DNA of 64,000 bases from Candidatus Pristimantibacillus lignocellulolyticus. Its GTDB lineage: Bacteria > Bacillota > Bacilli > Paenibacillales > Paenibacillaceae. Below the pieces are notes generated by a model. The model searched no databases and had not been told where the DNA came from. It worked only from the letters and a program-made list of their open reading frames with translations. The stretch covers positions 4,136,933-4,200,932 of the forward strand of contig CP097899.1 of the NCBI GenBank assembly GCA_023639215.1, given 5' to 3'. The translations under genes were made by a program, and so were the position numbers. This document shows, piece by piece, positions 1 through 64,000 of the stretch; position 1 is the first letter of the stretch; every line of letters begins with the position of its first letter.

Positions 1-105
1 GAAGGAAATCATCCCAACCTCCATAGCGTCAAACAGCCAGCTTAGCCCCGCGCTAAACAACAATTTACGTTGTTTGGGTTCGCGTAATAAAGCTGATATC
101 TTCAT
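1..105 (-). CDS. MFS transporter (YceI/NiaP-like), N-terminal part; gene runs off the window start
   Basis: Manual translation from ATG at 105: MKISALLREPKQRKLLFSAGLSWLFDAMEVGMISF; the G(L)xWxFDAM motif is typical of TM1 of this MFS subfamily; GAGGAG RBS upstream. Confidence 0.75.
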   Translation of the reverse strand, partial: MKISALLREPKQRKLLFSAGLSWLFDAMEVGMISF

Positions 106-437
106 ATTCTCTGCTCCTCGTGTTCTATATATTTACTCGCTTGACATGATCAATTCGATTTTATCTAATCCAAAAAAAGATATAATATCGACTATTATAA
201 GTATGATCGTATCTTAGCGAACTAAATCATATAATACCATGGGAACACATCGCTTTAATATGGATGCAAAAATATAGAGTAAACATTTATACAGAATTTC
301 ATAATTTATTACGTAAAACAACGTTCTCCCTTAGTTCAAAGTTCTTTGACTATATACTTTGATTGTTAGTTTTTGTCAGGAAGTTCCTCTTCTAAAAAAG
401 CATCATGATAGAAATTTCCGAAGGTTAGAAAGATTCA

Positions 438-803
438 TTAAAAATAGATTAATCCAATTAGATGTAACATCCCCAATAAGCCCATTGGATAAATAATTAA
501 TCTTGAGAATAAATTCTTGAAATTATTATTTTGATGCTTCTCAAAGAAAAAATGAGCGATTGAGTGAATTATTAAAAACACATCTATAATTACGAAAGCT
601 ATAAGTTGATGACTAACAAATGAATATAATAATAAAGTATAGAGTGGCAAATGAAGAATAGTAAATATTTTGAATGCACGCTCATCTTCCATATCTTTTA
701 GGATTACGAACATTTTCCATTCTTTAGCTCTTATCGCATCCATTTCATGCAAAAGTAGGAGAGCAAAATTAATTGAGAAAATCATGAGTAAAATTGATGA
801 CAA
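438..803 (-). CDS. small membrane protein (DUF6713-like, HEMDA motif)
   Basis: 121 aa hydrophobic ORF with LLHEMDAIRAKEW motif. Confidence 0.6.
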   Translation of the reverse strand: MSSILLMIFSINFALLLLHEMDAIRAKEWKMFVILKDMEDERAFKIFTILHLPLYTLLLYSFVSHQLIAFVIIDVFLIIHSIAHFFFEKHQNNNFKNLFSRLIIYPMGLLGMLHLIGLIYF

Positions 804-1080
804 AGTTTTCGCCTCATTTATAAAATTTATTCTAAATTAATAACATCTCATATCACGCTTGGGGTTATTAATACTACGATTAAGAAACAATTATGTTTCC
901 AAACATGGAAAGTTATGCTAAACTGCCAGTTAGATGAAAAGGCTGCCAGCCCATTGCTTTGGAAGCCTTCTCCTATTGACTATTTAATGTCTCTTGATAG
1001 GAATTCTCGATTTCTTTTATTAGATTCACTTCTGGTGTATAGTAGGATTAGTTGGAAATATATTTCAGGAGGCAACAGCC

Positions 1081-1476
1081 ATGTCACAGGAGATTTGGAT
1101 TAACCTGCCGGTCAAAGATGTTGAGAGATCTACTTCCTTTTTCAATGAGATTGGATTCTATGCGGAGAGCGTTGGTAACGAGAGAGCAAAGCTTGTCATA
1201 GGTCAAACAATGATTCTGCTATTCCCGGATGCGGTGTTTGAGAAATTTACAGGATCAAAAACCGCAGATACTTCCCATAGCGCAGAAGTAATATTTTCCA
1301 TTGGAGCTGATAGCAGAGAAGAAGTAGACGCCTTTGTTCAAAAAGTAGAGTTTGCTGGAGGAAGCATCTTTGGCAAGCCGAGTGAAATTGACGGCTGGAT
1401 GTACGGCGCAGGATTTGCCGACCTGGACGGTCACCGATGGAACCTGCTGTACATGGATGAGAGCAAAATGCCTTAA
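1081..1476 (+). CDS. VOC/glyoxalase family protein
   Basis: IWINLPVKDVERS...F.DLDGHRWNL VOC signature; GGAGG RBS. Confidence 0.85.
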   Translation: MSQEIWINLPVKDVERSTSFFNEIGFYAESVGNERAKLVIGQTMILLFPDAVFEKFTGSKTADTSHSAEVIFSIGADSREEVDAFVQKVEFAGGSIFGKPSEIDGWMYGAGFADLDGHRWNLLYMDESKMP

Positions 1477-1486
1477 CAATAATATG

Positions 1487-1527
1487 AAAATGCCAGTCAC
1501 CTAATTAAGGTCACCGGCATTTTTTTT
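1487..1527 (+). terminator. intrinsic terminator after the VOC gene
   Basis: Imperfect GC-rich stem atgccagtcacc/ggtcaccggcat followed by T8. Confidence 0.7.
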
Positions 1528-1581
1528 CACCATATATAATCTCATATCTGTTATTCAAATTAAAATAATCAGTTATCTTTG

Positions 1582-2703
1582 TTAAAAAGAGTTAATCGTG
1601 TTTTTTGCTAGTGCGGCAACCTCAAGTAGCTCCAATGTTTTACAGTAGTCTTTCTTAATATCTCCGTCCATCGTATCTAGATCATCTTCTAAATAATCAA
1701 CCACGCTTATATCTTGAAACCAATCCCCCGCTTCAGCTTCCGGATGGTTAACATTTTTCCAACAATATTCAAGTTTTGGACTGTAAATTCTTCTTGCTCC
1801 TTTACGAAGTTGACACGATTTTAACCTTAATGGAAAAGTATTTCCTGGTACACTTTCATTTACATCATTGAATAAGTGCGGCCAATAATCTTTCCTTGAG
1901 CCAGTATGTGGATGATATTTTGCCCAATCTAGAGCATGTCTGTGAAAATCCGAATTTTTAAATAAAACGGAATACAACTTTTTACCAAGTAATATTCGCT
2001 CATGTAGAGATTGAAATTTTTGAAGAGTCTGTCCCTTTAAATTATTTCCTTCATAAGGGATAATAATTTGATTAATTGGCAACCAGCTCTGAAGTTGAAA
2101 TCCAATTTTGTTGAATATTTCTTTTTGATTATTAGGATTTTGAACGACCCTTTGTTCCAGATAACTTTGCTCATTAATGACTAACGCTATACAAAGAATA
2201 TAGGAATCTCGAACTCTCCAAAAATAGTTCCAAACAGTTTCCATAAACATTGAAACATTTAGTTGAGGGAGTAGATAAAACAGGGGTCTATTTTGAGCTA
2301 AACTCTCACCGTAAAGCAGAAACTGTGGGTATATATCTTGAAAAACCAGCCAGTTTCCGCGTTCTAAAAAATGAAAAAACGATTCCCGCTCCTTGCGAGA
2401 GAGTAGTTTAGTTAGAAACTCTCCCCTGAGATCGGTCATATTCCATCCGCCGTTCCGTGATACCATATGACCTAAAAATGCCCAGTGGATTTCAGGATGG
2501 CGAAGATAAAACTCGAGATAGGCCTTCGTTCGGGTTACATTATTTAGGTTATGCGCTTGGGTCTTACGTTGAATTTGATTCAAAAGCTCTTGCTCTGAAG
2601 AAGTTAGCTTTTTTGAAACAGAAGTGGAGTGTTTCATTTTTTTCTTTAATTCCTTGCGAATCGTTTGGAGTGGTGTAATTTGGCGTTTTCTAATAGAAAA
2701 CAT
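1582..2703 (-). CDS. DUF2515 family protein (YppC-like)
   Basis: NNVTRTKAY...HPEIHWAFLGHMVSRNGGWNMTDL motif; start moved from 2730 to ATG 2703 behind GGAGGGAG. Confidence 0.75.
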   Translation of the reverse strand: MFSIRKRQITPLQTIRKELKKKMKHSTSVSKKLTSSEQELLNQIQRKTQAHNLNNVTRTKAYLEFYLRHPEIHWAFLGHMVSRNGGWNMTDLRGEFLTKLLSRKERESFFHFLERGNWLVFQDIYPQFLLYGESLAQNRPLFYLLPQLNVSMFMETVWNYFWRVRDSYILCIALVINEQSYLEQRVVQNPNNQKEIFNKIGFQLQSWLPINQIIIPYEGNNLKGQTLQKFQSLHERILLGKKLYSVLFKNSDFHRHALDWAKYHPHTGSRKDYWPHLFNDVNESVPGNTFPLRLKSCQLRKGARRIYSPKLEYCWKNVNHPEAEAGDWFQDISVVDYLEDDLDTMDGDIKKDYCKTLELLEVAALAKNTINSF

Positions 2704-2843
2704 ATTAACTCCCTCCCTTATGAAAACCAATGTCTAGATGATTATTCTATTAAGAACTTTAGAAGTTGATGACAAGGAATTAATCAAATTACAATTTCCA
2801 AACTAATGGTCGTTACATAAAATAATGCATCATTAGAAATATG

Positions 2844-2889
2844 AAATACCCCCACCCATGATCTTTTTTATCTTAGGTGGGGGTATTTT
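2844..2889 (-). terminator. intrinsic terminator after fabI
   Basis: aaatacccccacc / ggtgggggtatttt inverted repeat. Confidence 0.7.
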
Positions 2890-2962
2890 GTTGGTGTATA
2901 TGTATCTTTATTAATACTTCTTCCAACTAGGGCGTAGCCGTAGCCGTAGCGTTATTACAGTA

Positions 2963-3733
2963 TTACATTCCTAATATATGATATCCAGCATCGACATGTA
3001 ATACTTCACCTGTAATACCTCTTGAAAGGTTACTAATGAGAAACATCGTTGCATCCCCTACTTCGTCTTGGTCAATATTTCGTCTGAGCGGAGCTCTATC
3101 TTCTATCGTGGACATGATGTCATTAAAACTAGAAACACCTTTTGCTGATAATGTGCGAATTGGACCTGCAGAAACTGCATTGACTCTGATCCCATATTTA
3201 CCCAAATCTTCTGCTAAGTATCTAACACTTGCTTCTAATGCAGCTTTTGCTACACCCATAACGTTATAGTTTTTTACGACACGTTCAGCTCCAATATAGG
3301 ACTGAGTCACAATGCTTCCGCCCTCAAGCATAAGTCTTTTGGATTCTCTTGCTACAGCAACTAGCGAATATGAACTTGAACTTTGTGCTAACATATATCC
3401 ATCTCTAGTTGTATCAACATACTCCCCTTGTAATTCATCTTTTTCTGCAAAAGCGACAGAATGTACAACTCCATGTATTTGCCCAGCAACATTTTCGATT
3501 TCCATAAAAGCAGATCTTATACTGTTATCATCAAGAACATCGCAGGATACAGTATACAAAGGTGAAATATTATTATCACTTAGAAGCTTTTCAAGTCTTT
3601 CTAGAGATCGCTCTTTGCGGTATGTAAATATTAATTCTGCTCCTTGTTGATGAAGGGATTTTGCAATGCCCCATGCAATACTTCTCTCATTCGCTACACC
3701 CATAATAACAATCTTTTTTTCTTTCAATAACAT
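2963..3733 (-). CDS. fabI: enoyl-ACP reductase FabI
   Basis: GVANERSIAWGIA, YNVMGVAKAALE (YxxMxxxK), VNAVSAGPIRTL motifs. Confidence 0.93.
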   Translation of the reverse strand: MLLKEKKIVIMGVANERSIAWGIAKSLHQQGAELIFTYRKERSLERLEKLLSDNNISPLYTVSCDVLDDNSIRSAFMEIENVAGQIHGVVHSVAFAEKDELQGEYVDTTRDGYMLAQSSSSYSLVAVARESKRLMLEGGSIVTQSYIGAERVVKNYNVMGVAKAALEASVRYLAEDLGKYGIRVNAVSAGPIRTLSAKGVSSFNDIMSTIEDRAPLRRNIDQDEVGDATMFLISNLSRGITGEVLHVDAGYHILGM

Positions 3734-3752
3734 TATTAATCCTCCTATGTGG

Positions 3753-3769
3753 TTGGTGCCTACTCTATT
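3753..3769 (-). promoter_or_regulatory. candidate FapR-like operator directly downstream of a TACAAT -10 element of fabI
   Basis: AGAGTAGGCACCAA resembles the AGACTAGGTACTAA FapR box core (11/14 by eye); position fits fabI control. Confidence 0.3.
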
Positions 3770-3786
3770 GTAAGCACACTCTTATT

Positions 3787-4302
3787 TTAGTCGTTTGCAT
3801 AACAATGTCTGATTTTCCCTCCATACATCGGACGTGTAAACTGAAGAGTAAACCCAGCAGATTCTAAGTTTTTAACGCTGGCATGGTTCTCAGGATGCAC
3901 AGTTGAATACAAGTAATTACAACCACTTTCTTTAGCACGTTCTTCCCTAATCTCATGAAACATTCTTTGCAAGCCTTGTCCACGAACAGATTCATGGACA
4001 ACAGTTGAATCGAGAACTGCAACAAATGCTAAATCTTGATCTGGTATTGCTAAGTCAATTCCGAGATTACTCTTGCTCTTTCCGGGAAATGCCAATACGG
4101 AATATGCGACTAATTGTTCATGATTAAAAGCACCGTAAATCTCTCCCTTTCCATTTATAATTTCTAAGAAATAATTCTCTTCATCCATAGCAAATTGATC
4201 CTGGAAAGGTAAACGTGAAATGACGTCCTTCATTAAAACTAGCACCTCAGGTATTTCTTGATGATACAGCCGACGTAATTTTAAATCCTCTCTTATATGC
4301 AA
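3787..4302 (-). CDS. GNAT N-acetyltransferase
   Basis: VVHESVRGQGLQ acetyl-CoA motif A; TVHPENHASVKNLESAGF. Confidence 0.85.
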   Translation of the reverse strand: MHIREDLKLRRLYHQEIPEVLVLMKDVISRLPFQDQFAMDEENYFLEIINGKGEIYGAFNHEQLVAYSVLAFPGKSKSNLGIDLAIPDQDLAFVAVLDSTVVHESVRGQGLQRMFHEIREERAKESGCNYLYSTVHPENHASVKNLESAGFTLQFTRPMYGGKIRHCYAND

Positions 4303-4340
4303 ATTAATAACCCCTTACTATGAGAACGACTAATTAGATC

Positions 4341-4811
4341 CTAGTTTGTAATTTCTTTTGTCATAAATACACTGTTGGGATCTTCATGGTAATCCCCAAA
4401 AGGATTACAATATTCAAAGTCGAATTGCTCGTATAACTTTCTGGCCGCTGTGAATCCTTCTATAGAACCCGTTTCTAAGCTCAAGCGGCGATATCCTAGT
4501 TGGCTTGCTTCCTCGATGATATGAGCAAGTAATTTAGATGCGACTCCCTTTCTAAGATGTTTTGTAGATGTACGCATTGATTTGAGTTCACCATGATAGT
4601 TACCAAGATCTTTAAGAGCGCCACATCCTAAGAGTTCTCCGTTTTCCCAAGCACTCCAGAAAGTAATATCTGGTGACTTTAATTGATCCAAGCCTAAAGC
4701 GTGTACACTCTCCGGCGGGGATTGTTCGAACATGCTATGTAAGTGCTCACTGACCAATTCAATTATTTTATTTCCGGTCAAATCATCGATTTTGATTTCC
4801 ATTAATTCCAC
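4341..4811 (-). CDS. GNAT N-acetyltransferase (YsnE/YedL-like)
   Basis: SPPESVHAL, GELKSMRT...LRKGVA, RLSLETGS motifs. Confidence 0.88.
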   Translation of the reverse strand: MELMEIKIDDLTGNKIIELVSEHLHSMFEQSPPESVHALGLDQLKSPDITFWSAWENGELLGCGALKDLGNYHGELKSMRTSTKHLRKGVASKLLAHIIEEASQLGYRRLSLETGSIEGFTAARKLYEQFDFEYCNPFGDYHEDPNSVFMTKEITN

Positions 4812-4954
4812 TCTCCGATATTTGAAAAATCTCTTCTCTTTGTTGATCTAGCTAACTGATCTTCACTTTATCCTGTGCTTCCTATTTTTCATCTAGAATT
4901 CTAATTAGTATAACACGATAAGGAGAAATGACTAGGTACGACTTAGTTCGATTT

Positions 4955-4995
4955 AAAAAGAAAAGTAGCTACATAAAGTAGCTACTTTTCTTTTT
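4955..4995. terminator. perfect 18-bp hairpin, terminator of the O-acetyltransferase gene
   Basis: aaaaagaaaagtagctac-ataaa-gtagctacttttcttttt. Confidence 0.75.
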
Positions 4996-5008
4996 CTAAA
5001 ATAATTAA

Positions 5009-5611
5009 TTAAAGGTTGATTTCTCGATTCTTAAAATAATACTTTTTATCATGCTCATTTATCTCTCGAAGCACCTTACATGGATTACCAACTGCTACTA
5101 CATTGGATGGAATATCTTTTGTAACTACGCTCCCTGCTCCTATCACTGTATTATCACCGATAGTAACACCTGGGAGTAATATTGCACCAGCTCCAATCCA
5201 GCAGTTTCTCCCAATAGATACAGGTGCGTTATATTGATAAGCTTGTTCACGAAGTTCAGGCAAGATTGGATGCCCTGCTGTAGCTACAGTCACATTTGGA
5301 CCAAACATTGTGTAATCACCAACGTAGATGTGTGTATCATCTACCAATGTCAAATTGAAATTAGCATATATGTTTTTACCAAAGTGAACATGCTTGCCAC
5401 CCCAATTTGAATGAAGTGGTGGCTCTATATAACATCCCTCTCCAATATCAGCGAACATATCTTTAAGTAGAATTGTTCTTTTGTCATATTCCATTGGCCG
5501 TGTCTTGTTAAAGTCATAAAGCTTTTCTAAACATTTAGTTTGCTCTTTAGCCAATTGCTCATCTCCAGGCAGGTATAAACTGCCATTGTGAAGTTGTGCT
5601 TTGATATCCAT
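5009..5611 (-). CDS. maa: sugar (maltose/galactoside) O-acetyltransferase, hexapeptide-repeat family
   Basis: IEPP...WG.HVHFG, hexapeptide repeats, IGAGSVVTKDIP...AVGNPCKV. Confidence 0.85.
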   Translation of the reverse strand: MDIKAQLHNGSLYLPGDEQLAKEQTKCLEKLYDFNKTRPMEYDKRTILLKDMFADIGEGCYIEPPLHSNWGGKHVHFGKNIYANFNLTLVDDTHIYVGDYTMFGPNVTVATAGHPILPELREQAYQYNAPVSIGRNCWIGAGAILLPGVTIGDNTVIGAGSVVTKDIPSNVVAVGNPCKVLREINEHDKKYYFKNREINL

Positions 5612-5626
5612 TTGAATATACCCCTC

Positions 5627-5880
5627 TCACCATTGAACCTGATCGATTCGCATGTCTTTATAATAATATTGTCTGTCGTGCTCTAATGGGTTTCCTACAG
5701 CAATTACGTTTGCAGGTATATCCTTAGTTACAATACTTCCAACTCCGATAACGCTGCCTTTTCCAATTGTAACACCAGGGAGTACTATTACACCACTTCC
5801 AATCCAAACATCATCCTCGATTACAACCGGTAGAGCAAAGATGCCACCTTCTCTTCGCACATTCGTTCTCTAATATTTAC
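5627..5880 (-). pseudogene. deleted remnant of a second sugar O-acetyltransferase
   Basis: AGGAGG RBS, then GTA-AAT-ATT-AGA-GAA-CGA-ATG ((M)NIRERM) joined out of frame to the C-terminal hexapeptide part ([13 protein letters not shown]...AVGNP); most of the N-terminal half is missing. Confidence 0.65.
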
Positions 5881-5925
5881 GTGTTATTCCTCCTGATTAA
5901 AATGATTTTTATAAGTTTTGTTTAA

Positions 5926-6495
5926 CTAACTTACTTCATTATTATAGATTAGTTGGACAACGCCAGATGAGAATAATCTTTTATTAACCAATTTCAAATT
6001 CAACCTCTGCTTTATATTAATAAACATCGGTTTTCCTTCTCCCAAAATAACGGGGTGTATAGATAATCTAAATTCATCAACTAGACCTAAATTAATAAAA
6101 GTTGTAATGAGACTTGCTCCGCCATACAGCCAGATGTCTTTACCAGGCGTATTCTTCAACATATTTACTTCTTCAACAATATTCTTATTAATAACGATTG
6201 CTCCAGTATCAGTCCCTACATGTGTTTTGGAAATCACATATTTCTCTTTACTATGTACCATTTCCCATATTTCTTTGTCGCTATCAGAGTCTTCAGCATT
6301 CGGGACATATTTTCCCCATAAATCGTAACTTTTTCTACCATAAAATATAGTATCAATTTGATTCAAGAAATTAGTGAAATCCATTTCTGGTTCCATTATG
6401 CACCAATCAACTTCTCCATTTTTCCCTTCAATCAAACCATCTAAAGTAACAGCTAAATCTAAAATTATTCTTCTCTGTTTTACGTTGTTTGACAT
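5926..6495 (-). CDS. dihydrofolate reductase family protein (RibD C-terminal domain, YyaP-like)
   Basis: LAVTLDGLIEG, GRKSYD, GKDIWLYGGASL, LVDEFRLSIHPVILGEG. Confidence 0.85.
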   Translation of the reverse strand: MSNNVKQRRIILDLAVTLDGLIEGKNGEVDWCIMEPEMDFTNFLNQIDTIFYGRKSYDLWGKYVPNAEDSDSDKEIWEMVHSKEKYVISKTHVGTDTGAIVINKNIVEEVNMLKNTPGKDIWLYGGASLITTFINLGLVDEFRLSIHPVILGEGKPMFINIKQRLNLKLVNKRLFSSGVVQLIYNNEVS

Positions 6496-6518
6496 AACTC
6501 TTCCCCTTATAATAGAAA

Positions 6519-6890
6519 TTAATTGATACTGTGAAGAGCATAAAGTGCATCCTGTTTATCTTTTAAGAAGAATACTTGCTTCCCATTGTTACACTCATAA
6601 ATAAAATCCTTCAAACTCTTGCTGTTATACTCATCAAAATCTCCAATAATAGCGAGCTTAACATTGTAATTCGCATATTTTTGAAGTACATCACCTGCAA
6701 TTCTTGTTTTTAGATCGAAGAAATCCTCAGTTATGTTCGATTTGTATATCATAATTTTATTGCATCCATTGTTGTTGTAACTAATAGAAGCCATTAAATC
6801 CAATGCATCTTGAACAACGTGTATTATGATGTCAGTGCTATCTACCATTGCGACTTTAGAGTTACCAATTTGGTCGATTATTATATTCAT
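6519..6890 (-). CDS. DUF4180 family protein
   Basis: DFFDLKTRIAGDVLQKYANY..KLAIIGDF..Y.SKSLKDFIYECNNG motif. Confidence 0.8.
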   Translation of the reverse strand: MNIIIDQIGNSKVAMVDSTDIIIHVVQDALDLMASISYNNNGCNKIMIYKSNITEDFFDLKTRIAGDVLQKYANYNVKLAIIGDFDEYNSKSLKDFIYECNNGKQVFFLKDKQDALYALHSIN

Positions 6891-6996
6891 TTCGTTTTCA
6901 CCTTTCGTTGTTAAGATGCTTTAATCTAATAATTTTATCATACAATTCACATTATCGGATAAGCGTATAACTTTTAGAATAATCTACCCGTTAGCA

Positions 6997-7032
6997 AGGA
7001 AAAGGCAGCTGTTAAATCAGCTGCCTTTTCCT
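6997..7032. terminator. terminator of the ger operon
   Basis: aggaaaaggcagctg / cagctgccttttcct inverted repeat. Confidence 0.75.
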
Positions 7033-8202
7033 TTAGTTACTTCTCCCCATACGACTATTTTTCATACTACTAGAATGCGTGATATTTAAGTCAATTTTGA
7101 TATCATTGATCGTATTTTCGGTAAGTAAAGTTTCTTCTACAGGGGACATGGCCTTCCATTTTTTATTGTCAGTTCTGTATAAAGTGTATTCAAGGTTCAA
7201 AATATCTGTCTGCTCTGATAAACCTATTTGGTATACTTCCCTTATCTCTTTTTCGATTGCAGATTTTGTTTCGTTGGTTAATTGTTGTAACCCCGTTAGA
7301 TTATTATTTGTTCGACTTATAATAGATCCAGTTGCCTTCATTAGAATATTATATTGCGGTTTGTTCCCTTCTTGGACCAATTTCAGTTTTGTTTTCGGTT
7401 TATCAACAACCATTTGAACATCTTCATCCTCTTTACTCGGAATGGCGATTGATGCTCTTATCGTACCAGGCTGAATCCAACGAAGTCCATTTAGCTTTTC
7501 CAAGGGGATATAGCTACGGAATTCTTCGTTTTTAAGAAAAAATGCCCCGTCAATCATTAATTTAGGTTCTGCTTTATTTGTTTCAACCCATTGATTGTTG
7601 TTTACGACAAGCGTAGGTATACAAGAAGTGAATCCGGACTCATTAATCTGACTAATTAATCTATGAAGCCTAACTGATTTTATTAAAGAATTTTGAGAGT
7701 AGACTCCTTGTGGTTCATGAAGAATAGTAGCAAGCGGTGACTGTTGGTAAAATCCGGATGTGGAAAAAATGTCTTTTACCGATTCCCTTGTACCATACAC
7801 CCAAGGTGTTAAACGAAATTCATAATAACGGACAAAACTATCGTAAATTTTCCCAATCCCTTGCTTAAATGCTGATTCACTTATCACGATTGCTGTCATA
7901 TGTCCCCAATATATTTTTTCTTGCGACGTTCGATAAAGATCAAAGAGTGAATCTTCAAAAGACAAGCCAATCCCTTCTCCTATCCATATATTAGAAGGGG
8001 CTTGCTGCTTATTATCTGTCTTAGCTACAGTAAGAAACTCTAATAACTGTATATAACTATGGTACTCGCCATCAACATAATCTACACCTATGGATGACAC
8101 ATAATTCAATTTTTCTATACTTTTGACGTCAGTACTACTACAACCTGATACTAATAAAGACTCAAAGAGCAGAACAAGTACAACTATTGATTTACGTAAC
8201 AA
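7033..8202 (-). CDS. spore germination receptor subunit C (Ger(x)C lipoprotein)
   Basis: Lipobox LVSGC; third gene of the ger triad. Confidence 0.85.
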   Translation of the reverse strand: MLRKSIVVLVLLFESLLVSGCSSTDVKSIEKLNYVSSIGVDYVDGEYHSYIQLLEFLTVAKTDNKQQAPSNIWIGEGIGLSFEDSLFDLYRTSQEKIYWGHMTAIVISESAFKQGIGKIYDSFVRYYEFRLTPWVYGTRESVKDIFSTSGFYQQSPLATILHEPQGVYSQNSLIKSVRLHRLISQINESGFTSCIPTLVVNNNQWVETNKAEPKLMIDGAFFLKNEEFRSYIPLEKLNGLRWIQPGTIRASIAIPSKEDEDVQMVVDKPKTKLKLVQEGNKPQYNILMKATGSIISRTNNNLTGLQQLTNETKSAIEKEIREVYQIGLSEQTDILNLEYTLYRTDNKKWKAMSPVEETLLTENTINDIKIDLNITHSSSMKNSRMGRSN

Positions 8203-8207
8203 CTACC

Positions 8208-9689
8208 TCACCTTTTCTGTTTATTGATCATCGATGACGAAACACGAGATCTCCTGAATGGGTCCATCAAAAATGCAGATAACCAATCCTTTATTTGCAA
8301 AGAAGATATCGGCTCTAAATAAGCCATCCCAAAGGACTCCAGTCGGCAAAGGTAGATTAAAATAGCGAACATGCTAAGAAAGAAACCATATATGCCTAGG
8401 TAAGAGGATACCAATAAAATACCTAACCTTAGTAAGCTAACCGTACCCGACAAAGATTGATTTACCAAACAAAACGAGGCTACTGCTGAAATAGCTATGA
8501 CTACTAGTAAGGTTGGAGATGCAAGACCAGCACGAATAAGCGATTCTCCGATAATAAGTCCGCCAACAATCCCCACCGTCTGTCCAACAGCTTTCGGTAG
8601 CCGAACACCTGCTTCTCGGAGTAGCTCAAATTGAAATAACAATAACAGCGCTTCAAGAAATGATGGCATTGGAACACCAGAACGCGAAACGACTACCGTA
8701 GACAATAGCTCAAATGGAATTTGGTCCAGATTCACGGAAGCAATTGCGATCCAAAAGCCCGGCAAGAAAATACTAAGTAATAAACCTAAAATTCGAAGTA
8801 ACCGTTGAAACATAACAATAAAATAAGGGAAATGGACATCTTCAGGAGTTTTCAATAATTCTAAATAGTTGCTTGGGCCGATAAGTACCATGGGGGAACC
8901 ATCTACAACTATTGCGAATCTCCCACGAAGTAACGTTTCTGCAACAAAATCAGGTCGTCCTATATAATCAATCAACGGAAACAGGGAGAACGTCCGATCA
9001 GACAACCATTGCTCCAATTGCCCACTACTTATAACGCTCTCTGCATGGAAATTTTCTAATCTTTTTCTAGCTTCAATAATCATATCCGGATTTGCTTTAT
9101 GAGTTAAATAGATCAATGAGACATTCGTCTTACTTAAGCTTCCTAAAACGAACAGTTCACTGAACAATAAACCCGTTTGCATTCGTTTTCTTATAAGAGA
9201 TATATTTGTGAATATATCTTCTGTGAAAGCATCTTTTGGACCTTTTATCGAAATTTCAGTATTAGATTCTTGCAGAGATCGTTGTGGAACGTCAGATATA
9301 CTTGCTAACCAGAAATTAGTGGAGCCCTCATGGTAAAGAATCAAGTTACCTGTAAACAGACCTGTAATCATATCTCCGATAGAATTTTTTGTTTCAATTA
9401 GAGGTAATTCTTCAGAATAACCCTTACCTTCTATCGTATAGGAAACTTTGTTGTTAATATACTTGCATATTCTAGTTAGGTATTCATTTAACTGGCTTTT
9501 ATCGACCATTCCTTCACAGTAACATGCCGTTAATTTCTCTGACGTTTCAAATTGTGCAAGTGATGGAAACTTAATATCTGCATATAACAAAAAGGATTGC
9601 TTCAATTGGTCAACAAGTAAACTTCCGTTTCGAAGATCTATGTCCAATTGTGCAAAAAGAGTAGATTCCTCAGAAGATTGATTCATCAT
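8208..9689 (-). CDS. spore germination receptor subunit A (GerA family)
   Basis: IKGPKDAFTEDI.TN.SLIRKR, ELLREAGVRLPKAVGQTVGIVGGLIIG motifs. Confidence 0.92.
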   Translation of the reverse strand: MMNQSSEESTLFAQLDIDLRNGSLLVDQLKQSFLLYADIKFPSLAQFETSEKLTACYCEGMVDKSQLNEYLTRICKYINNKVSYTIEGKGYSEELPLIETKNSIGDMITGLFTGNLILYHEGSTNFWLASISDVPQRSLQESNTEISIKGPKDAFTEDIFTNISLIRKRMQTGLLFSELFVLGSLSKTNVSLIYLTHKANPDMIIEARKRLENFHAESVISSGQLEQWLSDRTFSLFPLIDYIGRPDFVAETLLRGRFAIVVDGSPMVLIGPSNYLELLKTPEDVHFPYFIVMFQRLLRILGLLLSIFLPGFWIAIASVNLDQIPFELLSTVVVSRSGVPMPSFLEALLLLFQFELLREAGVRLPKAVGQTVGIVGGLIIGESLIRAGLASPTLLVVIAISAVASFCLVNQSLSGTVSLLRLGILLVSSYLGIYGFFLSMFAILIYLCRLESFGMAYLEPISSLQIKDWLSAFLMDPFRRSRVSSSMINKQKR

Positions 9690-10768
9690 GTTGTACTCCC
9701 TTTCCTTTGTCGAAAATAGGTTGCTGCAAAAAGAGCAACTGTTAATGCTACTCCGAACCAGATTGAATACTTGTAGAAATAGTTATGGATAATATCTTGC
9801 ATCTTTATGTCGCTCACCCTAAAAATCGCGGGCATGGACATAATGGCTGTGCAGCTAATCGTAATCGTTTGTTGATAATTTGGAAATTGCTTTCCAAGTA
9901 AATCTGATAAAATATATATCAAAAGGGAAGTTCTAACGATGCTTCCCGCCATCAACTGAAAGACAGCTAAAAAATCTACATGACTAATATGACTCCCAAT
10001 CATAATAAGTCTCCATTGTTCAAATGCAGGAAATCTCATATATGCTGCCTGGGACGGACCGAAAACAGAGATCGCTCCCATAGTAGGTCCAAAAATTAAG
10101 CCTACTAGTAACGTAAGTAGCAAAAAAATACTTAAATAGTTCATGGGCTTAGTCAATTTATGTTGCAGGAATAATAAAACTAGCAAATCAATACTACCGC
10201 CAAACACAACTGCTCCACCACGTAGACTAGGATTCATTCCCTCTGTGAAGACAGGATGTAACAAACCATAGTCTTTGCTGCCAATGGTTGATATAGATAC
10301 GAAAATTCCTAATAACCATACGATTGGCAATAATACGGTTGACATATATACAATCGTTTTTAGTCCCGATCTTGCCGCGCAATAAGATATTGTAATAAAG
10401 CTTAAAATTACAATTAAGCTTGGTGTATTTGGAAGGAAATATATGCTTACGTTTGTTGTTGTATCAAAAATAATCATTATTCCAGCTGCAAGGAGATATA
10501 AAGTAATTGCACTGCAAATGATCCAAAAAACAAAAATCCCCATTCGAGATATTAGCCATTGATTAAACGATATAGAACGAATAGATTTTAGTATTAAATA
10601 TAATATAATGCTCCATCCCACCAATAACAGATAGGCGGCCAAAATACTAATCCAAGAATCTCGTCCTGCTTCCTTAAGAAGATGTGGGATTACAAGGACA
10701 TGATTTGATATGCCAAGTGAAAGTAACAACAAAAATATTATCTGAAGTCTAGAAAAGGATACATCCAT
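9686..10768 (-). CDS. spore germination receptor subunit B (GerAB/APC permease)
   Basis: Multi-TM protein, AGRDSWISI motif; 4-bp overlap with the A subunit; start moved to ATG 10768 behind GGAGG (ORF track gives 10819). Confidence 0.85.
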   Translation of the reverse strand: MDVSFSRLQIIFLLLLSLGISNHVLVIPHLLKEAGRDSWISILAAYLLLVGWSIILYLILKSIRSISFNQWLISRMGIFVFWIICSAITLYLLAAGIMIIFDTTTNVSIYFLPNTPSLIVILSFITISYCAARSGLKTIVYMSTVLLPIVWLLGIFVSISTIGSKDYGLLHPVFTEGMNPSLRGGAVVFGGSIDLLVLLFLQHKLTKPMNYLSIFLLLTLLVGLIFGPTMGAISVFGPSQAAYMRFPAFEQWRLIMIGSHISHVDFLAVFQLMAGSIVRTSLLIYILSDLLGKQFPNYQQTITISCTAIMSMPAIFRVSDIKMQDIIHNYFYKYSIWFGVALTVALFAATYFRQRKGSTT

Positions 10769-10908
10769 AACTTCCCTCCAAGTGAGTGATATATCAACAT
10801 TTTGTATATTCCCCCTCACCTGGTGTTATTATACATAATTGAGGTTTTAATTAAGCTTCATGTTATCCTTGCATGGAACTCATCTTAAGTGCGTTTGTAG
10901 ACATGAGG

Positions 10909-10948
10909 AAAAGCCATCGGTTGGGTTGAATCAAACGATGGCTTTTTT
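10909..10948 (-). terminator. terminator after the polysaccharide deacetylase gene
   Basis: aaaagccatcg / cgatggcttttt inverted repeat. Confidence 0.65.
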
Positions 10949-10953
10949 GTGTT

Positions 10954-11790
10954 CTATTTTTGATAAAATTCTTCAATTTTTCTTACAAGTGCTTCTCCAT
11001 CTAACGAAGACAAGCCGGCATTAATACGATAATATAAGCCATTCCCACCACGATCGTTAATCCCAGGTCTGATTAAAAATGCATGTTCAATGCCGATCTC
11101 ATCCATTACCTCTAACAGTTCTTCACTGTAAGCTCCATATGGAAAAGCTAAGATGTTAGCCTGTTCGCCAAGCTCCTTTACCAGCAACTCATGTGCGTGT
11201 TCTAAATCCTCACGAACTCGTGTTTTATACTCCTCTGATGTTTCACCATCTTGATAATTAGCTAATAATGGATACTTATCTTTCACTTCATTAATTTTTA
11301 TATGTGAATCATACGTATGGCTATATATGCTCATTCCATTAGCTTTCAGCTCTCTCATTTGATCCCAGGTCATATGAGGAAAATATTCCGGATTCGGCTC
11401 GTCTGATGATTTCACGACTACAAAATTAGTCGCAGGAAAGTGATGTTGCTGTAAAATTGGATAAGCGATCTCATAAAAATCTTCATAACCATCATCAAAT
11501 GTAATCAAAACTGATTTTTTAGGAAGCTCAATCTCCCCTTCCATATAATCTATATATTGCTCCATAGAGATTACATTAAATTCATGTTCAGAAAGTGAAT
11601 TCATCTGATCAGCAAAAACTTCTTTATTAATAGTAGCTGGATTACCTCTATAACCAAAGTCATGATACATTAGGACTGCTATCCCATTTGTCTTATTCAC
11701 GGTCATGGAAAATATTGCTATTAAACTAATAGCTAACGTTACAATAAAACTAAGTACGATGATAAACGATTTACGGTACAATTGCCCCAC
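10954..11790 (-). CDS. membrane-anchored polysaccharide deacetylase (CE4, IcaB/PgaB-like)
   Basis: VLMYHD, LITFDDGYEDF, SHTYDSH, LAFPYG motifs; N-terminal TM. Confidence 0.88.
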   Translation of the reverse strand: MGQLYRKSFIIVLSFIVTLAISLIAIFSMTVNKTNGIAVLMYHDFGYRGNPATINKEVFADQMNSLSEHEFNVISMEQYIDYMEGEIELPKKSVLITFDDGYEDFYEIAYPILQQHHFPATNFVVVKSSDEPNPEYFPHMTWDQMRELKANGMSIYSHTYDSHIKINEVKDKYPLLANYQDGETSEEYKTRVREDLEHAHELLVKELGEQANILAFPYGAYSEELLEVMDEIGIEHAFLIRPGINDRGGNGLYYRINAGLSSLDGEALVRKIEEFYQK

Positions 11791-12033
11791 TCCAATATCT
11801 ACTATTCGCCATCTGCAATTTGCTATTTAATAATATAAAAAATAATTATAAAATATTTAGTAGAATCCTGCAATTGAATAATTTAGTAAATCTACCTATC
11901 AATACATCCTTTAGATCAGCATTAAAGTTAGTAAGTGGACATGCTTTGTCTGAGATCCATAGTTGATGTGGATCATTTATATGCAGATTATACTTATTTA
12001 GCTGCTCGTCATGTGATTACCACTTAAAATACT

Positions 12034-12900
12034 TTATATAACCGTAACTTTAGATAAATCGGCTCCCATGCCCTTAAGTGATGCATAGGTTAGCTTATCC
12101 ATGATTGCGTCGTCAAAGCAGATTGTTTGGATGGAACGGTAATACTTATTAGTCAATGAAAAATACGCCTGAAAAGACACATTCTTTAGAGTAGCCCCCC
12201 TAAACGAAACTTCGTTTACTGCCGACTTGTCAAACTTAACGCCGATAAAAGTTTGCCCGTCAAGTCGCAACCCGCTGAGGTCGCAATATTTGAAGTCTAC
12301 TCCGTCAAAGACACAACTTTCAAAGTTCGTATTTCTCAGATCGATCATGTTTAGCGTGACTTCTGTCATATTGACCCCCTTGAATGTAACACCGACTAGA
12401 TCTGACTTGCTAATGTTGGTTCGTACAAGGATTGATTGTTTGAAGCTTGCATTCGCAAGCGTAGTGACAGTAAAGTTACAATCCGTCAGATTAGCTCTGT
12501 CAAAATTAGCTGCGCTTACGTCGCTCGCCTTAAATGAACTGCCCGTCAAATCTGCACCCTCGAAGTTGGAACCTATCAACCCGCTAGTATTAAATTGTCC
12601 CTTATGTGCAATTACACCAGCAAAGTCACTTTGCGTTAGGTTGCTCGCGCTAAAATTTGTCAGTAATTGCCGCTCCAGCGAGCGAGACAGATTAGCTACT
12701 TCTAGAATCGTTGCCTCGATGTCACCTATGCTTTCAATGGTCATATTAAACGCTGTTTCATCGTCTTTACCCTCTTCTTTAAGTTCATGATACCTCTCTT
12801 GTAAATCAGAGAGTAGGTCAGATTTTAATTCGGTAACACTTTTTACCCCATCGTAAGGCGTAAAAATACCGTTCAAATAATTGGTCAATTTCTGACTCAT
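12034..12900 (-). CDS. pentapeptide-repeat protein with N-terminal permease-prefix-like domain
   Basis: N-terminal EL..DL.ERY.EL..EG..DE.AF...IESIGDI segment, then A(D/N)LxxxxF pentapeptide repeats. Confidence 0.82.
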   Translation of the reverse strand: MSQKLTNYLNGIFTPYDGVKSVTELKSDLLSDLQERYHELKEEGKDDETAFNMTIESIGDIEATILEVANLSRSLERQLLTNFSASNLTQSDFAGVIAHKGQFNTSGLIGSNFEGADLTGSSFKASDVSAANFDRANLTDCNFTVTTLANASFKQSILVRTNISKSDLVGVTFKGVNMTEVTLNMIDLRNTNFESCVFDGVDFKYCDLSGLRLDGQTFIGVKFDKSAVNEVSFRGATLKNVSFQAYFSLTNKYYRSIQTICFDDAIMDKLTYASLKGMGADLSKVTVI

Positions 12901-12914
12901 ATGATCAAATCCCC

Positions 12915-13244
12915 TTATAATAAATTTTCAAGCACACGCTTAGCGTATTCCCAATTGTTTTTGTTACGGGAATGAGTTTCCCTCCCCTTTTCGGTTATTC
13001 TGAAATATTTGCGCCGGCCGCCTTGTGATTCGTCACCCCAATACCACTCGATATCCCCGTCTGCCTCAAGTCGTCGAACACTGGAATACATAGTAGCTTC
13101 TTTTAGTTCGTACTCACCGCCTGAACGCTCAGCAATTAACTTGACAATCTCGTACCCGTAGCGGTCAGCTTCGGATAATAACCGTAAAATCATCGTATCT
13201 GTATGTCCGCGCAGTAGGTCGGATGTAATTTTGTTCTCACTCAC
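12915..13244 (-). CDS. PadR family transcriptional regulator
   Basis: DRYGYEI...YELKEATMYSSVRRLE...GGRRKYFRIT motif. Confidence 0.92.
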   Translation of the reverse strand: MSENKITSDLLRGHTDTMILRLLSEADRYGYEIVKLIAERSGGEYELKEATMYSSVRRLEADGDIEWYWGDESQGGRRKYFRITEKGRETHSRNKNNWEYAKRVLENLL

Positions 13245-13263
13245 ATAATCACCTCATATTTGA

Positions 13264-13296
13264 ATAATACGAAATACTACCATGACTGTCAAGGTA
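13264..13296 (-). promoter_or_regulatory. sigma-A promoter of padR overlapped by a 19-bp palindromic operator
   Basis: TTGACA-N17-TATTAT on the minus strand; palindrome TACCATGACTGTCAAGGTA (13278-13296) covers the -35. Confidence 0.7.
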
Positions 13297-13419
13297 ATAT
13301 TATTGATTGATTACTTTTTCTATAATATAATGCCTTTCAATAAATTATCGATATAAATGCGGCCCCCTCAACTTCAACAGAGCGAATTACCGCTCTTGAT
13401 CTTATTAGAGGACTTCTTT

Positions 13420-13449
13420 GTCATATTTGGATATATGTAAGCATAGTAA
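13420..13449 (+). promoter_or_regulatory. candidate sporulation (sigma-E-like) promoter of the catalase gene
   Basis: TCATATT-N14-CATAGTAA resembles the kmATAtt-N14-CATACAwT consensus. Confidence 0.3.
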
Positions 13450-13484
13450 ATAATTGAACAAAAATCGAGACAGGAGGTTGATTT

Positions 13485-14900
13485 ATGGATTCAAATGATG
13501 AGTCTTTATATAGATTTCCAGAACAATCAACACAGCCAACTGGACCAGACAGTGATCAGCAAGCTTTACCTTGGCAGCAAGATGTACCAGCAGCTTTGCA
13601 TTCACAAACCGTTGGATCTAGAGGCCCAATACTAGAGCAGGATAGCAAATTACATGAGACAATGGAGCTATTTATACATACTAAAATTATTGATCGTCCT
13701 GTGCATGTCAAAGGCTATGGCGCTTTAGGTTATTTTGAAACAATAAACTCCATGGAAGCACATACCAAGCTGAATTTTTTACAAAATCCAGGTGATCAGG
13801 TTCCAGTTGCAGTAAGGTTTTCCTTAGCCGTCAGCAACCAGGGCACTCCTGATACGTCTCGTAATGTTCGTGGATTTTCAACTAAGTTTTATACGGATCA
13901 AGGTGTTTTCGATTTATTGTGCAATCATATTCCTGTTTTTTCAGTTCGAGATCCAATACGCTTCCCAGAATCAATTAATGCCTTCCTTCCATCTCCAACA
14001 AATAATTTAATAGACCCCGAAAGGTTCTGGAGTTTTATTGCTAGAGCACCAGAAGCAACAAACTTTCTTGTGTGGCTTTACTCAGATTACGGTACGGTTA
14101 AAAGCCTCCGCCATATTCGAGGTCACAGTGTTAACACCTATGTGTGGAGAAATGCTGAAGGCATTGTAACCTATGTAAAATACCACTGGCTTCCTATTGC
14201 TGGATTAGAATATATTGATCGACAAGAAGCAGCAAAGCTAGCTGGGGAGAATCCAGATTACTCAGGTAAAGATCTATACGACACACTTGCTGCAGGTGAA
14301 ATCGTAGAATATGGACTTTATGTGCAACTCATGGATCCTCGTGATGAGGCAATATTACCATTTGATCCACTTGATGATACGAAGGTATGGAACGAACAAC
14401 AATATCCTTTGCACGCTGTCGGTCGATTAGTGCTTAATCAAAATATGAAAAACTTTATGGAAGAAGTTGAAAAAATAGCATTTTCACCATCTAATCTTCT
14501 GGAAGGCGCTGAATTATCAGAAGATAAAATGTTACAGGGACGAACCAATATTTACTCAGATTCACAGCGTAGACGTATAGGACCTGATTTTCGAAAGCTT
14601 CCTATTAATCAGCAGCAGAATTGGACTCCAGAATCCCTTATAACGAGTGGTAGTGGAAAATATATAGCGGGGCAACTCATTCGTTCTGAAATACCGAAAA
14701 CAGATGATTTCACGCAAGCGGGGCAATTTTATGAAGATCTTACCCCTGAAGATCAAGAGCATTTAGTCGAGAATCTAGCGATTGATCTTGCTGCAATCGC
14801 TGATGATATTGCGCAAATTGTGTTAGGCTATCTCCACCAGTCATCTTCACAATTAGGAGAACGTGTTGCTGAACATATTCATATGCTTCAACAAAATTAA
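13485..14900 (+). CDS. small-subunit monofunctional heme catalase (divergent)
   Basis: TVGSRGPILEQD, distal His in RPVHVKG, RNVRGFSTKFYT, proximal Tyr in MLQGRTNIYSDSQ. Confidence 0.88.
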   Translation: MDSNDESLYRFPEQSTQPTGPDSDQQALPWQQDVPAALHSQTVGSRGPILEQDSKLHETMELFIHTKIIDRPVHVKGYGALGYFETINSMEAHTKLNFLQNPGDQVPVAVRFSLAVSNQGTPDTSRNVRGFSTKFYTDQGVFDLLCNHIPVFSVRDPIRFPESINAFLPSPTNNLIDPERFWSFIARAPEATNFLVWLYSDYGTVKSLRHIRGHSVNTYVWRNAEGIVTYVKYHWLPIAGLEYIDRQEAAKLAGENPDYSGKDLYDTLAAGEIVEYGLYVQLMDPRDEAILPFDPLDDTKVWNEQQYPLHAVGRLVLNQNMKNFMEEVEKIAFSPSNLLEGAELSEDKMLQGRTNIYSDSQRRRIGPDFRKLPINQQQNWTPESLITSGSGKYIAGQLIRSEIPKTDDFTQAGQFYEDLTPEDQEHLVENLAIDLAAIADDIAQIVLGYLHQSSSQLGERVAEHIHMLQQN

Positions 14901-14911
14901 TTAAATGATAG

Positions 14912-14939
14912 AAAAAAAGGGACCCTAGGGCCCCTTTTT
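14912..14939. terminator. bidirectional terminator between catalase and MFS genes
   Basis: A7-gggaccctagggcccc-T5. Confidence 0.7.
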
Positions 14940-14952
14940 ACTTTCTTCTAAA

Positions 14953-16263
14953 TTAGTTGAACGGAATATTTTGCGAAGCAGTTACATTTCGTTTACTTAT
15001 TGACCATATGATAACTGGGATTAGTAACAAAGCAAGTCCGCCACCAGCAAGTGAAAGCGTTGCATAACTTGAATGTGATACAACCATGCCAGATAGTGCT
15101 CCACCTGATGCCCCTGCTAGTGCAATTAAAACATCAATAGTTCCTTGAGTTTTTGCACGAGTTGTTGGATCAGTTGCATCTACAATGATTGCTGTACCGC
15201 TGATTAAGCCGAAATTCCAACCAATACCTAGTAATGCAAGAGCAACGATAAGTATTGCCATCGAATCCGGGGGAGCAATAGCCGCCACAATACCTGCAAG
15301 CAATAGAACCACCCCTGAAGCAATTGACATCGTAGTACGACCAAACTTATCGACTAATACTCCTGTTATTAGTGAGGGTAAATACATCGCTCCGATATGA
15401 ATACCAATAACTAATCCTATGTCCCCTAGACTATGACCATGATGTTTCATATGAATCGGAGTCATTGTCATAATCGCAACCATGACGATTTGCGTCAATA
15501 CCATTACTGTTGCCCCTACAACCAGTCCTCTGTTGTTACTAATGCGAGTTTTCTTATGGTCGACTGCAGGTGGAATATGTGCGTTATCCTTGGCTAGATC
15601 TCTTGCGACAAGCAATGGATCGGGGCGAAGAAAGAGCAATAGAACTAATCCTGCCAAGATAAATGCAGTAGCAGCTAGAATAAAAGGACCCGTTAGGGCT
15701 GGTAAACCTATTGAAGTAGCAAAACTGCCCGTAACTTCAACCGTATTTGGACCGGCAACAGCTCCGAAAGTAGTCGAAACCATTGCAATACTAATCGCCT
15801 TCGCACGCTGGTTCGGCTTAGCCAAATCTGTTCCTGCATAACGTGCTTGTAAGTTCGCTGCCGTTCCTGCTCCATAGATAAGCAGCGATATGAATAACAG
15901 CACCACACTATTCACTTGGGCGGCTACAATGACACCGATTGCTCCAAGTCCTCCAGTTAAAAATCCTCCGGCAAGCCCCAACCTGCGCCCATGCCGTTGT
16001 GAGAGTCGTCCTACTAGCAATGAAGCCACAGCAGAACCAAGCGTAAGCAATGCTGTAGGGATACCTGCATAACTTTCTGAGCCTAACATATCCTGCGCAA
16101 GTAGCGCACCTACCGTAACACCAGCAGCAAGTCCCGCTCCACCAAAAATTTGAGAAAGAACAATGATGAATAAGGATCTTTTATACAGCTTACGTTGCAT
16201 ATCTGTGGAATCGACGTAATTATGGTTACTACTATTCGTTCTACTCTGGGGTTCATGCGTCAT
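14953..16263 (-). CDS. MFS transporter (YdeG/YybF-like)
   Basis: 12 TM pattern; GRLSQRHGRR and LVDKFGR loop motifs. Confidence 0.88.
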   Translation of the reverse strand: MTHEPQSRTNSSNHNYVDSTDMQRKLYKRSLFIIVLSQIFGGAGLAAGVTVGALLAQDMLGSESYAGIPTALLTLGSAVASLLVGRLSQRHGRRLGLAGGFLTGGLGAIGVIVAAQVNSVVLLFISLLIYGAGTAANLQARYAGTDLAKPNQRAKAISIAMVSTTFGAVAGPNTVEVTGSFATSIGLPALTGPFILAATAFILAGLVLLLFLRPDPLLVARDLAKDNAHIPPAVDHKKTRISNNRGLVVGATVMVLTQIVMVAIMTMTPIHMKHHGHSLGDIGLVIGIHIGAMYLPSLITGVLVDKFGRTTMSIASGVVLLLAGIVAAIAPPDSMAILIVALALLGIGWNFGLISGTAIIVDATDPTTRAKTQGTIDVLIALAGASGGALSGMVVSHSSYATLSLAGGGLALLLIPVIIWSISKRNVTASQNIPFN

Positions 16264-16386
16264 CGCTTAGAACCACCTTTCTAGTTTTTATTAAGAGCAT
16301 TCCATTTAAGTTCTTGATTCATTATACAGCATATTAATAAGGTTATCGAAAAAAAACCACCGAATGATGCACGGAGGTTTGTTTTT

Positions 16387-17295
16387 CTAATTCATTGGAA
16401 AAGCATCATTTCGTGATACGTGAATCATATCGGGAGGAAAAGTTTTACGAAAGTACTTTTCAACGCGAACATGTATATTTCCCTTGTACCAATCTGATTG
16501 GCCGTTGTCTGTAAACAACTTTGGCATTCCGAGTCGCTCCGATCGTTTCCCCATAGCACCATCTCCAATTAGAAGCGTATCAATCCAAATTCGATCTACA
16601 ATACCTTCAAGCAATTTTGGGAAGTCCGGGGTAAAAGGCAAAACAGGCGAAATGGAAGCTTGCGTAGTTATCCCTGCTTCATGCAATTCTTTTAATGCTT
16701 TTAGTCGCAACTTGATCCCAGGAGCGAGCGGTGCAAATATTTGTTTAATATCATCCCGATCCGTTTCGATTGTCATAGAAACTAGAACTTCACTAATGTT
16801 CTTTAGCTTCACTAATAAATCAAGGTCTCTTACAATGAGTGGGCTTCGTGTCTGAATTTGAATCAAATCAGGAGGATATTCAATCATCGCTTCTAAAATT
16901 CGCCTTGTAATTTCTGCCTTACGTTCAATTGGCTGATATGGATCTGTGGCAGATGACATAAAAATATTTACTGGTTTGTTCTTTCTGCGAAGTTTGATAA
17001 CTTCATCTAGGTAATTCTCTGCGGCATTTGTTTTAATGTCCAGCCATTCTCCCCATGGAATGTCTTTGAACTTTTGAATGGGCATTTCTCTAACATAACA
17101 ATAACTACAAGAAAAGGCACAGCCGCTATAGGGATTCAACGTATGGGTAAATCCAACATCTAAATATCCTTTAGCTTCGCTTAAAATTTTCTTAGACATT
17201 ATATTTCTGATTTCAATGCTCATCTGAATCAATATCACTCTCGTTAGAGTTGAAAACTTGTAAGTATTGCGAATAATCATCAGAACTAAAGACAT
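16387..17295 (-). CDS. radical SAM protein, spore photoproduct lyase (SplB)-like family
   Basis: TLNPYSGCAFSCSYCYV (CxxxCxxC), SSATDPYQPIE motif; true start probably near 17223. Confidence 0.82.
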   Translation of the reverse strand: MSLVLMIIRNTYKFSTLTRVILIQMSIEIRNIMSKKILSEAKGYLDVGFTHTLNPYSGCAFSCSYCYVREMPIQKFKDIPWGEWLDIKTNAAENYLDEVIKLRRKNKPVNIFMSSATDPYQPIERKAEITRRILEAMIEYPPDLIQIQTRSPLIVRDLDLLVKLKNISEVLVSMTIETDRDDIKQIFAPLAPGIKLRLKALKELHEAGITTQASISPVLPFTPDFPKLLEGIVDRIWIDTLLIGDGAMGKRSERLGMPKLFTDNGQSDWYKGNIHVRVEKYFRKTFPPDMIHVSRNDAFPMN

Positions 17296-17453
17296 TAAGT
17301 GCTACCTTCGCTCCATTTATGTGTAATTGGTAGTTTTCTATCATATTTTACACTCCTTTACGGACATGAATGAAAATATTGTTTCAATAGTTCTATTATT
17401 AATACTTTTGCATTACAAATGTCTACCATTATAATAAAAGAATTGCAGTATAT

Positions 17454-17699
17454 TTGAAAGTAGGCACCTTTTTATCGTATAGGTGTCAGAAAGTATTGAC
17501 TCAGAATCTGCGGTCAATGGAAGAAGACAGGATTGTGATTCGTGAAGTCTTTGCTGAGGTTCCACTAACAGTAGAATATCAACTGTGTGAATTTGGCGAT
17601 TCGTTACGTCCTATAAGCTGCCTCTTAGATACTAATGAGGCAGCTTATTTATTAACTACTGATTCAAAGCTCCCCCGCTTTGTTCTAGTATCTTTTTAG
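17454..17699 (+). pseudogene. fragment of an HxlR-family winged-helix regulator
   Basis: QKVLTQNLRSMEED.IV.REVFAEVP..VEY.L.EFG.SL.PI matches only the C-terminal half of HxlR; no credible N-terminus or RBS. Confidence 0.65.
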
Positions 17700-17751
17700 C
17701 CTTCATCGTTAGATGAGTTTCCATTCGATTTTCAATTAGACGTTACAGTGA

Positions 17752-19344
17752 TTACTCAGCTAGCAACTTTAATATATATGACTTTAAATCGACAATCCGT
17801 AAGTGTTGTGGTTTTTGATCTGACCCACAAATGATAAGTGGAACAAGCGAGACTTCTTCATCAAGAGAGCCGTGACCTCCCCCTCCTATATGTAACGGTG
17901 AACTATTGCCAGAGAATTCATAGCCTGATTTTGCGGTAACTACTAGAAAGTTTCCATGATGTGAGTTTAATGCACCAGATAATCTTTGCAATCCATCAGG
18001 ATATTTACCATATGTGATCGACTGTTTATTATTATTTATTTTCAGATCTAATAGGTCAGTGTCCCCTTCAACCTTCCATTTTTGCTGGTAAGAATCGATT
18101 AACTTACCGTTAGTTTGATATTTTAGCTCTTTAGTTAAGTCTCCTCCTTGAATAACGTGTATCCAATCGTTTTCTTTCCATGATATAACATCGACACGAG
18201 GATCAGTTCTTAATAAATTAGCTATGTCGCTTAACTTATCCATTTGTAATGAGTAAACATATGCCATGGTCTCATTGATTGCTAACGCTATTTGAGTACT
18301 ATCCGTTACTGCTTCGTCTGGTTTTAAGACATGATAATCGTTGAAAAAGGAAGTTAGTTCTATTGAAGGATTATCTTCAGCAGATTTAATCTGACTCATT
18401 CCACTATCTCCAGTGATAATCAATGTGGCTTTTTTCAATGCTTCTTCCGCTGAACCAAAACTTTGTAATACAGAGGCGATTTGACTATCAAGTTCTTTAA
18501 GTCCATCTAGATCACTTGGGCCATTTCTATGAAGTTTTTGATCTAAATCAGGTAAATAAACAAAAGAGAAATCCGGTAATTTATTTTCTCTTATTAAGAA
18601 CTTGATATTTTGTATAGAAAAATTGTTGTTTAATCCTAAACGTTCAATTAAACCATCCGATAGTGTTTCTATGTCTTTGAGTGGATCGGAAAACGCACCT
18701 AATGATAAGTAATCTGGTCCTTTTACAGTGATTTTTCTTGGTAATGAAGTAGGTACTTCGATGAATGGTGGAATAGTTAGATTATGTTCAATTGTACCTC
18801 GATAGATGATACCGTTAATGCTACTTGATTTTAAGCCTAATGTATGTAAATCCTCATGAATGGTTGGCAGTTGAGGGTTTAAGTGACCACCGTTTAAATT
18901 TATGAGAGTGTTTACTAAAACGGAGTCTACTCCAAGTCTCATAACTTCAACTGGTCCTGTCCCGTAATTGATAAGTTTCTTTTCAACCTTAGAATACCAT
19001 GTCAAACCAGGAACGCGATGACCATCAGGATATGCTCCTGTAAAAAGTGAACTATCGATTGTAACAGACATGGTTGGGAATGAACTGACCATATTCTTAT
19101 AATATTGTCCGTGCTCAATCAGATATTTCATTGTGGGTAGTATATCTTGCTGAATTCCTCGATCGATGGATTGAGCCATTAATGAGTCAACAAGTAGATA
19201 GATAACTTTTTTCTTCTGTTCGCTCTTAGTTGATTTGACTTGCAGTAAATCTTGTTCTTTATCTTGATTAGGTTGAGCTGAACATCCTATTGTCATTATC
19301 AATAAAAAGATTGTTAGTATGAACATCATTGTTTTTTTTCTCAT
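17752..19344 (-). CDS. alkaline phosphatase superfamily lipoprotein (nucleotide pyrophosphatase/phosphodiesterase)
   Basis: Lipobox MTIGC; LLVDSL, SSFPTMS (Thr nucleophile), DQKLH, TGDSG, GGHGS metal motifs. Confidence 0.82.
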   Translation of the reverse strand: MRKKTMMFILTIFLLIMTIGCSAQPNQDKEQDLLQVKSTKSEQKKKVIYLLVDSLMAQSIDRGIQQDILPTMKYLIEHGQYYKNMVSSFPTMSVTIDSSLFTGAYPDGHRVPGLTWYSKVEKKLINYGTGPVEVMRLGVDSVLVNTLINLNGGHLNPQLPTIHEDLHTLGLKSSSINGIIYRGTIEHNLTIPPFIEVPTSLPRKITVKGPDYLSLGAFSDPLKDIETLSDGLIERLGLNNNFSIQNIKFLIRENKLPDFSFVYLPDLDQKLHRNGPSDLDGLKELDSQIASVLQSFGSAEEALKKATLIITGDSGMSQIKSAEDNPSIELTSFFNDYHVLKPDEAVTDSTQIALAINETMAYVYSLQMDKLSDIANLLRTDPRVDVISWKENDWIHVIQGGDLTKELKYQTNGKLIDSYQQKWKVEGDTDLLDLKINNNKQSITYGKYPDGLQRLSGALNSHHGNFLVVTAKSGYEFSGNSSPLHIGGGGHGSLDEEVSLVPLIICGSDQKPQHLRIVDLKSYILKLLAE

Positions 19345-19488
19345 AGTTAAAATATCCTCCTAATAGATACTAATGCGTTTGTTAGTTTTTCCATACTAGT
19401 GTCTATTTATGCCCATTATTTTCAATGACTTCGCGATCCTTGAACGACAAAAAGACGGCATTTCTGCCGTCTACAATTAATATGTGTA

Positions 19489-20196
19489 CTAAGTAAGACT
19501 TAAGTTTAATTTTTTCGCAAAGTACTTCATCGATTTGTCAGTACAGTTTCTTGATAATTGTTCTACCAGTTCTGATTTTGCTTCCTCTACTGATAGGTAA
19601 TTGTATTCCCCGATGACCGTTCGCAGCCAACCGTTAGAGGAAATGAAACACATACTATTCCAGCCTGCATCATTTTCGCTAGATTTTGCAGAGCCAGTAA
19701 TGACTATGTCTCCATTATTTTGTAGTTCAACAAGTGCCTTGTCATACTCCTTTTTATCTTCTTTAGCATGCAAACCAGATAACTTTCTTAATTCCCTTGA
19801 ATCAATGTTTTCATGTTCACTAATAACTTTATATAGTTGAAGAGCTGTACCTGAAATGAGCCCATCATAATATCTTTCTCCAACCGTTTTGTTATTTGTA
19901 AGTACAGTTTGTACTGCAGGGAATAGTTTTTTATCAATAAAGCATGCTTTATCTCCGAAGAATTTCCCGTAAGCAGCTATACCATCCTGAACAATCTTAA
20001 TTCGCCAGCTCCATGGATCATTATCGGAATCAGTGTGCCATTCGTTATGAACTGCCGAAGCTGATAGTGAGGGATATTCTGGAATAAAGCTTGAAAAGGG
20101 AAAAATCTTATATTTTCCTACCAAATCTATAAAATCTCTGTATTGTAATACGTCCATCGCTATGTACACCTTCATTTCATATATTTTTTGAAACAA
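19489..20196 (-). CDS. AlkZ-related winged-helix protein
   Basis: WHT....DPWSWR......G.AAYGKFF..KA.FI, then a wHTH (DSRELRK.SG....K..YDKAL.ELQ). Confidence 0.6.
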   Translation of the reverse strand: MFQKIYEMKVYIAMDVLQYRDFIDLVGKYKIFPFSSFIPEYPSLSASAVHNEWHTDSDNDPWSWRIKIVQDGIAAYGKFFGDKACFIDKKLFPAVQTVLTNNKTVGERYYDGLISGTALQLYKVISEHENIDSRELRKLSGLHAKEDKKEYDKALVELQNNGDIVITGSAKSSENDAGWNSMCFISSNGWLRTVIGEYNYLSVEEAKSELVEQLSRNCTDKSMKYFAKKLNLSLT

Positions 20197-20325
20197 TTAA
20201 TGTTATCTTCGATGTATGCTTAATTATCTCATATTTCACTGTAATGGTAAAATTTACAGGTGACGTGTACAACTCCCTCTCACATAATGCATAATGATGT
20301 TACTTCATGTATAATTAGCACTAGT

Positions 20326-20344
20326 TATAGAAGATACGGACAGT
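20326..20344 (+). promoter_or_regulatory. candidate TetR operator upstream of tetR
   Basis: TATAGAAGATACGGACAGT, similar to the two copies at 22366 and 22475; just downstream of TATAAT at 20310-20315. Confidence 0.5.
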
Positions 20345-20368
20345 TCTTTAGTAAAGTGTTGGAGTGAT

Positions 20369-20965
20369 ATGATGAATAAGAAGCAGCAACAATCAAATCA
20401 AACAAAAAAACGAATATTAGATGCATCTAAAGAACTCTTTACTAAAAAGGGCTATGCAGCCACTTCCATTGAAGAAATATCTGATATTACTGGATTCAGT
20501 AAAGGAAATATCTATTATCACTTCAAAAGTAAAGAAGGATTATTTCTAGATATGCTAGATGAATGGGAAGTTGATTGGGCAGATAAGTGGGAAATTAAAA
20601 AGCAAAAGTATACAACTTCTATTGAAAAGTTATATGGTTTGGCAGAGCACCTAGTCGAAGATGATTTTAATCACCCTTTAACGAATGTTGCAGATGAATT
20701 TTATACCACTGAAAAATCAAATAGTGAAGTACATGAACGACTTCAGAAGAGTTTTAATGAGCGTATACAATTTTGTCAGCAATTATTGTTAGATGGTATG
20801 AATTCCGATGAGTTTAAGCAGCATGATAGTTTAATTATGGCAAAAATATTAGATGGAATGGTCATTGGCCTAAGTTCTACATGCAGAGACTTGGAACTAA
20901 AAGAGACGTTAAGGCTCTACAAGCAAGCTATTGATGTATTTTTATACGGTATTGCTCAGAAATAG
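20369..20965 (+). CDS. TetR/AcrR family transcriptional regulator
   Basis: ILDASKELF..KGYAATSIEEI....GFSKGNIYYHFKSKEGLF HTH. Confidence 0.93.
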   Translation: MMNKKQQQSNQTKKRILDASKELFTKKGYAATSIEEISDITGFSKGNIYYHFKSKEGLFLDMLDEWEVDWADKWEIKKQKYTTSIEKLYGLAEHLVEDDFNHPLTNVADEFYTTEKSNSEVHERLQKSFNERIQFCQQLLLDGMNSDEFKQHDSLIMAKILDGMVIGLSSTCRDLELKETLRLYKQAIDVFLYGIAQK

Positions 20966-21000
20966 TTAACTATATTAAATACTTCCCTCTTATTATGTGA

Positions 21001-21046
21001 ATAAACGAAAAGCCCGACTCCACCAGGAATCGGGCTTTTCGTTTAT
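21001..21046. terminator. bidirectional terminator between convergent tetR and MFS genes
   Basis: ataaacgaaaagcccga / tcgggcttttcgtttat perfect inverted repeat. Confidence 0.8.
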
Positions 21047-21052
21047 TTAGCT

Positions 21053-22264
21053 TTAATTTTTTGCTCCTGCTAGTTTGTTTTTACTTTTAGATTTTGCTTG
21101 TACTAACGATAGTATTACGTAGCAGCCTACCAATGTGAGACCAGCTACAATATAAGGTAGCATCAAATTTATGTCATACAGCATACCAGCTAAGCTGGAG
21201 CCCAAAATTGTACCTAGACTTGTATAAGCTGAGTTAAGACCGGCTACATATCCTTGGTCTTCACCTGCTAATTTGGACAAGAATGTTCCTGCTGCTGGTC
21301 GTAATAGATCACATGCTGCAAATATTACGATTGTAACTACTAGTAGTAACCAGAAACTCTTGACGAACAGGATGCTAAGAATACCTATACCGGCTACAAC
21401 TAGACTGAGGTAGATAACCTTCATCTCCCCCATTTTTTTAACTAGAAGGTCTAATACTCCGATTTGAATAATTACACCCGCGATTGCCCCAACTGTCATA
21501 ATCAATGCGATATCTTTAGGACCAGAATTATGTTGAACATCCAAAAATAGTCCAAATACTGTTTCAAAGTTGGAAAGCGCAAACCCAAGAACGAGTAATA
21601 CAATAAGTGCTAAGAAATATGGTGCTTTCATCGAACTAATAAATTGCTCGGCTATACTTTGTTTAGTCGTGTTTGGTACTGAAGCGGGAGTGTTTTTAAT
21701 ACGTTCCGGCTCTGGTAATACAAGAAACGTAAGAATTGCTGCGAATGTAATAGCAATTGCTGCTGTATAGAAAGGAATTCGCGTTCCATATTCAGCAAGA
21801 AATCCTCCTATCCCAGGGCCAATAATAAAACCTGTCGACATTGCTGCCGATACAAACCCCATACCTTTCGCACGTTCATTCTCAGTTGTTATATCAGAGG
21901 TGAATGCCATAACCGCGGGCATTACCATAGCAACTCCAATACCGCCGAGTAGTCTCGATACTTATAACCAAATTACTGAGTTAGCGAATCCAAAGATCCC
22001 TTCAGAGGCTGCTAGTAATAGCAATCCTACGACAATCAATTTTTTCCTTCCAAGTAAATCAGAAAGTTTCCCTGCAAATGGTGAAAATATGAGCTGGGTT
22101 ACTGCAAATGCAGCAGTTAGCAACCCTACAGTGGTTCCATCTAAACCAAGCATTGTAATAAAACTCGGCATTACAGGTACAACTAGGCCAAAAGCAGCCA
22201 TAGACAAGAAAATATTAAGCATTAATAGGATCATTGCACCTTTATTTCTAAATAATAATTCCAT
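21053..22264 (-). pseudogene. Bmr/Blt/NorA-like multidrug MFS transporter interrupted by one in-frame stop
   Basis: ORFs 21962-22264 and 21053-21928 are in the same frame: ...NSVIWL-TAA-VSRLLGGIGVAMVMP...; stop at 21962-21964 where Tyr is expected. Confidence 0.8.
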
Positions 22265-22365
22265 TCTTTATCCTCCAAGTATCCTATTGAATATCTTTCT
22301 CTAACAGCATCAATAATGAATGTTTAATAACGTTTTATAAAAGGATGATATACAAATATTCAAGA

Positions 22366-22493
22366 TATAGAACAAACATTCAGTATTATAAGCAAAAAAA
22401 AGTTTCTCCTCTCCACTTAATAAATAGCTGTCACTTCAATAATACCGTCGAGAGTAAGAGCTAAGTATATTTATTATAGAACAAACGTTCAGT
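22366..22493. promoter_or_regulatory. two copies of a candidate TetR operator upstream of the MFS gene
   Basis: TATAGAACAAACATTCAGT (22366-22384) and TATAGAACAAACGTTCAGT (22475-22493); GAAC-N4-GTTC dyad. Confidence 0.6.
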
Positions 22494-22663
22494 GAAAATC
22501 AACATGAATACTTGATATGTTACTATGTATATCTTTCAACTGTTATCAAGTAAATACGTATAAATGTTCCATTATATTCAGAAATTTTGGTTAAATATTT
22601 TTTAACGCGAAAACGGACACATCTCAATATGATGTGTCCGTTGCTCAAATGGATTTAGTTTAA

Positions 22664-23977
22664 TTAAATCGTAATTTGAATAGTAAACTTTTCTTGATCA
22701 TAATGGGTATAGATATCCCCTTGATATTTCATGCTAACTCTTCTTATGATGTCTAAACCATTTCCTCTTAAACCATCAATATTCACTTTTGAAGTATAAC
22801 CATTTTGAAATAGGCTCTTATACTCCTTGTTGGAAAGTAAAGTAGGATTTTCGACAGAGAAAATATATTTATCATCTATCGTTTTGCAAATCACTTTAAT
22901 TATCTTTGGTTGTGCACCTGAATATACATCAACAGCTTCAATTGCGTTATCTAATAGATTTGAGAGTATTTTGACTACATCCATAGACTCAACTCGACAG
23001 AAATCACTTTGGTCTACTTCAAACTGAATATTAATATCTTTAGATTGCGCCAGCTCCCACTTACTTTGCAAGATGACCATTAACGCAGGGTTTTGTATCC
23101 GTAATGATACATCTAATGCTTTTGAATCAATAGTAAGCTGTTTTAGATATTCTCCTGCTTTTTCATATTGCTTCAAATAAATCAATCCATTAACAACTTG
23201 AATATGATTCATAAGATCGTGTCTGCTAGATTTAAGTGTACTTACGATTTTTCCTAATTCGGAGATATACATTTTTTCAGTTTCTTCGTGATCCTGTTGT
23301 AATTTGTGTTTATACCATTTGTGTAATAGGTACACAGAGGTGATCAGTACGATTGCAAATAAGATATCGATGAAGAATGTAATTTGATTACTCATTACGA
23401 CTTGATGACTTACTTGTTTTAAGTCTTTTGCATCTATATCAATGCCAACAACACCTAAAATATCACCATATTCGTTGTAAAATGGAACTCCTACAGAGAA
23501 ATATGATGTGTTATGTACATCATTTATTATAGTAGTGAAGTAATCCTGTCCGCTCTTAGCTTGTATAATCTGAGCTTCAGGGACAGTACATACTGCTCCA
23601 ATGGAAAATTCAGGTAAACCAGCTGGCATTGCTGTAATCATAACTTTCGAAATATTGCTTTCATCTAACATCAAAATATAAGTGAATAGCGAGTTTATTT
23701 TCTTTTGATATAGTTCTAAATATTGCTTTATTTGCAGATAATTTTCGTCATCTATTTGAGGATTCTCTAGAAACTTTGCATATGATGTTTTATCTAATTC
23801 ATTTGCAATATTATTTGCGATTTCAATATATTGTTTAGCTAATGTAATTCGTGCTGAATTTTCGGTTGTATAATAAGAAATAAGTAATTTTGAACCGGTA
23901 AGAATGCTAAATATAACAATAGAGATAAACATAAAAATAATGATTCTTTTACTAAAGTACTTTTTTCTAAGCTTCAA
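22664..23977 (-). CDS. membrane sensor histidine kinase (GHKL, Spo0B-like HisKA), no adjacent response regulator
   Basis: Two TM segments, extracellular sensor, SRHDLMNH H-box, NLLDNAIEA N-box, GNGLDII G-box. Confidence 0.85.
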   Translation of the reverse strand: MKLRKKYFSKRIIIFMFISIVIFSILTGSKLLISYYTTENSARITLAKQYIEIANNIANELDKTSYAKFLENPQIDDENYLQIKQYLELYQKKINSLFTYILMLDESNISKVMITAMPAGLPEFSIGAVCTVPEAQIIQAKSGQDYFTTIINDVHNTSYFSVGVPFYNEYGDILGVVGIDIDAKDLKQVSHQVVMSNQITFFIDILFAIVLITSVYLLHKWYKHKLQQDHEETEKMYISELGKIVSTLKSSRHDLMNHIQVVNGLIYLKQYEKAGEYLKQLTIDSKALDVSLRIQNPALMVILQSKWELAQSKDINIQFEVDQSDFCRVESMDVVKILSNLLDNAIEAVDVYSGAQPKIIKVICKTIDDKYIFSVENPTLLSNKEYKSLFQNGYTSKVNIDGLRGNGLDIIRRVSMKYQGDIYTHYDQEKFTIQITI

Positions 23978-24158
23978 TGTTCAGTTCCTATTCTGTCGAA
24001 ATATAATGAGAGTACTATTTTATTATATAGATAGTCCAGAAATAAATGTAGTATTAATTTAATAACACTATGAAATTATATACTTTATTAAAACATTAGT
24101 GACTTTATTAGCATGTTAGTTACTATATTATTTTGAAAATATAAACTTAATAGTAGCA

Positions 24159-24593
24159 CTATACACCTACAGAATCTATCATTGTCTCTTCTCCATTTTT
24201 GAATATCTGTATGTTATCGTAATCTTTTTCGTTCGGTAATTGAAATATTCTCGTTTTATTTAATCTATCATCATCGTATTTATCAGTACCCATTTCTTCT
24301 ATGTTAATAATCAGAATACGATCAGCTATCTCAGCAGTAATATTACTAAGATATTTAGCTTCATCTCCCTGAACAACAGTGGAATACTTAACAATTAGAA
24401 ACTGATCTTCGTTTATTAGTGAATATAAGAATAAACCATTTCTATCATTAATAGTTTGAACAAAAGTTTGAGCTTTTTTATTTAATTTTTGAATGTTTAC
24501 TTCCTTAATCACATGATCGGGACTAGTAGTGCATCCACATAAGCAAACTATGATTAATAATAAAATTGAACATATAGTTTTTCTGAATTTCAT
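24159..24593 (-). CDS. hypothetical lipoprotein
   Basis: Signal peptide with LCGC lipobox. Confidence 0.6.
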   Translation of the reverse strand: MKFRKTICSILLLIIVCLCGCTTSPDHVIKEVNIQKLNKKAQTFVQTINDRNGLFLYSLINEDQFLIVKYSTVVQGDEAKYLSNITAEIADRILIINIEEMGTDKYDDDRLNKTRIFQLPNEKDYDNIQIFKNGEETMIDSVGV

Positions 24594-24810
24594 TGAATCA
24601 ACTCCTAATCAATGGTTTAGTTACTACTGTAACAACAAGTATCAATTTATTAATCTAGATCGTCCTGAGAATTTTGTGTTATGTAATAGTAACTTTGATT
24701 ATTGTAACAATTTTTTCCTTTTCAGACCAATAGTTTAACTGCTTACATCCTACACGACCGTGATTAATCATGGCCTAAATAAATATAGATGGATTAATAT
24801 GTAAATACTT

Positions 24811-24854
24811 AAAAACACATTCTTTCATTTGACTGATGAAAGAATGTGTTTTTT
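24811..24854. terminator. terminator after the hydrolase gene
   Basis: aaaaacacattctttca / tgaaagaatgtgtttttt. Confidence 0.7.
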
Positions 24855-24867
24855 GAATGCATCGTAT

Positions 24868-25755
24868 TCAATAATTTATAGCGAGAAATTTCTTAATATC
24901 ATTATTAATTCTCTCCAAGTACTCTTCTGATGGGAAATGACCCATTTCATATTCAGTAATTACTGTTAAATTTGGAATAATTTCTTTAGCCTTTTTAATA
25001 ACTTTTACTGAAGGAAAGAATATGTCTTTATTCCCCGCTATGACCATTGTAGGAGCTAAATATCTAAGTAACTCTTCACTCCCAGCAAGTTTTGGCATAT
25101 CCTGCTCCAATTTTACGTGTTTGAAAATATCACCAATAATATGCTTATCGATTGATTTCATCGTATAATGTGACATTACATCAGCAATCTTTTGTAAATA
25201 TTTTTGAGACGAGGTCATAATAAAAAATAACATAGGAATTAAGATATTTTGTATCATTTTCATTTTCGAACCTAACTGAATACCTGCTGGGGAAACAAGT
25301 ACCGAACATATAATTTTCTCAGGCATAAAAGCTGCTAGTCTTAGTATAATTCCTGCACCGTAAGAAGGACCAATAAACGCACATTTATCTACATTGAAAT
25401 AGTCCATTAGGTCTGAAATCCACAAAGCAAAGCTATCATCTTTTGCAGAAATTCTTGTTTCTGAACTATACCCTGGATGCCCAATTGTATCTGGTGCATA
25501 TATTCGATATTCCTTAAATAATGAAGAAAACCAGGATAAGGTCATAGGGTTAATGCAGTTTCCTCCTTGGAATATGAAGATAGGCTTTCCATGTTCTGGC
25601 CCACTGATCAATGTATGTGTACTCCCAAAACGTGTGTCAACAAAAACTCTTTCAAATTGTTCATCTAACAATTTCAAGTATGCCTCGTAGTTGTCTAGAA
25701 TTTTTTGCTTACCTTCTTGACTCTTAAATATTGTGTGAGCGTTAATAAAAATCAC
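24868..25755 (-). CDS. alpha/beta fold hydrolase
   Basis: GPSYGA nucleophile elbow, DTIGHPGYS, GNKD, MGHF catalytic His. Confidence 0.85.
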   Translation of the reverse strand: MIFINAHTIFKSQEGKQKILDNYEAYLKLLDEQFERVFVDTRFGSTHTLISGPEHGKPIFIFQGGNCINPMTLSWFSSLFKEYRIYAPDTIGHPGYSSETRISAKDDSFALWISDLMDYFNVDKCAFIGPSYGAGIILRLAAFMPEKIICSVLVSPAGIQLGSKMKMIQNILIPMLFFIMTSSQKYLQKIADVMSHYTMKSIDKHIIGDIFKHVKLEQDMPKLAGSEELLRYLAPTMVIAGNKDIFFPSVKVIKKAKEIIPNLTVITEYEMGHFPSEEYLERINNDIKKFLAINY

Positions 25756-25895
25756 CTCTCGACTTATTTATATTCGATGCAAAAGCAAACAATACAGAAA
25801 TAAAAGACCCCTGACAACATCGAATTTCTAATGAGAAAATACGCATGATGTCAGGGGCCCGCTATTTCATTTGCTTATTAGTTTTGAGTATCCAT

Positions 25896-27080
25896 TTAGA
25901 GACTTTGTCCAATTTCATTTTTGTTTTTCTTATTAATTACATTAGTAGGCTCCTTGAAAACTAACTTCAGTATTGGTGGAGCAACAAGTGTAGTAACAAT
26001 TACAACAAGGATGACGGATGTGAAATATTCAGGCAACAATAATCCAGCTTGTAAACCTGTCGATGCAATGATTAACGCAACTTCCCCACGTGAGATCATT
26101 CCTGCTCCGATAGCCATCGAAGATTTATTATTAAATCCAGTTAATCGAGCTCCTAATGCTCCGCCGATCATCTTCGTAACAATTGCGATTATTGTAAGGA
26201 CTAGAACAAATCCAAGTTGAGAACCTACTCCTTCAAAGGAGACATTTAATCCTATGCTTACAAAAAATACTGGAACAAAAATGGAATATGCAATAGGTTC
26301 AACTTTCTTTTCTACTGCATGTTTGAAACTCGTTTGAGAAATAGCAATACCAGCAGCAAACGCACCAATAATTCCTGCCATACCCATTAGATCAGCGAAA
26401 TATGAAAAAGCGAAACAAATGATTAGTGCAACTGTAATAATCGGTTCTGTTACTTTAAGTTTTGATAATAATTTCATGAATTTCGGAACGACTAACCAAC
26501 CGACTACAAAAACGACACCGAAAAACAGTACTTTTTTACCTATAAGTAATCCTAATGAAATTTCTTCACCTGTTCCCATGAAACTCATCATAACAGCAAG
26601 TAATATAACTACTAAAACATCATCAACTACTGCTGCACCTAGAATAGTTGTTCCTTCCCGTGTATTCAATTTATCCATATCTTTCAGCACTTGAACTGTA
26701 ATACTTACTGAAGTTGCACTAAACAATACCCCCATAAATAAGGCAGAAGTTTGTGATAATCCGAATAATTCAGCTACACCGTATGCCCCTATAAAAGGTA
26801 GTATAATTCCAGCGACTGCAACTGAAAATGCACCTTTCCAGTTTTGTTGTAATTGCTTCAAATCAGTCTCTAAACCAGCCATAAACATAAGCAGGAGTAC
26901 ACCTATTTCAGATATATAATGAATAAATTCAGTACTCTCCACCCAGCCTAATACAGCAGGTCCTAAAATAATTCCTACGATCAACTTACCTAAAACAGAC
27001 GGTTGGCCTAGCCTTACTGATAAATCTCCTGCAATTTTCGTGGAAAAAAGAATCAATACTAGATATAAAATAAATTCCAT
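25896..27080 (-). CDS. CPA2 cation:proton antiporter (NapA/GerN-like)
   Basis: SATSVSITVQVL..., ILGAAVVDDV, GMISRGEVAL motifs. Confidence 0.9.
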   Translation of the reverse strand: MEFILYLVLILFSTKIAGDLSVRLGQPSVLGKLIVGIILGPAVLGWVESTEFIHYISEIGVLLLMFMAGLETDLKQLQQNWKGAFSVAVAGIILPFIGAYGVAELFGLSQTSALFMGVLFSATSVSITVQVLKDMDKLNTREGTTILGAAVVDDVLVVILLAVMMSFMGTGEEISLGLLIGKKVLFFGVVFVVGWLVVPKFMKLLSKLKVTEPIITVALIICFAFSYFADLMGMAGIIGAFAAGIAISQTSFKHAVEKKVEPIAYSIFVPVFFVSIGLNVSFEGVGSQLGFVLVLTIIAIVTKMIGGALGARLTGFNNKSSMAIGAGMISRGEVALIIASTGLQAGLLLPEYFTSVILVVIVTTLVAPPILKLVFKEPTNVINKKNKNEIGQSL

Positions 27081-27175
27081 CTAACTCTTCCCTTCTTGTG
27101 TAGTATAACTACGTAGTAAAATAAGCTATAGTAATTCCAATTTGATGCTGTTCCAAATTTTTCTGGTGGTAAGAA

Positions 27176-27241
27176 CAAAAAAAGCCTGTCACCAACAGTC
27201 TACTTTGCAAAAAATCGCATAGTACACCCTTGGTGACAGGC
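27176..27241 (-). ncRNA. structured 5' leader/attenuator of the antiporter gene, candidate Na+/Li+ riboswitch-like element
   Basis: 12-bp stem GCCUGUCACCAA/UUGGUGACAGGC enclosing GGGUG-[UACU..UGCGA/UUGCA..AGUA]-GACUG, then U8; lies between a sigma-A promoter and the CDS. Confidence 0.5.
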
Positions 27242-27274
27242 TCCTCCAAATTGAATAATTATATAGTTTTAATA

Positions 27275-27303
27275 ATTGTACAGTGAAATAATAAAGAGTT
27301 CAA
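27275..27303 (-). promoter_or_regulatory. sigma-A promoter of the antiporter leader
   Basis: TTGAAC-N17-TACAAT on the minus strand. Confidence 0.65.
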
Positions 27304-27462
27304 GTGTAATGGTATTATTTACGTGCTGGAGGTCGTATTTTCCTGGCATCATGCCCGTTGAAATCGCTGTTGGAATACAGAAAGTTCTTTAAAATGATTA
27401 GATGTATTATTGTCCGATTTATGTTACGATTTTACTTATAACGAAAGAGGAAGTGAATTCAC

Positions 27463-27819
27463 TTGATTCAGATTACTGTACCAACGCCAGATGTTACGAT
27501 TACAAAACAAGAAAATCCCGAACTTAGCAATATTTATGGCTTTACTGATTTCCATCTTATTTCGCGCGAACTTGGCGGCATCTTCATGTTCTATAACGAG
27601 CAAGATGAGCTATTGTTCGTTGGCAAGGCGCGTAAGCTACGCCCTCGTATTAAGAAACATTTCGAAGATTCAGTATCCGTTATGAAAGCAAAACGCGACG
27701 AAGTGTTCAAAATCGAAGTTTGCATAGTCGAAGACGCTGTCGATCGGGAAATCTATGAGACATTCATTATCAATCGCCGCAGAGCGAGATACAATATGGA
27801 TAAAGTATATTACAAGTAA
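27463..27819 (+). CDS. standalone GIY-YIG nuclease (UvrC N-terminal-like)
   Basis: GGIFMFYN....LLFVGKARKLRPRI..HF, EIYETFIIN motif. Confidence 0.8.
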   Translation: MIQITVPTPDVTITKQENPELSNIYGFTDFHLISRELGGIFMFYNEQDELLFVGKARKLRPRIKKHFEDSVSVMKAKRDEVFKIEVCIVEDAVDREIYETFIINRRRARYNMDKVYYK

Positions 27820-27881
27820 TGAATAATGCTGATGCATAGTCCAACTGAGTAGGTTATCTTCGCAAAAGGGTTATAAAATGC

Positions 27882-27922
27882 AAAAAAACGTATTCCAGAA
27901 CGTTCATGGAATACGTTTTTTT
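27882..27922. terminator. bidirectional terminator between GIY-YIG and UvrA-like genes
   Basis: A7-cgtattcca / tggaatacg-T7. Confidence 0.75.
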
Positions 27923-27987
27923 ATTGCAAATAATATTGAATTATTATAGCCTTAATAAGGCTATATATCTCTAAGTTGAATATTAAT

Positions 27988-30243
27988 TTATTTCAAGTAG
28001 CTGCCTGTAATTGACTGCTTCACATGGATGATCTGCCCAGGTGTGCCTTCGAACACTACTTTGCCGCCTTTACTACCTCCGTCTGGACCCATATCGATGA
28101 TCCAATCCGCTTGACTGATCACATCGAGATTGTGCTCTATGACGATCACTGTATTACCTGCATCCACAAGTCGATTCATGATTTCCAAAAGGTGACCAAT
28201 ATCTGACATATGAAGGCCGGTTGTCGGTTCGTCCATCACATAGATGCTGCCCTGCTTATGAAGCTCGCTTGCCAGTTTGATACGCTGACATTCCCCGCCT
28301 GAAAGTGTACTCAGCGGTTGGCCGAGTGTAATATAGTTCAGTCCAACATCACTCATTGCTTGGAGTTTGCGAACTACTTCTTTCAACTGGAAAAATTCCA
28401 ATGCTTGTTCTACAGTCATCTCCAGCACTTCTGCAATCGATTTCCCGTTAAGCTTGTATTCAAGTACTTCTTCTTTGAAACGTTTACCACCACATACTTC
28501 ACATGGTAACTTAACGCTTTCTAGAAATGCTAGGTCAGTATAGACAACTCCAAGTCCTTGGCAATTCTCGCAAGCCCCTTTGGAGTTGAAGCTGAATAAA
28601 CCTTGGTTCACTTTATTCGCGGAAGCAAATGCTTTACGTACATCATCCATAATGCCTGTATAAGTAGCAGGATTCGAACGTGTTGACACTCCGATTGCTG
28701 ATTGGTCGATAACGATTGCATCTTCATGCTGTCTTAGGAATACATCGTTAATTAGCGTACTCTTGCCTGATCCAGCTACACCGGTAACAACTGTTAGTAT
28801 TCCAGTTGGAATATCAACGCTCACATTTTGTAAGTTATGAAGTGTAGCGTCTATGATAGACATCTTGCCTGATGGTTGCCTGCAATCATCTTTCAGTTCT
28901 AGTGGTCGTTTCATATGAGTACCAGTCAACGTACTTGTTTCTAGTAAGCCTTCGTAGCATCCTTCATACATGATCGTACCTCCACGGCTACCAGCGTGAG
29001 GACCAACATCGACAATATGATCCGCTACTTTAATAACATCGGGATCATGCTCGACAACTATTACGGTATTACCTTTGTCGCGCAACTTCTGAAGTAATGC
29101 ATTTAACCGGTTTACATCACGAGGATGTAGGCCAACGCTAGGCTCATCGAAAATATAAGTAACATCCACGAGACTGCCACTCAAGTGTTTCACCATCTTG
29201 ACGCGCTGTGATTCTCCTCCAGACAATGTATCAGTCTCACGGTCCAGTGTTAAGTAGTCAAGTCCGATATCTACCAGATGTTGCAGGCGCTCTGTTAGTG
29301 ACTTGATGACAGGAGCTGCGGTCGCATCATCAATCTCACGAAGGACTTGATTTAGTTTTCCGACCTCCATCGAGGACATATCCGCAATGTTAAGTCCATT
29401 GATTCTACAGCTAAGTGCTGCTTGACTGAGTCTCGCACCATGGCAACTCGAACATGCACCCTCGGTAATGTACGGTGCAACAGCTTTTTGTGTACGCTCG
29501 GACTTCGTCTTCACGTCTTGTTTAATGTATTTATTACTAAACTTCTCAATGACGCCCTCGACTGTAATATTTGTTGCTTTACCAGCGAAATCCATCTTTA
29601 CTTTCCGCGCCTTACCGTATAGTAATAGATCTAATTCTTCTTCTGAATAATCACATAACTTCTTATCAGGATCAAAGGAGCCTGATTGTAGGACAATGTT
29701 CCAATCCCAGCCATCCACTGTATAGTCGGGAAGCATTAATGCCCCTTCATTCAACGATTTTGACATATCGACTGCTTTTTTTATGTCTACGCCGAGCTTG
29801 CGTCCGATCCCGTTACATTCAAGGCACATTCCTTGCGGATCGTTAAATGAAAACATGTGAGCCTGACCAACATAAGGCTTACCTACTCTTGAGAAGAGAA
29901 GTCGTAGAATGGGAGAAATATCGGTAATCGTGCCCATTGTAGAATGGGAACCTCCGCCAAGTCGCTTCTGATCTACGATTACTGCCATACTTAGATTTTC
30001 AATCGCGTCAGCATCCGGCTGTGGATAGCGCGGTAGGAAATTACGCACGAACATGCTGAAATTCTCATTCAGCAAACGCGTGGATTCTGCAGCAATTGTA
30101 TCGAAAACAATCGAAGACTTTCCGGATCCGGATACCCCTGTGAAAATTGTGATTTTCCGCTTAGGAATACGTAAAGATACGTTCTTCAAGTTGTTTTCTC
30201 TTGCAGCAGAGATTACGATATACTCCTGATTTGATTCGCTCAT
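27988..30243 (-). CDS. class II UvrA-like ABC ATPase (DrrC-like, lacks UvrB-binding insertion)
   Basis: Two Walker A motifs (GVSGSGKS, GVAGSGKS), two LSGGE signatures, CxxC zinc pairs, about 750 aa versus about 950 aa for UvrA1; start set at ATG 30243. Confidence 0.88.
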   Translation of the reverse strand: MSESNQEYIVISAARENNLKNVSLRIPKRKITIFTGVSGSGKSSIVFDTIAAESTRLLNENFSMFVRNFLPRYPQPDADAIENLSMAVIVDQKRLGGGSHSTMGTITDISPILRLLFSRVGKPYVGQAHMFSFNDPQGMCLECNGIGRKLGVDIKKAVDMSKSLNEGALMLPDYTVDGWDWNIVLQSGSFDPDKKLCDYSEEELDLLLYGKARKVKMDFAGKATNITVEGVIEKFSNKYIKQDVKTKSERTQKAVAPYITEGACSSCHGARLSQAALSCRINGLNIADMSSMEVGKLNQVLREIDDATAAPVIKSLTERLQHLVDIGLDYLTLDRETDTLSGGESQRVKMVKHLSGSLVDVTYIFDEPSVGLHPRDVNRLNALLQKLRDKGNTVIVVEHDPDVIKVADHIVDVGPHAGSRGGTIMYEGCYEGLLETSTLTGTHMKRPLELKDDCRQPSGKMSIIDATLHNLQNVSVDIPTGILTVVTGVAGSGKSTLINDVFLRQHEDAIVIDQSAIGVSTRSNPATYTGIMDDVRKAFASANKVNQGLFSFNSKGACENCQGLGVVYTDLAFLESVKLPCEVCGGKRFKEEVLEYKLNGKSIAEVLEMTVEQALEFFQLKEVVRKLQAMSDVGLNYITLGQPLSTLSGGECQRIKLASELHKQGSIYVMDEPTTGLHMSDIGHLLEIMNRLVDAGNTVIVIEHNLDVISQADWIIDMGPDGGSKGGKVVFEGTPGQIIHVKQSITGSYLK

Positions 30244-30301
30244 GACTAACATCCTTCCGATAGTGAATAGTATTTCTTAAAGTAAATACCGGATTCGGTT
30301 A

Positions 30302-30697
30302 TTAATCCAAAGCCTTCTCAAGCTGGCCGCACCATGCACTCCAACCATACTTAGCTCCTTCGAGTCCTTGAGGATTTGAGAATCCTGTTTGATCAAGATG
30401 AAGATTAACTTTTCCATCCGCTAGAACCTGCAGAGTCCATGTTACTGTGTGTTGCTCACCTGCACTTGCCCATGTATAGGACAATAGGTTTGGTTCGTCA
30501 ACGATAAGTACCTCACCTTCAATAAGGCCATCCCACCATTCGTTAGGCTCAGCTTGAAAATGAAAACGGTGTCCTACTAGCGGCTTAAAGTCATTCGCCA
30601 AAATCCACTTAGCCAACTTAACAGGATCTGTTAAAGCAGACCAAACCTTCTCAATCGATGCCGTGTACTGAAAATCTAATTCTAATTTTAAACTCAT
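30302..30697 (-). CDS. SRPBCC/AHSA1 domain protein
   Basis: IEKVWSALTD...LAKW...NDFKP.VG; ATGA overlap with the ArsR stop gives start 30697. Confidence 0.85.
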   Translation of the reverse strand: MSLKLELDFQYTASIEKVWSALTDPVKLAKWILANDFKPLVGHRFHFQAEPNEWWDGLIEGEVLIVDEPNLLSYTWASAGEQHTVTWTLQVLADGKVNLHLDQTGFSNPQGLEGAKYGWSAWCGQLEKALD

Positions 30698-31023
30698 ATT
30701 TCTTCCTCCTCTAATAATTGCTTCAAACGTAACATATTCGTATTCCAAAACTTACTGTAGAAAGCCACCCAATCTTGAATTTCTCTCAGTGGAGCGGCAT
30801 TTAACCTAAATCGCGTTTCTCTACCTACTTTTCGGTCAATTACCAGTCCAGCCTCTTTAAGGATCGTCAAATGCTTCGAAACTGCAGTCCGACCCATCTC
30901 AAACTGTGCCGTTAACTCATGAAGTGGTATCTCTTCTGACTCTGCTAATAGTTGAATTAGTCGTCGCCTAGTTGGATCGGCAATCGCGTCAAACACATCC
31001 CGTAATTGGTTGTTCTCGCTCAC
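30694..31023 (-). CDS. ArsR/SmtB family regulator
   Basis: DVFDAIADPTRRRLI...AVSKHL.ILKEAGLV..RKVGRE. Confidence 0.92.
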   Translation of the reverse strand: MSENNQLRDVFDAIADPTRRRLIQLLAESEEIPLHELTAQFEMGRTAVSKHLTILKEAGLVIDRKVGRETRFRLNAAPLREIQDWVAFYSKFWNTNMLRLKQLLEEEEI

Positions 31024-31131
31024 AACACCCGCTCCTAAATTGTATTACCAAGGGACTGTCGTTAATTTCAAAAACTCCTTGTTGTATACAGTGCTTCAGA
31101 CGAAGTGCCAAAAGGAGAGAATAAATAATAA

Positions 31132-31183
31132 GACACCATTTAGTGTCCTTTTCATTATAGGTCACCATTTGGTGTCATGTCAA
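31132..31183 (-). promoter_or_regulatory. sigma-A promoter of arsR-SRPBCC-uvrA2 with two palindromic operators
   Basis: TTGACA-N18-TATAAT (31154-31183); GTCACCATTTGGTGTC (31161-31176) in the spacer and GACACCATTTAGTGTC (31132-31147) downstream. Confidence 0.7.
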
Positions 31184-32126
31184 TATTATTATGTTTTGCT
31201 TCCTCTCCATCTGTAAGTATAACCGTAAAAGTCGTACCTTCATTAGGGACACTCGAAACAGATATTTTCCATTGATGTAAGTCTATAATTTTTTGAACAA
31301 TAGACAATCCTAGCCCACTACCTTTTTTCTCAGGACTACGCGAGCGGTCACTTTTATAAAATCTTTCAAAGATCCTTATTTGCTCTTCTTCGGTCATCCC
31401 AATTCCGTTATCCTTAATGTTAACAACTGGCCCTCGTTGTGTAGTTGTTAATTCAATTTGAATTTGTCCATGGTTTGGGGCGAATTTAATTGCGTTATCA
31501 AGTAAGTTGATCCACACTTGATTTAACAATTCTTCATTGGCGGAGCATTGGACCTCTTGTAGTTTTACGGATAACTCAATATCTTTACGACTCCAATGGT
31601 ATTCCATCGTTAGACTAACTTCTTTTATTTGCTGATCTAAACGAAATCTCTCCTTATTCAAATCCGAATTAATCTCTTCTAACCACGACAGCTTTTGCAT
31701 ATTTGTACTTAAGTTAGAAAGCCGATTACTTTCTTTTTCGTTAATGTCGAGATAATGATTTCTCTCAGCACTCGTAAGCGCAGGATTCCTCAATATATGA
31801 GAAAAGCCTTTAACATTGTTCTCCTCAAGATGAGCACGATCATATTCACCACTGCTAATTTGTTTCATACTGTTAACAATTTGCTGTAAGTAAAGATCTC
31901 GTTTAGGGCGAAGTATAATAAACAGCGTACTCATGACCATCATAGTTTTAAAAAAACCTAGTAGTCCGTTTATCGTTGCTGTTAACATTGCTGAAGGATT
32001 AAAGTCCCATAGTTCGAAAAGAAATGATGTTAGGACATATGGCAGATAGCCAACGAGATATAGTTCAAGACACCAAAGAGAGTTACACCTAAAGCTATCG
32101 ATGATGAAAAGCCAATTCCCCACCAA
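31155..32126 (-). pseudogene. HssS-like sensor histidine kinase remnant lacking the H-box
   Basis: TM and partial HAMP (MKQISSGEY) run directly into VKGFSHIL...; the SHE/SPLTSI phospho-His segment is absent while the HATPase (NLLDNAIKF, DNGIGM, GSGLGLSI) is intact. Confidence 0.65.
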
Positions 32127-32527
32127 GGACTAATAAATGATATTGGTAACGACAACAGCAATAATAAACCTAGCACTAAATTATTAATCCTCTCTGCGCT
32201 CCATTTACTACCGATGATCTCTGTCTCAATATCTCCTTGCCATTGTGCCATCCCACCTTTAAAGTTATACACCTTAGCATGGGACTCAGCTAGTCGCTCT
32301 GACGCCCTTGGACTTACCGTACCAACATAACAGATAATGACAACCGCTTCTTCTCTCGAAACCCTCGGTATTTTCGACCATAATGGATAAGGAATATTAA
32401 TGGCTCCCTTTATATGACCACGATCAAAGCTTTTCGCTGTTCTAACATCAATAATCTTTACATTTTCTCTTTTACTTAACATTGATTGTAGTTCCTGATA
32501 TGTTAAATCTGTAAACATAGTACCCAT
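32030..32527 (-). CDS. rhodanese domain protein with C-terminal membrane segment (YgaP-like)
   Basis: IIDVRT...F..GHIKGAINIP, active-site CYVGTVS, GGMAQW; two hydrophobic C-terminal helices. Confidence 0.78.
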   Translation of the reverse strand: MGTMFTDLTYQELQSMLSKRENVKIIDVRTAKSFDRGHIKGAINIPYPLWSKIPRVSREEAVVIICYVGTVSPRASERLAESHAKVYNFKGGMAQWQGDIETEIIGSKWSAERINNLVLGLLLLLSLPISFISPWWGIGFSSSIALGVTLFGVLNYISLAICHMS

Positions 32528-32700
32528 AATGCAGCCTCCTCATAATATACAAAGTATAAGAAAACAGCCTTTAATAAATATCATAAAGGCTTATCTTTTA
32601 ACACTGTTTATGTTAGAGCATCTATTTAAACTCAGTTTAAACAATGTTGAATTTGTAACTTACAATACTCAAACACATTAACTCTTGTTTTTCATGATCG

Positions 32701-32728
32701 AAAAAAGGGAGCCCTCGGGGCTCCCTTT
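32701..32728 (-). terminator. terminator of the NAD salvage operon
   Basis: aaagggagccc / gggctcccttt with A6 (U-tract on the minus strand). Confidence 0.75.
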
Positions 32729-33545
32729 ACTTCCACCATGTATCGAATATCGTTACAGGTAGTTCTCTTTTGTGTTGAGTTATCGAGTAACGCTCACGAA
32801 TTTGTTGATCGTTCGTTCCAGAAATCTGCGGGTTAGTAAGGAATTGATCTATTGAGTCATAGCTTATTCCGAGCTCATCTTCATCTAATTGTTGTTGCTT
32901 TACGTCTAACAAATCTGCTGTAGCGGGCTTTTCATGAAGAATTTTTTCTGCACCTAATGATTGCAATAGCATTCTTACCTGAGATTTGACTAAGCCGCTC
33001 AAAGGGAGGATATCTGCACCACCATCGCCGAATTTCGTGTAAAAGCCTGTAACAGCCTCAGCAGCATGATCTGAGCCAATGACTAGCATATTGTTCTCCC
33101 CTGCGATAGCGTATTGTGCGATCATTCTAGCGCGAGCCTTAATATTGCCTTTATGAAAGTCTGAAATAGCGGTACCCATACTTTGCCCATACGTTTGTGT
33201 AAGTGCATTTACCCCTGAAGCAATATTAAACGTTACGTTTTCCGTTGGCTTGATAAAGGCAAGTGCTCTTTGCGCGTCTTCTTCATCTTTTTGCTCACCG
33301 TAAGGTAGACGAACTGCAATGAATTTTTTGTTGTATCCATGCTCGTTCATTTGATCTACTGCAAGCTGTGCGAGTTTTCCAGCAAGTGTTGAATCTGCCC
33401 CTCCGCTAATGCCTAGAACGAATCCGTTAGTGTTAGTTTTCACACTGTACTCTACCAGGAAATTTACTCGCTTATGAATTTCAGTTTGAATATCTATAGT
33501 TGGTCTCACATTCAGTTCGGCAACAATTTCCTCTTTAGTTTTCAT
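32727..33545 (-). CDS. nadE: NH3-dependent NAD+ synthetase
   Basis: VLGISGGADS P-loop, GNIKARARM, DHAAEAVTGFYTKFGDG, KPATADL. Confidence 0.93.
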   Translation of the reverse strand: MKTKEEIVAELNVRPTIDIQTEIHKRVNFLVEYSVKTNTNGFVLGISGGADSTLAGKLAQLAVDQMNEHGYNKKFIAVRLPYGEQKDEEDAQRALAFIKPTENVTFNIASGVNALTQTYGQSMGTAISDFHKGNIKARARMIAQYAIAGENNMLVIGSDHAAEAVTGFYTKFGDGGADILPLSGLVKSQVRMLLQSLGAEKILHEKPATADLLDVKQQQLDEDELGISYDSIDQFLTNPQISGTNDQQIRERYSITQHKRELPVTIFDTWWK

Positions 33546-33574
33546 ATCTTCACTCCCCTATCTACAAACTCTAA

Positions 33575-34186
33575 TTATCTATACAAATGGTGTTTTTTCA
33601 TGTAGGTGTACACATTTTCAGGAATAAGATAACGCGCTTCGCCGCCTAACCTAAATTCCTCGCGAACATACGTTGAGCTAATTTCCATAGTTAGTCCCTT
33701 ATCAACAAGATGAAAAGTTTGACCATCATCTACATGACGCAATATTGGGGAGCGACCAATGACGGAAAGCATATCGATATTATTTCTCGCCATCACAATA
33801 AATTTGTTTTCCTTCACTAGATCCTCTGCTTTTTGCCATTTGCCTTGCCCTATATCAACGAGTAAATCTGCTCCCATAATGAAATATATCTCATCCTCAG
33901 CGTATTTCTTTTTGAAGTGACGAAGGGTTTGGTAGGTTGCGATTTCCCAACCTAATTGTTGGAATTCATAATCATCAACTTCAAATTTATCATTATCAGC
34001 TATTGCAAGTTGTAACATTGCAACACGATGCTCATCTGTTGTTTGCATTTGCTTATCCTGTCGTTTGCTGGAACAAGGTAAGAATATGACCTTATCTAAT
34101 TTACAACGATGTGCAATTGTACTTGCTGTCCATAAGTGGACATTGGTAACTGGATCAAAGGAAGAGCCATAGATTCCAATCTTCAT
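33575..34186 (-). CDS. nadD: nicotinate-nucleotide adenylyltransferase
   Basis: GIYGSSFDPVTNVH (T/HxxH), MGADLL, EISSTYVR; start at ATG 34186. Confidence 0.88.
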   Translation of the reverse strand: MKIGIYGSSFDPVTNVHLWTASTIAHRCKLDKVIFLPCSSKRQDKQMQTTDEHRVAMLQLAIADNDKFEVDDYEFQQLGWEIATYQTLRHFKKKYAEDEIYFIMGADLLVDIGQGKWQKAEDLVKENKFIVMARNNIDMLSVIGRSPILRHVDDGQTFHLVDKGLTMEISSTYVREEFRLGGEARYLIPENVYTYMKKHHLYR

Positions 34187-34187
34187 C

Positions 34188-35642
34188 TTATCTCTCCTCA
34201 CGTGTTGGATATAATGCTCTTTCTATGAGTTGTCGCTTGTTGTCCCAGCAAGCATCACTTAATGTAACTGGATAGATAGGCGGATTGAGTAAGCGACGAT
34301 ATTCCTCCCAGAAAAGGGCTAAACTCTCCTTTGCATATTTTCTATTATTGTCTAGAGTAGGAAGATCATACACTAATTCACCATTTACCATCACTTCTAT
34401 CTGTAATTGAATGACTTCAAAACTTTTGATCGTTTTCATCATATGGCTATGCAGTGGATGAACTAATCGAATCGCATTCTTCGGTAAAACTTCATTGTGC
34501 AACGTGATATAATCTCCTTCTGCTATGCCGGTTTCCTTATTAATAATTCGCCACATTTGCTTATTACCAGGATTAGAAATCTTGTCAGGATTACTACTTA
34601 TTTTAATTGTATCGACCATTTGTCCATCGTCTTCAATCTGCACAAGCTTATAAACTGCTCCAAGTGCAGGTTGTGTATAGGCTGTAATGAGCTTTGTACC
34701 AATTCCCCACACATCAATGCAAGCACCTTCACGCTTAAGAGATAAAATTGTCTCTTCATCCAGATCGTTAGACGCATAAATCTTAGTCTGCTTAAATCCT
34801 GCTTCATCAAGCATTTTACGTGCTTCTTTAGACAAATAAGCCAAGTCACCACTATCTAAGCGAATACCTACAAAATTGATGCTTTCCTTCATCTCATTGG
34901 CTACTTTAATCGCAGTAGGTACTCCTGATTTGAGAGTATCGTAGGTATCTACTAGGAAAACGCAATCTCGATGCGTCTTGGCATATTTCTTAAATGCAAC
35001 ATATTCATCACGATACACTTGAACCATAGAATGAGCATGAGTTCCGGCAATCGGAATACCAAAAAGCTTACCTGCTCTTACATTAGAAGTTGCATCAAAA
35101 CCTGCAAGGTAAGCTGCACGAGTTCCCCATATCGCTGCATCCATTTCTTGCGCACGACGTGTCCCAAATTCCATTGCAGTCTGATTGCCGATAATATTTT
35201 TCAAGCGACTAGCCTTCGTCGCGATTAATGTTTGATAATTTACAATATTAAGAATGGCTGTTTCGATCAATTGAGCCTCCACTAATGATGCCTCAATAAC
35301 CATTAACGGTTCATTCGCGAATACTACTTCACCTTCACGTACACTTCTCAGCTTTCCAGTAAAGCGAATCGTTGCCAGAAACGTAAGGAAATCATCTTGA
35401 TAACCTTCTTCACGCAAGTATTGAATATCCGTTTGGCTAAATTTGAACTCCTGTAAATAGTGAACTACCCGTTCTAAACCTGCAAAAACTGCATAGCCAT
35501 TGTCGAATGGGAGCTTGCGGAAATACACTTCAAAAATAGCTTGTTTTTGATGTTCATTCTCTCTCCAGTACACCTCAGCCATATTAATTTGGTATCGATC
35601 AGTGTGAAGTGTTAAACTATCGTCTTGTATGTTGTAGTTCAT
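34188..35642 (-). CDS. pncB: nicotinate phosphoribosyltransferase
   Basis: LHTDRYQINM, EFGTRRAQ, GTHAHS, GIRLDSGDL motifs. Confidence 0.93.
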   Translation of the reverse strand: MNYNIQDDSLTLHTDRYQINMAEVYWRENEHQKQAIFEVYFRKLPFDNGYAVFAGLERVVHYLQEFKFSQTDIQYLREEGYQDDFLTFLATIRFTGKLRSVREGEVVFANEPLMVIEASLVEAQLIETAILNIVNYQTLIATKASRLKNIIGNQTAMEFGTRRAQEMDAAIWGTRAAYLAGFDATSNVRAGKLFGIPIAGTHAHSMVQVYRDEYVAFKKYAKTHRDCVFLVDTYDTLKSGVPTAIKVANEMKESINFVGIRLDSGDLAYLSKEARKMLDEAGFKQTKIYASNDLDEETILSLKREGACIDVWGIGTKLITAYTQPALGAVYKLVQIEDDGQMVDTIKISSNPDKISNPGNKQMWRIINKETGIAEGDYITLHNEVLPKNAIRLVHPLHSHMMKTIKSFEVIQLQIEVMVNGELVYDLPTLDNNRKYAKESLALFWEEYRRLLNPPIYPVTLSDACWDNKRQLIERALYPTREER

Positions 35643-35672
35643 TTCATTTCCTCCTTTTTTGAATAACTTATA

Positions 35673-36221
35673 TTAACTTATCGTTGCACCTAATGTATGC
35701 TCGAAATGCGCTAACGCCCATTCATGACCCGCTTGATTAAAAGAAGCTACGGCATCCTTCACGATAACAATACGATAACCTAGATTGTACAGATCTACAG
35801 CCGTATGCAGAACACAAATATCGGTACATACGCCAACTAGGTAAACCTCCTCAATTTCTCTGGCACGAAGCATCATATCGAGACTTGTTCCTGCAAAGGC
35901 ACTGTAACGAGTTTTATCTAGCCAATGAACATTGGATTGGTTTTGATGTGTATCATATACCTCCTGTAATTGTCCATAGAGTAGTCTTCCATTAGTATTC
36001 CGTAAATTATGTGGAGGAAACAATTTCGTTTCAGGGTGGTATGCATCTCCGTCATCGTGTACGTCGATAGCAAATATAATATGTTCACCGTTATCAATAA
36101 ATGTCTTGGTTGTAGCTACAACCGCAGTTTCAATGCTCTGACCTGCTTTTCCACAAGTTAATGCCCCATTTGTAGCAATAAAATCATTCGTGTAATCAAT
36201 ATTCAATAACGCTCTTTTCAT
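35673..36221 (-). CDS. pncA: nicotinamidase (isochorismatase/cysteine hydrolase family)
   Basis: IDYTNDF, HPETKLFPPHN, KTRYSAF, GVCTDICV; operon context. Confidence 0.88.
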   Translation of the reverse strand: MKRALLNIDYTNDFIATNGALTCGKAGQSIETAVVATTKTFIDNGEHIIFAIDVHDDGDAYHPETKLFPPHNLRNTNGRLLYGQLQEVYDTHQNQSNVHWLDKTRYSAFAGTSLDMMLRAREIEEVYLVGVCTDICVLHTAVDLYNLGYRIVIVKDAVASFNQAGHEWALAHFEHTLGATIS

Positions 36222-36294
36222 AGTAAACGCCTCCCATTAATATCATTAAGCTCTCATTTGAGTTTGAAATCATTTTAATAATACATTTATTAAT

Positions 36295-36323
36295 TAATAA
36301 TTACCAAATTGTTAATTATTATA
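36295..36323 (-). promoter_or_regulatory. candidate NrtR operator beside the TATAAT -10 of the pncA operon
   Basis: 27-bp near-perfect palindrome TAATAATTACCAAATTGTTAATTATTA; core differs by 1 nt from the site at 37156. Confidence 0.6.
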
Positions 36324-36345
36324 TCTAAAAAGAAGAACCACTTGA

Positions 36346-37128
36346 TTAGCTCATGTGGTATATCGAGTAATTAATGGATACTTCCTTAAAGCGGTACAAT
36401 TGAGTTTTTCTTTTAGAAGTACGCGTAACCGTCTTTCCCTCTATTGCTTCAATAAACGGAAGTTGCTTCATCTTACGAATAAAGGATGGATTAGACATAA
36501 TAACTGGATCATCTGTAACTGTCGCTAGCACAGCTTGTAATTCAGAATACGTAAATTCCTCTGGTAGGAACTCTTTAGCCGTTGTCGTTTGTAACAGCTT
36601 CTCTGTAATAACAGCAATAGAATCTTGAATAATTTGTTTGTGGTCAAAAGCTAAATCCAATGTTAGAACTTCCTTAACTGAAAACATACGAACATCGGAA
36701 GCATCATCCCCTGCTTTACGTTCAGCAAGCTTGTGAAAGGGTACGATTGCGAGAAAGGTGTTACTAATAATCCAACCACGCGGATCACGTCCTGGCTTAT
36801 CATAGACACCGAAATGCTCAATATGCAGATCTTTTACACCAGTTTCCTCTTCCAGTTCTCGAAGTGCAGCCTTATAGCCCGTTTCTGATTCTTCGATAAA
36901 TCCTCCTGCAATTGCCCATTTACCTGCTTCGATATTAGGTTTACCTTCGGAGTTATGCATACTACGCTGAATGAGCATCATTTGCAAATCCATGACGGGT
37001 GGAGAGAATGGCTTCTGCTCAATTGGAACGATTGTAAATACCGTAATATCTGCTGTATATCCATCAGGAGTGCGATAATCTTTCACATTGTATTGCTCGA
37101 GTGCGTCTTTATTTTGCGGGCTGCTCAT
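36346..37128 (-). CDS. nrtR: NrtR family regulator (Nudix domain + winged HTH)
   Basis: Nudix box GGF.EESETGYKAALRELEEETGV, PGRDPRGW, LAFDH; C-terminal wHTH; start at ATG 37128 behind AGGAGG (ORF track gives 37218). Confidence 0.85.
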   Translation of the reverse strand: MSSPQNKDALEQYNVKDYRTPDGYTADITVFTIVPIEQKPFSPPVMDLQMMLIQRSMHNSEGKPNIEAGKWAIAGGFIEESETGYKAALRELEEETGVKDLHIEHFGVYDKPGRDPRGWIISNTFLAIVPFHKLAERKAGDDASDVRMFSVKEVLTLDLAFDHKQIIQDSIAVITEKLLQTTTAKEFLPEEFTYSELQAVLATVTDDPVIMSNPSFIRKMKQLPFIEAIEGKTVTRTSKRKTQLYRFKEVSINYSIYHMS

Positions 37129-37155
37129 CTCTACCCTCCTTGTTATTCTATTTAC

Positions 37156-37218
37156 AATTAACAAATTGTTAATTAAAGTTCTTGGATTAATTAAACTACT
37201 CTTTTCAACGTTTGTCAA
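37156..37218 (-). promoter_or_regulatory. sigma-A promoter of nrtR with downstream perfect palindromic operator
   Basis: TTGACA-N17-TTTAAT (37190-37218); perfect 19-bp palindrome AATTAACAAATTGTTAATT at 37156-37174. Confidence 0.65.
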
Positions 37219-37266
37219 TCCTTATTTTACTAAATGGTCAAGGGACCAAACTAACCAGCCCATTTC

Positions 37267-37737
37267 TTAATTCATTTTTCTATAATTTTTAGCTAAAATA
37301 CGATAATACAAATAGACAATGCCATAAGCGATTAAATAAGAGACAAAGGTCCAGTAAATGTTCCAGCCATTACTATATGATGTCTTTCCTATTAGTAATG
37401 CAACATATTCAAGGATTGTCGTGAACAGAATTGTAACAAATAATATGACAAGATGGTTGGTTTGGGAGATTCTTATCCAGTGAACCATATAACAAGCGAT
37501 TACCGGATATAATCCCAAATCCAAGGGTAAGGCTGAGATGGATTCCTCACCGTGGATTAAAGGAGTAAATGACCAAAATTTTAATTGGAATCCAAAAGTA
37601 TTACTTAATATTGCGACTAAACTTGCAATCGGCAATGTAATAATTATAACGATCGAAGCTTTTCTCATTAAATATATGGCCAATATCCAAGGAACAACGA
37701 ATCCAATAACGATATTTCCGAACAAAGCAAAACACAT
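37267..37737 (-). CDS. membrane protein (CBO0543-like)
   Basis: Hydrophobic ORF with LPLDLGLYP and Y..GWNIYWTFVSY motifs. Confidence 0.65.
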   Translation of the reverse strand: MCFALFGNIVIGFVVPWILAIYLMRKASIVIIITLPIASLVAILSNTFGFQLKFWSFTPLIHGEESISALPLDLGLYPVIACYMVHWIRISQTNHLVILFVTILFTTILEYVALLIGKTSYSNGWNIYWTFVSYLIAYGIVYLYYRILAKNYRKMN

Positions 37738-37787
37738 CCTTTCATCAATATGATTATCTGAAAGGATGTATATTATGAGTTCATCAC

Positions 37788-38111
37788 TTATTTCAATTCA
37801 TTCTTCCCGTATCCAGTTAAAAACTCGACAGTTTGAGCGTCATAGTGAGAGAAAAATTCACTTTCGCCTGTATCTAAAGCTTCTATTTTCTCCATTTCCT
37901 CGGGGGTTAATTCGAAGTCAAATACATTGATATTCTCTTCCATTCTAACTATATGTGTCGTTTTTGGAATAACGACTACACCTCTTTGAATTAGAAAGCG
38001 TAAAGCAACTTGTGCTGTAGATTTGTTGTGTGTGTCCCCTACTTCTTTCAATATGGCATTAGTGAAAAAATCGTTCCGTCCTTCTGAAAAAGGACCCCAT
38101 GATTCGATTTG
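37788..38111 (-). pseudogene. C-terminal fragment of an aldo/keto reductase
   Basis: In-frame QIESWGPFSEGRNDFFTNAILKEVG..HNKSTAQVALRFLIQRGVVVIPKT...RMEENINVFDF; the N-terminal two-thirds are missing, replaced by an upstream terminator. Confidence 0.75.
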
Positions 38112-38191
38112 GTCAAGCGTTCTTTAAAACAAAAAAAGAATGTAAAAAACTCATTGTGTTGAGTTTTTCTACATTCTAAGCATCTAACTAA

Positions 38192-38719
38192 TCAAAACGG
38201 ATGGATAATATCTAAAGATTTGACTGCATCATTGAACTTTTGAACGAACGGTTTGGAGCCACTATATTCTTCAGGTAGATTTTCCAAAAAATCTTTTATT
38301 TCTTTTCTGTACTCTTTAAATTCCTCTGAACCAGCTTTATTATTATCCATAATCTGATCGAGCATGAATGAATAGTAATTAAATTTAAGCAAACCTAATT
38401 TGTTTTTAATATCAGGCAAATCTAGTTTTGAATACTTTCCTATATTATCCTCTAAATAAACAAGTCGATCATATACAATGTTTAATCTAATATTAGATTC
38501 ATACATATCTTCTATAATCTGCATATCTTCCTTAGTATCATCGATTTGATCAAATGTCCTATCCAATGTGCTCACACTTTCATAGAAACTATTGTAATAT
38601 GTAGAGATTTTATCTTTTGAACCAAAAACATTTGAATATTGACTAACAAAAAACACGATCAATATAACATTTAGGAGAATAGAGATAAACATAATCGTGT
38701 TAAAGTAACCTCTCTTCAT
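38192..38719 (-). CDS. hypothetical protein with single N-terminal TM anchor
   Basis: MKRGYFNTIMFISILLNVILIVFF then a helical acidic domain; GAGGTG RBS before ATG 38719. Confidence 0.6.
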   Translation of the reverse strand: MKRGYFNTIMFISILLNVILIVFFVSQYSNVFGSKDKISTYYNSFYESVSTLDRTFDQIDDTKEDMQIIEDMYESNIRLNIVYDRLVYLEDNIGKYSKLDLPDIKNKLGLLKFNYYSFMLDQIMDNNKAGSEEFKEYRKEIKDFLENLPEEYSGSKPFVQKFNDAVKSLDIIHPF

Positions 38720-39024
38720 GTAATTCACCTCAATTGAAACTATCCATATAATGGAATAATTATATATTGGACTCTTACTATGGAGCAACATACAATGCAA
38801 GCGCTGCTGTTGACATTAGTAATGTAATAAGTAATACATGCTATCACAAATATACAAATCTATCAAAATCCAATATATTCAATATCTGTATTCTCTAATT
38901 ATAGTATTGCTTGGTTAAATAACACTATGATAGTATTTCATTTAATGGACTGTTAAATATTATCAATCCCCAACCTTAATCGCAATCCATATTAGTGAAG
39001 TGAATCCAATCGGAGGTGAAACGA

Positions 39025-40455
39025 ATGTTAATAGTAAATCGTGATGACGAACGCCCCATATGGCAACAACTTCTTGATCAGGCTATTTCTAATATTACAA
39101 CTGGAAAATGGCTTCCGGGTGAATTACTGTTACCTTCTCGCGAACTTGCATTATTGGTTGGTGTCTCACGCTCAACGATCCAGATCGTTTATGAAGAATT
39201 ATTCAGTCGTGGCTACACGGTTACTTCAAGACGAGGTGGTACACGGATAAGTGACTGGACTTCAAAAGCTAGCTTTACAGAGGAAGTATCACCTCGAGGT
39301 CCAATCACCCCAGAGTTACCTCACTTAAATGATGCGGTCAGTCATTTGCAAAGCTGGTTCAGAGGCAAAGAGCACCGTGAAGTGGAGATCGATTTCACAC
39401 CGCATGAGCCTTACTTGGATCAACATTTCCAAACAAATTGGAGGCATTCATTTTTACAAGCTTCTAAACATGCGGATCTAGCCAGTTGGGCTTATGGTAA
39501 TGCCTATGGTTTTGTGCCACTACGGGAACAGATTCAACGTTATTTGTCACTTGAGCGCGGTATACACGTTCATATTGATCAAATTATATTAACTTCAGGA
39601 GCACAGCATAGCCTAGATTTAATCGCTCAAGCACTTTTAACTGAAGGCGAAACGGTTTCAATAGAAGACCCAGGTTTTCCTGCTGCATGGATGTCGATGA
39701 AATATCGTCGAATGAATGTTGCAGCTGTCCCAGTCGATGATTATGGACTACAAGTCGAACACATTCACCCTCAATCAAAGCTTGTCTATGTAACACCATC
39801 ACATCAATGTGCGGTAGGGGTTATCATGTCGGAACCTCGCAAGCAACAGTTGCTACATATGGCAACCGAGCAACAATTTTGGATTGTTGAGGACGATTAT
39901 GATAGTGAGTTTCGCTATCGAGGTGACCCACTTCCGACTTTGTACAGCCAACAACCGCAAAATACGTTATATATGATGAGTTTTTCCAAAATGATTGCAC
40001 CTGGTATTCGTATATCAGCTATCGTTGGTCCAACGGAGGCTATTCGCCAACTGGCTCATGTCCATGAATTAACATATCGTCATCTTCCGATTATGGAGCA
40101 GTTAACACTTGCTCATTTTATCGAACACGGACATTTTATGCGTCATATGAGAAGAGTTAGAAATGTATATCGACGTAGACACGAAGCAATGACTAAAGCG
40201 ATCATCGCATCTGGTCTGAGTGAACGTTTTATATTGAGTGGTGTAGAAACGGGATTGCACATGCTTCTTGAAGCTGAAACTTCATTTGATGAAGAAACGA
40301 CAACAAACTTAGCACTAGAAAACGGAGTTCGTGTGTATCCACTTAGTACATATTGTTTGGAAAGTGATCGTAAAGGTTGGGTGCTAGGTTTCGCTAAAGT
40401 TGATGAGAAATCAATAGAAACAGGTATTAACCGTCTGGCGGAGATGCTGCTATAA
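39025..40455 (+). CDS. MocR/GabR family PLP-dependent regulator
   Basis: GntR wHTH (LPSRELA..VGVSRSTI...YEEL..RGY) plus aminotransferase-like domain (IEDPGF, YVTPSHQ, IVEDDYDSEFRY, SFSK Lys). Confidence 0.92.
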   Translation: MLIVNRDDERPIWQQLLDQAISNITTGKWLPGELLLPSRELALLVGVSRSTIQIVYEELFSRGYTVTSRRGGTRISDWTSKASFTEEVSPRGPITPELPHLNDAVSHLQSWFRGKEHREVEIDFTPHEPYLDQHFQTNWRHSFLQASKHADLASWAYGNAYGFVPLREQIQRYLSLERGIHVHIDQIILTSGAQHSLDLIAQALLTEGETVSIEDPGFPAAWMSMKYRRMNVAAVPVDDYGLQVEHIHPQSKLVYVTPSHQCAVGVIMSEPRKQQLLHMATEQQFWIVEDDYDSEFRYRGDPLPTLYSQQPQNTLYMMSFSKMIAPGIRISAIVGPTEAIRQLAHVHELTYRHLPIMEQLTLAHFIEHGHFMRHMRRVRNVYRRRHEAMTKAIIASGLSERFILSGVETGLHMLLEAETSFDEETTTNLALENGVRVYPLSTYCLESDRKGWVLGFAKVDEKSIETGINRLAEMLL

Positions 40456-40552
40456 TGCATGCATCTCCATCCTTTGTTGCAGCAGTTGCTAAGAAAGTTA
40501 TCAGTGCTGTTTCACGTCCCTTAGGTTCAGCTAATGCATTCTCCTATTCATT

Positions 40553-41287
40553 CTAATTAGCATTTTCGTTCCAGTAATATTCGTCAGGCAAATGTCGCTC
40601 ACCAAATATACTGGTCCCTACTCTAATGATTGTTGCTCCTTCTTCGATAGCAACCTTGAAATCTCCGGACATACCCATCGAAAGAATCTCCATTTGTACA
40701 CGTGGAAACTTCTTCTCCAAAATTTGTGTCTGAATTTGTTTTAGTAGTCTAAAGCACTGCCTAGTCTCTTCATTTGTAGCACCCAGTTTTCCTATGGTCA
40801 TCAAGCCTTTAATGTTCAACTTATCGAATTGCGATAATTGTTCAACCAACTCCAGTACTGATTGTGGCGAGATGCCAAATTTACTTTCTTCATAAGACGT
40901 ATTAACTTGCACTAAAATATCTATAGACTTATTTTCCCTAGTAAGCTGATATTGCAAAGCTTGCCCCAGTTTCAATCGGTCCACAGAATGAATGAGCGTG
41001 ACATATTTTAATATGTCCTTCACTTTATTAGTTTGCAAATGTCCGATAAAATGCCACTCCACTTGGTCGTACTGCTGCATAAGCGGGAACTTATCTCGCA
41101 ATTCTTGAACTTTATTTTCACCTAGCAATGTCTCACCTGCTTGTATAGCGCTTTGTAACTTTTTCAGCGGAACTGTTTTTGTCGCTAATAATAGTTTCAC
41201 ATCTTCTATATTGCGTCCTGAGGCTAGGCAAGCTAATTCCATCTGACCCCTTACGGATATTAAATTTTCTTTAACTAAATCGCCCAT
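40553..41287 (-). CDS. yggS: PLP homeostasis protein YggS/PROSC family
   Basis: LLLATKT (PLP Lys), GENKVQE, WHFIGHLQTNKVK, LSMGMSGDF, RVGTSIFG. Confidence 0.92.
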   Translation of the reverse strand: MGDLVKENLISVRGQMELACLASGRNIEDVKLLLATKTVPLKKLQSAIQAGETLLGENKVQELRDKFPLMQQYDQVEWHFIGHLQTNKVKDILKYVTLIHSVDRLKLGQALQYQLTRENKSIDILVQVNTSYEESKFGISPQSVLELVEQLSQFDKLNIKGLMTIGKLGATNEETRQCFRLLKQIQTQILEKKFPRVQMEILSMGMSGDFKVAIEEGATIIRVGTSIFGERHLPDEYYWNENAN

Positions 41288-41491
41288 ATTGCCCTTTCCT
41301 CCCTATCCCACAATGTACTTATGTTTTATTGCAAGTAATCTCTCGCTTATGGTTCTAACATTATTACAAAACCACAGTCCATATTAATTAGGACTGTGGC
41401 TTCCTTAGATCAGAAACTTGGATTAGTAACTTCGATCAAATACGAAAGGGACGAGTAGTCCATACAAAAATGTATACAGTTATCCATTTAA

Positions 41492-42022
41492 CTATTTCTT
41501 TTCTTTATACATTTTTTCTTCTTCTATCGGATTTCCTTTCGCCGTAATATGATAGGGATCAACACGGTACACTTGAACAGGAGAATGGAATATAGATGAC
41601 CGATATTTGTCTACATGCTGCTTGGATAACGGACGGTCATAATAACCAGGAACATATTTTTGGAACATTTCCTGCAACATATAGGTAGCTTCATCCAGAT
41701 CAACAACCGGCTCAGCTTTTCCGAAAATGATAACACTCATATATGCAGTGTCCGTCTTAGCCGGTACAGGATCAGTAATCGTTCCATATTCTTCACATAC
41801 CGTAAAACAGACCTCGTTATTCTCACTCATAACTTGATTACGTCGCCCACCTGAGGCTCCGTGAAAATAAAGCTTTTCGTTTACCCATACAAAATTAAGG
41901 GGCACAACATATGGTAACTTTCCATCAACCATACCAAGGTTTCCGATTCTTGCTTTGCTTAAAAAGGTATCAATGATGTCCTTATCTAACACTTCTCTTA
42001 TCTTATAACGAACACTATCCAT
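41492..42022 (-). CDS. pyridoxamine 5'-phosphate oxidase-like FMN-binding protein (NimA-like)
   Basis: PYVVPLNF....LYFHGA..G, VCFTV, YMSVIIFG. Confidence 0.82.
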   Translation of the reverse strand: MDSVRYKIREVLDKDIIDTFLSKARIGNLGMVDGKLPYVVPLNFVWVNEKLYFHGASGGRRNQVMSENNEVCFTVCEEYGTITDPVPAKTDTAYMSVIIFGKAEPVVDLDEATYMLQEMFQKYVPGYYDRPLSKQHVDKYRSSIFHSPVQVYRVDPYHITAKGNPIEEEKMYKEKK

Positions 42023-42214
42023 TCTTGACCACTCCTATATATTGATTTATTTTCGTTAGTATAGCAGTCATTGGATTGATTTGTTACATCCATAAGTATG
42101 CTTCATAAGCAATCCATAATGGAAATAGTTATAAAACAAGGAAGTCAACTACACGGAACATTCGCTCGATAAACACATAAAAAGATGCTAATTAGATTAG
42201 CACCTTTTTATGGA

Positions 42215-43306
42215 TTATGTCTGTTGATGATGCATAGAGGCTACATGGCAATCCGTGCATACTTCGATAAATAGCGTACCTTCGCTGTAATCCATCAATG
42301 TATCCCAACGGATCTGGGCGATATATTTCATCGGTTTACTGCAATCTGGACAATTAACATATTGCCAGTCCTGAACCCAAGAAGCAAATCCACCGATTGT
42401 ATTAATATCTTCACTACCAACTCCATAAAAAAGTGGAACCGGTGATTTTCCTAATATGTATGAGTTAGAAGATAGTGCCTCTATCACCTCTTCATTCATC
42501 TCGTCATCTAATTCGTTATAAGGGAAGATAGCGCTACTTTCTCCATCTAATGTAAATCGACTGAAAACAGCATCAGTATAGCAACAGCAATTAGGACAAC
42601 AAGTAGCGGTGAATATGCCATCCATCTCTAGAAAGCTTAACCGCTCATCTCGTCCATCTAGCACCAGTATATCTACTAGTTGTCTTTTGCAGTGTGGACA
42701 TGTATCCGTGCGAGACGTCCCAATTAGGGCAGATTTGTCTATACTTTTATCTCCCTTCTCCATAGCATAACAAGTAGCAAAATTCAATTCACGACGATTT
42801 CCCGTTCGGTCGAAAGTCCATCCGCCCGCCTGTGCATAGATCGAGGGATCTACAAAAAGGTTTTGACTCCACGGAGCGGGATTAAGCTCCAGCTCCAACA
42901 ACGTTTCCAATGCCCTTTCATCGCCTTGCATTGCGAGACAACTCATCAGATTGTTCGCCTCGTGAGCATCAGTAGTTTGTAGTAATAACTCGATTAGACC
43001 ATCACGCACATCAACTGGAGCATGATAATAAAGCTGCTCCATCGAAAATGCTTTGGCTGCCAACGCTGCTCGCTGTAGCTCTGGAGGAAAAATGCCACGG
43101 AGCTCCAACAGCTTACTGCAATCTTTATATTCAACCGTATCCCATTTAACCAATCGGTCAGCATGAGCAATAAGATGTTGGATTTTAACCGCAATCTGCT
43201 CATCCGTCCATCCCAATACCTCATTGCGTTCCTGCTCAGTACGACATTTCCAACATACTCCTTCAAAACCTATCGGAGCATCACAATTCTGACAGTTAAA
43301 CTTCAT
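42215..43306 (-). CDS. conserved Cys-rich protein with C-terminal YwqG/DUF1963-like domain
   Basis: N-terminal CxxC..CxxC; C-terminal IGGFASWVQD....CPDC..PM.YIAQ...GT.F...C..C......QQT. Confidence 0.55.
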   Translation of the reverse strand: MKFNCQNCDAPIGFEGVCWKCRTEQERNEVLGWTDEQIAVKIQHLIAHADRLVKWDTVEYKDCSKLLELRGIFPPELQRAALAAKAFSMEQLYYHAPVDVRDGLIELLLQTTDAHEANNLMSCLAMQGDERALETLLELELNPAPWSQNLFVDPSIYAQAGGWTFDRTGNRRELNFATCYAMEKGDKSIDKSALIGTSRTDTCPHCKRQLVDILVLDGRDERLSFLEMDGIFTATCCPNCCCYTDAVFSRFTLDGESSAIFPYNELDDEMNEEVIEALSSNSYILGKSPVPLFYGVGSEDINTIGGFASWVQDWQYVNCPDCSKPMKYIAQIRWDTLMDYSEGTLFIEVCTDCHVASMHHQQT

Positions 43307-43441
43307 TATTATAGACTCCTTTCATTAATGGGGTTAATGATTATGCTTTCTAGCTAATATTCTTTTTATTATCGGGTTATACTTGAATTGGATTTGATGA
43401 TTATTCATATCGGTCACTCACATTCATACAATTTTAGTATA

Positions 43442-43795
43442 CTATCCCTTTGGCATATACCAACCTGCTTCTTCGTCCCAAGCGGCCTCTGTACCGTCCA
43501 AATGTACATGCCAACTCCCATCAAAAATCGTTCTCCGAATATCGGTCAAACAATCTAACCAATAAAACAATGCATAAACTGAATCTTCAAAGTTATTAGT
43601 TAAAGGTAGTTTAGTTGATCCTTTAAAGATTACTGTCGGTTGATCAAGATCATAGGTATAAACAAAGAATGATTCTGCAATATCGTTCAGTTCAAAACCA
43701 TCGTTATATTTATTAATAATGGCTGTTATCTCGTATGCTTCATTGTCAGTAACGATGTGATCTCTCTCACAAGTGTAATAAACAGAAACGCCCAT
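43442..43795 (-). CDS. small acidic hypothetical protein
   Basis: 117 aa ORF with AGGAG RBS; aromatic and acidic rich. Confidence 0.6.
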   Translation of the reverse strand: MGVSVYYTCERDHIVTDNEAYEITAIINKYNDGFELNDIAESFFVYTYDLDQPTVIFKGSTKLPLTNNFEDSVYALFYWLDCLTDIRRTIFDGSWHVHLDGTEAAWDEEAGWYMPKG

Positions 43796-43968
43796 ATGAC
43801 ATTGCTCCTTTTAAATTAGTGAATGACAAGGATCAAGTTTAACTCATTCTTATTATCTCGCGTACTATTTTACTTTTTTTCCATTGATTGTATAAGTATC
43901 TTAATACCTATAAACTATCGGGAATTATTTGTTGAGTGTTATCTAATACGTCGATAAAACTTTAAAAT

Positions 43969-43996
43969 AAAAAAACCGCGCCCAGCGCGGTTTTTT
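43969..43996. terminator. terminator after the OYE gene
   Basis: aaaaaaaccgcgc / gcgcggtttttt. Confidence 0.75.
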
Positions 43997-44050
43997 ATAA
44001 TGATAAATCTGTAGAAATTCCTCTTGTATTAAGCTTTAACTATAAGTATT

Positions 44051-45076
44051 TCACTTAAACCCAAAAGTATATTGTTTTGGTACATTCGTTTCTATTTTTA
44101 ATTGTTTTGCTGCTTCTAATGACCAGTATGGATTTCTCAGCATACCTCGACCTACAGCAACTAGATCAGCTTCCTCATTACCAATTACTGCATTAGCGAG
44201 TATCGCATCATCAAGTCTTCCTACTGCAATTACAGGAACATCAAGCGTATTTTTGATTTCTTTAGCTAAAGGAACCTGATAGGCCGCATGTGTACCTGGT
44301 CTGCCCCACGCCGCTATTTGGCCCTCTCCGCCTGACGATACATCAAACATGTCTACTCCAGCATCCTTGTAAACGCGAGAGAACTGAATACTTTCGTTAA
44401 TGCCATAGCCACCTTCTACATACTCTTTTGCAGATATACGCATGATTAGAGGCATATCCTCAGGCATTTCTGATTTGACTGCTTGTATAATTTCTTTACC
44501 AAATTTAGTTAGATCTTGACCATATTCATCTTCCCTTTTATTTGTAAGTGGAGAATGGAATTGATGGATTAGATAACCATGGGCACCGTGAATTTCAATA
44601 GAATCGAATCCTGCTTCGACAGCTCTTCTCGCTGCACTACGGAATTTCTCTACTAATCCTTTTACTTCATCAGTTGAAAGTGCTCTTGGTGTTTTGTAAT
44701 TCTCATCGAAAGGAATTGCAGAAGGAGCGACAGGAACTATTGCATCTTCTGCTTTACGTCCAGCATGCGCGATTTGAATTCCGACTTTAGTTCCGTATGC
44801 ATGACATGCATCGACTATTCTTTTTAGAGGTTGAATTTGTTCATCAGACCATAATCCGAGATCGTAGTCAGAGATACGACCATCCGGTTCTACGTCGGTC
44901 ATTTCAATGATTATCATACCAGCTCCGCCAACAGCACGACTCACATAATGCAAATAGTGCCATTCTGTCGCAATTCCGTCTTTTTTCTCGACCGAATATT
45001 GGCACATAGGTGGCATAATGATACGGTTTTTCAATTCCATGCCTTTAAACTTGTATGGTGAAAATAAATTAATCAT
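44051..45076 (-). CDS. namA: NADH:flavin oxidoreductase, old yellow enzyme (YqjM/NamA-like)
   Basis: LKNRIIMPPMCQYS, QIAHAGRKA, IEIHGAHGYLI, VGRGMLRNPYW. Confidence 0.8.
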   Translation of the reverse strand: MINLFSPYKFKGMELKNRIIMPPMCQYSVEKKDGIATEWHYLHYVSRAVGGAGMIIIEMTDVEPDGRISDYDLGLWSDEQIQPLKRIVDACHAYGTKVGIQIAHAGRKAEDAIVPVAPSAIPFDENYKTPRALSTDEVKGLVEKFRSAARRAVEAGFDSIEIHGAHGYLIHQFHSPLTNKREDEYGQDLTKFGKEIIQAVKSEMPEDMPLIMRISAKEYVEGGYGINESIQFSRVYKDAGVDMFDVSSGGEGQIAAWGRPGTHAAYQVPLAKEIKNTLDVPVIAVGRLDDAILANAVIGNEEADLVAVGRGMLRNPYWSLEAAKQLKIETNVPKQYTFGFK

Positions 45077-45103
45077 CGTAAAAACTCCTTTGAAGTCATA
45101 TTA

Positions 45104-45152
45104 CATGCTTGCGCATGCATTAATAATAACACGACAAATTTTTATTTGTCAA
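45104..45152 (-). promoter_or_regulatory. sigma-A promoter of the OYE gene with downstream dyad (candidate MarR operator)
   Basis: TTGACA-N18-TATTAT with TGn; CATGC-N4-GCATG at 45104-45117. Confidence 0.5.
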
Positions 45153-45201
45153 ATAAAAAGCAACCCAGTGTAATCACCGAGTTGCTTTTCTTAGATTTGA
45201 T

Positions 45202-45636
45202 TTATTCTTGGCTTTGAAATTGTTGGACTATTGATTGAAGTTCCTTTTGAAATCCATCTTGTAATTGAATTTCTTTAAAAATTTCGTTTACCGTAACTAA
45301 TGCCTTTTCACATTTTTCCTCGCCGTACTCCGTTAAACGAGTATATATGCCTCGTCGATCATCTTCACAGATGCTTCGCTGCAAAGCACCACAATTTTTG
45401 GCTTCCATCCTGCCTACCAATCTGGATATTGCACTTTGACTTAGACCTACCATTTCTTGCAATTGCTGAAGTCTTAATTTTTTTTCACTAGTTTGAGATA
45501 AAAAATAAAGAACGTAAAATTCTTTTAATGATAAGTTGTATCTATTTTGTAACTCAGTCTCTAATTTATTGTTAATGGTAGTTTGGATATCTGTGAAAGA
45601 CAACCAATTATTCAGAAGTTTGTTATTATGCATCAA
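45202..45636 (-). CDS. MarR family regulator
   Basis: LSQSAISRLVGRME, R..CEDDRRGIYTRLT. Confidence 0.9.
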   Translation of the reverse strand: MMHNNKLLNNWLSFTDIQTTINNKLETELQNRYNLSLKEFYVLYFLSQTSEKKLRLQQLQEMVGLSQSAISRLVGRMEAKNCGALQRSICEDDRRGIYTRLTEYGEEKCEKALVTVNEIFKEIQLQDGFQKELQSIVQQFQSQE

Positions 45637-45800
45637 TTATTCACCTGTTCTGTTTCTTAATATGGAATCGATTGGTTGATCATTTTGAACTTTGGATTTT
45701 TTGTTCAGAAATAGTATAACCTTTATTGCGTGACGAAACCAGCATTTTCATTAACTCCTGTTCTTATTTGATAAGCGGATAAAGGTACAAATATAAATAA

Positions 45801-45861
45801 GCCCGTACATGAGGAGGTACTGAAAAACTTAAGTTTCTCAGTACCCTCTTACATGACGGAC
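45801..45861 (-). terminator. long imperfect hairpin after katE
   Basis: ccgtacatgaggaggtactga / tcagtaccctcttacatgacgg; U-rich tail on the minus strand. Confidence 0.55.
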
Positions 45862-45931
45862 TCGTTTCAATCATTCAATAAGTATATTATTCAATTACAT
45901 CGTTCAATAATTTGCTTCACATCATTTGTTA

Positions 45932-47980
45932 TTAAATAACAGTTCTCTTCCAGAAGCGTTGTTTAGTAATAGCATTTATCAAATCAGTTGTGAATTGTTC
46001 TGTATCAGTCTCGATAACTACGCCTGGTTTTCCAACAAAATTATTTAATTCCATCCAGTTTTTAACCCCAGCATTTGCTCCAATTGGTTTATAGTGAGAA
46101 TATGCTTGGTCAATAAAATTAGCAGCAAGCTGATTAAACTTCTGGCTGTCGTTACTAGCGTTTACTAGGTAAACGGAGTCAAATTGCACAGATTTTGCTG
46201 TTAAAAAAGTATAGTCTGCTTTTATTCCTATTCCGTCTGTTCCTTCAACTACACCAATCTTTTCACTGATGATTTTTGGCATAATCCCTTCGGCTGTCAA
46301 ACGATTCAATACAAATTTCAAATTTGGACCGTTAAAGCCATCTGTAACAATGACGGCAACAGTGAGAGTCTTTGGACTAAATATCGTATTCTCCATACTG
46401 AGTGCTGGCGAAGACTGTGTGACAGTTGAACCACCCGAAGTTGGAGGATTTGCTCCTATAATTTTAGCAAATGAATTCGTTAATTCTAAACTCACGTTAG
46501 CAAACATATCGACAACTTGTTGTTTTACAGAATCACTTTTAACATTAGAAAGTTCAAAGCTGAATGCATCTATAATATGTTTTTTTTCAGTTGGACTCAT
46601 ACTATTCCAGAATAGCGTTGCTTGTGAAAAATGATCTTTAAAGCTATCACTTCTTGCACGAATTTTTCTACCTTCTACTTTTTCTTGATAAGTTTCATAT
46701 CCTCCTTCAGCTGGAGTAGCAGGTCTAGGCGTGTTTCCCGCTAAAGAATTTCGATGGTAACTGACTTTCCCCAAATTAATGGTTTGACGATGATATCCTT
46801 CACGCTGATTATTATGGAAAGGTACTACAGGTCTATTAATTGGAATTTCATGAAAATTAGGACCGCCAAGACGGATTAACTGTGTATCTAAATATGAAAA
46901 TAAACGGCCTTGAAGCAACGGATCATTCGTAAAATCGATTCCTGGTACAACATTCCCTAGATGGAAAGCCACTTGCTCTGTTTCTGCAAAAAAGTTATCG
47001 ACATTACGATTCAAGGTCATCTTGCCAATTATTTTTACGGGGATAATTTCCTCAGGCCATATTTTTGTCGCATCCAATATATCGAAGCCAAGGTTAAATT
47101 CATCTTGTTCATCTAGTATTTGAACGCCTAATTCATATTCAGGAAAGAAACCATTTTCAATAGCATGCCATAGATCGTTGCGATGAAAATCCGGATCGAT
47201 TCCTGCGAGCAAATGAGATTCATCCCAAACTAGAGAATGCACACCTAACAATGGCTTCCAGTGGAATTTCACAAAGTGCGCCTTTCCTTGTTCATTCACT
47301 AATCTAAACGTATGTACACCAAAGCCTTCCATCATTCGGAAACTTCTTGGTATCGCTCGATCAGACATAATCCACATAATCATATGTGCAGATTCTTGGT
47401 TGTTCGCTACAAAATCCCAGAAGGTATCGTGTGCAGTTGATGCTTGTGGTATATCATTATTAGGTTCTGGTTTAAATGAATGAACTAGATCTGGGAACTT
47501 AATTGCATCCTGAATGAAAAATACGGGGATATTATTACCTACTAAGTCGTAATTCCCTTCTTCGGTATAAAATTTCGTAGCAAACCCTCTTGCATCTCGT
47601 GCTGTATCTGAGGAACCTCGGGCTCCATTCACTGTAGAAAAGCGAACAAAAACAGGAGTTTTTGATGAAGTATCTTGCAAAAATTTTGCTCTCGTAAAAT
47701 CCTTCATATTTTCATATAATTCGAACACTCCATGTGCAGCAAACCCACGTGCGTGAACAACTCTTTCAGGTATACGTTCATGGTCAAAGTGAGTTAATTT
47801 TTCCCGGAAATGAAAATCTTCCATTAAAGTTGGTCCACGATCACCAGCTTTTAACGAAAATTCATCCTCAGATACTTTCAACCCTTGGTTAGTAGTTAGA
47901 AACTGCCCTTCATCATCCACTCGAAATGATTCAAGTTGTTCATTTTTACTATTTTCATTTACATTACGCTCATCATCCAT
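45932..47980 (-). CDS. katE: large-subunit catalase HPII
   Basis: [41 protein letters not shown]-terminal DJ-1/GATase-like domain. Confidence 0.93.
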
Positions 47981-48146
47981 TATTACCCCTCCTCATTCAT
48001 AAAATTTATGAGAATTTTCAAGAGAATAGACTAGAATGACACAAAACTAATAAACCAGTCACCGATTGTTTCGGCAACTGGTCTATATTAGATGGGTTTG
48101 GTTCAATTTCAAAGAAAACGTTATTTACCGTTTATTGCTTTAAGCT

Positions 48147-48497
48147 TTACTGTATCTCTAAATAGTCAATGTAAGCATCCCATGTTCCATTATCAGCTGT
48201 GACAATAAGTTCGATCTCTTGATTTCCAGTTCCATGACTGACATTATTTATAGTATAGACTGCTGGATTACTCCCTCCGTAATAGAAGGTACCCTTCAAC
48301 TGTCCACCGATCTTCAAGTCAACTCTGGCCATATTTGAGTTATTCGAAGCACCACGAAGTGAAAAACTATGGGTACCTGTCGTGAAATTTTGTGTGTATT
48401 TTACTGAATCATTGTTAGCGTATAAAGCAACTCCAGTGAACGGCGAACTAATATTACCTGTGTACTGCCCACTTTTCGTCATACTCTCTGCTTCTTT
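48147..48497 (-). repeat. copy 1 of a 351-bp duplicated CBM36-like coding module
   Basis: Matches 49298-49648 with 14 differences by manual count, all synonymous. Confidence 0.9.
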
Positions 48498-49214
48498 TTT
48501 TGTAACTGTAATTGGATTAGTGGTTCCTGTTCCTTCTGGAGCAACCGCTCTCCCTGTGCTCGTAGAGATCATTCCCGAACATAGACCACGGTTCTTAAGG
48601 TTCTGTGAGATCTGCGGAATAGCTTGAAGCGTAGTTTGGTATTGGTCATGCATCAGAATTATGTCACCGTTTTGCAATTGACCAACGGCTGCTACGATCT
48701 GTGCAGTAGTAGCTCCATTCCAATCTTGGGAGTCAACATTCCACAATACTTCAGTAAGACCATTTTGTGCCTGTATGGACCTCAAAGTAGCATTGGTCTC
48801 ACCATAAGGCGGACGGAATAACTTCGGTGCAGCTCCTGTAGCTGCTTGGATTGCTTGTTGTGTCATTGTGATTTGTGAAGACATCTGAGAGCTGTTTAAC
48901 GTAGTCATATGGGGATGAGAATAGGAGTGATTTCCTACCCACATACCAGCAGCCACTTGAGCTTGCACTAATGATGGATTATTTTGGGCGTTTTGCCCAA
49001 GGTTAAACATTGTTGCTCGTAAACCAGCTTGATTCAATGCATTAAGCAGATTTGTCGTATTACTTGCATTGGGTCCATCATCAAATGTCAAACCTACATA
49101 ACCGTTTGGACAGTTTGCATCTGCAGCAATAGCATTAGGCATAAGTGAATTAGAAAATAACGTACCAAAAAGAGCAAACACTGTTAGTACTTTACTTAGT
49201 TTTGAGTTAAACAA
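48147..49214 (-). CDS. secreted CE4 deacetylase (acetyl xylan esterase-like) with C-terminal CBM36-like module
   Basis: Signal peptide; LTFDDGP, GNHSYSHPH, FRPPYG, ILMHD motifs; EAE...YIDY CBM. Confidence 0.85.
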   Translation of the reverse strand: MFNSKLSKVLTVFALFGTLFSNSLMPNAIAADANCPNGYVGLTFDDGPNASNTTNLLNALNQAGLRATMFNLGQNAQNNPSLVQAQVAAGMWVGNHSYSHPHMTTLNSSQMSSQITMTQQAIQAATGAAPKLFRPPYGETNATLRSIQAQNGLTEVLWNVDSQDWNGATTAQIVAAVGQLQNGDIILMHDQYQTTLQAIPQISQNLKNRGLCSGMISTSTGRAVAPEGTGTTNPITVTKKEAESMTKSGQYTGNISSPFTGVALYANNDSVKYTQNFTTGTHSFSLRGASNNSNMARVDLKIGGQLKGTFYYGGSNPAVYTINNVSHGTGNQEIELIVTADNGTWDAYIDYLEIQ

Positions 49215-49297
49215 AATAGGACCTCCTTAAATTTAATTGTAGGTAAACCCTACGAACAAATTCAACCTACTCAACATCGATTGTCGACTTCCAGTTA

Positions 49298-49648
49298 TTA
49301 CTGTATTTCTAAATAATCAATGTAAGCATCCCATGTTCCATTATCAGCTGTAACAATGAGTTCAATCTCTTGATTTCCAGTTCCATGACTGACATTATTT
49401 ATAGTATAGACTGCAGGATTACTTCCTCCGTAATAGAAGGTACCCTTCAACTGTCCACCGATCTTCAAGTCGACTCTAGCCATATTTGAGTTATTCGAAG
49501 CACCTCGAAGTGAAAAACTGTGGGTACCTGTCGTGAAATTTTGTGTGTATTTCACTGAATCATTGTTAGCGTATAAAGCAACCCCAGTGAACGGCGAACT
49601 AATATTACCTGTGTACTGCCCACTTTTCGTCATACTCTCCGCTTCTTT
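49298..49648 (-). repeat. copy 2 of the duplicated CBM36-like coding module
   Basis: Encodes the same 116 C-terminal residues as 48147-48497. Confidence 0.9.
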
Positions 49649-50398
49649 TATGATTCCTGTGCTTGGAGTAGGAGTTGGTGTAGGTGTTGGAGTAGTTCCG
49701 CCGCCGGAATTACCACCAATAGTAAGTGTATTTGTTGTTACATCAGCACTCCCGCTACTTTGATAGCCCTCTACCGTAAGTGCAACTTCATACATCTTAC
49801 CCATTGGCATCCCTAAGCTTTCCCACTTCTTAAAGTGTTCGCTGACAGATATTGTTCCATTTGAGCGTTTAGTTGTTCTTACACTCCAATATTGTTTGAA
49901 TGTTGCAGTACCTATAATTGAGGGTTGATTAGTTCTAGTAGTCTCATATATGTCATATGTCCCTCCGTCTATCGAAATGGAACCCTTTAGTGTGCCTGTT
50001 GGACGATATGTGCCCCAGTTGTCGACAATGTAATATTCTACTAGAGGGTCCTTTGTCCAACCATAAACACATAGATAAGAATTTCCGCCTGGATTGAATG
50101 TTGCATTGTAGTTTATTGATATGTTTCCAAGCTGTGCATGTGTTTTCGTCGAGTCGAACTTCTTGCCTTTACGGAATAACGCATTATTGATGTTACTCCA
50201 CTGGGCACTAAATGCTCCACCACTATTAAGTGTCATACTTGTTGTTCCAGAATCCTTCCATAGCTCATAGTCGTAGCCATCTTGGGTCCCAGTTTGATTG
50301 GAGTTAATCGTAGTTGCCGCCTGTACGATAACTGCGGGGATTGTAAGCGCTAAACAAAGTAAAAGTGTTAAAAATAACCTTATTCTTTTTTGTTTCAT
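49298..50398 (-). CDS. secreted GH11 endo-1,4-beta-xylanase with PT linker and CBM36-like module
   Basis: [18 protein letters not shown] and TVEGYQSSG catalytic Glu motifs; TPTPTP linker. Confidence 0.93.
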
Positions 50399-50495
50399 TT
50401 GGCTTTCCTCCTTTTAATTGAATTACAGCTAGTCACACCGTGATGCAGTGCATTTTTTAGTAGGACTGTGTTTACACTTCCTTTCGCAACAATTT

Positions 50496-50509
50496 TGAAA
50501 GCGATTACA
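50496..50509. promoter_or_regulatory. cre site (CcpA) upstream of the xylanase
   Basis: TGAAAGCGATTACA matches TGWAANCGNTNWCA. Confidence 0.75.
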
Positions 50510-50725
50510 TAATTAATTTAACAGATATCTTAATAATATTTAAGATGAAAGACTTTAGATAAAATTATAAAAAACTTATATAATTGGTTTAAAATGGAAG
50601 TTATAGTTCATTTGGGAAACCTGTTGCGTTATATCTTTCATTAGATAAAAAAATCGCACATAAGGACAGTCCCTACGTACGATTGATATTATAATTAATT
50701 GTAACAAAATGAAAGAATAAGGCAC

Positions 50726-51805
50726 TTAGGCATTTTCCCATTTCTGTTTGATGAACAGTTCATATACTTTAAGTACAATAATTTTGATGATCATATATAC
50801 AGGAATAATCAATAACATGCCTATGATGCCGGCCAGATCTCCTCCAATTAAGACGATTACGATCGTTGTTATTGGATGGATATCCAACTGTTTACCGAAA
50901 ATATAAGGCGCAATAAGATTATCTTGAATTTGCTGTGCTACGAGAATAATGACAAGAGACCAAATTGCGGTGGACGGCGATTCAATGAATCCGATGATTA
51001 GAATTGGAATAGCCGACAAGATAGCACCGATAAATGGAATAAAGTTCATAATAACAGCCACGACTGTAAGTAACAGTGCATAAGGTAGGCCAATAAAAAG
51101 AAAACCAATGTACATGAGAACTCCAAGTGCTAAATTGATCAGTACTCTGCCGACGATAAAATTACTAAGCGACTGATTAATATCTGTTACGACATCTGTG
51201 GCATCTGATTGAAATCTTTTCGGAGTCAATCTAACCAATTTATCTGAGAATCCACCGCTTTCTTTCAGCATGTAGAACAGAATAACAGGGAATATAAATA
51301 ATACAATTGCGACATTAGAAATAACTGAAAATAGTCCTGTTACATAATTCGTTAATAACGTAACCCCTTTATTCAAGTAATTGGTAATTTGTGTTAAAGG
51401 GCTAACATCTGATGGGAAAAAGTCTGCTAAAAATCCACTTTGCTCAATCTCTTTCAATTGTTCATTCAATGAGTTTAATAAGTTTGGAGCGTTGTTAAAC
51501 AAGTTCAACATTTGCGTACGGGCGGTTGGCCACACCCCAATAAAAAAACCAATCAATAGAAATGCTATAAACAAATAGATTAGTAGAATTGATAAACCTC
51601 GGTTAATTTTTTTCTTTTCCATCCAATTTACTATTGGAAGAAGCAAATAATAGAAAAAAACAGATAACATTAATGGAATCGTTATGTTGGTTACCAACGA
51701 TAAAATCGGTTTAAATACAAAATCAACAAGCGTACCAACATACACGATTGCCAATATCATAAATACAGCAAGACATAATTTAATAAAATGATTAAGCTTT
51801 AACAA
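50726..51805 (-). CDS. AI-2E (PerM) family transporter
   Basis: NFIPFIGAI, QQIQDNLIAPYIFG..L.IHP motifs. Confidence 0.9.
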   Translation of the reverse strand: MLKLNHFIKLCLAVFMILAIVYVGTLVDFVFKPILSLVTNITIPLMLSVFFYYLLLPIVNWMEKKKINRGLSILLIYLFIAFLLIGFFIGVWPTARTQMLNLFNNAPNLLNSLNEQLKEIEQSGFLADFFPSDVSPLTQITNYLNKGVTLLTNYVTGLFSVISNVAIVLFIFPVILFYMLKESGGFSDKLVRLTPKRFQSDATDVVTDINQSLSNFIVGRVLINLALGVLMYIGFLFIGLPYALLLTVVAVIMNFIPFIGAILSAIPILIIGFIESPSTAIWSLVIILVAQQIQDNLIAPYIFGKQLDIHPITTIVIVLIGGDLAGIIGMLLIIPVYMIIKIIVLKVYELFIKQKWENA

Positions 51806-51920
51806 AAAAATTCAACCCCTTATGTGTAACTCGTTACAAAGTAAAATAAAAAAGCATTATATTTTAAGATACAACAATAATGGGCCAGAAGCAAATAGTG
51901 GAAAGAACTATTAACACAAA

Positions 51921-51952
51921 GAAACTGTCAAACTCTAAAGAGTTGACAGTTT
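51921..51952. terminator. terminator closing the NRPS operon
   Basis: gaaactgtcaa / ttgacagtttc inverted repeat downstream of sfp. Confidence 0.6.
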
Positions 51953-51968
51953 CCTCATACATAAAAAT

Positions 51969-52730
51969 TTAATTGAGTTGCGAAGCATCAAGCTCAATCA
52001 ATGCATGGCAATTCCTCGATGTTGTGCAGGTCGTAAGCATATAGTCTGGATCCAACTGGACCTGGTGCAATTTCCAGTTACTTTCCAATTCCCCCGATTC
52101 TACCACCGATTGTATACAGAAAACTTGATCATTCTCGCCGCTCCCTTTAAGTCCAGTTCCAACAGCGATAGGAAAATTGCTAACATTGAGAGCAGTTTTA
52201 ACAACACTGAACGAGTTCAACGGTATGGCCAATCCCTTGCCTAAAGCTTTGATGTAGCTTTCTTTGGCCGTCCAGATCATATTAAACATCCGATCGCGCT
52301 CATGTTCAGGGAGATTAATTAATGTTTCATATTCGGTGCTGGTGAACATAGACTGTGCCAGCTGCAGATCCGCCTTGACCATCTTCTCAATATCGATACC
52401 GATTGCCTCTGAGTGGAAAACTGCCACTGTCCATACACCAGAATGTGAGACATTAAATTGTACTTCATTGCCAAGTAAGATTGGCTTACCGTATTCGTTT
52501 TGAGTAAATATCATCTGATGAACTGGTAATTTGTATTTCTCGCGCAGTACATAATTCACTATCATGTTTCCAGAAAGTGATCGCCATTGATCCTCCCAAT
52601 GCCGAAAACGTGCTACCCGCATTGCTCGTGCAACTGGCACAAGCGCAGACCAGCGCTCAATTCTTTCAAGATTTACTTGAACCGAACAATTATCCATTCG
52701 CACAGCATAAATAGTTGGAACAGACATCAT
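51969..52730 (-). CDS. sfp: Sfp-type 4'-phosphopantetheinyl transferase
   Basis: NEYGKP, FNVSHSG, IGIDIE, WTAKESYIKALGKGL; 4-bp overlap with mbtH. Confidence 0.9.
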   Translation of the reverse strand: MMSVPTIYAVRMDNCSVQVNLERIERWSALVPVARAMRVARFRHWEDQWRSLSGNMIVNYVLREKYKLPVHQMIFTQNEYGKPILLGNEVQFNVSHSGVWTVAVFHSEAIGIDIEKMVKADLQLAQSMFTSTEYETLINLPEHERDRMFNMIWTAKESYIKALGKGLAIPLNSFSVVKTALNVSNFPIAVGTGLKGSGENDQVFCIQSVVESGELESNWKLHQVQLDPDYMLTTCTTSRNCHALIELDASQLN

Positions 52731-52921
52731 ACTTGTCGCAAGCTTAGCGGTGTCAAGTCACACCAGACTTCATTCACGAAAGTCAGGCATTCTGCTTTAG
52801 TACCACTCTTCCCAGCATTACTCCAGCCAGATGGATTATGAAGGTGCAATGGCCATAAAGCGTATTGCTCCTCTGCATTGACAACTACTTTATAGCTGTC
52901 ATCTAGAATTTTGTTCTCCAT
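52727..52921 (-). CDS. mbtH: MbtH-like protein
   Basis: VVVNAEEQYALWP.....PSGW.......K.ECL..V...W.D..PLSL; three conserved Trp. Confidence 0.92.
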   Translation of the reverse strand: MENKILDDSYKVVVNAEEQYALWPLHLHNPSGWSNAGKSGTKAECLTFVNEVWCDLTPLSLRQV

Positions 52922-52947
52922 TTAAAGTATCCTCCCTTATTCATTAA

Positions 52948-55900
52948 TTAGATCCCTGCACCAATTTGGCGATCTGCAAGTTGCTGTAATTGATCTTTAT
53001 TTCGAATAATCACGGCATCAGGCACAGCATCAGGTAAAATTGTCTCCATATAGCGCAATTGTCGATATTTCATACCGAGTAATCCCCAGATGAACAGGAT
53101 GACACCGATCGAAGTGATTAATAGCCCAATGCCCATCCCATCTCCAGTTCCGAATAGTCCTGTGTCCTTAGTTCCTGCTGGCAACGCGGAAGCAAGTGGA
53201 ACGAAAACAGACGCTACAAGTGGTCCTGCAAGAAGGAAACTAAGTGGACGCATGCTGAAAGCCATAACTTGATTCGTTGCCAATACTCGACCTTGTAATT
53301 CAAGTCCTACCTTCGTTTGAATTAATGCAAGCCAGTGCGTATTAATAAGTGCAAGTGCTAGACCAAAGCCGAATAATCCGATGGCTGCAGTCACAAGTGA
53401 AGGATAGATACCTGCAATTGCAATCGATGCACCAGTCAACATAACGAACCCGACCATCCCATCCGCTCTACGGTCAAATCCGCCCCATACTGACATAAGT
53501 ATCGAGCCGATTAATAGTCCTGCACCTTCGAAGGCAATTACAATACCAACTTTGTCAGCGGTCATGAATTGTAGAAGGAACGGTGTCGTTAGTACGTTAT
53601 ATAAGCTCATGAAGAAATTGACAACAATGAAAAACACGACCATTGCGATCAAGCTCTTCCTTTGCATAATATATTTCCAACCTCCAATGATTTCTCTGCT
53701 CATTGGTTCCTCGCGCTTTTTGAACATCAAGTTCGGGAATCGGATCAGCGAGAGAATGACAATTGACAGACTTAATAGTACGAGATCGATAATGACAATT
53801 CTTTGTAGCCCGATCAATACGACTAGAGCTCCTCCAAGTGCAGGCGCCATAATTCCGTTCAAGGACATAACGAGTTGTCCTAATCCGTTCGCGTGTCCCA
53901 AGTACCTCTTTGGTACGAGTTGCGCTGTTGCGGCTTGGTAGGCAGGCATCGTGAAAGCTCCAGCGATTGATCCTATACCTGCAGCTACGTAGATCGCCCA
54001 CAGTGATAATGCGTCCATATAGAACATAGTCGCGATGAAGATACACGAGCATAATGCTAATAACTGACCTACCAACATCACCTTTCGTCTATCATAGCGG
54101 TCCACAACTGCACCTGCGAGAGGTAGCAGCAACAATGTGGGAAGTATTGCATACAGCGATATCGTCGCATAATCTGAAATCGATCCGGAACGTTCGTAAA
54201 CCCATATTCCTAAGGCGAATCCGGTCAATGACGTACCTATTGTGGAAATAATCAAGCACAATGTAACTAATAAAAACGTTTTTATGCTGGGTTTAACGTC
54301 CTTCTGCAACTGCTTCCTTATTTTTACGTGCTCAGTGACTGATGTTGTCTGAGATTCGTTGTTCAAAGAAAAACGTTTTTTTTCTAATTCGTTATCATCA
54401 TCCCACTGACGAATCTGCTGTGATATAATTTTTACGACATGATCTGATTGATGTTTATGAAAATAATGGCCAGCCTGTTCAACGATATGCAATCTCACAT
54501 CATCACTGAAATCCTGCCACTCCAAGTAACGTTCCTCGTAGAACTCAGTCATTCGATCGGCACCGCCGACAATACAAGATACTGGAGCTTTCAGTTTTGG
54601 TTGCTCTGGTAGAGCGTACAAAGCTGTGTAATAATCCTCCGCTTCTCGTACATCATGCCGCAAGTTACGCAGCACGAATTTCTGCTCTTCCGGGGATATT
54701 TCGTCATCGAAACCACCAAAGGCACGGAGCATGTCGCGTGCGAATTTATCGGACGTCCATTTCTCCTGTGGGAATAATCTATGCCACCATTCCGTAAATC
54801 TGAATGGTAGTCTTGTTCCAGGGAAGGTGCCTGCCATAAAGACTCCACTTACCTCTACATTCGCTTCCTGTAGCAAAAGCGCGGTACGAAGTACCATTGC
54901 CCCGCCTAAGCAATGTCCATACAGATAAACTTCACCTTTAACTTTGTTAATGATTTCTTCTGCAATCCGAGCTGAGGTTTCCTCGAGCGACATTAGCAAT
55001 TGACCATCTCTACTGTAATCATGCCCGGGTAGTTCGACGGCAAACAAAGAATAGTTAGGTGGCAACCCTTTAGCCATCGGCTGGAATGTAATCGCGCTAC
55101 CCCCACCGTACGGTACGCATACTAATGTAATAGCTTTGCCTCCGATATTGGATGCCTTCTTAAATTCAATTAGTAAATCATCACTACGCGTGGCTCCTGA
55201 TGAGAGATGCTCTGCTAATTCACGAATTGTCGGATACTGAAAGAGATCCATCACGCTGAATGAATTGCCCATCTTACGTACAACTTTAATCGCCTTGAAC
55301 GAATCACCACCAAGATCAAAAAATTCGTCGGTGACTCCAACCTTATCTAGACCTAGTATCTCACCCCATACTGCAGCAATTTGATGCTCTTCTTTGGTCT
55401 CGGGTGGAATAAATCCGGCATCACCTGCTCGATTTTCGACACTAGGTGCAGGTAACTTAGTACGATCAAGCTTACCGTTTTCGTTAAGCGGTAGCCGTTC
55501 GATCTCGACGAAGGCCGAAGGTAACATATAGTCTGGTAAAATGTTTTTAATATGCTTTCTTATTGCACTTACATCGATCTTAGTTCCAAGCATATCTTGC
55601 TCTTGACTACCATGTGTCAAGTTGTGCTCCCGCACTAGATAGGCAATCAATCGTTTGTCTCCGGGTTCATCTTCACGTATTATTACGACCGCATCGCGTA
55701 TTCCTTCGAACTGCAGGAGGACTTGCTCTATTTCGCCTGTTTCGACACGATAACCTCGAATCTTGACCTGTTGATCCATCCGTCCAATAAATTGAATTGT
55801 TCCGTTTGGCAAATGGCGAACGAGATCACCTGTACGATACATTCTTGAGCCCGGTCGGACTGAAAATGGATTAGGTATAAATCGTTCTGCAGTTAGATCT

Positions 55901-58515
55901 GGCTTACCATAGTAGCCGCGTGTGACTGCGCTACCGCCGATATACAATTCGCCAATGGAACCAGCAGGAACCGGTTGAAGATAAGCGTTAAGCACATACG
56001 CAGGTGCGTTCGGTATAGGACGACCAAGCGGAAGAATCGCTTGATGATCGTTCTCTTTTGCATCAACAGGAACTTCATAAGCTAGCACGGAAACCGTCGT
56101 TTCTGTAGGGCCATAATGATTCTGGATTCTGCAACTAGGATGAAGTCGTCGAATGTCTGCAATTGTTCCCCAATGTGAGGCTTCACCTGCTAGAATTAAA
56201 CATTCGCGAGGTATGATAACGCTCGGATTAGATACGCCTAGAAGTAACTCCATATGACTTGGAACGATCTTCATGACGTCAATCGGATACAACTCGCAAT
56301 ATGCCGCGAAAGCATCGGGATCAGCAGCACGTTCATACGGGATGACATGCAGTGTTCCTCCTGTTGCAAATGCTCCCCAAATCATTGGCGTTCCGAGGTC
56401 GGCAGCAAGCGTGCTGACGATGGCGAAACTCAACTCTTGTTTTAACTTCATACGCTCCATTATGCCATCCAAATAATTGGCATAATTGCTATGCTCAACT
56501 GCTACGCCCTTTGGTTTGCCCGTTGATCCTGAGGTAAACAATACATACATTAGATCTTCCGGTTTCGAGACAACTTCTGGATTACTTGCATCTTCTCTAG
56601 CGATCGCATCCCAGTCCTTGTCGAGTGAAACGGTGCGTAACGATGAAGAATCCGTACTGTCGAATAGTGGCTGTTGATCAGTTATAGAGCTTTCGGTTAC
56701 GATAACCGATACTTCAGCTTCCTGAGCAATCAATCTTAATCTTTCTACTGGTAACTTAGGATCAAGTGGAACATAAGCGCCACCTGCCTTTAAGATGCCG
56801 AGCAAGCCAACGATAATATCGACTGAGCGCTCCATATAAAGACCTACTGTTTGATTAGGTATAACCTTTATTCCTCGCAAATAATGTGCTAGACGATTCG
56901 CCCTTTCATTCAGTTCCAGATAAGTCAGACTAACCCCTTCAGAGCATACGGCTAATGTCATAGGTGTAAGGATTGCTTGTCGCTCAACATTGAGGTGCGG
57001 AAATTGGAACTCCGCCATAGAAGTCTCGACAACATTCCAATCGACGAGAGTTTTTCTTAATTGTTCGCTCGAAAGTGATGCAATTTCATATAAGGGTAAT
57101 TTTGAATTGTTTAATATACGCTCTAAAATATTATTGTACTGGTCTGCCAATTGCTGAATGGTTGACTCGCGGAACAGGTCTACCCTGTACGTCAACGTAA
57201 CATCCATACCTAATTTTTGATTCTCGAATACTGTCATCGTCAGATCCAGCATGCCTCCACGTTTGCCATCGCCCACGAAAGGTACAATTTGGAGTTCAGG
57301 TAGATTAATCATAGACTGACCAATTCTCTCGAACAAAAACATCGTATCGAAGAAAAGTGAATGACCAATTACACGTTCCGGATTCATCTCTTCGACAAGC
57401 CGGTCGAACGGCAAATCCTGATTATCGTTTGCTTCGAGCACTGTGTCTCGGACTTTTGCAATAAAGTCGCTAAAGGTACCACCCATGTCGATTTCGGAAC
57501 GCAGCGCAACTGTGTTGGCAAAGAAACCAACTAGCTTCTCTATTTCCTGCTTACCTCGATTCGCCATAGGCGTCCCAATGACAATTTCTTGCTTGCCATT
57601 ATAGCTCGCTAGAAGTACTTTATAAGCAGCTAGTAAAAGGACGAACGAGGTGCAACCGAGCTGTTTACTCGTTTCACGGATACGCTGTGAGAATGAAGGA
57701 TCGAGAGTCAAGCTGTAGAAACCGGCTTTGCGTTCACTTTGAATAGCGGGGCGCGGATAATCTGTTGGAAGATCAAGTGTTGCTGGTGCTGGTGTCAGTT
57801 TCTTCTTCCAGTAATCGAGCTGATCTTCGTATTCTGATCCTGTCATCCATTGCCTCTGCCAAACGGCAAAGTCCGGATATTGAATCGGTAGTTCTGGTAG
57901 AGACAATGGCTCATCTAGCGTGATAGAGCGATAGATCGTGGCAAGTTCTACGTCGAACACTTCGGCTGACCATCCGTCATAGATTAAGTGATGTGTCATC
58001 CAGACTAGGATATGCATTTCCGAATCAAGACGGAAAAGCATCGCTTTCACAAGCGGACCATTCAGAAAATCATAAGGTGCCGTTGATTCTTTGTCGATGA
58101 GCTCATAAACTTTATTTTCATCTTTCAACTCAATTATAGGTAGGTCGATTATCATCTGAGGACGAATCATCTGCACGTAATCATCGTTCTCGTAAGCAAT
58201 GACAGCACGCATAATTTCATGGCGCTTAATTATCTCGTTCAATGTTCTATGCAGAGCTGGAATGTTAAGTTCACCAATCAGTTTATAGCCGTTAGCAAAG
58301 TTATATCTCGATGTTCCAGGCATATACTCTTCGAAAAACATAATTCGCTGCTGTGGAAACGATAATGGGAACTTGTTCTCACCAGCTGGCCTTTGCTGTT
58401 TCGGAATAATAGCGGATTCTGCAGCAGCTTTTGCCTTCTGCTGCCTAGCCTTCATCGCAAGGAGAGCTCGGCGTTCAGGTGACAATTGTTCGAGTCGGTC
58501 AATTGTTTTAGTCAT
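52948..58515 (-). CDS. NRPS C-A-PCP-TE fused to a C-terminal DHA3-type MFS exporter (1855 aa)
   Basis: HHLIYDG C domain (H175), TSGSTGKPKG and YGPTE A domain, LGGDS PCP (S1072), GHCLG TE (C1202), then about 430 aa multi-TM MFS with GAVVDRYDRRKV motif; one open frame in the ORF track. Confidence 0.9.
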   Translation of the reverse strand: MTKTIDRLEQLSPERRALLAMKARQQKAKAAAESAIIPKQQRPAGENKFPLSFPQQRIMFFEEYMPGTSRYNFANGYKLIGELNIPALHRTLNEIIKRHEIMRAVIAYENDDYVQMIRPQMIIDLPIIELKDENKVYELIDKESTAPYDFLNGPLVKAMLFRLDSEMHILVWMTHHLIYDGWSAEVFDVELATIYRSITLDEPLSLPELPIQYPDFAVWQRQWMTGSEYEDQLDYWKKKLTPAPATLDLPTDYPRPAIQSERKAGFYSLTLDPSFSQRIRETSKQLGCTSFVLLLAAYKVLLASYNGKQEIVIGTPMANRGKQEIEKLVGFFANTVALRSEIDMGGTFSDFIAKVRDTVLEANDNQDLPFDRLVEEMNPERVIGHSLFFDTMFLFERIGQSMINLPELQIVPFVGDGKRGGMLDLTMTVFENQKLGMDVTLTYRVDLFRESTIQQLADQYNNILERILNNSKLPLYEIASLSSEQLRKTLVDWNVVETSMAEFQFPHLNVERQAILTPMTLAVCSEGVSLTYLELNERANRLAHYLRGIKVIPNQTVGLYMERSVDIIVGLLGILKAGGAYVPLDPKLPVERLRLIAQEAEVSVIVTESSITDQQPLFDSTDSSSLRTVSLDKDWDAIAREDASNPEVVSKPEDLMYVLFTSGSTGKPKGVAVEHSNYANYLDGIMERMKLKQELSFAIVSTLAADLGTPMIWGAFATGGTLHVIPYERAADPDAFAAYCELYPIDVMKIVPSHMELLLGVSNPSVIIPRECLILAGEASHWGTIADIRRLHPSCRIQNHYGPTETTVSVLAYEVPVDAKENDHQAILPLGRPIPNAPAYVLNAYLQPVPAGSIGELYIGGSAVTRGYYGKPDLTAERFIPNPFSVRPGSRMYRTGDLVRHLPNGTIQFIGRMDQQVKIRGYRVETGEIEQVLLQFEGIRDAVVIIREDEPGDKRLIAYLVREHNLTHGSQEQDMLGTKIDVSAIRKHIKNILPDYMLPSAFVEIERLPLNENGKLDRTKLPAPSVENRAGDAGFIPPETKEEHQIAAVWGEILGLDKVGVTDEFFDLGGDSFKAIKVVRKMGNSFSVMDLFQYPTIRELAEHLSSGATRSDDLLIEFKKASNIGGKAITLVCVPYGGGSAITFQPMAKGLPPNYSLFAVELPGHDYSRDGQLLMSLEETSARIAEEIINKVKGEVYLYGHCLGGAMVLRTALLLQEANVEVSGVFMAGTFPGTRLPFRFTEWWHRLFPQEKWTSDKFARDMLRAFGGFDDEISPEEQKFVLRNLRHDVREAEDYYTALYALPEQPKLKAPVSCIVGGADRMTEFYEERYLEWQDFSDDVRLHIVEQAGHYFHKHQSDHVVKIISQQIRQWDDDNELEKKRFSLNNESQTTSVTEHVKIRKQLQKDVKPSIKTFLLVTLCLIISTIGTSLTGFALGIWVYERSGSISDYATISLYAILPTLLLLPLAGAVVDRYDRRKVMLVGQLLALCSCIFIATMFYMDALSLWAIYVAAGIGSIAGAFTMPAYQAATAQLVPKRYLGHANGLGQLVMSLNGIMAPALGGALVVLIGLQRIVIIDLVLLSLSIVILSLIRFPNLMFKKREEPMSREIIGGWKYIMQRKSLIAMVVFFIVVNFFMSLYNVLTTPFLLQFMTADKVGIVIAFEGAGLLIGSILMSVWGGFDRRADGMVGFVMLTGASIAIAGIYPSLVTAAIGLFGFGLALALINTHWLALIQTKVGLELQGRVLATNQVMAFSMRPLSFLLAGPLVASVFVPLASALPAGTKDTGLFGTGDGMGIGLLITSIGVILFIWGLLGMKYRQLRYMETILPDAVPDAVIIRNKDQLQQLADRQIGAGI

Positions 58516-59920
58516 AGAGCACCTCCGTCAAAGGCAATTGTTGATTGTTAAGTTGACGCTGTAAAAGCCTCTGCGCGAGCAAAGAACGCTTGTTGGAATT
58601 AAGTGCCTCATTGTTTACATCTAGACGATGATCCGCTAACGAGACTACGCTTTGTAAGAGCTGCTCCTGCTTTGCTGCCATATAATCTACACTCAATTGA
58701 TCCGATTCAATGGCGTTGCTTCTCCTACCAATGACCGATTCAATAGCTGTACATGCCATTGTCATCGTATCATGTTCTGCCAAGGCCTTAGCTAACTGAC
58801 GACAGCGCTCCTTCACCGCATTTGTCTGGATGGTTTTTATAGTATTAGCGATCAATGTTGGTTCCCACTGCATCGGCGGTAAATAATCGCCGATACCGAG
58901 TTGTTTAATCCGCCTTCCGTTATCTGGTCGATCCGTATCGGCTGCGAGCGCTAGCTGTGGTACCGCTGCAGTCATCGCTCCGGTAATTGTTCCAATCCCG
59001 CCATGGTGAATCACGCCGCTGACTAGTGGATAGACACTGGCAAGTGGCAGAATCTTGTACCAGCGAATATGATCTGGAAGCTCGCCTTGAATGAATTCTT
59101 CATGTCTTGTAACCAGAATCGTTCGCTGACCTGACAATTTGACACCTTCAATCGCAGCCTGGTAGAAGTTCGGTTTAATCATTTTGCCTGTCCCACCTGT
59201 AATCAAAAGCGGCTTCTCGCCTGACTGGATAAAATCTAGTAAATCGATTGGCAATGGCTCGTATTCGATCTCATCTGCGAGTGGGAAACCTACTGTTTCC
59301 ACCTTCAGCGCCCAATCTGGAGTTTCGACTGCTGCATCAAAACTCTCATGCCAGAAACCGATGTTTTTCTTCACAGCTCCCATCCACGATGTCCAATTCG
59401 ATACCGGAGTAAGTCCTAGATCGTTCCGGAAAGTATTAATACTTGATATTCCGAAGTCCAGTCCAAGTTCCTCCCAGATATGCAGCTGCGTTACATAGCT
59501 TGGTGCCAGTATTGCGGAGACGATAGGTACTTGCATAATTTCAGACACGATCATTGCTACATAACCGTCACGATCCCTACAAATGAGTACGGAATCTTCT
59601 TCTTGGCAAAGCTCTGTTATGATGTCATACTCGTGTTGGAATTTTTCCTTTGTATAATACTTGCGTTGGTAATCTTCATAGAGTTCAGGCTTATTCAGCG
59701 GATCCTCGATCATGGAAAGATCTTTCATGATCTCTGTATATTCCTCTGGTTTATCGATCCCACGAAATGCGATACCTGACTTCTCGGCAAGTTGTGAAAA
59801 CACACCGTGTGTCACCAGAGTTGCCTTATGTCCGCGGCGACGAAGTGCAGAAGCCAACCGTAGGAACGGGAGTACATCTCCGTTCGTCATATGCGTGCTA
59901 AGAACGAAATTTGCCAACAA
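58508..59920 (-). CDS. GT1 family glycosyltransferase with C-terminal extension
   Basis: GDVLPF...LRRRGH N-terminal motif, HHGGIGT...AAVPQL...DRPDNGRR nucleotide-sugar motif; 8-bp overlap with the NRPS start. Confidence 0.88.
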   Translation of the reverse strand: MLANFVLSTHMTNGDVLPFLRLASALRRRGHKATLVTHGVFSQLAEKSGIAFRGIDKPEEYTEIMKDLSMIEDPLNKPELYEDYQRKYYTKEKFQHEYDIITELCQEEDSVLICRDRDGYVAMIVSEIMQVPIVSAILAPSYVTQLHIWEELGLDFGISSINTFRNDLGLTPVSNWTSWMGAVKKNIGFWHESFDAAVETPDWALKVETVGFPLADEIEYEPLPIDLLDFIQSGEKPLLITGGTGKMIKPNFYQAAIEGVKLSGQRTILVTRHEEFIQGELPDHIRWYKILPLASVYPLVSGVIHHGGIGTITGAMTAAVPQLALAADTDRPDNGRRIKQLGIGDYLPPMQWEPTLIANTIKTIQTNAVKERCRQLAKALAEHDTMTMACTAIESVIGRRSNAIESDQLSVDYMAAKQEQLLQSVVSLADHRLDVNNEALNSNKRSLLAQRLLQRQLNNQQLPLTEVLYD

Positions 59921-59947
59921 CTTTCCCCTCCTTTCGTCTAATGATTG

Positions 59948-61813
59948 TCACTTCAGTAACGCCTCGATTTCTGCTTCTGATAGATGTTCCATTTCGCTCA
60001 ATAACGCTTCGAGTTCGGCATCGTCGGTGTCGGCAAGTAAATTCGTTTCTATGATCGCAGCAAGTGAGCGAATTGTCGTTCCTTGTGTAAGCATGTCTTT
60101 TAGAGATACTTTCACACCAAATAGATGTCCACAGCGGACAAGTATTTGAGTTGCTACGAGCGAATGACCGCCCAAATCAATAAAATTGTCATCAAGTCCG
60201 ATTTCATCAAAATTGAAAAATCCAGACCAGATCTGAGCAAGCTCTTTCTGAATGTAAGTCTGTGGTGGAACATATTCTTGACTGATCATGAGGCGTGACA
60301 CAGTTGGACTCGGTAATAGTTTCCGGTCTGTCTTGCCACTTGGGGTTAGTGGGAATGTCTCCATCTCAATAAAATAAGAAGGAATCATATAGTCGGGTAA
60401 ATGCTTCTGTAGATAATTTCTTAACTCGCTAATAGATGGAGAATATACAGGGTTAGGGATGAAATAAGTTGTGATGCGCTGGTCTCCGGGTTGATCTTCA
60501 CGAACGACAGTTACGACTTGATTGACGCCTGGATGTTGTTCAAGTACATTGCTAATCTCACCTAACTCGATACGGAAGCCCCGTACCTTTACTTGATCAT
60601 CGTTTCGACCTAAACATTCAAGATTCCCGTCACTGAGCCAGCGTCCAAGATCTCCGGTATGGTACATACGTGATCCCGGTTCTTTGCTATACAGATCGGG
60701 TACGAATCGCTCGGCAGTCAGATCCGGTCTGCCGTGATAGCCACGTGCAAGTCCGATACCACTGATAAAGAGTTCTCCGATTTCACCTTGACTGACCTGT
60801 TCATATCGGTCGTTTAGGACGTACACTTCGTCATCAGAAATAGCCTTACCAATCGGAATTATAGATCGTTCAAGGTTACGGTCGCTAGTCCAACTCGTTA
60901 CAAATACCGCTGCCTCTGTTGGGCCATACAGATTGTGGAGTTGTCCAGACATTGTGCTGCAGAAGCGTTCGTTCAGCGCTGCAGATAAAGGCTCCCCACA
61001 TAAGAAAACATGCTTCAGAAGAGGGAGATCTTCGGATAGGTCTGAGCTTAAAAAGGTCTGGAGCATCGTTGGCACGAACTGTACAAATGTAATTGACTCA
61101 CGTTTCATAACATCCCACAAATATGAGGTATCAAGATGCCCTTGGGGCTTAGCCATAATGAGACTTGCACCACACATATGAGGCCAGAAAAATTCCCATA
61201 CCGAAACGTCAAAACTATAAGGAGATTTCTGAAGAAGTCTATCGTTTTGCGTCATTAGGAAGGTAGATTGTAGCCAGAGAACTCTGTTACGTATGGCAGC
61301 ATGTGTATTCATTGCGCCTTTAGGTTTGCCGGTTGATCCTGAGGTATAGAACATGTAAGCTAGATTGTTTTCATCTAAAGTGATATTAAGATTTCCTTGC
61401 TCTTCTCGATATCCTTCCGATGATTCTACTTCATCTAAAATCAGTACATCGGCGTCAAACTCATCCAGTAGTTCTGAAAATTGACGCTGCGTAATTACAA
61501 GTCTTACGTCGCTATCATTAATCATATAAGCAAGTCGATCCTTCGGATAATCCGGATCTAACGGTACGTACGCACCCCCTGCCTTCAATACAGCGTAAAG
61601 TGCAACAACCATTTCAATCGAACGCTCCATAGATATTCCTACTAGAATGTCTGGTCCGACACGAAGCGACCTTAACCGATACGCTAGTAAATTTGCGCGA
61701 CGGTTCAACTCGTCGTAAGTTACGGACTTCCCCTCGAATCTAACGGCTTCTTCATTGGGTGTACGTTCTGTTTGTTGCTCAAACAACTGGTGAATCAAAT
61801 TTTTCACCTGCAT
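59948..61813 (-). CDS. standalone NRPS loading module A-PCP
   Basis: YTSGSTGKPKG, YGPTE, YHTGDLGRW, SGKTDR A10 Lys, LGGHS PCP (S551), acidic C-terminal tail. Confidence 0.92.
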   Translation of the reverse strand: MQVKNLIHQLFEQQTERTPNEEAVRFEGKSVTYDELNRRANLLAYRLRSLRVGPDILVGISMERSIEMVVALYAVLKAGGAYVPLDPDYPKDRLAYMINDSDVRLVITQRQFSELLDEFDADVLILDEVESSEGYREEQGNLNITLDENNLAYMFYTSGSTGKPKGAMNTHAAIRNRVLWLQSTFLMTQNDRLLQKSPYSFDVSVWEFFWPHMCGASLIMAKPQGHLDTSYLWDVMKRESITFVQFVPTMLQTFLSSDLSEDLPLLKHVFLCGEPLSAALNERFCSTMSGQLHNLYGPTEAAVFVTSWTSDRNLERSIIPIGKAISDDEVYVLNDRYEQVSQGEIGELFISGIGLARGYHGRPDLTAERFVPDLYSKEPGSRMYHTGDLGRWLSDGNLECLGRNDDQVKVRGFRIELGEISNVLEQHPGVNQVVTVVREDQPGDQRITTYFIPNPVYSPSISELRNYLQKHLPDYMIPSYFIEMETFPLTPSGKTDRKLLPSPTVSRLMISQEYVPPQTYIQKELAQIWSGFFNFDEIGLDDNFIDLGGHSLVATQILVRCGHLFGVKVSLKDMLTQGTTIRSLAAIIETNLLADTDDAELEALLSEMEHLSEAEIEALLK

Positions 61814-62445
61814 TCAATCACTCCTTTTCTTGTGTAGTAAATAGTAGAAATTACATATATTGTATAAATCAAGCTGCATCATCATTATAGTGAGCAGCTA
61901 ATCAAAGTGTCAATATTTATGTTAAATTGAAAAAAAAGTATTCAATGAGTCCAACAAAAAAGATTCTTCTCGTTACCAAGTACATAAAAAGTAGCCGCAT
62001 ACTTTCATAATGTTGTTTCTAGTGATATCTAATTCTTCTTTTATCGGTTTTATCTGTTCTGCTGAATTACATCCAGACAAAATAACAAAATCTATAACAA
62101 GTTAAGACGATAAAAACGTTTTTATTAAATCTTTTCTCATAAGTGTTCCTCACTTTATTAAGTTTAGATTTTTTAAACTATTCGGTAAATTGCATGAATA
62201 TCCTTCACGAGATGACATTTCACTATCCATGGCATCTATCAACTAGTGATATCTATCAATACTTGATATTAGTTGAAAATGATAGAAATAGGTATTCCGC
62301 TTAGCTCATGCAAGGATGCATGTACATACAATACAAATGAATAGATAAGTCGCATAAAGATGGAGGATGAGAACGATGAGCTATGTTTAATAGAAAGATT
62401 AATAAATAGAGAGAGAAAAAATCTATGCGAATAGAGGTTAAGTTA

Positions 62446-63795
62446 ATGCACAATGTTATGATTGCCCTCACCATTATTACCTTTTTGTGTACCATCTCTT
62501 TCATATTCTGGCGTCCCAATGTAAACGAGGCTATACCAGCAACTATTGGTGCATTTTTCATTTTTCTTATCGGCAGTGTCACATTAACTGATCTAGGTGT
62601 AATAACCGAAACAATTGGCGGTGCTGCAGTCACCATAATAGCAACAATCGTCATGGCCATCGTATTAGAAAGTTTTGGATTCTTTCATTGGAGTGCAAAC
62701 AAGTTGTTAGAACTAGCAAAGGGTTCAGGTATTCGATTGTTCTGGTTAACCAACCTTCTTTGTTTTTTAATGACCCTCTTCGTTAACAATGATGGTAGCA
62801 TATTAATTACCACACCGATTCTAATGATGTTGCTTCATAATATCGGACTAAAAAATCATCAGAAAATCCCATATTTATTGTCAGGAGCATTGATAGCGAC
62901 GGCTTCAAGTGCACCAATCGGAGTTAGTAATATTGTCAATTTGATTGCTTTGAAAATTGTTCACATGGATCTTTACATGCACACAGCTATGATGTTCGTG
63001 CCTGCTACTTTAGGTCTTCTCCTCCTTGCTCTCTTGTTATTTGCTTACTTTTACCGTGTCCTTCCTCGAAAGTTACCTGAAGCAAAAAGATTCTCACCTC
63101 ATGCTTCCGAAAAAGGATATCATCCATTAAAAGAAGTCAAACCGCTTATTCCGCATGAAAAACAAACCAAGTTTATGATTTATATATTAATTTTTGTTTT
63201 TATAGTTCGGGTGAGTCTCTTCGTAGCTTCCTACATCCACTTTCCGGTCCCTTTAATGGCAGTAATCGGTTCTATCTTCTTGCTAACTTGGCGTTGGATT
63301 TACTTGAAAATCCCTCCAACCGATATGTTGAAGAAGACCCCTTGGTATATTCTTGTGTTTGCTTTTAGTATGTATGTCATTATTTATGGTTTGCATAATA
63401 TTGGCTTAACCCAAATGCTCATAAGCTTTTTTCAACCGATAATATCGGGTGATTTACTTCAAGCGAGTGTCATGATGGGGATACTCGTGTCGATTCTTTC
63501 AAATTTATTCAATAACCATCCTGCTTTAATGGTTGGAACACTTACCTTAACGAATATGAATCTCGAGCCCCTTACACTAAAAATATCATATCTAGCAAGT
63601 GTCATTGGTAGTGATATTGGTTCACTCCTTTTACCAATTGGAACTCTTGCAACGTTGATGTGGATGCATATTGTTAAGAAAGGTAAAGTGAAAATAAGTT
63701 GGGGCGATTATTTGAAAGTGACTTCCGTCGTCATTCCAATCACGGTGGTTATCACTTTGGTTATTTTGTATTACTGGGTATCATGGTTATTTTAG
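62446..63795 (+). CDS. ArsB/NhaD family membrane transporter (YwrK-like)
   Basis: LFVNNDGSILITTP, SSAPIGVSNIVN, NLFNNHPA, GSDIG..LLPIGTLATLMW; start at ATG 62446 behind GAGGT. Confidence 0.82.
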   Translation: MHNVMIALTIITFLCTISFIFWRPNVNEAIPATIGAFFIFLIGSVTLTDLGVITETIGGAAVTIIATIVMAIVLESFGFFHWSANKLLELAKGSGIRLFWLTNLLCFLMTLFVNNDGSILITTPILMMLLHNIGLKNHQKIPYLLSGALIATASSAPIGVSNIVNLIALKIVHMDLYMHTAMMFVPATLGLLLLALLLFAYFYRVLPRKLPEAKRFSPHASEKGYHPLKEVKPLIPHEKQTKFMIYILIFVFIVRVSLFVASYIHFPVPLMAVIGSIFLLTWRWIYLKIPPTDMLKKTPWYILVFAFSMYVIIYGLHNIGLTQMLISFFQPIISGDLLQASVMMGILVSILSNLFNNHPALMVGTLTLTNMNLEPLTLKISYLASVIGSDIGSLLLPIGTLATLMWMHIVKKGKVKISWGDYLKVTSVVIPITVVITLVILYYWVSWLF

Positions 63796-63825
63796 TAACT
63801 TCATTCAAATTAGGAGGTTTTAAAT

Positions 63826-64000
63826 ATGAATGATCTTTACCCATTCATCAATAAAAAAGTTGAAATAGAGATCTCTGGCAATAACATTTATATAGGAACA
63901 TTAATTGACGTTGGGACTGATCTAGTTGTACTCTTCTCAGAAAATCGTTTTTATTATATACCATTGGTTCATGTACAAAACTTAAAAATGGCATTATCCA
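63826..64000 (+). CDS. DUF2642/YwrJ-like spore protein, partial (runs off the window end)
   Basis: Manual translation MNDLYPFINKKVEIEISGNNIYIGTLIDVGTDLVVLFSENRFYYIPLVHVQ; AGGAGG RBS; follows the YwrK-like gene as in B. subtilis. Confidence 0.65.
   Translation, partial: MNDLYPFINKKVEIEISGNNIYIGTLIDVGTDLVVLFSENRFYYIPLVHVQNLKMALS

Follow-up and report, generated by a model that had tools for sequence, protein, structure and literature searches.

A compact five-gene NRPS operon with a candidate docking tail on its glycosyltransferase and a thioesterase fused to a predicted exporter

Operon structure and genomic setting

What would an NRPS operon with two A domains, a glycosyltransferase and a fused exporter make, and at which point would the sugar be added? 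The operon that raises this question lies in a stretch of 64,000 nucleotides of Candidatus Pristimantibacillus lignocellulolyticus DNA (the window), for which the earlier note had proposed a glycosylated, exported product of dipeptide scale. That proposal is partly supported: as far as architecture goes (a pair of A domains, an intact C domain, a glycosyltransferase and a fused exporter) its core holds, and the rival explanations weighed below fit no better; the chemistry of the product is predicted. The elements of the operon are as follows.

61884 to 61913, minus strand: sigma-A type promoter, TTGACA-18-TATAAT (12/12 of the sigma-70 consensus)
59948 to 61813, minus strand: A-PCP loading protein, 621 aa (Pfam AMP-binding 2.3e-90, PP-binding 2.2e-12)
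58508 to 59920, minus strand: GT1-family glycosyltransferase, 470 aa, TTG start (Pfam EryCIII-like_C and Glyco_transf_28)
52948 to 58515, minus strand: C-A-PCP-TE-MFS protein, 1855 aa (Pfam Condensation, AMP-binding, PP-binding, Thioesterase, MFS_1/MFS_3)
52727 to 52921, minus strand: MbtH-like protein, 64 aa (PF03621 2.3e-18, 65.8 bits against a cut-off of 27)
51969 to 52730, minus strand: Sfp-type 4'-phosphopantetheinyl transferase (PPTase), 253 aa (ACPS PF01648, 62.1 bits against 25; AASDHPPT_N PF22624)
51915 to 51959, minus strand: intrinsic terminator 3' of the PPTase gene (hairpin and U-rich tract)

The five open reading frames occupy positions 61813 to 51969 of the minus strand and are joined, in gene order, by a gap of 27 nt, an overlap of 8 nt, a gap of 26 nt and an overlap of 4 nt. 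ORF, Pfam and hairpin analyses thus agree with the layout described in the earlier note (coordinates, single strand, short gaps and overlaps, and a terminator after sfp). Pfam scores of all five genes lie well over the curated cut-offs, and Pfam and NCBIfam together recovered the A, PCP, C and terminal TE domains of a modular (type I) NRPS. The nearest NCBIfam models of the PPTase, AusB and HetI, both fell under cut-off. The promoter precedes the ATG start codon of the A-PCP gene by about 70 nt, and this codon has the ribosome-binding site AAAAGGAG. The terminator hairpin (-22.7 kcal/mol, z = -6.15) was matched in stability by 0 of 200 shuffled sequences and is followed by the U-rich tract UUUGUGUU. 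Pfam analysis of the operon ORFs revealed no regulator and no further tailoring gene between promoter and terminator, as the earlier note had stated.

A transporter gene lies on either side of the operon, one of the AI-2E type and the other, which is divergent, of the ArsB/CitMHS type (Pfam). Its GC content (44.5%, against 37.8% for the genome) falls in the top 1.2% of windows, and in the genomes of relatives the operon is found in differing gene contexts. We consider it probably self-contained and horizontally acquired. At about 10 kb, and with its own PPTase and MbtH genes, it is among the smallest complete examples of Cys-TE-MFS loci.

The loading protein

Three segments of the A-PCP protein are relevant to the identity and handling of the first residue.

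about 60332 to 61783, minus strand: A domain (specificity code DVWQFCLVFK)
about 60053 to 60244, minus strand: PCP domain (GGHSL serine)
59951 to 60034, minus strand: acidic C-terminal tail, a putative docking element, DTDDAELEALLSEMEHLSEAEIEALLK

This code and that of the terminal A domain, DLPKIAHVSK, had been derived by hand in the earlier note, and alignment gave the same result; the PCP serine motifs GGHSL and GGDSF were read in the translations. The loading A domain matches the Ser-activating SolG and EntF models of NCBIfam strongly and falls inside the Ser-code clade of the A-domain tree. Ser is bound by His278 and Asp331, and Gly-type codes are marked by Gln278 together with an aromatic residue at 331. 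When aligned with the Ser code, the pocket reads Gln for His278, Cys for Ser301 and Phe for Asp331. By its sequence, the domain is of Ser-clade ancestry, has lost the Ser-binding His278/Asp331 pair and has gained the Gly-type Gln278 and aromatic 331. Its inferred substrate is small: Gly, Ala or a Ser-like residue. An acidic C-terminal helix was present on all A-PCP proteins listed from loci of the glycosyltransferase type, in both Bacillota and Chloroflexota.

The glycosyltransferase and its putative docking tail

The second gene encodes an enzyme that can be divided into a catalytic core and an extension.

58730 to 59920, minus strand: GT-B core, residues 1-397 (AlphaFold model)
58547 to 58597, minus strand: basic helix in the tail, residues about 442-458, a putative docking element, NSNKRSLLAQRLLQRQL

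The AlphaFold model (pLDDT 85.6, pTM 0.82) shows a confident GT-B fold, and the donor and base motifs of the enzyme are conserved. Its best folds in Foldseek were the sterol glucosyltransferase UGT51 (E 2.5e-21), GtfA/B/D (GtfD 1e-19) and CalG1, and the motifs TH.T.GDV.PF and HHGG.GT...PQ...DRP.N were invariant among 15 homologs. With the NCBIfam models for the MGT and Rgt subfamilies, the enzyme scores under cut-off. It shares with the vancomycin-group Gtf enzymes, CalG1 and UGT51 the fold, the GDV.P base motif and the HHGG.GT donor motif. However, these relatives take free aglycones as acceptors and have no docking tail, whereas the enzyme of the operon carries an extra extension of about 70 residues with a putative docking helix of NRPS type. 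It also has D-R in the donor motif where D-Q is usual, so that its sugar donor may be unusual. The general statement of the earlier note that GT1 enzymes glycosylate small molecules understated the case, given this putative assembly-line docking tail.

In the AlphaFold model the tail helix is separate from the core and of low pLDDT; it is similar to the N-terminal helix of the NRPS. With an HMM trained on NRPS N-termini only and searched against the 2629 ORFs of the genome of at least 250 aa, the GT1 enzyme ranked 7th of 2629, with the match located in the tail and a weak score (3.1-3.2 bits). The GT4 enzyme of a paralogous cluster in the same genome ranked 2nd. Although GT1 and GT4 have no mutual sequence similarity, the enzymes of both families in these clusters terminate in a basic helix like the one with which the downstream NRPS begins. 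Matched terminal helices are acidic on the C-termini of loaders and basic on the C-termini of glycosyltransferases and the N-termini of NRPSs, and their binding is putative. Natural GT1-C and GT4-C fusions were also found, in one of which (P0119) the linker between glycosyltransferase and C domain contains the same basic motif.

The identity of the first residue covaries with the family of glycosyltransferase. GT4 enzymes occur with a Tyr code in 16/16 loci and GT1 enzymes with small, Gln278-type codes in 12/12, while the code of the last residue is constant (Asp/Asn-like, DL.K type) in 32/32 loci that contain a glycosyltransferase. Because the glycosyltransferase tracks residue 1 and the last residue does not change, the pattern points to glycosylation of the carrier-bound first residue, and the GT1 enzyme probably acts there rather than on a free product. 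Two GT1-type relatives (L032 and L012) have a canonical Gly loader code. Gly offers no side-chain acceptor, so in these loci the enzyme would either modify the alpha-amine, for which there is little precedent among GT1 enzymes, or act elsewhere.

These Gly-type loaders, the weak HMM score of the GT1 tail and the use of free acceptors by all of the closest structural relatives (GtfA/B/D, CalG1, OleD and UGT51) speak for a rival order of events, in which the NRPS makes a plain dipeptide and the glycosyltransferase acts on it, unbound, in the cytoplasm. The sugar would then serve as ordinary tailoring or, ahead of export, as self-protection of the OleD type, and the tail motif would be a leftover of gene fusion and fission. 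We regard such glycosylation off the assembly line as unlikely. The tail has been retained in two unrelated glycosyltransferase folds and across phyla, the family of the enzyme tracks residue 1, fusions of glycosyltransferases to C domains exist, and Pfam found no gene in the operon for an extracellular glycosidase that could reactivate the product. Moreover, fusion of the TE to the exporter makes a free cytoplasmic intermediate unlikely.

The terminal protein: condensation, release and export

The 1855-aa protein would join the two residues, release the product and expel it.

58438 to 58494, minus strand: N-terminal helix
57058 to 58380, minus strand: C domain
55471 to 56985, minus strand: A domain (code DLPKIAHVSK)
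55204 to 55383, minus strand: PCP domain
54415 to 55128, minus strand: TE domain
54910 to 54912, 54556 to 54558 and 54466 to 54468, minus strand: TE triad Cys1202, Asp1320 and His1350 (alignment with ObiF1)
53077 to 54285, minus strand: MFS domain
52951 to 53076, minus strand: conserved cytoplasmic tail

The C domain has an intact HHLIYDG motif (residue 175), and the A code is predicted to be Asp/Asn-like. The best PDB match of the TE, ahead by 16 orders of magnitude, was the beta-lactone-forming TE of ObiF1, the obafluorin NRPS (PDB 6n8e), whose triad Cys1146/Asp1254/His1284 (PMC6668435) aligns with that of the operon residue for residue. The triad was invariant in an alignment of seven TE-MFS sequences (A1), and the Cys was conserved in every TE-MFS homolog checked. 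ObiF1 and SulM, the sulfazecin NRPS (PMC11298585), also have a terminal C-A-PCP-TE acting on a chain of di- or tripeptide size and an MbtH partner, and in all three proteins the TE uses Cys as nucleophile and has its catalytic Asp in 'position II', behind strand beta7, as type II thioesterases do. The terminal codes differ: Phe-like in ObiF1 (PMC6668435), a Dap code (DVWEMNADDK) in SulM and Asp/Asn-like in the operon, whose code does not predict a beta-hydroxy or beta-amino building block of the ObiF1 or SulM kind. Pfam found no ObiH-type aldolase, SulG/H or sulfotransferase gene in the operon, and the Gln-Cys-Asn motif of SulM is absent from its TE, which reads G-H-C-L-G-G (His-Cys-Leu). Some TE-MFS relatives have terminal codes of Gly, Cys or Ser type, so no single chemistry of the Cys-TE is obvious.

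Neither ObiF1 nor SulM is fused to an MFS domain, as the TE of the operon is. The domain has 12 TM segments, an N-in topology and the motif A DRYDRRK, and scores over cut-off with Pfam MFS_1 (100.6 bits) and MFS_3 (67.2 bits). Its best matches are DHA3 and EntS-type exporters (PF05977; TIGR00900 at 3.5e-55 and 187.8 bits, against a cut-off of 319.6), from which export is predicted as the direction of transport. In logic alone, and with different chemistry and substrates and no claim of sequence relationship, the arrangement resembles MprF, the aminoacyl-phosphatidylglycerol synthase-flippase, in which a cytoplasmic biosynthetic domain is joined to the translocator of its product.

By the same analogy with MprF, or with LplT-Aas fusions, the Cys-TE could pass its glycopeptidyl cargo to an acceptor in the membrane, for example a lysolipid or a lipid-linked precursor, presented or flipped by the MFS domain. 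A match of that domain to PRK08633, a model of the LplT-Aas fusion, in its MFS portion (1.6e-36), the suitability of a Cys acyl-enzyme for transfer to poor nucleophiles, and the position of the paralogous cluster beside LytR-CpsA-Psr and VanY genes are consistent with such envelope modification. However, the exporter matches are better, the neighbouring genes vary among genomes, and the patchy distribution and atypical GC content suit an accessory metabolite better; we judge the idea quite improbable. A siderophore or oligomer, in which an iterative TE in the style of enterobactin or bacillibactin would join dipeptide units and an IroB-like enzyme would glycosylate them, is highly improbable: the C-A-PCP-TE layout is superficially EntF-like, the MFS is of the EntS family, MbtH and PPTase lie within the operon and the loading A domain matches the EntF Ser-domain model, but Pfam found no aryl-acid A domain or ArCP in the operon, there is no convincing Fur box in a promoter region that is unconserved among orthologs, the Cys-type TE is of the ObiF1/type II-like and not the EntF class, the EntF model scores 363.9 bits where its cut-off is 2400, and the loading pocket lacks the Ser-binding residues.

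A model of glycosylation on the assembly line

The reading that we favour, with slightly better than even confidence, is that the operon is self-contained and makes a small glycosylated peptide by tailoring on the assembly line, TE release and fused export. The A-PCP protein would load the small residue, and the basic C-terminal helix of the GT1 enzyme would dock on its acidic tail, so that the carrier-bound residue is glycosylated. The NRPS would then dock by the corresponding helix at its own N-terminus and, through its C domain, link the glycosyl-aminoacyl unit with the Asp/Asn-like residue. The dipeptide would pass to Cys1202 of the TE, be released, and be exported at once by the covalently fused MFS domain. 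If release is tied to export, tailoring must occur on the assembly line, which would account for the docking tail of the glycosyltransferase.

A more specific version, which we hold to be rather unlikely, makes of this a machine that tailors on line, releases and expels a glycosylated dipeptide with an electrophilic warhead. Stand-alone glycosyltransferases of two unrelated folds would each have gained an NRPS docking helix and would glycosylate the carrier-bound amino acid, in Gly-type clusters perhaps at the alpha-amine. The ObiF1-like Cys-TE, positioned where the MFS pump fused to it opens to the cytoplasm, would convert the conserved Asp/Asn-like C-terminal residue (or a Ser-like one, if the narrowed pocket has shifted) to a reactive ring, for instance a succinimide, anhydride or beta-lactone, that must exit the cell immediately.

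We know of very few cases in which a carrier-bound NRPS intermediate is glycosylated and of none in which a trans-acting glycosyltransferase is recruited by a docking helix, and text searches were empty. If the model is confirmed, the glycosyltransferase tail would offer engineered assembly lines a portable handle for on-line sugar addition.

Relatives and a paralogous cluster

The earlier note had recognised no Bacillales NRPS of this architecture, a point that the comparison with relatives corrects. The same five-gene operon, with the MbtH gene, is present in Paenibacillus algorifonticola, P. endoradicis, P. luteus, P. oryzae and P. paridis, and orthologs of the 1855-aa protein in named Paenibacillus species are 83-85% identical. 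The genome collection that was searched contains 350 relatives of the Cys-TE-MFS end module, spread over species genomes from several phyla. The architecture is thus not unique to the operon, and by sequence the module is one that NCBI has already named: 'non-ribosomal peptide synthetase/MFS transporter' proteins, such as those of Paenibacillus endoradicis and Paenibacillus sp. MMS18-CY102, are likewise C-A-PCP-TE(Cys)-MFS, at 48-85% identity. Literature text searches covering about 8.4 million papers returned no paper, experimental work or product for the Cys-TE-MFS family. Small, complete and furnished with PPTase and MbtH genes of its own, the operon offers a practical entry point to the role of the TE-MFS fusion.

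Nothing indicated that distant genes supply further modules, a proviso of the earlier note; yet the paralogous cluster (G000:C1:4123344-4132070) lies 66 kb away and has putative docking tails of the same type. It encodes A-PCP, GT4 and C-A-PCP-TE-MFS proteins and has no adjacent PPTase or MbtH gene, so that cross-talk with the operon is possible. This cluster and that of Herpetosiphon aurantiacus DSM 785 share the gene order, putative docking tails and type of terminal A code of the operon, but have a Tyr loader (DASTVAAVCK) and GT4 in place of GT1. One genome therefore holds two paralogous clusters with a common last residue and TE-MFS and with different loaders and glycosyltransferase folds, a natural swap experiment on the matching of glycosyltransferase and residue 1.

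Organization of the operon

The five genes described in the earlier note were recovered at the coordinates first proposed, all on the minus strand, and every domain is supported by Pfam, with scores well over the curated cut-offs and concordant NCBIfam matches.

Features of the operon (window positions)
61913-61884, minus strand: promoter TTGACA-18-TATAAT, a perfect consensus match
61813-59948, minus strand: A-PCP protein (the loader), 621 aa
59920-58508, minus strand: glycosyltransferase (GT1), 470 aa
58515-52948, minus strand: C-A-PCP-TE-MFS protein (the NRPS), 1855 aa
52921-52727, minus strand: MbtH-like protein, 64 aa
52730-51969, minus strand: Sfp-type PPTase, 253 aa

Gaps of 27 nt and 26 nt separate the genes at the first and third junctions, those at the second and fourth overlap by 8 nt and 4 nt, and the first ATG of the operon is preceded by a good ribosome-binding site. 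The terminator that had been called after sfp was borne out, with a hairpin of -22.7 kcal/mol (z = -6.2) and then a U-rich tract located 3' of the last stop. Neither a regulator nor an extra tailoring gene lies within the operon, as had also been claimed, and it is flanked by genes for an AI-2E transporter and, in divergent orientation, an ArsB/CitMHS transporter. An Rfam scan of 50500-63000 revealed no riboswitch, leader or other known RNA element, returning only two sub-threshold chance matches. To look for a Fur or other operator, we aligned the sequence upstream of eight Paenibacillus-type orthologs and of the more distant homologous locus L032, and no convincing Fur box emerged. GTCAT repeats (e.g., GGTCATT..AGCATTAGCGC) occur around the promoter, upstream of A-PCP, in loci L016, L019, L021, L022, L023 and L056. 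The upstream region of the window is without the repeats common to these orthologs and has the consensus sigma-A promoter instead, which suggests that the operon may be regulated differently from its orthologs.

A widespread family of TE-MFS proteins

The earlier note recognised no Bacillales NRPS of this architecture, a view that must be revised: the architecture is widespread and the TE-MFS fusion is already named in the database, where the P. endoradicis homolog appears at NCBI as 'non-ribosomal peptide synthetase/MFS transporter'. A search with a TE-MFS alignment recovered 350 relatives in species-representative genomes. We examined the loci of 80 of these, calling domains by phmmer with the domains of the window as references. 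The loci belong to Paenibacillaceae, other Bacillota, Herpetosiphon and other Chloroflexota, and furthermore to Kitasatospora, Embleya, Streptomyces, Micromonospora, Streptosporangium, Nonomuraea, two Vibrio species and a SAR324 genome bin. Clusters of Bacillota and Herpetosiphon follow the layout A-PCP / one or two GTs / (C-A-PCP)n-TE-MFS, those of Vibrio have three C-A-PCP modules, and those of Kitasatospora and Embleya consist of A-PCP-C-A-PCP / C-A-PCP-TE-MFS, with no GT detected and a tyrosinase gene adjoining the cluster. The locus of Kitasatospora hibisci (L096, 5004-17487), for example, encodes A(Cys-like DIYNNALVYK)-PCP-C-A(Gly)-PCP and then C-A(DLTKIAHVSK)-PCP-TE-MFS, has no GT, and continues with the tyrosinase gene and a 167-aa ORF. 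In two GT4-type loci of Paenibacillus algorifonticola (L087, 3163-5331; L093, 3155-5326) the loader measures 723 aa and carries a PCP at its C-terminal end, along with the usual acidic tail; its N-terminal 620 residues are without a Pfam match and may represent an unrecognised loading enzyme.

The kinds of component are all known (NRPS, GT1, MFS, MbtH and Sfp). New here are a terminal module that is constant family-wide, a correspondence between GT fold and residue 1, and a putative docking tail common to two unrelated GT folds. Literature searches, within the library used, found no paper on the NRPS-MFS fusion, the operon, docking-tailed GTs, on-line glycosylation or the specificity codes.

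A paralogous cluster in the genome

Six condensation domains were found when the whole genome was scanned. One belongs to a paralogous cluster that lies beyond the window, about 66 kb away from the operon (G000:C1:4123344-4132070 on the genome contig; L015 7345-16071, minus strand). Its A-PCP protein (631 aa) is 36% identical to that of the window and carries the Tyr code DASTVAAVCK, and its C-A-PCP-TE(Cys)-MFS protein (1837 aa) is 39% identical to the window NRPS over the full length. Its glycosyltransferase (438 aa) is of family GT4, with no detectable similarity to the window GT1. MbtH and PPTase genes are absent beside this cluster, and consequently the Sfp enzyme of the window may serve both. 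TetR and SDR genes lie downstream of the paralog, and LytR-CpsA-Psr and VanY genes upstream. The co-occurrence of the two types recurs in P. algorifonticola and Paenibacillus sp. MMS18-CY102, each with one GT1-type and one GT4-type cluster. A larger NRPS locus about 190 kb from the operon, likewise beyond the window (G000:C1:4389129-4406369), encodes four C domains, its open frames being 4015 aa and 1798 aa long.

Adenylation domains and predicted substrates

Codes were read after MAFFT alignment, for which positions verified by hand served as anchors. The terminal code DL[TPSI]KIA[HNY]VSK, or a close variant, is shared by 68 of 81 terminal modules and spans three phyla; all 32 GT-containing loci have a code of this type. 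In the tree of A domains the sister group of this terminal clade carries the Asn code DLTKVGEVGK. The presence of Lys278 and His322 suggests a substrate with an acidic or amide side chain, and the pocket is predicted to be shallower than usual since Ala301 and Ser331 replace the customary glycines. Asp would be our first guess and Asn the second, with some chance that specificity has shifted to a smaller polar residue.

The loader code DVWQFCLVFK nests among Ser-code domains in the same tree, and the Ser-activating models SolG and EntF both give the loader a high score. Its pocket has lost His278, Ser301 and Asp331 and gained Gln278 and an aromatic residue at 331, the last two being characteristic of Gly codes. 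Loaders of other GT1-type clusters carry DVWQIALIFK, DVTQAGFIFK, DILQMGMVWK and the canonical Gly code DILQLGLIWK. We estimate that residue 1 in the window is small, with Gly foremost at just under an even chance, and Ala and Ser level with each other at less than half of that.

Proposed glycosylation of the first residue

The GT1 core (residues 1-397) was modelled confidently as a GT-B fold (pLDDT 85.6, pTM 0.82), with UGT51, GtfA/B/D and CalG1 as best structural matches. The enzyme is probably active, because the motifs TH.T.GDV.PF and HHGG.GT...PQ...DRP.N are invariant in 15 homologs. Its sugar-binding pair (58928-58942, GT residues 327-331) is Asp-Arg (DTDRPDN) and not the usual Asp-Gln; the pair hardly varies within the family and may indicate an unusual, perhaps acidic, sugar donor.

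GT family and residue 1 vary together while the terminal residue stays constant: GT4 accompanies a Tyr loader code in 16 of 16 loci, and GT1 accompanies small loader codes of the Gln278 type in 12 of 12. A sugar on the constant terminal residue is thereby disfavoured, since the pairing would then have no reason. A second line of evidence comes from the protein termini. Past its core the GT1 has a tail of about 70 residues with the terminal helix NSNKRSLLAQRLLQRQ, to be compared with LSPERRALLAMKARQQ, with which the NRPS downstream begins. The natural GT1-C fusion P0119 (GT1-C-A-PCP-TE-MFS) carries the same motif as LTPEKRALLALMVRR in its GT-C linker, a GT4-C-A-PCP fusion occurs in a Thermoflexales genome, and in the paralog, Herpetosiphon, Fontibacillus and several genome bins the GT4 enzymes, though unrelated to GT1, terminate in this motif as well (e.g., LSPEKRQQLLAVLQERR, LPAEQRALLAQRLKQRR). 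All loader proteins in turn have a C-terminal acidic helix of the type ELE.LL.ELE.LS.EE..ALL. A docking-helix HMM, built from NRPS N-termini only and run on all 2629 ORFs of the genome of at least 250 aa, ranked the NRPS first, the paralog GT4 second (19.7 bits) and the window GT1 seventh (3.2 bits, with the match in the tail). The best match falls near the C-terminal end in 29 of 35 cluster GTs. Note that the HMM score of the window GT1 is weak by itself, and its tail is a putative docking element by virtue of position and recurrence.

Given the covariation, the putative docking tails and the GT-C fusions, the best reading is that residue 1 would be glycosylated on the carrier protein. In Tyr-type clusters the obvious acceptor is the phenol. 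In the window cluster the candidate acceptor depends on residue 1: a Ser would offer its side-chain oxygen, whereas Gly or Ala would leave the alpha-amine, on which a GT1 enzyme would act only by unusual chemistry.

The thioesterase and the question of ring formation

The TE nucleophile is a Cys (GHCLGG, Cys1202) in the window, in the paralog and in every homolog checked, one of which reads GQCVGG. The nearest solved structure is the TE of ObiF1 (E 1.3e-31), followed by a type II thioesterase (1.5e-15), and Cys1202/Asp1320/His1350 align with ObiF1 Cys1146/Asp1254/His1284 once the PDB chain numbering is corrected by a 20-residue offset. ObiF1 is the beta-lactone-forming obafluorin synthetase (PMC6668435), and this 'position II' triad is common to ObiF1, the sulfazecin synthetase SulM and type II thioesterases (PMC6668435, PMC11298585). 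Ring-forming chemistry does not follow automatically from such a triad, because the terminal pocket is basic and Asp/Asn-like, the operon is without precursor genes, and a minority of the TE-MFS family has terminal codes of Gly-, Cys- or Ser-type. We rejected a Dap/beta-lactam reading since SulM has an acidic Dap code (DVWEMNADDK) whereas the pocket here is basic (DLPKIAHVSK). The Gly-type terminal codes of some members weaken beta-lactone formation as a general function of Cys-TE-MFS proteins, and the A-domain code of ObiF1 is Phe-like, in contrast to the Asp/Asn-like code of the window. In the boldest reading, which seems to us a minority prospect, the Cys-TE would make a reactive C-terminal ring needing immediate expulsion.

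The MFS domain and the proposed path

A hydropathy scan gave 12 TM segments in the MFS domain, with motif A (DRYDRRK) between TM2 and TM3, a positively charged central loop and the N-terminus inside; about 45 residues link it to the TE, and the predicted topology fits fusion to a cytoplasmic TE. An acidic cytoplasmic tail after TM12 (RxMExILPDAxPDxxIxxDKDxLQxLAD; 52951-53076, NRPS residues 1814-1855) ends the protein in all family members, several of its residues being invariant across phyla.

We propose that the loader would take up a small residue, to which docked GT1 would add a sugar on the PCP. The NRPS would then dock, condensation with an Asp/Asn-like residue would follow, and the dipeptide would pass to Cys1202 and be released, the fused MFS domain presumably moving it outward. 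We hold this path, taken whole, to be slightly better than evenly likely. Its domains, motifs, operon structure, conservation across the family and covariation are observed; the sequence of steps, the docking, the substrates and the outward transport are inferred. Glycosylation might instead be off-line or self-protective, which we think unlikely; with the TE fused to the pump, any modification of the product must precede release. Among known families the MFS domain best matches exporters of the DHA3 and EntS type; an MprF- or LplT-Aas-like transfer onto a membrane acceptor is improbable, and an iterative siderophore-like product slightly more so.

Distribution and possible horizontal transfer

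Named homologs assign the window to Paenibacillus: the 1855-aa protein is 85% identical to its P. endoradicis counterpart and 83% to that of P. algorifonticola. Of 24 other species of the genus whose genomes were sampled, only four had orthologs of the GT (at least 75% identity). The GC content of 51969-61813 is 44.5%, in the top 1.2% of same-size windows (genome mean 37.8%, SD 2.0%), and that of the paralog cluster is 42.3%. The genes that flank the operon are situated elsewhere in the genomes of relatives. Their AI-2E and CitMHS genes are adjacent in none, but these relatives are too distant (about 60-78% amino-acid identity) for an empty site to be recognised. The scarcity of GT orthologs, the raised GC and the differing flanks fit an accessory, horizontally moving cluster. 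Just past the AI-2E transporter gene, 48147-50398 encodes a GH11 xylanase and a CE4 polysaccharide deacetylase that bears a CBM6 module, both of which appear unrelated to the cluster.

Follow-up and report, generated by a model that had tools for sequence, protein, structure and literature searches.

Exporters of non-ribosomal peptides are normally encoded by genes separate from those of the synthetases (NRPSs) and are assumed to take the product from the cytoplasm; to our knowledge, the route of these peptides from synthetase to exporter is largely unstudied. EntF, composed of condensation, adenylation, carrier and thioesterase domains (C-A-T-TE), and EntS (MFS_3, PF05977) share the termination architecture and the exporter Pfam family with the protein analyzed here, and their logic (release, then MFS export) is functionally analogous, but they are products of separate genes, the TE nucleophile is serine and the released compound is a catecholate trilactone (enterobactin). 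The obafluorin NRPS ObiF1 of Burkholderia/Pseudomonas carries a beta-lactone-forming TE (PDB 6n8e; Kreitler et al., 2019, PMC6668435). ObiF1 and the protein analyzed here both have a C-A-T-TE termination module, a separate loading protein and a GHC cysteine nucleophile; ObiF1, however, contains an MbtH-like domain, no MFS and an A domain for a beta-hydroxy aromatic amino acid, whereas in our protein the A code is Asp-like, no MbtH or hydroxylase was found and a transporter is fused. In LplT-Aas (NF006386) and MprF, an MFS/flippase domain and an enzyme that activates or transfers acyl groups are covalently linked, comparable to the fusion presented here, but these proteins act on phospholipids without NRPS modules, and our MFS domain is better matched by DHA3.

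The closest counterparts are proteins that bear the NCBI product name "non-ribosomal peptide synthetase/MFS transporter", which bears out the earlier belief that such fusions occur as database annotations. The named members, e.g., those from Paenibacillus endoradicis, Herpetosiphon geysericola, Embleya scabrispora, Kitasatospora and Corallococcus sicarius, have the same C-A-T-TE(Cys)-linker-12-TM-MFS organization (approximately 1810-1870 aa) and 40-88% identity to our protein; over aa 1100-1855 the values are 88% for P. endoradicis and 40-50% for the Herpetosiphon, Embleya and Kitasatospora proteins. The invariant GHC, DRxDRR and KVGLELQGR motifs are common to all of them, and the Asp-like terminal A code is mostly the same. 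With the Cys nucleophile, DRxDRR and KVGLELQGR all present, our protein is, on sequence grounds, a member of this NCBI-named family, and no structural feature separates them. Related loci were found in at least 412 of 185,579 species genomes, in at least four phyla, and the fusion is thus not the rarity for which it had been taken. No paper on bacterial NRPS-MFS fusions was found in full-text literature searches (subscription journals lay outside their coverage), nor any compound linked to one of the at least 412 loci, in agreement with the initial statement that no biochemical characterization was known; of the candidate papers, one dealt with MFS domains in purely statistical terms and another with the sensor-kinase-MFS family only. 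The family is real and widespread, and in the searchable literature it is so far a name without characterization.

The fused gene lies in the stretch of 64,000 nucleotides analyzed here (the window), where the following features were distinguished, with coordinates given as positions in the window:

61884..61913, minus strand: promoter-like site TTGACA-18-TATAAT (12/12), approximately 70 nt upstream of the A-T gene
59948..61813, minus strand: stand-alone A-T loading module, 621 aa (Pfam), code DVWQFCLVF(K)
58508..59920, minus strand: GT1-family glycosyltransferase, 470 aa, Glyco_transf_28 N-terminal part and EryCIII-like C-terminal part
52948..58515, minus strand: whole fused gene, C-A-T-TE-linker-MFS, 1855 aa, approximately 205 kDa
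57058..58380, minus strand: condensation domain, aa 46-486, HHLIYDG at 175, preceded by the N-terminal helix LSPERRALLAMKARQQK
55471..56985, minus strand: adenylation domain, aa 511-1015, code DLPKIAHVS(K), Asp-like (Lys278, His322)
55204..55383, minus strand: carrier (T) domain, aa 1045-1104, phosphopantetheine attachment at Ser1072
54415..55128, minus strand: thioesterase domain, aa 1130-1367, triad Cys1202 (GHCLGG), Asp1320, His1350
54292..54414, minus strand: polar linker, disordered and non-conserved, aa 1368-1408
53062..54291, minus strand: 12-TM MFS domain, aa 1409-1818, motif A DRYDRRK at 1472, invariant KVGLELQGR at 1735
52951..53061, minus strand: conserved cytoplasmic C-terminal tail, aa 1819-1855 (37 aa), YRQLRYMETILPDAVPDAVIIRNKDQLQQLAD
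51969..52730, minus strand: Sfp-type 4'-phosphopantetheinyl transferase (PPTase), 253 aa (Pfam)

The fused gene is a single uninterrupted ORF with zero internal stops, starting with ATG 7 nt downstream of a GGAGG sequence. Pfam searches placed in its product the domains Condensation (aa 46-486), AMP-binding (aa 511-869), AMP-binding_C (aa 928-1015), PP-binding (aa 1045-1104), Thioesterase (aa 1130-1367) and MFS_1 plus MFS_3 (aa 1411-1755), and the catalytic motifs of the NRPS half are complete: HHLIYDG at 175, SGSTGKPKG at 662, GGDSF at 1069 (Ser1072), GHC at 1200 (Cys1202), Asp1320 and His1350. The claim of the sequence-only reading that NRPS and MFS are fused in one frame without a stop is upheld by this intact ORF with all domains present. 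The polar linker, described in the first reading at about aa 1375-1405, was placed at aa 1368-1408, with pLDDT < 50 at aa 1377-1405 of the AlphaFold model, in agreement with that description; it is K/R-rich beside TM1 and cannot be aligned between homologues. For the C-terminal part, read as multi-TM, the hydropathy plot and the AlphaFold model agree on 12 TM helices (aa 1409-1818). Judged from the sequence, the C-A-T-TE-MFS fusion is a genuine single polypeptide and not a frameshift artefact.

The operon consists of four overlapping or tightly spaced genes, encoding (i) the A-T loader, (ii) the glycosyltransferase, (iii) the NRPS-MFS protein and (iv) the PPTase. The TTGACA-18-TATAAT site is likely its promoter. 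No riboswitch, T-box or other Rfam element that might hint at the substrate was found in the 5' leader. The loader code is of the small-residue type, and the C-terminal tail of the loader is acidic and docking-like in sequence. The glycosyltransferase gene overlaps the NRPS start by 8 nt, and the C-terminal extension of its product resembles the N-terminal helix of the NRPS (Smith-Waterman scores against shuffles); the best PDB matches of the enzyme are CalG1, a sterol glucosyltransferase, GtfD and YjiC. In 22 of the 80 related loci, a PPTase homologue is found near the NRPS-MFS gene, in most cases downstream, on the same or the opposite strand. A downstream gene for an AI-2E transporter was rejected as a part of the system, given its differing GC content and the lack of a homologue in the 80 loci.

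The TE is an alpha/beta-hydrolase in which the GHC nucleophile forms a triad with Asp and His, and it is nearest to the TE of ObiF1 both in sequence (E = 1e-31; 113.7 bits, vs. 60.6 for the next match) and among solved structures (Foldseek rank 1, E = 4.8e-12, rmsd 2.3 A). Cysteine serves as the nucleophile in all 121 homologues compared, and an ObiF1-like cysteine nucleophile is of the type known from the release of strained, reactive products. The terminal A-domain code resembles the Asp code DLTKVGHIGK and is conserved across phyla; by its code, the in-cis A domain looks Asp-specific and not beta-hydroxy-amino-acid-specific. Neither a hydroxylase nor a transaldolase was found in the operon, and MbtH-like PF03621 had no match in the NRPS or the scanned neighboring proteins. 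Since an Asp-like code offers no beta-hydroxyl and the operon lacks a hydroxylase, lactonization of the ObiF type cannot simply be transferred, and a beta-lactone product by analogy with ObiF1 was not adopted. Nor was the protein regarded as an EntF-type siderophore termination module, as the EntF equivalog NF007605 scored 363.9 against a cut-off of 2400, the A code is Asp-like and not Ser, and the TE nucleophile is Cys. One unfused relative (P0275) has an adjacent MbtH gene.

The MFS domain had been described as DHA3/MefA-like, which holds as far as the best family is concerned: TIGR00900 (DHA3) reaches 187.8 bits, below the cut-off of 319.6, and the Mef(B) model 108.7, while PF05977 (67.2, cut-off 27) and PF07690 (100.6, cut-off 33.4) are above their cut-offs. 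The domain shows the fold features of DHA3/MFS_3 proteins, namely 12 TM helices, with motif A located between the second and the third; this conformational-switch motif (DRYDRRK in our protein) and membrane-embedded polar residues are invariant among homologues. A sequence search of the PDB with the MFS domain gave zero matches at E <= 0.01, and the best Foldseek matches were LmrP, NorA, QacA, MdfA and VMAT, the nearest structural matches being drug:H+ antiporters. Stand-alone DHA3/MFS_3 pumps of approximately 440 aa (e.g., P0158, P0203, P0239) are 36-42% identical over the whole domain and, like our protein, have RxxEDELPDAI just after TM12, but they are unfused, occur in unrelated gene contexts and do not have the extended DKDxLQxxAD tail. 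The nearest stand-alone relatives are efflux-pump-like genes in MerR/TetR-type contexts. By these sequence and model comparisons, the MFS part looks like a working DHA3/MFS_3-type transporter, predicted to be proton-coupled.

We consider it probable that the protein is a C-A-T-TE termination module which a short flexible linker connects to a DHA3/MFS_3-type, proton-coupled efflux domain, and that it releases and then exports its product. In this mechanism (i) the Sfp-type PPTase would prime both carrier domains; (ii) a small amino acid would be loaded by the separate A-T protein; (iii) the glycosyltransferase would be recruited to the complex, where it probably glycosylates the intermediate or the product; (iv) the C domain would condense residue 1 with the Asp-like residue that the in-cis A domain has loaded; (v) the dipeptidyl chain would pass to Cys1202 of the ObiF1-like TE at the cytoplasmic face of the membrane; and (vi) the MFS domain of the same enzyme would expel the released product. 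The substrate of the MFS domain would thus be the NRPS product, and the fusion would provide kinetic coupling of release and export; which two amino acids are used, by what chemistry the chain is released and on which acceptor the glycosyltransferase acts are likewise to be read as predictions.

An alternative is that the locus encodes a lipid or glycolipid machine, in which the TE moves the peptidyl chain to an acceptor in the membrane, a (glyco)lipid or some other membrane-bound molecule whose synthesis involves the glycosyltransferase, and the MFS domain is a flippase, as in LplT-Aas, MprF and YpfP/LtaA. Enzyme-flippase fusions are an established pattern and the MFS domain does match the LplT half of the LplT-Aas model NF006386 with 125.5 bits, but it scores higher with the DHA3 model, drug antiporters head its structural matches, with LtaA and LplT absent among the 50 matches listed, and the efflux-pump character of the nearest stand-alone relatives points the same way. 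In 25 of the 80 loci, a glycosyltransferase gene separates the loader gene from the NRPS-MFS gene, and these enzymes come from two unrelated families, GT1 and GT4, both of which include lipid glycosyltransferases; most clades (Kitasatospora, Anaerolineae, Vibrio), however, have no glycosyltransferase at this position, and the GT1 enzyme matches natural-product glycosyltransferases (CalG1, GtfD, YjiC, OleD) and not MurG or UgtP. Cell-envelope genes (LytR-CpsA-Psr, VanY, D-Ala-D-Ala carboxypeptidase, polysaccharide deacetylases) occur near several loci and would suit a lipid acceptor. On balance, we regard this alternative as unlikely.

With an MFS-free query (AMP-binding_C, T and TE region), approximately 114 of the best 120 matches bear an MFS domain, and Cys-TE relatives without the fusion are not met above 36% identity. 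The pairwise distance matrices of TE and MFS are correlated with r = 0.94, a value reached by none of 500 Mantel permutations. In comparison with 88 distant homologues, identity amounts to 46.8% for the MFS, 48.5% for the TE, 46.5% for the A and 32.5% for the C domain. Across phyla, TE and MFS have been passed on together, as one unit, and purifying selection on the MFS domain equals that on the catalytic domains. No natural split of TE and MFS was present among the relatives examined: the stand-alone MFS relatives, in their unrelated contexts, were rejected as separately encoded homologues, and the only NRPS-adjacent apparent split (L081) results from a frameshift that falls within the linker, and upstream the MFS frame remains open.

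The same data bear on the view that the fusion is a mere membrane anchor or a neutral gene fusion, in which the MFS domain acts independently (by proteolysis or an internal start) or only localizes the synthetase, with no gain from channeling. Unfused pairs of NRPS and MFS exporter, e.g., EntF/EntS, work well; moreover, the linker is disordered and non-conserved, and a weak TTG, in frame at aa 1403 and with an AGGA box, could permit separate translation of the MFS. The absence of splits and the co-inheritance of TE and MFS argue against this view, as does the stretch between the TE His motif and TM1 (last TE helix and linker included), which is consistently short (a median of 49 aa, with 33-78 aa as the 5th-95th percentile), and the MFS domain is far too conserved for a mere anchor. 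We therefore judge this explanation to be quite improbable. As to homologues with the same C-A-T-TE-MFS architecture, for which the initial reading had called, the TE and MFS parts lie in the same frame at every one of the 80 related loci examined (of the 412 found), all 18 fusion copies of the same genus (in 12 of 74 genomes) are open, and so is a second paralogue, 39% identical, in the same complete single-contig genome. An assembly or sequencing artefact, i.e., a frameshift or missed stop joining adjacent genes, is effectively refuted by the in-frame junction in all these independent loci and has a negligible probability; sequencing errors break frames and do not fuse them.

The conserved fusion, the selection on the MFS domain, motif A, the antiporter-like structure and the Cys-TE together fit release at the membrane and subsequent export of a reactive product, and the interpretation of the first reading is in part supported, the coupling of release to export being, from this sequence-based evidence, plausible. 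A more far-reaching version, which we find possible though doubtful, is that Cys-TE-MFS is a portable "release-and-eject" module: the peptidyl-S-Cys1202 intermediate would be turned into a reactive electrophile at the mouth of the transporter (e.g., a strained lactone, or else an anhydride or imide ring derived from the Asp-like, conserved C-terminal residue), the cytoplasm would be spared a self-toxic acylating product, and the glycosyltransferase, docked via its copy of the NRPS docking helix, would complete a three-protein membrane-bound factory. If true, this would be a direct covalent coupling of non-ribosomal synthesis to export.

In this family a release domain is welded to a pump and has been kept so across phyla, together with an unusual cysteine nucleophile and a conserved last residue. 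The four-gene operon and its predicted dipeptide-scale product offer a compact, genetically tractable test of release-export coupling, for which the second paralogous system in the same genome is a natural comparison. The TE-MFS cassette could serve as an engineering part for the secretion of NRPS products. The fusion family points to an unexplored product class, and a product that proved to be a reactive electrophile could provide a new scaffold for antibiotics or enzyme inhibitors.

The fused NRPS-MFS gene is a single ORF. A GGAGG sequence lies 7 nt upstream of its ATG start codon, and its first 8 nt overlap the end of the preceding gene, stop codon included. The sequence-only reading had described an NRPS module running through a polar linker into a complete MFS exporter, and the ORF, the Pfam assignments, the hydropathy profile and an AlphaFold model bear out this description in all details.

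Features of the fused gene and its protein (domains according to Pfam)
52948-58515, minus strand: fused NRPS-MFS gene, single ORF of 1855 codons
aa 46-486: Condensation (C)
aa 511-869: AMP-binding (A), with its C-terminal subdomain at aa 928-1015
aa 1045-1104: PP-binding (T)
aa 1130-1367: Thioesterase (TE)
aa 1368-1408 (window 54292-54414, minus strand): polar linker of ~40 residues joining the TE to TM1
aa 1411-1755: MFS_1 and MFS_3

The core motifs of the protein (HHLIYDG, SGSTGKPKG, the lysine of NGKLDR, and GGDSF with Ser1072) are unbroken, as is the TE triad (Cys1202, Asp1320 and His1350). The hydropathy scan and the AlphaFold model of aa 1125-1855 (mean pLDDT 78.4, pTM 0.67) agree on a folded TE and a linker (pLDDT <50 at aa 1377-1405), followed by twelve TM helices and then a short tail. 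Two features, the lysine-/arginine-rich stretch at one end of the linker and the DRYDRRK sequence of the TM2-TM3 loop, place the predicted MFS N-terminus, and therefore also the TE, on the cytoplasmic side. Within the linker, an in-frame TTG (window 54307-54309, aa 1403) follows AAGGAAG; it is a weak, non-conserved candidate internal start, from which a separate 453-aa MFS could be produced.

A TE-MFS profile built from ten diverse homologues matched 412 loci in 185,579 species-representative genomes, and the fusion is thus not the rarity that had been assumed. In all 80 loci kept (by record title, 30 Bacillota, 18 Chloroflexota, 25 Actinomycetota, 5 Pseudomonadota, 1 SAR324 and 1 unassigned) TE and MFS share one frame and one ORF. 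Within the genus, the gene is present in 12 of 74 species genomes, six of which carry two copies, and all 18 copies are open frames without stops (1843-1954 codons). The genome containing the window is a single 5.27-Mb contig, whose second copy (39% identical) also has an unbroken frame. These observations rule out, for practical purposes, the suspected frameshift artefact at the junction, the probability of which we regard as negligible.

The protein database lists hundreds of proteins that share this Pfam set at a length of ~1810-1870 aa, and NCBI names several of them "non-ribosomal peptide synthetase/MFS transporter". When only the AMP-binding_C, T and TE residues were used as the query, ~114 of the best 120 matches bore an MFS, and unfused TE-containing relatives appeared only at ≤36% identity. 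One of these, protein P0275, has a Cys TE and an adjoining MbtH gene, both also features of ObiF1, the obafluorin NRPS. With the MFS residues alone, the matches down to ~44% identity were pieces of fused proteins; genuine stand-alone pumps (~440 aa) began at 36-42%, in unrelated gene contexts of the ordinary efflux-pump type. TE and MFS are inherited together: their pairwise distance matrices across 112 fused proteins correlate with r = 0.94, a value reached in none of 500 permutations. The two domain-limited searches and this correlation establish TE and MFS as a unit.

The only "split" version among the relatives examined is found in Streptomyces sp. HUAS TT11 (CP196184.1; locus L081, 9900-10160), where a 1973-aa NRPS is followed by a 439-aa MFS overlapping its end by 28 nt. 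The NRPS frame ends in an Arg/Pro-rich sequence, out-of-frame in appearance. This version was rejected as a natural split and resembles a one-base frameshift in the GC-rich linker, because upstream the MFS frame continues without a stop through the conserved PSLxxF with which TM1 begins. With this case a frameshift and the stand-alone MFS proteins in unrelated contexts, homologues are not consistently encoded as separate genes. In a JGI metagenome, a 2277-aa protein (P0023) is a six-domain fusion, GT1-C-A-T-TE-MFS, in which a glycosyltransferase is covalently joined as well.

Compared with 88 distant homologues, the MFS (46.8% identity) is conserved at a level close to that of the TE (48.5%) and A (46.5%) domains and far better than the C domain (32.5%), and among close relatives, at 86%, it is conserved more than any other domain; for the linker, no alignment between homologues was obtainable. 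The homologue alignment shows no variation in motif A (D-R-x-D-R-R), in a KVGLELQGR loop or in several polar residues embedded in the membrane. The top family models were DHA3 TIGR00900 (187.8 bits, below cut-off), the LplT half of the lipid flippase-enzyme fusion LplT-Aas (125.5) and Mef(B) (108.7). A PDB sequence search with the MFS domain gave no match, and the top structural matches of its model were the drug:H+ antiporters LmrP, NorA, QacA and MdfA, together with VMAT. The TE is always kept near the transporter, since the distance from its His motif to TM1 is short (median 49 residues; 5th-95th percentile 33-78). This pattern of conservation, motifs, models and spacing is consistent with a functional efflux domain rather than with a decaying anchor.

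The TE nucleophile is cysteine in 121 of 121 proteins of the first search, within G[HQ]CxG in 118 and AQCV[AS]G in three. Its best solved relative is the TE of ObiF1 (113.7 bits vs 60.6 for the next match), which also ranked first in a fold search (rmsd 2.3 Å); the cysteine TE of SulM, monobactam-producing according to a paper title, was also among the top matches. The ObiF1 cysteine releases an N-acyl-alpha-amino-beta-lactone (PMC6668435). The TE studied here is ObiF-like, but two ObiF features are lacking: no MbtH was found in the NRPS or the neighbouring proteins scanned, and the A-domain code does not predict a beta-hydroxy substrate. Beta-lactone formation of the ObiF type should not be assumed, because the terminal residue is Asp-like and no hydroxylase is present; possibilities include hydrolysis, cyclisation via the side-chain carboxylate and transfer to an acceptor.

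Adenylation codes were extracted with the A4 and A5 motifs as alignment anchors, a method validated by its recovery of textbook Gly, Ala, Leu, Glu, Asn, Ser and Tyr codes from related loci. The in-cis A domain has the code DLPKIAHVS(K), and most clades, in four phyla, have DLTKIAHVS(K), which resembles the classical Asp code DLTKVGHIGK and includes Lys278 and His322. The terminal residue thus looks like Asp; in a smaller clade the terminal code is that of Glu. The conserved cassette is therefore C-A(acidic)-T-TE(Cys)-MFS, served by varying feeders. The codes of the cassette and its loaders occur in no paper of the searched library.

Loaders and feeders of the cassette
Small-residue loader (DVWQFCLVF): the window's operon
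Tyr-like loader (DASTVAAVC): Herpetosiphon, Fontibacillus and the paralogue in the window's genome
Gly feeder: Chloroflexota
Ala plus Gly feeder: Kitasatospora
Trimodular lines: Clostridia and Brevibacillus

Other partners include NTP_transf_5, NKWYS and BtrH_N/DUF4872 proteins with a TubC_N-docked C-A-T in an Anaerolineae MAG (L019, 50-6679), and a tyrosinase-domain protein in Kitasatospora hibisci (L050, 12323-13678). The paralogous three-gene system (G000:C1:4123345-4132071, minus strand; L091 6345..15071) lies ~5-14 kb before window position 1, in the order A(DASTVAAVC, Tyr-like)-T, GT4 glycosyltransferase and C-A(DLTKMAHVS)-T-TE(GHCVG)-MFS (1837 aa), flanked by TetR, SDR, LytR-CpsA-Psr and VanY genes.

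Operon of the fused gene (all on the minus strand)
61913-61884: perfect promoter-like TTGACA-18-TATAAT, ahead of the A-T gene
59948-61813: A-T gene (stand-alone loading module), downstream of the promoter-like site
58508-59920: GT1 glycosyltransferase, between the A-T gene and the fused gene
58553-58609: C-terminal extension of the glycosyltransferase (aa 438-456), similar to the NRPS helix, EALNSNKRSLLAQRLLQRQ
58413-58470: N-terminal helix of the NRPS (aa 16-34), EQLSPERRALLAMKARQQK
51969-52730: Sfp-type PPTase, last after the fused gene

No riboswitch was found in the 5' leader of the operon. A glycosyltransferase lies between loader and NRPS-MFS gene in 25 of the 80 loci (GT1 in 11, the unrelated GT4 in 14), and all 14 GT4 loci have a Tyr-like loader. 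Glycosyltransferases of both families end in an extension that mimics the helix at the N-terminus of the cognate NRPS (LSPEKRxLL, then basic residues), with a median z-score of 5.9 against shuffles; in 14 of 27 pairs the observed score exceeded those of all 300 shuffles. The window's pair has a z-score of 2.9, and the mimicry is much stronger in GT4 systems (z ~6 to 10 at most GT4 loci), e.g., Herpetosiphon LPAEQRALLAQRLKQRR vs LSPERRALLAQRLRQRQ. The likeness suggests docking of the glycosyltransferase on the acidic A-T tail that would also hold the NRPS helix, and glycosylation on the assembly line; through such shared docking, the entire line would come together at the membrane.

The AI-2E transporter gene downstream of the PPTase (50726-51805, minus strand) was rejected as a member of the system, because it has no homologue in the 80 loci and its GC content is 30-34% (operon, 42-47%). 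After it lies a strong terminator-like hairpin (50684-50652), the only such one on the minus strand. The neighbours at 45932-50398 are ordinary (a large-subunit catalase, a CE4 polysaccharide deacetylase with CBM6 and a GH11 xylanase), and no link to the NRPS operon was seen.

In the best-supported reading, which we consider probable, the Cys-TE would release the product at the inner membrane face and the attached MFS would then export it; the released product would be the pump's substrate, release and export would be kinetically coupled, and the product may be toxic. The main rival, in which the system modifies lipids or glycolipids and the MFS serves as a flippase, draws on the similarity to LplT, the two lipid-capable glycosyltransferase families and the nearby cell-envelope genes; we judge it unlikely, as the DHA3 and drug-antiporter matches are stronger and the examined Kitasatospora, Anaerolineae and Vibrio loci have no glycosyltransferase at that position. 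That the fusion is neutral, or serves only as an anchor, is a somewhat poorer prospect, given a conserved MFS and no natural splits among the relatives examined.

The protein has all the listed defining features of the NCBI-named NRPS/MFS transporter family. It may be likened to a covalently joined EntF and EntS, the enterobactin termination module and its MFS_3 exporter, without being an EntF equivalog. The belief that such fusions exist as database annotations, with no known characterisation, agrees with the NCBI name and with our literature search, which found no description or test of the architecture. An NRPS accompanied by an MFS exporter is a known arrangement; the covalent fusion of the two, with a cysteine TE, is widespread and annotated but uncharacterised. 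The fused system offers a clean, compact test of direct coupling between non-ribosomal synthesis and export.

Follow-up and report, generated by a model that had tools for sequence, protein, structure and literature searches.

A basic, docking-type helix near the C-terminus of an NRPS-cluster glycosyltransferase and its possible role in glycosylating a carrier-bound starter

We found that the glycosyltransferase (GT) of a small Paenibacillus NRPS operon carries, behind its catalytic fold, a basic helix (the tag) that resembles the N-terminal helix of the NRPS encoded next to it; by sequence, this likeness exceeds chance. The loading module of the operon (A-PCP) ends in an acidic tail, and we propose that the GT docks on this tail via its tag, glycosylates the tethered starter and then swaps with the condensation domain (C domain). 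We put the probability of this reading at roughly 0.6. Glycosylation on the carrier is supported by comparative evidence drawn from sequences alone, while the binding and the carrier-bound glycosylation themselves are only inferred.

The window, i.e. the whole stretch of DNA that was analysed, comprises 64,000 nucleotides. The operon encodes an A-PCP, a GT1 glycosyltransferase, a C-A-PCP-TE-MFS synthetase, an MbtH-like protein and a PPTase. The relevant features are as follows:

61884..61913, minus strand: sigma-70-type promoter 5' of the A-PCP gene, TTGACA-18-TATAAT, 12/12 consensus positions (pattern match only)
59948..61813, minus strand: A-PCP loading module, 621 aa (Pfam AMP-binding, AMP-binding_C, PP-binding)
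59951..60031, minus strand: putative acidic C-terminal docking domain of the A-PCP, residues 595-621 (translation, profile match, model)
58739..59920, minus strand: catalytic part of the GT, GT1 family with GT-B fold, residues 1-394 (Pfam, AlphaFold pLDDT >90)
58604..58738, minus strand: extra helix (406-433) and hypervariable linker between GT fold and tag (AlphaFold, conservation)
58544..58603, minus strand: basic docking-type helix (tag) of the GT, residues 440-459, LNSNKRSLLAQRLLQRQLNN (HMM, conservation, predicted helix 442-459)
58508..58543, minus strand: last 11 GT residues, poorly conserved and disordered, and stop codon (conservation, AlphaFold)
58435..58503, minus strand: N-terminal docking helix of the NRPS, residues 5-27, IDRLEQLSPERRALLAMKARQQK (translation, motif match, spacing)
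52948..58515, minus strand: NRPS C-A-PCP-TE with fused MFS transporter, 1855 aa (Pfam)
52727..52921, minus strand: MbtH-like protein, 64 aa (ORF; family assigned by eye from ...EEQYALWPLHL...)
51969..52730, minus strand: Sfp-type 4'-phosphopantetheinyl transferase (Pfam ACPS, AASDHPPT_N)

The three motifs on which the sequence-only reading was built (NRPS start, GT tail and A-PCP tail) all lie in the window where it had placed them, on the minus strand. The A-PCP has the specificity code DVWQFCLVFK. The 1855-aa NRPS gave Pfam matches to Condensation, AMP-binding, PP-binding, Thioesterase, MFS_1 and MFS_3. The GT as a whole occupies positions 58508-59920 of the minus strand (470 aa). Its start is likely the second TTG, at 59917; an AGGAGG RBS precedes it and homologues begin with M/V-ANFV. 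The stop codon of the A-PCP (TGA) and the start of the GT are in the same frame and 27 nt apart, and the stop codon of the GT overlaps the start of the NRPS (ATGACTAA).

The GT meets the criteria for a GT1 natural-product glycosyltransferase, with GT28-like and EryCIII-like Rossmann domains and a nucleotide-sugar motif. Pfam reported Glyco_transf_28 (PF03033) with 33.9 bits (cut-off 26.2) and EryCIII-like_C (PF06722) with 63.9 bits (cut-off 31.7), and the motifs HHGGxGT and DRPDN do not vary across the aligned GTs. The AlphaFold model shows a GT-B fold with a pLDDT of 87.6. An extension beyond this fold had been claimed from the sequence and is borne out: the Pfam domains stop near residue 380-395 and the modelled fold runs to about residue 394, leaving ∼75 residues past it. 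The model places a helix at 406-433, a break, and a second helix at 442-459. The C-terminal end reads ...NNEALNSNKRSLLAQRLLQRQLNNQQLPLTEVLYD, in which ALNSNKRSLLAQRLLQRQ corresponds to residues 439-456 (58553-58606). The extension had been pictured as a simple tail of 45 aa with the basic helix. The helix itself stood, but the simple tail did not, as the helix lies ∼15 residues from the C-terminus and follows the extra helix and a disordered linker.

The acidic end of the A-PCP, DTDDAELEALLSEMEHLSEAEIEALLK (residues 595-621), had been read as a C-terminal docking element, and the structural matches agree. A profile built from 21 homologous acidic tails found PaxB CDD (6TRP) as its best PDB match (E 8.4e-4); phmmer searches of the PDB with single tails gave nothing useful, and 6TRP was recovered by the acidic-tail profile alone. 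The key residues E600, E607, M608, L611, I616 and L620 align with PaxB D3296, E3303, L3304, L3307, L3312 and L3316, where the residue positions of PaxB, PaxC and CurH were taken from PMC11221535. We also modelled an artificial pseudo-fusion chain consisting of PCP-CDD, a 10-residue linker and the GT, translated through the A-PCP stop; no natural read-through is claimed. In this AlphaFold model the tail forms two predicted helices (helix-turn-helix) with a pLDDT of about 78-80, located at 84-95 and 99-111 of the chain, which equals A-PCP residues 598-609 and 613-621 plus part of the artificial linker. Judged by position (two short helices that directly follow the carrier domain and end the protein) and by residue pattern (hydrophobics at i, i+3, i+8 and i+12 with acidic salt-bridge residues), the tail is a predicted type 2/3HBa C-terminal docking domain. 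It shares the acidic helix-turn-helix after the carrier at the extreme C-terminus, and the basic partner helix, with CurG-CurH (PDB 4MYY) and PaxB-PaxC (6TRP). Common to this type are the spacing i, i+3, i+8, i+12 in the C-terminal domain, the spacing i, i+8 in the partner helix, and charge pairs between the two (PMC11221535).

The NRPS starts with MTKTIDRLEQLSPERRALLAMKARQQ, and its N-terminus is a basic docking helix matching the acidic tail of the A-PCP. In the known partner helices the corresponding residues are L21, L29 and K32 of CurH and L8, L16 and K19 of PaxC (PMC11221535). The key residues of the NRPS helix are L8, L11, L19 and K22; L11, L19 and K22 fit the partner-helix spacing i, i+8, i+11 and L8 corresponds to CurH I18. 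The helix also satisfies the position criterion of type 2/3HBa, being N-terminal in the downstream synthase subunit. The type 3 (TubC-like) criterion failed: only 45 residues precede the C domain compared to a β-hairpin domain of ∼60-70 aa, a Pfam scan found no TubC_N or other Pfam domain ahead of the C domain, and the GT model shows the motif region as a helix. Searching the PDB with a profile of the basic motif returned mostly spurious matches, with the CurH docking helix as a weak one (E 6.6).

In the GT tag the key residues are L440, K444, R445, L448, L452 and R455, and L440, L448, R451 and R455 are spaced like PaxC L8, L16, K19 and R23. The tag thus fits the type 2 partner-helix spacing, with the reservation that i+11 (R451) is not conserved and is basic in about half of the homologous tags. 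It fails the requirement for the N-terminus of a subunit, as the helix covers residues 440-459 of 470 and lies C-terminal to the catalytic fold. We therefore classed it as a variant and not as a canonical member of type 2/3HBa.

To quantify the resemblance we used an HMM trained solely on the N-termini of condensation-domain proteins. The claim that the basic helix of the GT resembles the NRPS N-terminus held up against this model: the GT tail scores 13.7 bits, and only 1 of 1860 composition-matched shuffled tails reached at least 8 bits. BLASTP could not align the GT tail with the NRPS N-terminus, and the resemblance exists at the level of profile and motif only. At that level the column profiles are almost identical, with L-S-[AS]-E-K-R-A-L-L-A-x-R-L-K-Q-R for the GT tails and L-S-P-E-K-R-A-L-L-A-L-K-L-K-K-K for the N-termini of C proteins. 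A scan of the genome (6399 ORFs) ranked the NRPS N-terminus highest (16.2 bits), and the C-terminus of a second GT and the GT tail of the window made up the rest of the top three. Among 3840 ORFs from 79 loci, every match of at least 8 bits was the N-terminus of a C protein, a GT|C junction or the C-terminus of a GT1 or GT4 enzyme. GT tags are also closer to the C tag of their own cluster than to those of other clusters (mean BLOSUM 25.8 vs 18.3; permutation p = 0.002, n = 16). Recent copying of DNA from the 5' end of the NRPS gene into the 3' end of the GT gene was considered as well and rejected, no notable DNA similarity being visible by eye.

Conservation of the tail in homologous clusters had been named beforehand as a check, and the tag passed it, being still present at ∼30% GT identity although the linker before it is hypervariable. 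Across 31 tail-bearing GT homologues (33-83% identity) the column conservation was 0.73 for the fold, 0.27 for the linker, 0.55 for the tag and 0.25 for the end. K444, R445, L448, L452 and R455 hardly change in residue class, and the helix that follows the linker can be written as L-S-x-E-K-R-A-L-L-A-x-x-L-x-x-R. Its conservation extends over at least five phyla.

The tag also keeps particular company. Within 77 related loci, a tagged GT came together with an acid-tailed carrier protein in 31 and stood without such a carrier in none; these counts were not corrected for phylogeny. At locus L027, where the A-PCP lacks the acidic tail, neither of the two GTs is tagged. Seven loci combine an acid-tailed carrier protein with untagged GTs (e.g. 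a Micromonosporaceae clade and L029), hence this GT clade can do without the tag. None of the 33 GT1 relatives encoded outside NRPS clusters has the tail, and they group in a clade of their own (support 100/100). The tree points to a single ancient gain of the tag in each of GT1 and GT4, with later losses. In four loci (L033, L034, L045 and L083) we encountered fusion proteins of the form GT-[single motif]-C, each downstream of an acid-tailed carrier protein, and the GT in these fusions is where an in-line tailoring domain sits. The tagged GTs of relatives adjoin minimal lone carrier proteins or FkbH-T loaders.

A second cluster (L088) lies in the same genome, 6 kb beyond the window. Its GT belongs to the GT4 family and has no sequence similarity to the GT1 enzyme, and its C-terminal end reads LSPEKRQQLLAVLQERR. 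It adjoins an NRPS starting with ...LPAEKRQQLLDKIKDK, and the A-T protein of the cluster has the tail ...MELELLLAELENEEELV. Of its best 120 homologues about 100 appear tagged by eye, and 38 score at least 8 bits. The tag is present independently on an unrelated GT family. As it is kept across phyla and in two unrelated families of sugar transferases, the sugar is probably added on the tethered building block.

The mechanism we propose would run as follows. The canonical partner of the acidic two-helix tail of the A-PCP would be the basic N-terminal helix of the C-A-PCP-TE-MFS synthetase. The GT carries a copy of the same helix near its C-terminus, on a flexible and hypervariable tether, and could dock with it onto the A-PCP tail, so that its active site might be kept within reach of the phosphopantetheine arm. 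The starter unit, which in this operon is predicted to be an amino acid (some relatives use FkbH-derived glycerate instead), would be glycosylated while bound as a thioester. The GT would then give way to the C domain, docking on the same tail, which would join the glycosylated starter to the second residue, by prediction an Asp-like one. Release of the product would fall to the TE and its export to the fused MFS. The binding of tag and tail, the competition with the C domain, the carrier-tethered starter as the acceptor and the order of steps are all inferred. The pseudo-fusion model was computed with AlphaFold2 from a mostly unpaired alignment and without coordinates or PAE, and it lent the docking no support: the tag helix gained no confidence, with a pLDDT of 54-58 compared to ∼65 in the GT alone.

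All of the evidence for docking would fit equally well if the tag were a mere scaffold that holds the GT on the megasynthetase, with the sugar added to the dipeptide on PCP2 or to the released product. The tag could then bind in competition with the NRPS helix or in a ternary bundle in which the two helices pair like a coiled coil; a coiled coil of two N-terminal helices, touched by the C-terminal domains, is indeed present in canonical type 2 complexes (PMC11221535). Docking might even do no more than co-localise the GT with the membrane-anchored exporter, and the fusion of NRPS and MFS makes a metabolon close to the membrane plausible. The gene order and the GT-[motif]-C fusions, however, put the GT between carrier protein and C domain, and in-line domains in such a position act on the upstream carrier. 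The minimal lone carriers and FkbH-T loaders beside the tagged GTs of relatives also speak against it, and so do the fused forms with their one motif instead of two. We consider this reading unlikely, if still worth keeping in view. The tag could instead have another partner and mediate self-association of the GT or pairing with the N-terminal helix or the C domain of the NRPS. Leucine-rich helices are able to form coiled coils and the tandem GTs found in some relatives are both tagged, but lone GTs with a single tag are common, charge complementarity favours the acidic tail, and the locus without this tail also lacks the tags, which together make such a partner quite improbable.

Membrane binding is common among peripheral GT-B enzymes. 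The GT helix is amphipathic, with many Arg/Lys and Leu residues, and the downstream NRPS is embedded in the membrane, and the helix might thus anchor the GT on the anionic membrane near the MFS-fused synthetase, its likeness to the NRPS being convergent. This is hard to reconcile with a motif that is the same, position by position, as in the N-termini of C domains, down to the L-S-P-E cap, that never occurs without an acid-tailed carrier protein and that forms an internal linker element in the GT-C fusions. Moreover, the motif is also found in clusters with MFS-free NRPSs (L039, L043, L049), and the helix lacks the aromatic residues typical of membrane-inserting helices; we regard membrane targeting as very doubtful. 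Least credible to us is a non-functional relic, left by the fission of an ancestral GT-C fusion or by a duplicated gene start. Fused forms do exist and the GT stop codon does overlap the NRPS start, yet the motif has been kept in at least five phyla between a linker and an end that are hypervariable, it occurs independently on GT4 enzymes, and by inspection the two motif-coding stretches in the window show no similarity at the DNA level.

Docking domains are the main tool to split and recombine NRPS and PKS assembly lines. To our knowledge they are so far known as links between consecutive synthase subunits, and we know of very few precedents for the glycosylation of carrier-bound intermediates in NRPS biosynthesis. 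Our literature search, which was incomplete, turned up no description of docking tags on glycosyltransferases. The partners known from type 2/3HBa sit N-terminally on the next synthase subunit, whereas the helix described here lies near the C-terminus of a stand-alone tailoring GT and is thus tethered by its opposite end. In addition, one acidic A-PCP tail would serve two or three alternative partners, for which there are no binding data.

Several other systems are related in part. PMC7435583, citing Eida et al. 2019, describes the pactamycin glycosyltransferase PtmJ as glycosylating ACP-bound intermediates. PtmJ/PtmI resembles our proposal in that a nucleotide-sugar GT acts on a small carrier-tethered acyl unit before further assembly, but the carrier is a discrete ACP of a PKS pathway and not part of an NRPS. 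In SLiM/β-hairpin docking (enacyloxin Bamb_5915/5917; TubC; type 3) a short terminal element of a carrier protein likewise recruits a separate catalytic protein; there a β-strand inserts into a β-hairpin domain of ∼60-70 aa, whereas here we have about 45 helical residues. The recruitment of P450s by the X-domain in glycopeptide NRPSs and the MbtH-like partners follow the same logic of an assembly-line element recruiting trans-acting tailoring proteins, but via a whole degenerate C-type domain or an A-domain interface and not via a portable helix tag. For PtmJ, we are not aware of any reported docking tag.

The clusters with the architecture A-T or FkbH-T, GT, C-A-T-TE-MFS probably form a large uncharacterised family making small glycosylated peptides. 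A genome-mining signature for it would be a GT ending in LSxEKRxLLxxL beside a carrier protein ending in LSDEEIxxLL. If the tag recruits the GT, the helix of residues 440-459 could be transplanted to direct glycosylation, and perhaps other chemistry, in engineered assembly lines, and a recognisable case of carrier-bound glycosylation in NRPS biosynthesis would be added. More tentatively, and at somewhat less than an even chance, type 2 docking helices may be portable address tags with which GT1 and GT4 enzymes time-share the carrier tail with the C domain, resulting in obligatory glyco-initiation and orthogonal pairs. One, two or three tailoring enzymes would then share the acidic tail of the loading carrier with the downstream condensation domain. 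Such glyco-initiation would be widespread in Bacillota, Chloroflexota, Acidobacteriota, Actinomycetota and Pseudomonadota, and the starter (a carrier-tethered amino acid or FkbH-derived glycerate) would have to be glycosylated before the first condensation. The pairs of tag and tail would differ between paralogous clusters in one cell and stay orthogonal. The two tags found in this genome read [KR]R[AS]LLA and EKRQQLL.

The glycosyltransferase (GT) is encoded by the second gene of a five-gene operon:

61913-61884, minus strand: consensus promoter ahead of the operon
61813-59948, minus strand: gene 1, A-PCP
59920-58508, minus strand: gene 2, GT1 glycosyltransferase
58515-52948, minus strand: gene 3, NRPS, C-A-PCP-TE fused to an MFS transporter
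52921-52727, minus strand: gene 4, MbtH-like ORF
52730-51969, minus strand: gene 5, Sfp-type PPTase

The G+C content of the island (52000-62000) is 44-45% compared to 34-38% in the flanks and a search of 25 genomes of the genus detected the GT in only 5 (own genome counted), so the cluster was probably acquired horizontally. The TGA stop of the A-PCP and the GT start share one frame, with 27 nt between them and an RBS inside (59921-59950). A single read-through of this stop would join the A-PCP to the GT; this served as a modelling device only and there is no evidence for natural read-through.

The three terminal sequences quoted in the sequence-only reading were all found where it had placed them: the NRPS begins with MTKTIDRLEQLSPERRALLAMKARQQ, the GT ends in ...ALNSNKRSLLAQRLLQRQLNNQQLPLTEVLYD and the A-PCP ends in DTDDAELEALLSEMEHLSEAEIEALLK. 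The GT motif had been assigned to an extension beyond the GT-B fold, which agrees with both the Pfam GT domains, stopping near residue 380-395, and the AlphaFold2 model (33 homologues in the alignment, pLDDT 87.6), in which the fold ends at residue ~394. In the model an extra helix (406-433) and a low-confidence break (434-441) are followed by the motif, a second helix (442-459, pLDDT ~65), and by a disordered end. Lack of conservation would have counted against a docking role. We therefore checked 31 tail-bearing GT homologues (33-83% identity) and found the tail conserved: mean column conservation was 0.73 for the fold, 0.27 for the linker, 0.55 for the motif and 0.25 for the last residues, with K444/R445, L448, L452 and R455 nearly invariant in the class. 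Docking elements and short linear motifs typically show this pattern of a hypervariable tether ending in a short conserved helix. We refer to the basic helix (residues 440-459 of 470) as the tag.

The tag had also been described as similar to the basic helix at the NRPS N-terminus. BLASTP gave no match between the GT tail and this N-terminus. As BLASTP was blind to the likeness, we made an HMM from condensation-domain (C) N-termini alone, using the N-terminal motif of 29 such proteins from related loci and excluding all GT sequences. The GT tail scored 13.7 bits, and only one of 1860 shuffled GT tails of preserved composition reached 8 bits, which bears out the similarity at the profile level. 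All matches of at least 8 bits among the 3840 ORFs of the fetched loci were C-protein N-termini, GT|C junctions or GT C-termini. The top three matches in the 6399 ORFs of the own genome were the NRPS N-terminus, the C-terminus of a GT4 in a second cluster (L088) and the GT tail itself. The column profiles of GT tag and C N-terminus are nearly identical (L-S-[AS/P]-E-K-R-A-L-L-A-x-[RK]-L-K-x-[RK]).

We annotated 79 loci (one genome scanned per species) in BLAST comparisons with the domains encoded in the window. GT1 relatives within NRPS clusters occur in Paenibacillus, Clostridia, Chloroflexota, Acidobacteriota, Actinomycetota and Pseudomonadota, where they adjoin a carrier protein, either an A-T, an FkbH-T (TIGR01686 above cut-off) or a lone T. 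Their tails measure 50-86 aa with the basic motif at the end, and tandem GTs are usually both tagged. The acidic consensus at the end of the adjoining carrier proteins is ..ELxxLLxELExLSDEEIxALL... A tagged GT accompanied an acid-tailed carrier protein in 31 loci and occurred without one in 0; seven loci combined an acid-tailed carrier with an untagged GT and 39 had neither feature. One locus (L027) has an A-T without the acidic tail, and its two GTs are both untagged. The maximum-likelihood tree separates 33 untailed GTs from outside NRPS clusters from 63 NRPS-associated GTs (both clades 100/100). All tagged and fused GT1 forms fall inside the 63-member clade, in parts of which the tag was lost, e.g. 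in Micromonosporaceae. As the tree shows shared descent of the tagged GT1s, Fisher p-values for the co-occurrence of tag and tail overstate independence; the history of the tag is better read as a single old gain and subsequent long maintenance.

Several loci showed variations. FkbH-T, a glycerate loader, bears the same acidic tail and is the loading protein in relatives from Actinomycetota and Vulcanimicrobiota (L040:8013-9995 and L083:7950-10007; also L046, L048 and L062); the Micromonosporaceae GTs adjoining FkbH-T have lost the tag. In four Clostridium loci (L028, L031, L035, L037) the acidic tails are cut to the first helix (...SEEELESMLNEIE) and the L-S-P-E cap is absent from the basic motifs of GT and C (QKKALLKAILEKKK), which amounts to coarse co-variation between the partners. 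A further locus encodes a 1170-aa protein (L051:7769-11281) with two GT1 domains, an insert of about 380 aa between them containing CNLQCPLC (CxxxCxxC motif, radical-SAM-like) and a basic tag at its end; it adjoins A-T and C-A-TE-MFS genes.

A profile of 21 acidic tails (in the A-PCP, residues 595-621) matched the docking domain (CDD) of PaxB (PDB 6TRP) at E 8e-4. The PaxB domain has a type 2 fold, as in CurG, and PaxC contributes a single basic helix to the three-helix (3HBa) complex of the two; L3304, L3307, L3312 and L3316 are the key residues, salt bridges join E3303 to K19 and D3296 to R23, and type 2 / 3HBa pairs bind with low to mid micromolar affinity (PMC11221535). The residues correspond as follows:

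A-PCP tail M608, L611, I616, L620, E607, E600: PaxB L3304, L3307, L3312, L3316, E3303, D3296
NRPS N-terminal helix L8, L11, L19, K22: CurH I18, L21, L29, K32
GT tag L440, L448, R451, R455: PaxC L8, L16, K19, R23

Judged by sequence, the A-PCP/NRPS pair is an ordinary member of this known docking class, and the unusual part is that a tailoring enzyme has this basic helix close to its own C-terminus. In the read-through pseudo-fusion (PCP-CDD, 10-residue linker and GT in one artificial chain) the acidic tail was predicted as a helix-turn-helix and the confidence of the tag helix did not rise. Against the PDB the basic motif matched CurH only weakly, and position i+11 of the tag is not consistently basic among GT tails. 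The GT tag is filed as a variant of a known docking system, not as a canonical member. In the NRPS the tether (~20 flexible residues) leaves from the C-terminal end of the helix, in the GT from its N-terminal end, and in GT-C fusions the helix has a tether at both; the C-terminal placement is topologically unproblematic.

The second-best match in the own genome is 6 kb beyond the edge of the window, in a paralogous cluster on the minus strand of the same contig (G000:C1:4123344-4132070 = L088:845-9571, some 5-14 kb ahead of the window's first position), which encodes three proteins:

A-T, 631 aa, ending in ...MELELLLAELENEEELV
GT4-family glycosyltransferase, 438 aa, ending in ...LSPEKRQQLLAVLQERR
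C-A-T-TE-MFS synthetase, 1837 aa, beginning with ...LPAEKRQQLLDKIKDK

Sequence similarity between this GT4 and the window's GT1 was undetectable. About 100 of the 120 best GT4 homologues (39-88% identity) have the tag at their C-terminus by eye and 38 of the 120 score at least 8 bits; it is missing from those of 410 aa or less, and some form fusions with C domains. Loci of Pyrinomonadaceae show the order T, tagged GT1, tagged GT4, C. GT tags are closer to the C tag of their own cluster than to the C tags of others (mean BLOSUM score 25.8 vs 18.3, permutation p = 0.002, n = 16), which fits a shared partner, though lineage-specific composition may contribute. The L088 cluster has its own tag variant (EKRQQLL) and an acidic tail shorter than the window's, and the two tag/tail systems of this cell may work orthogonally.

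In four loci (L033, L034, L045, L083) a GT is fused onto the N-terminus of the condensation domain, with exactly one motif copy at the junction (e.g. ...LTPEQRALLAMKVAGKKK...FPLSFAQ), and an acid-tailed carrier protein precedes every fusion. The chain in L045 is GT4-GT1-[motif]-C-A-T. Catalytic domains that sit after carrier n and before condensation domain n+1, such as epimerisation domains, normally work on the intermediate bound to carrier n. The fusions make the strongest case for GT action on a carrier-bound unit; the acceptor itself is inferred.

In the proposed mechanism the A domain would charge the PCP and the tag would dock the GT on the acidic tail, allowing it to glycosylate the PCP-tethered starter at a hydroxyl or free alpha-amine (glycerate in the FkbH relatives). 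The GT would then leave, as expected for micromolar docking, and the same tail would be taken by the NRPS N-terminal helix. The C domain would join the second residue to the glycosylated donor, and the product would be released by the TE and exported by the fused MFS. Tag-tail binding, competition with the C domain and acceptor identity are all inferred from sequence and comparative facts. Several independent lines of comparative evidence speak for on-assembly-line docking of the GT, without a physical test. PtmJ of pactamycin biosynthesis is a precedent for the carrier-bound glycosylation proposed here, being a GT that acts on a carrier-bound intermediate (Eida et al. 2019, cited in PMC7435583). 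For the myxoglucamides, early glycosylation integral to the assembly line was inferred from genetics (PMC13638107). In the literature searched we found no description of docking tags of this kind on glycosyltransferases; tagged GTs are of clear value for engineering and genome mining.

The C-terminal third of the NRPS (52948-54300) is a complete fused MFS transporter (MFS_1/MFS_3), and the C-A-T-TE-MFS architecture was found again in many related loci across phyla. The TE motif of the NRPS is GHCLG, with Cys where Ser is usual. By manual alignment to GrsA, the A-domain code of the loading module is DVWQFCLVFK (60900-61215), Ser-like in its scaffold with the pocket altered, and that of the second module is DLPKIAHVSK (56080-56405), which is Asp-like.
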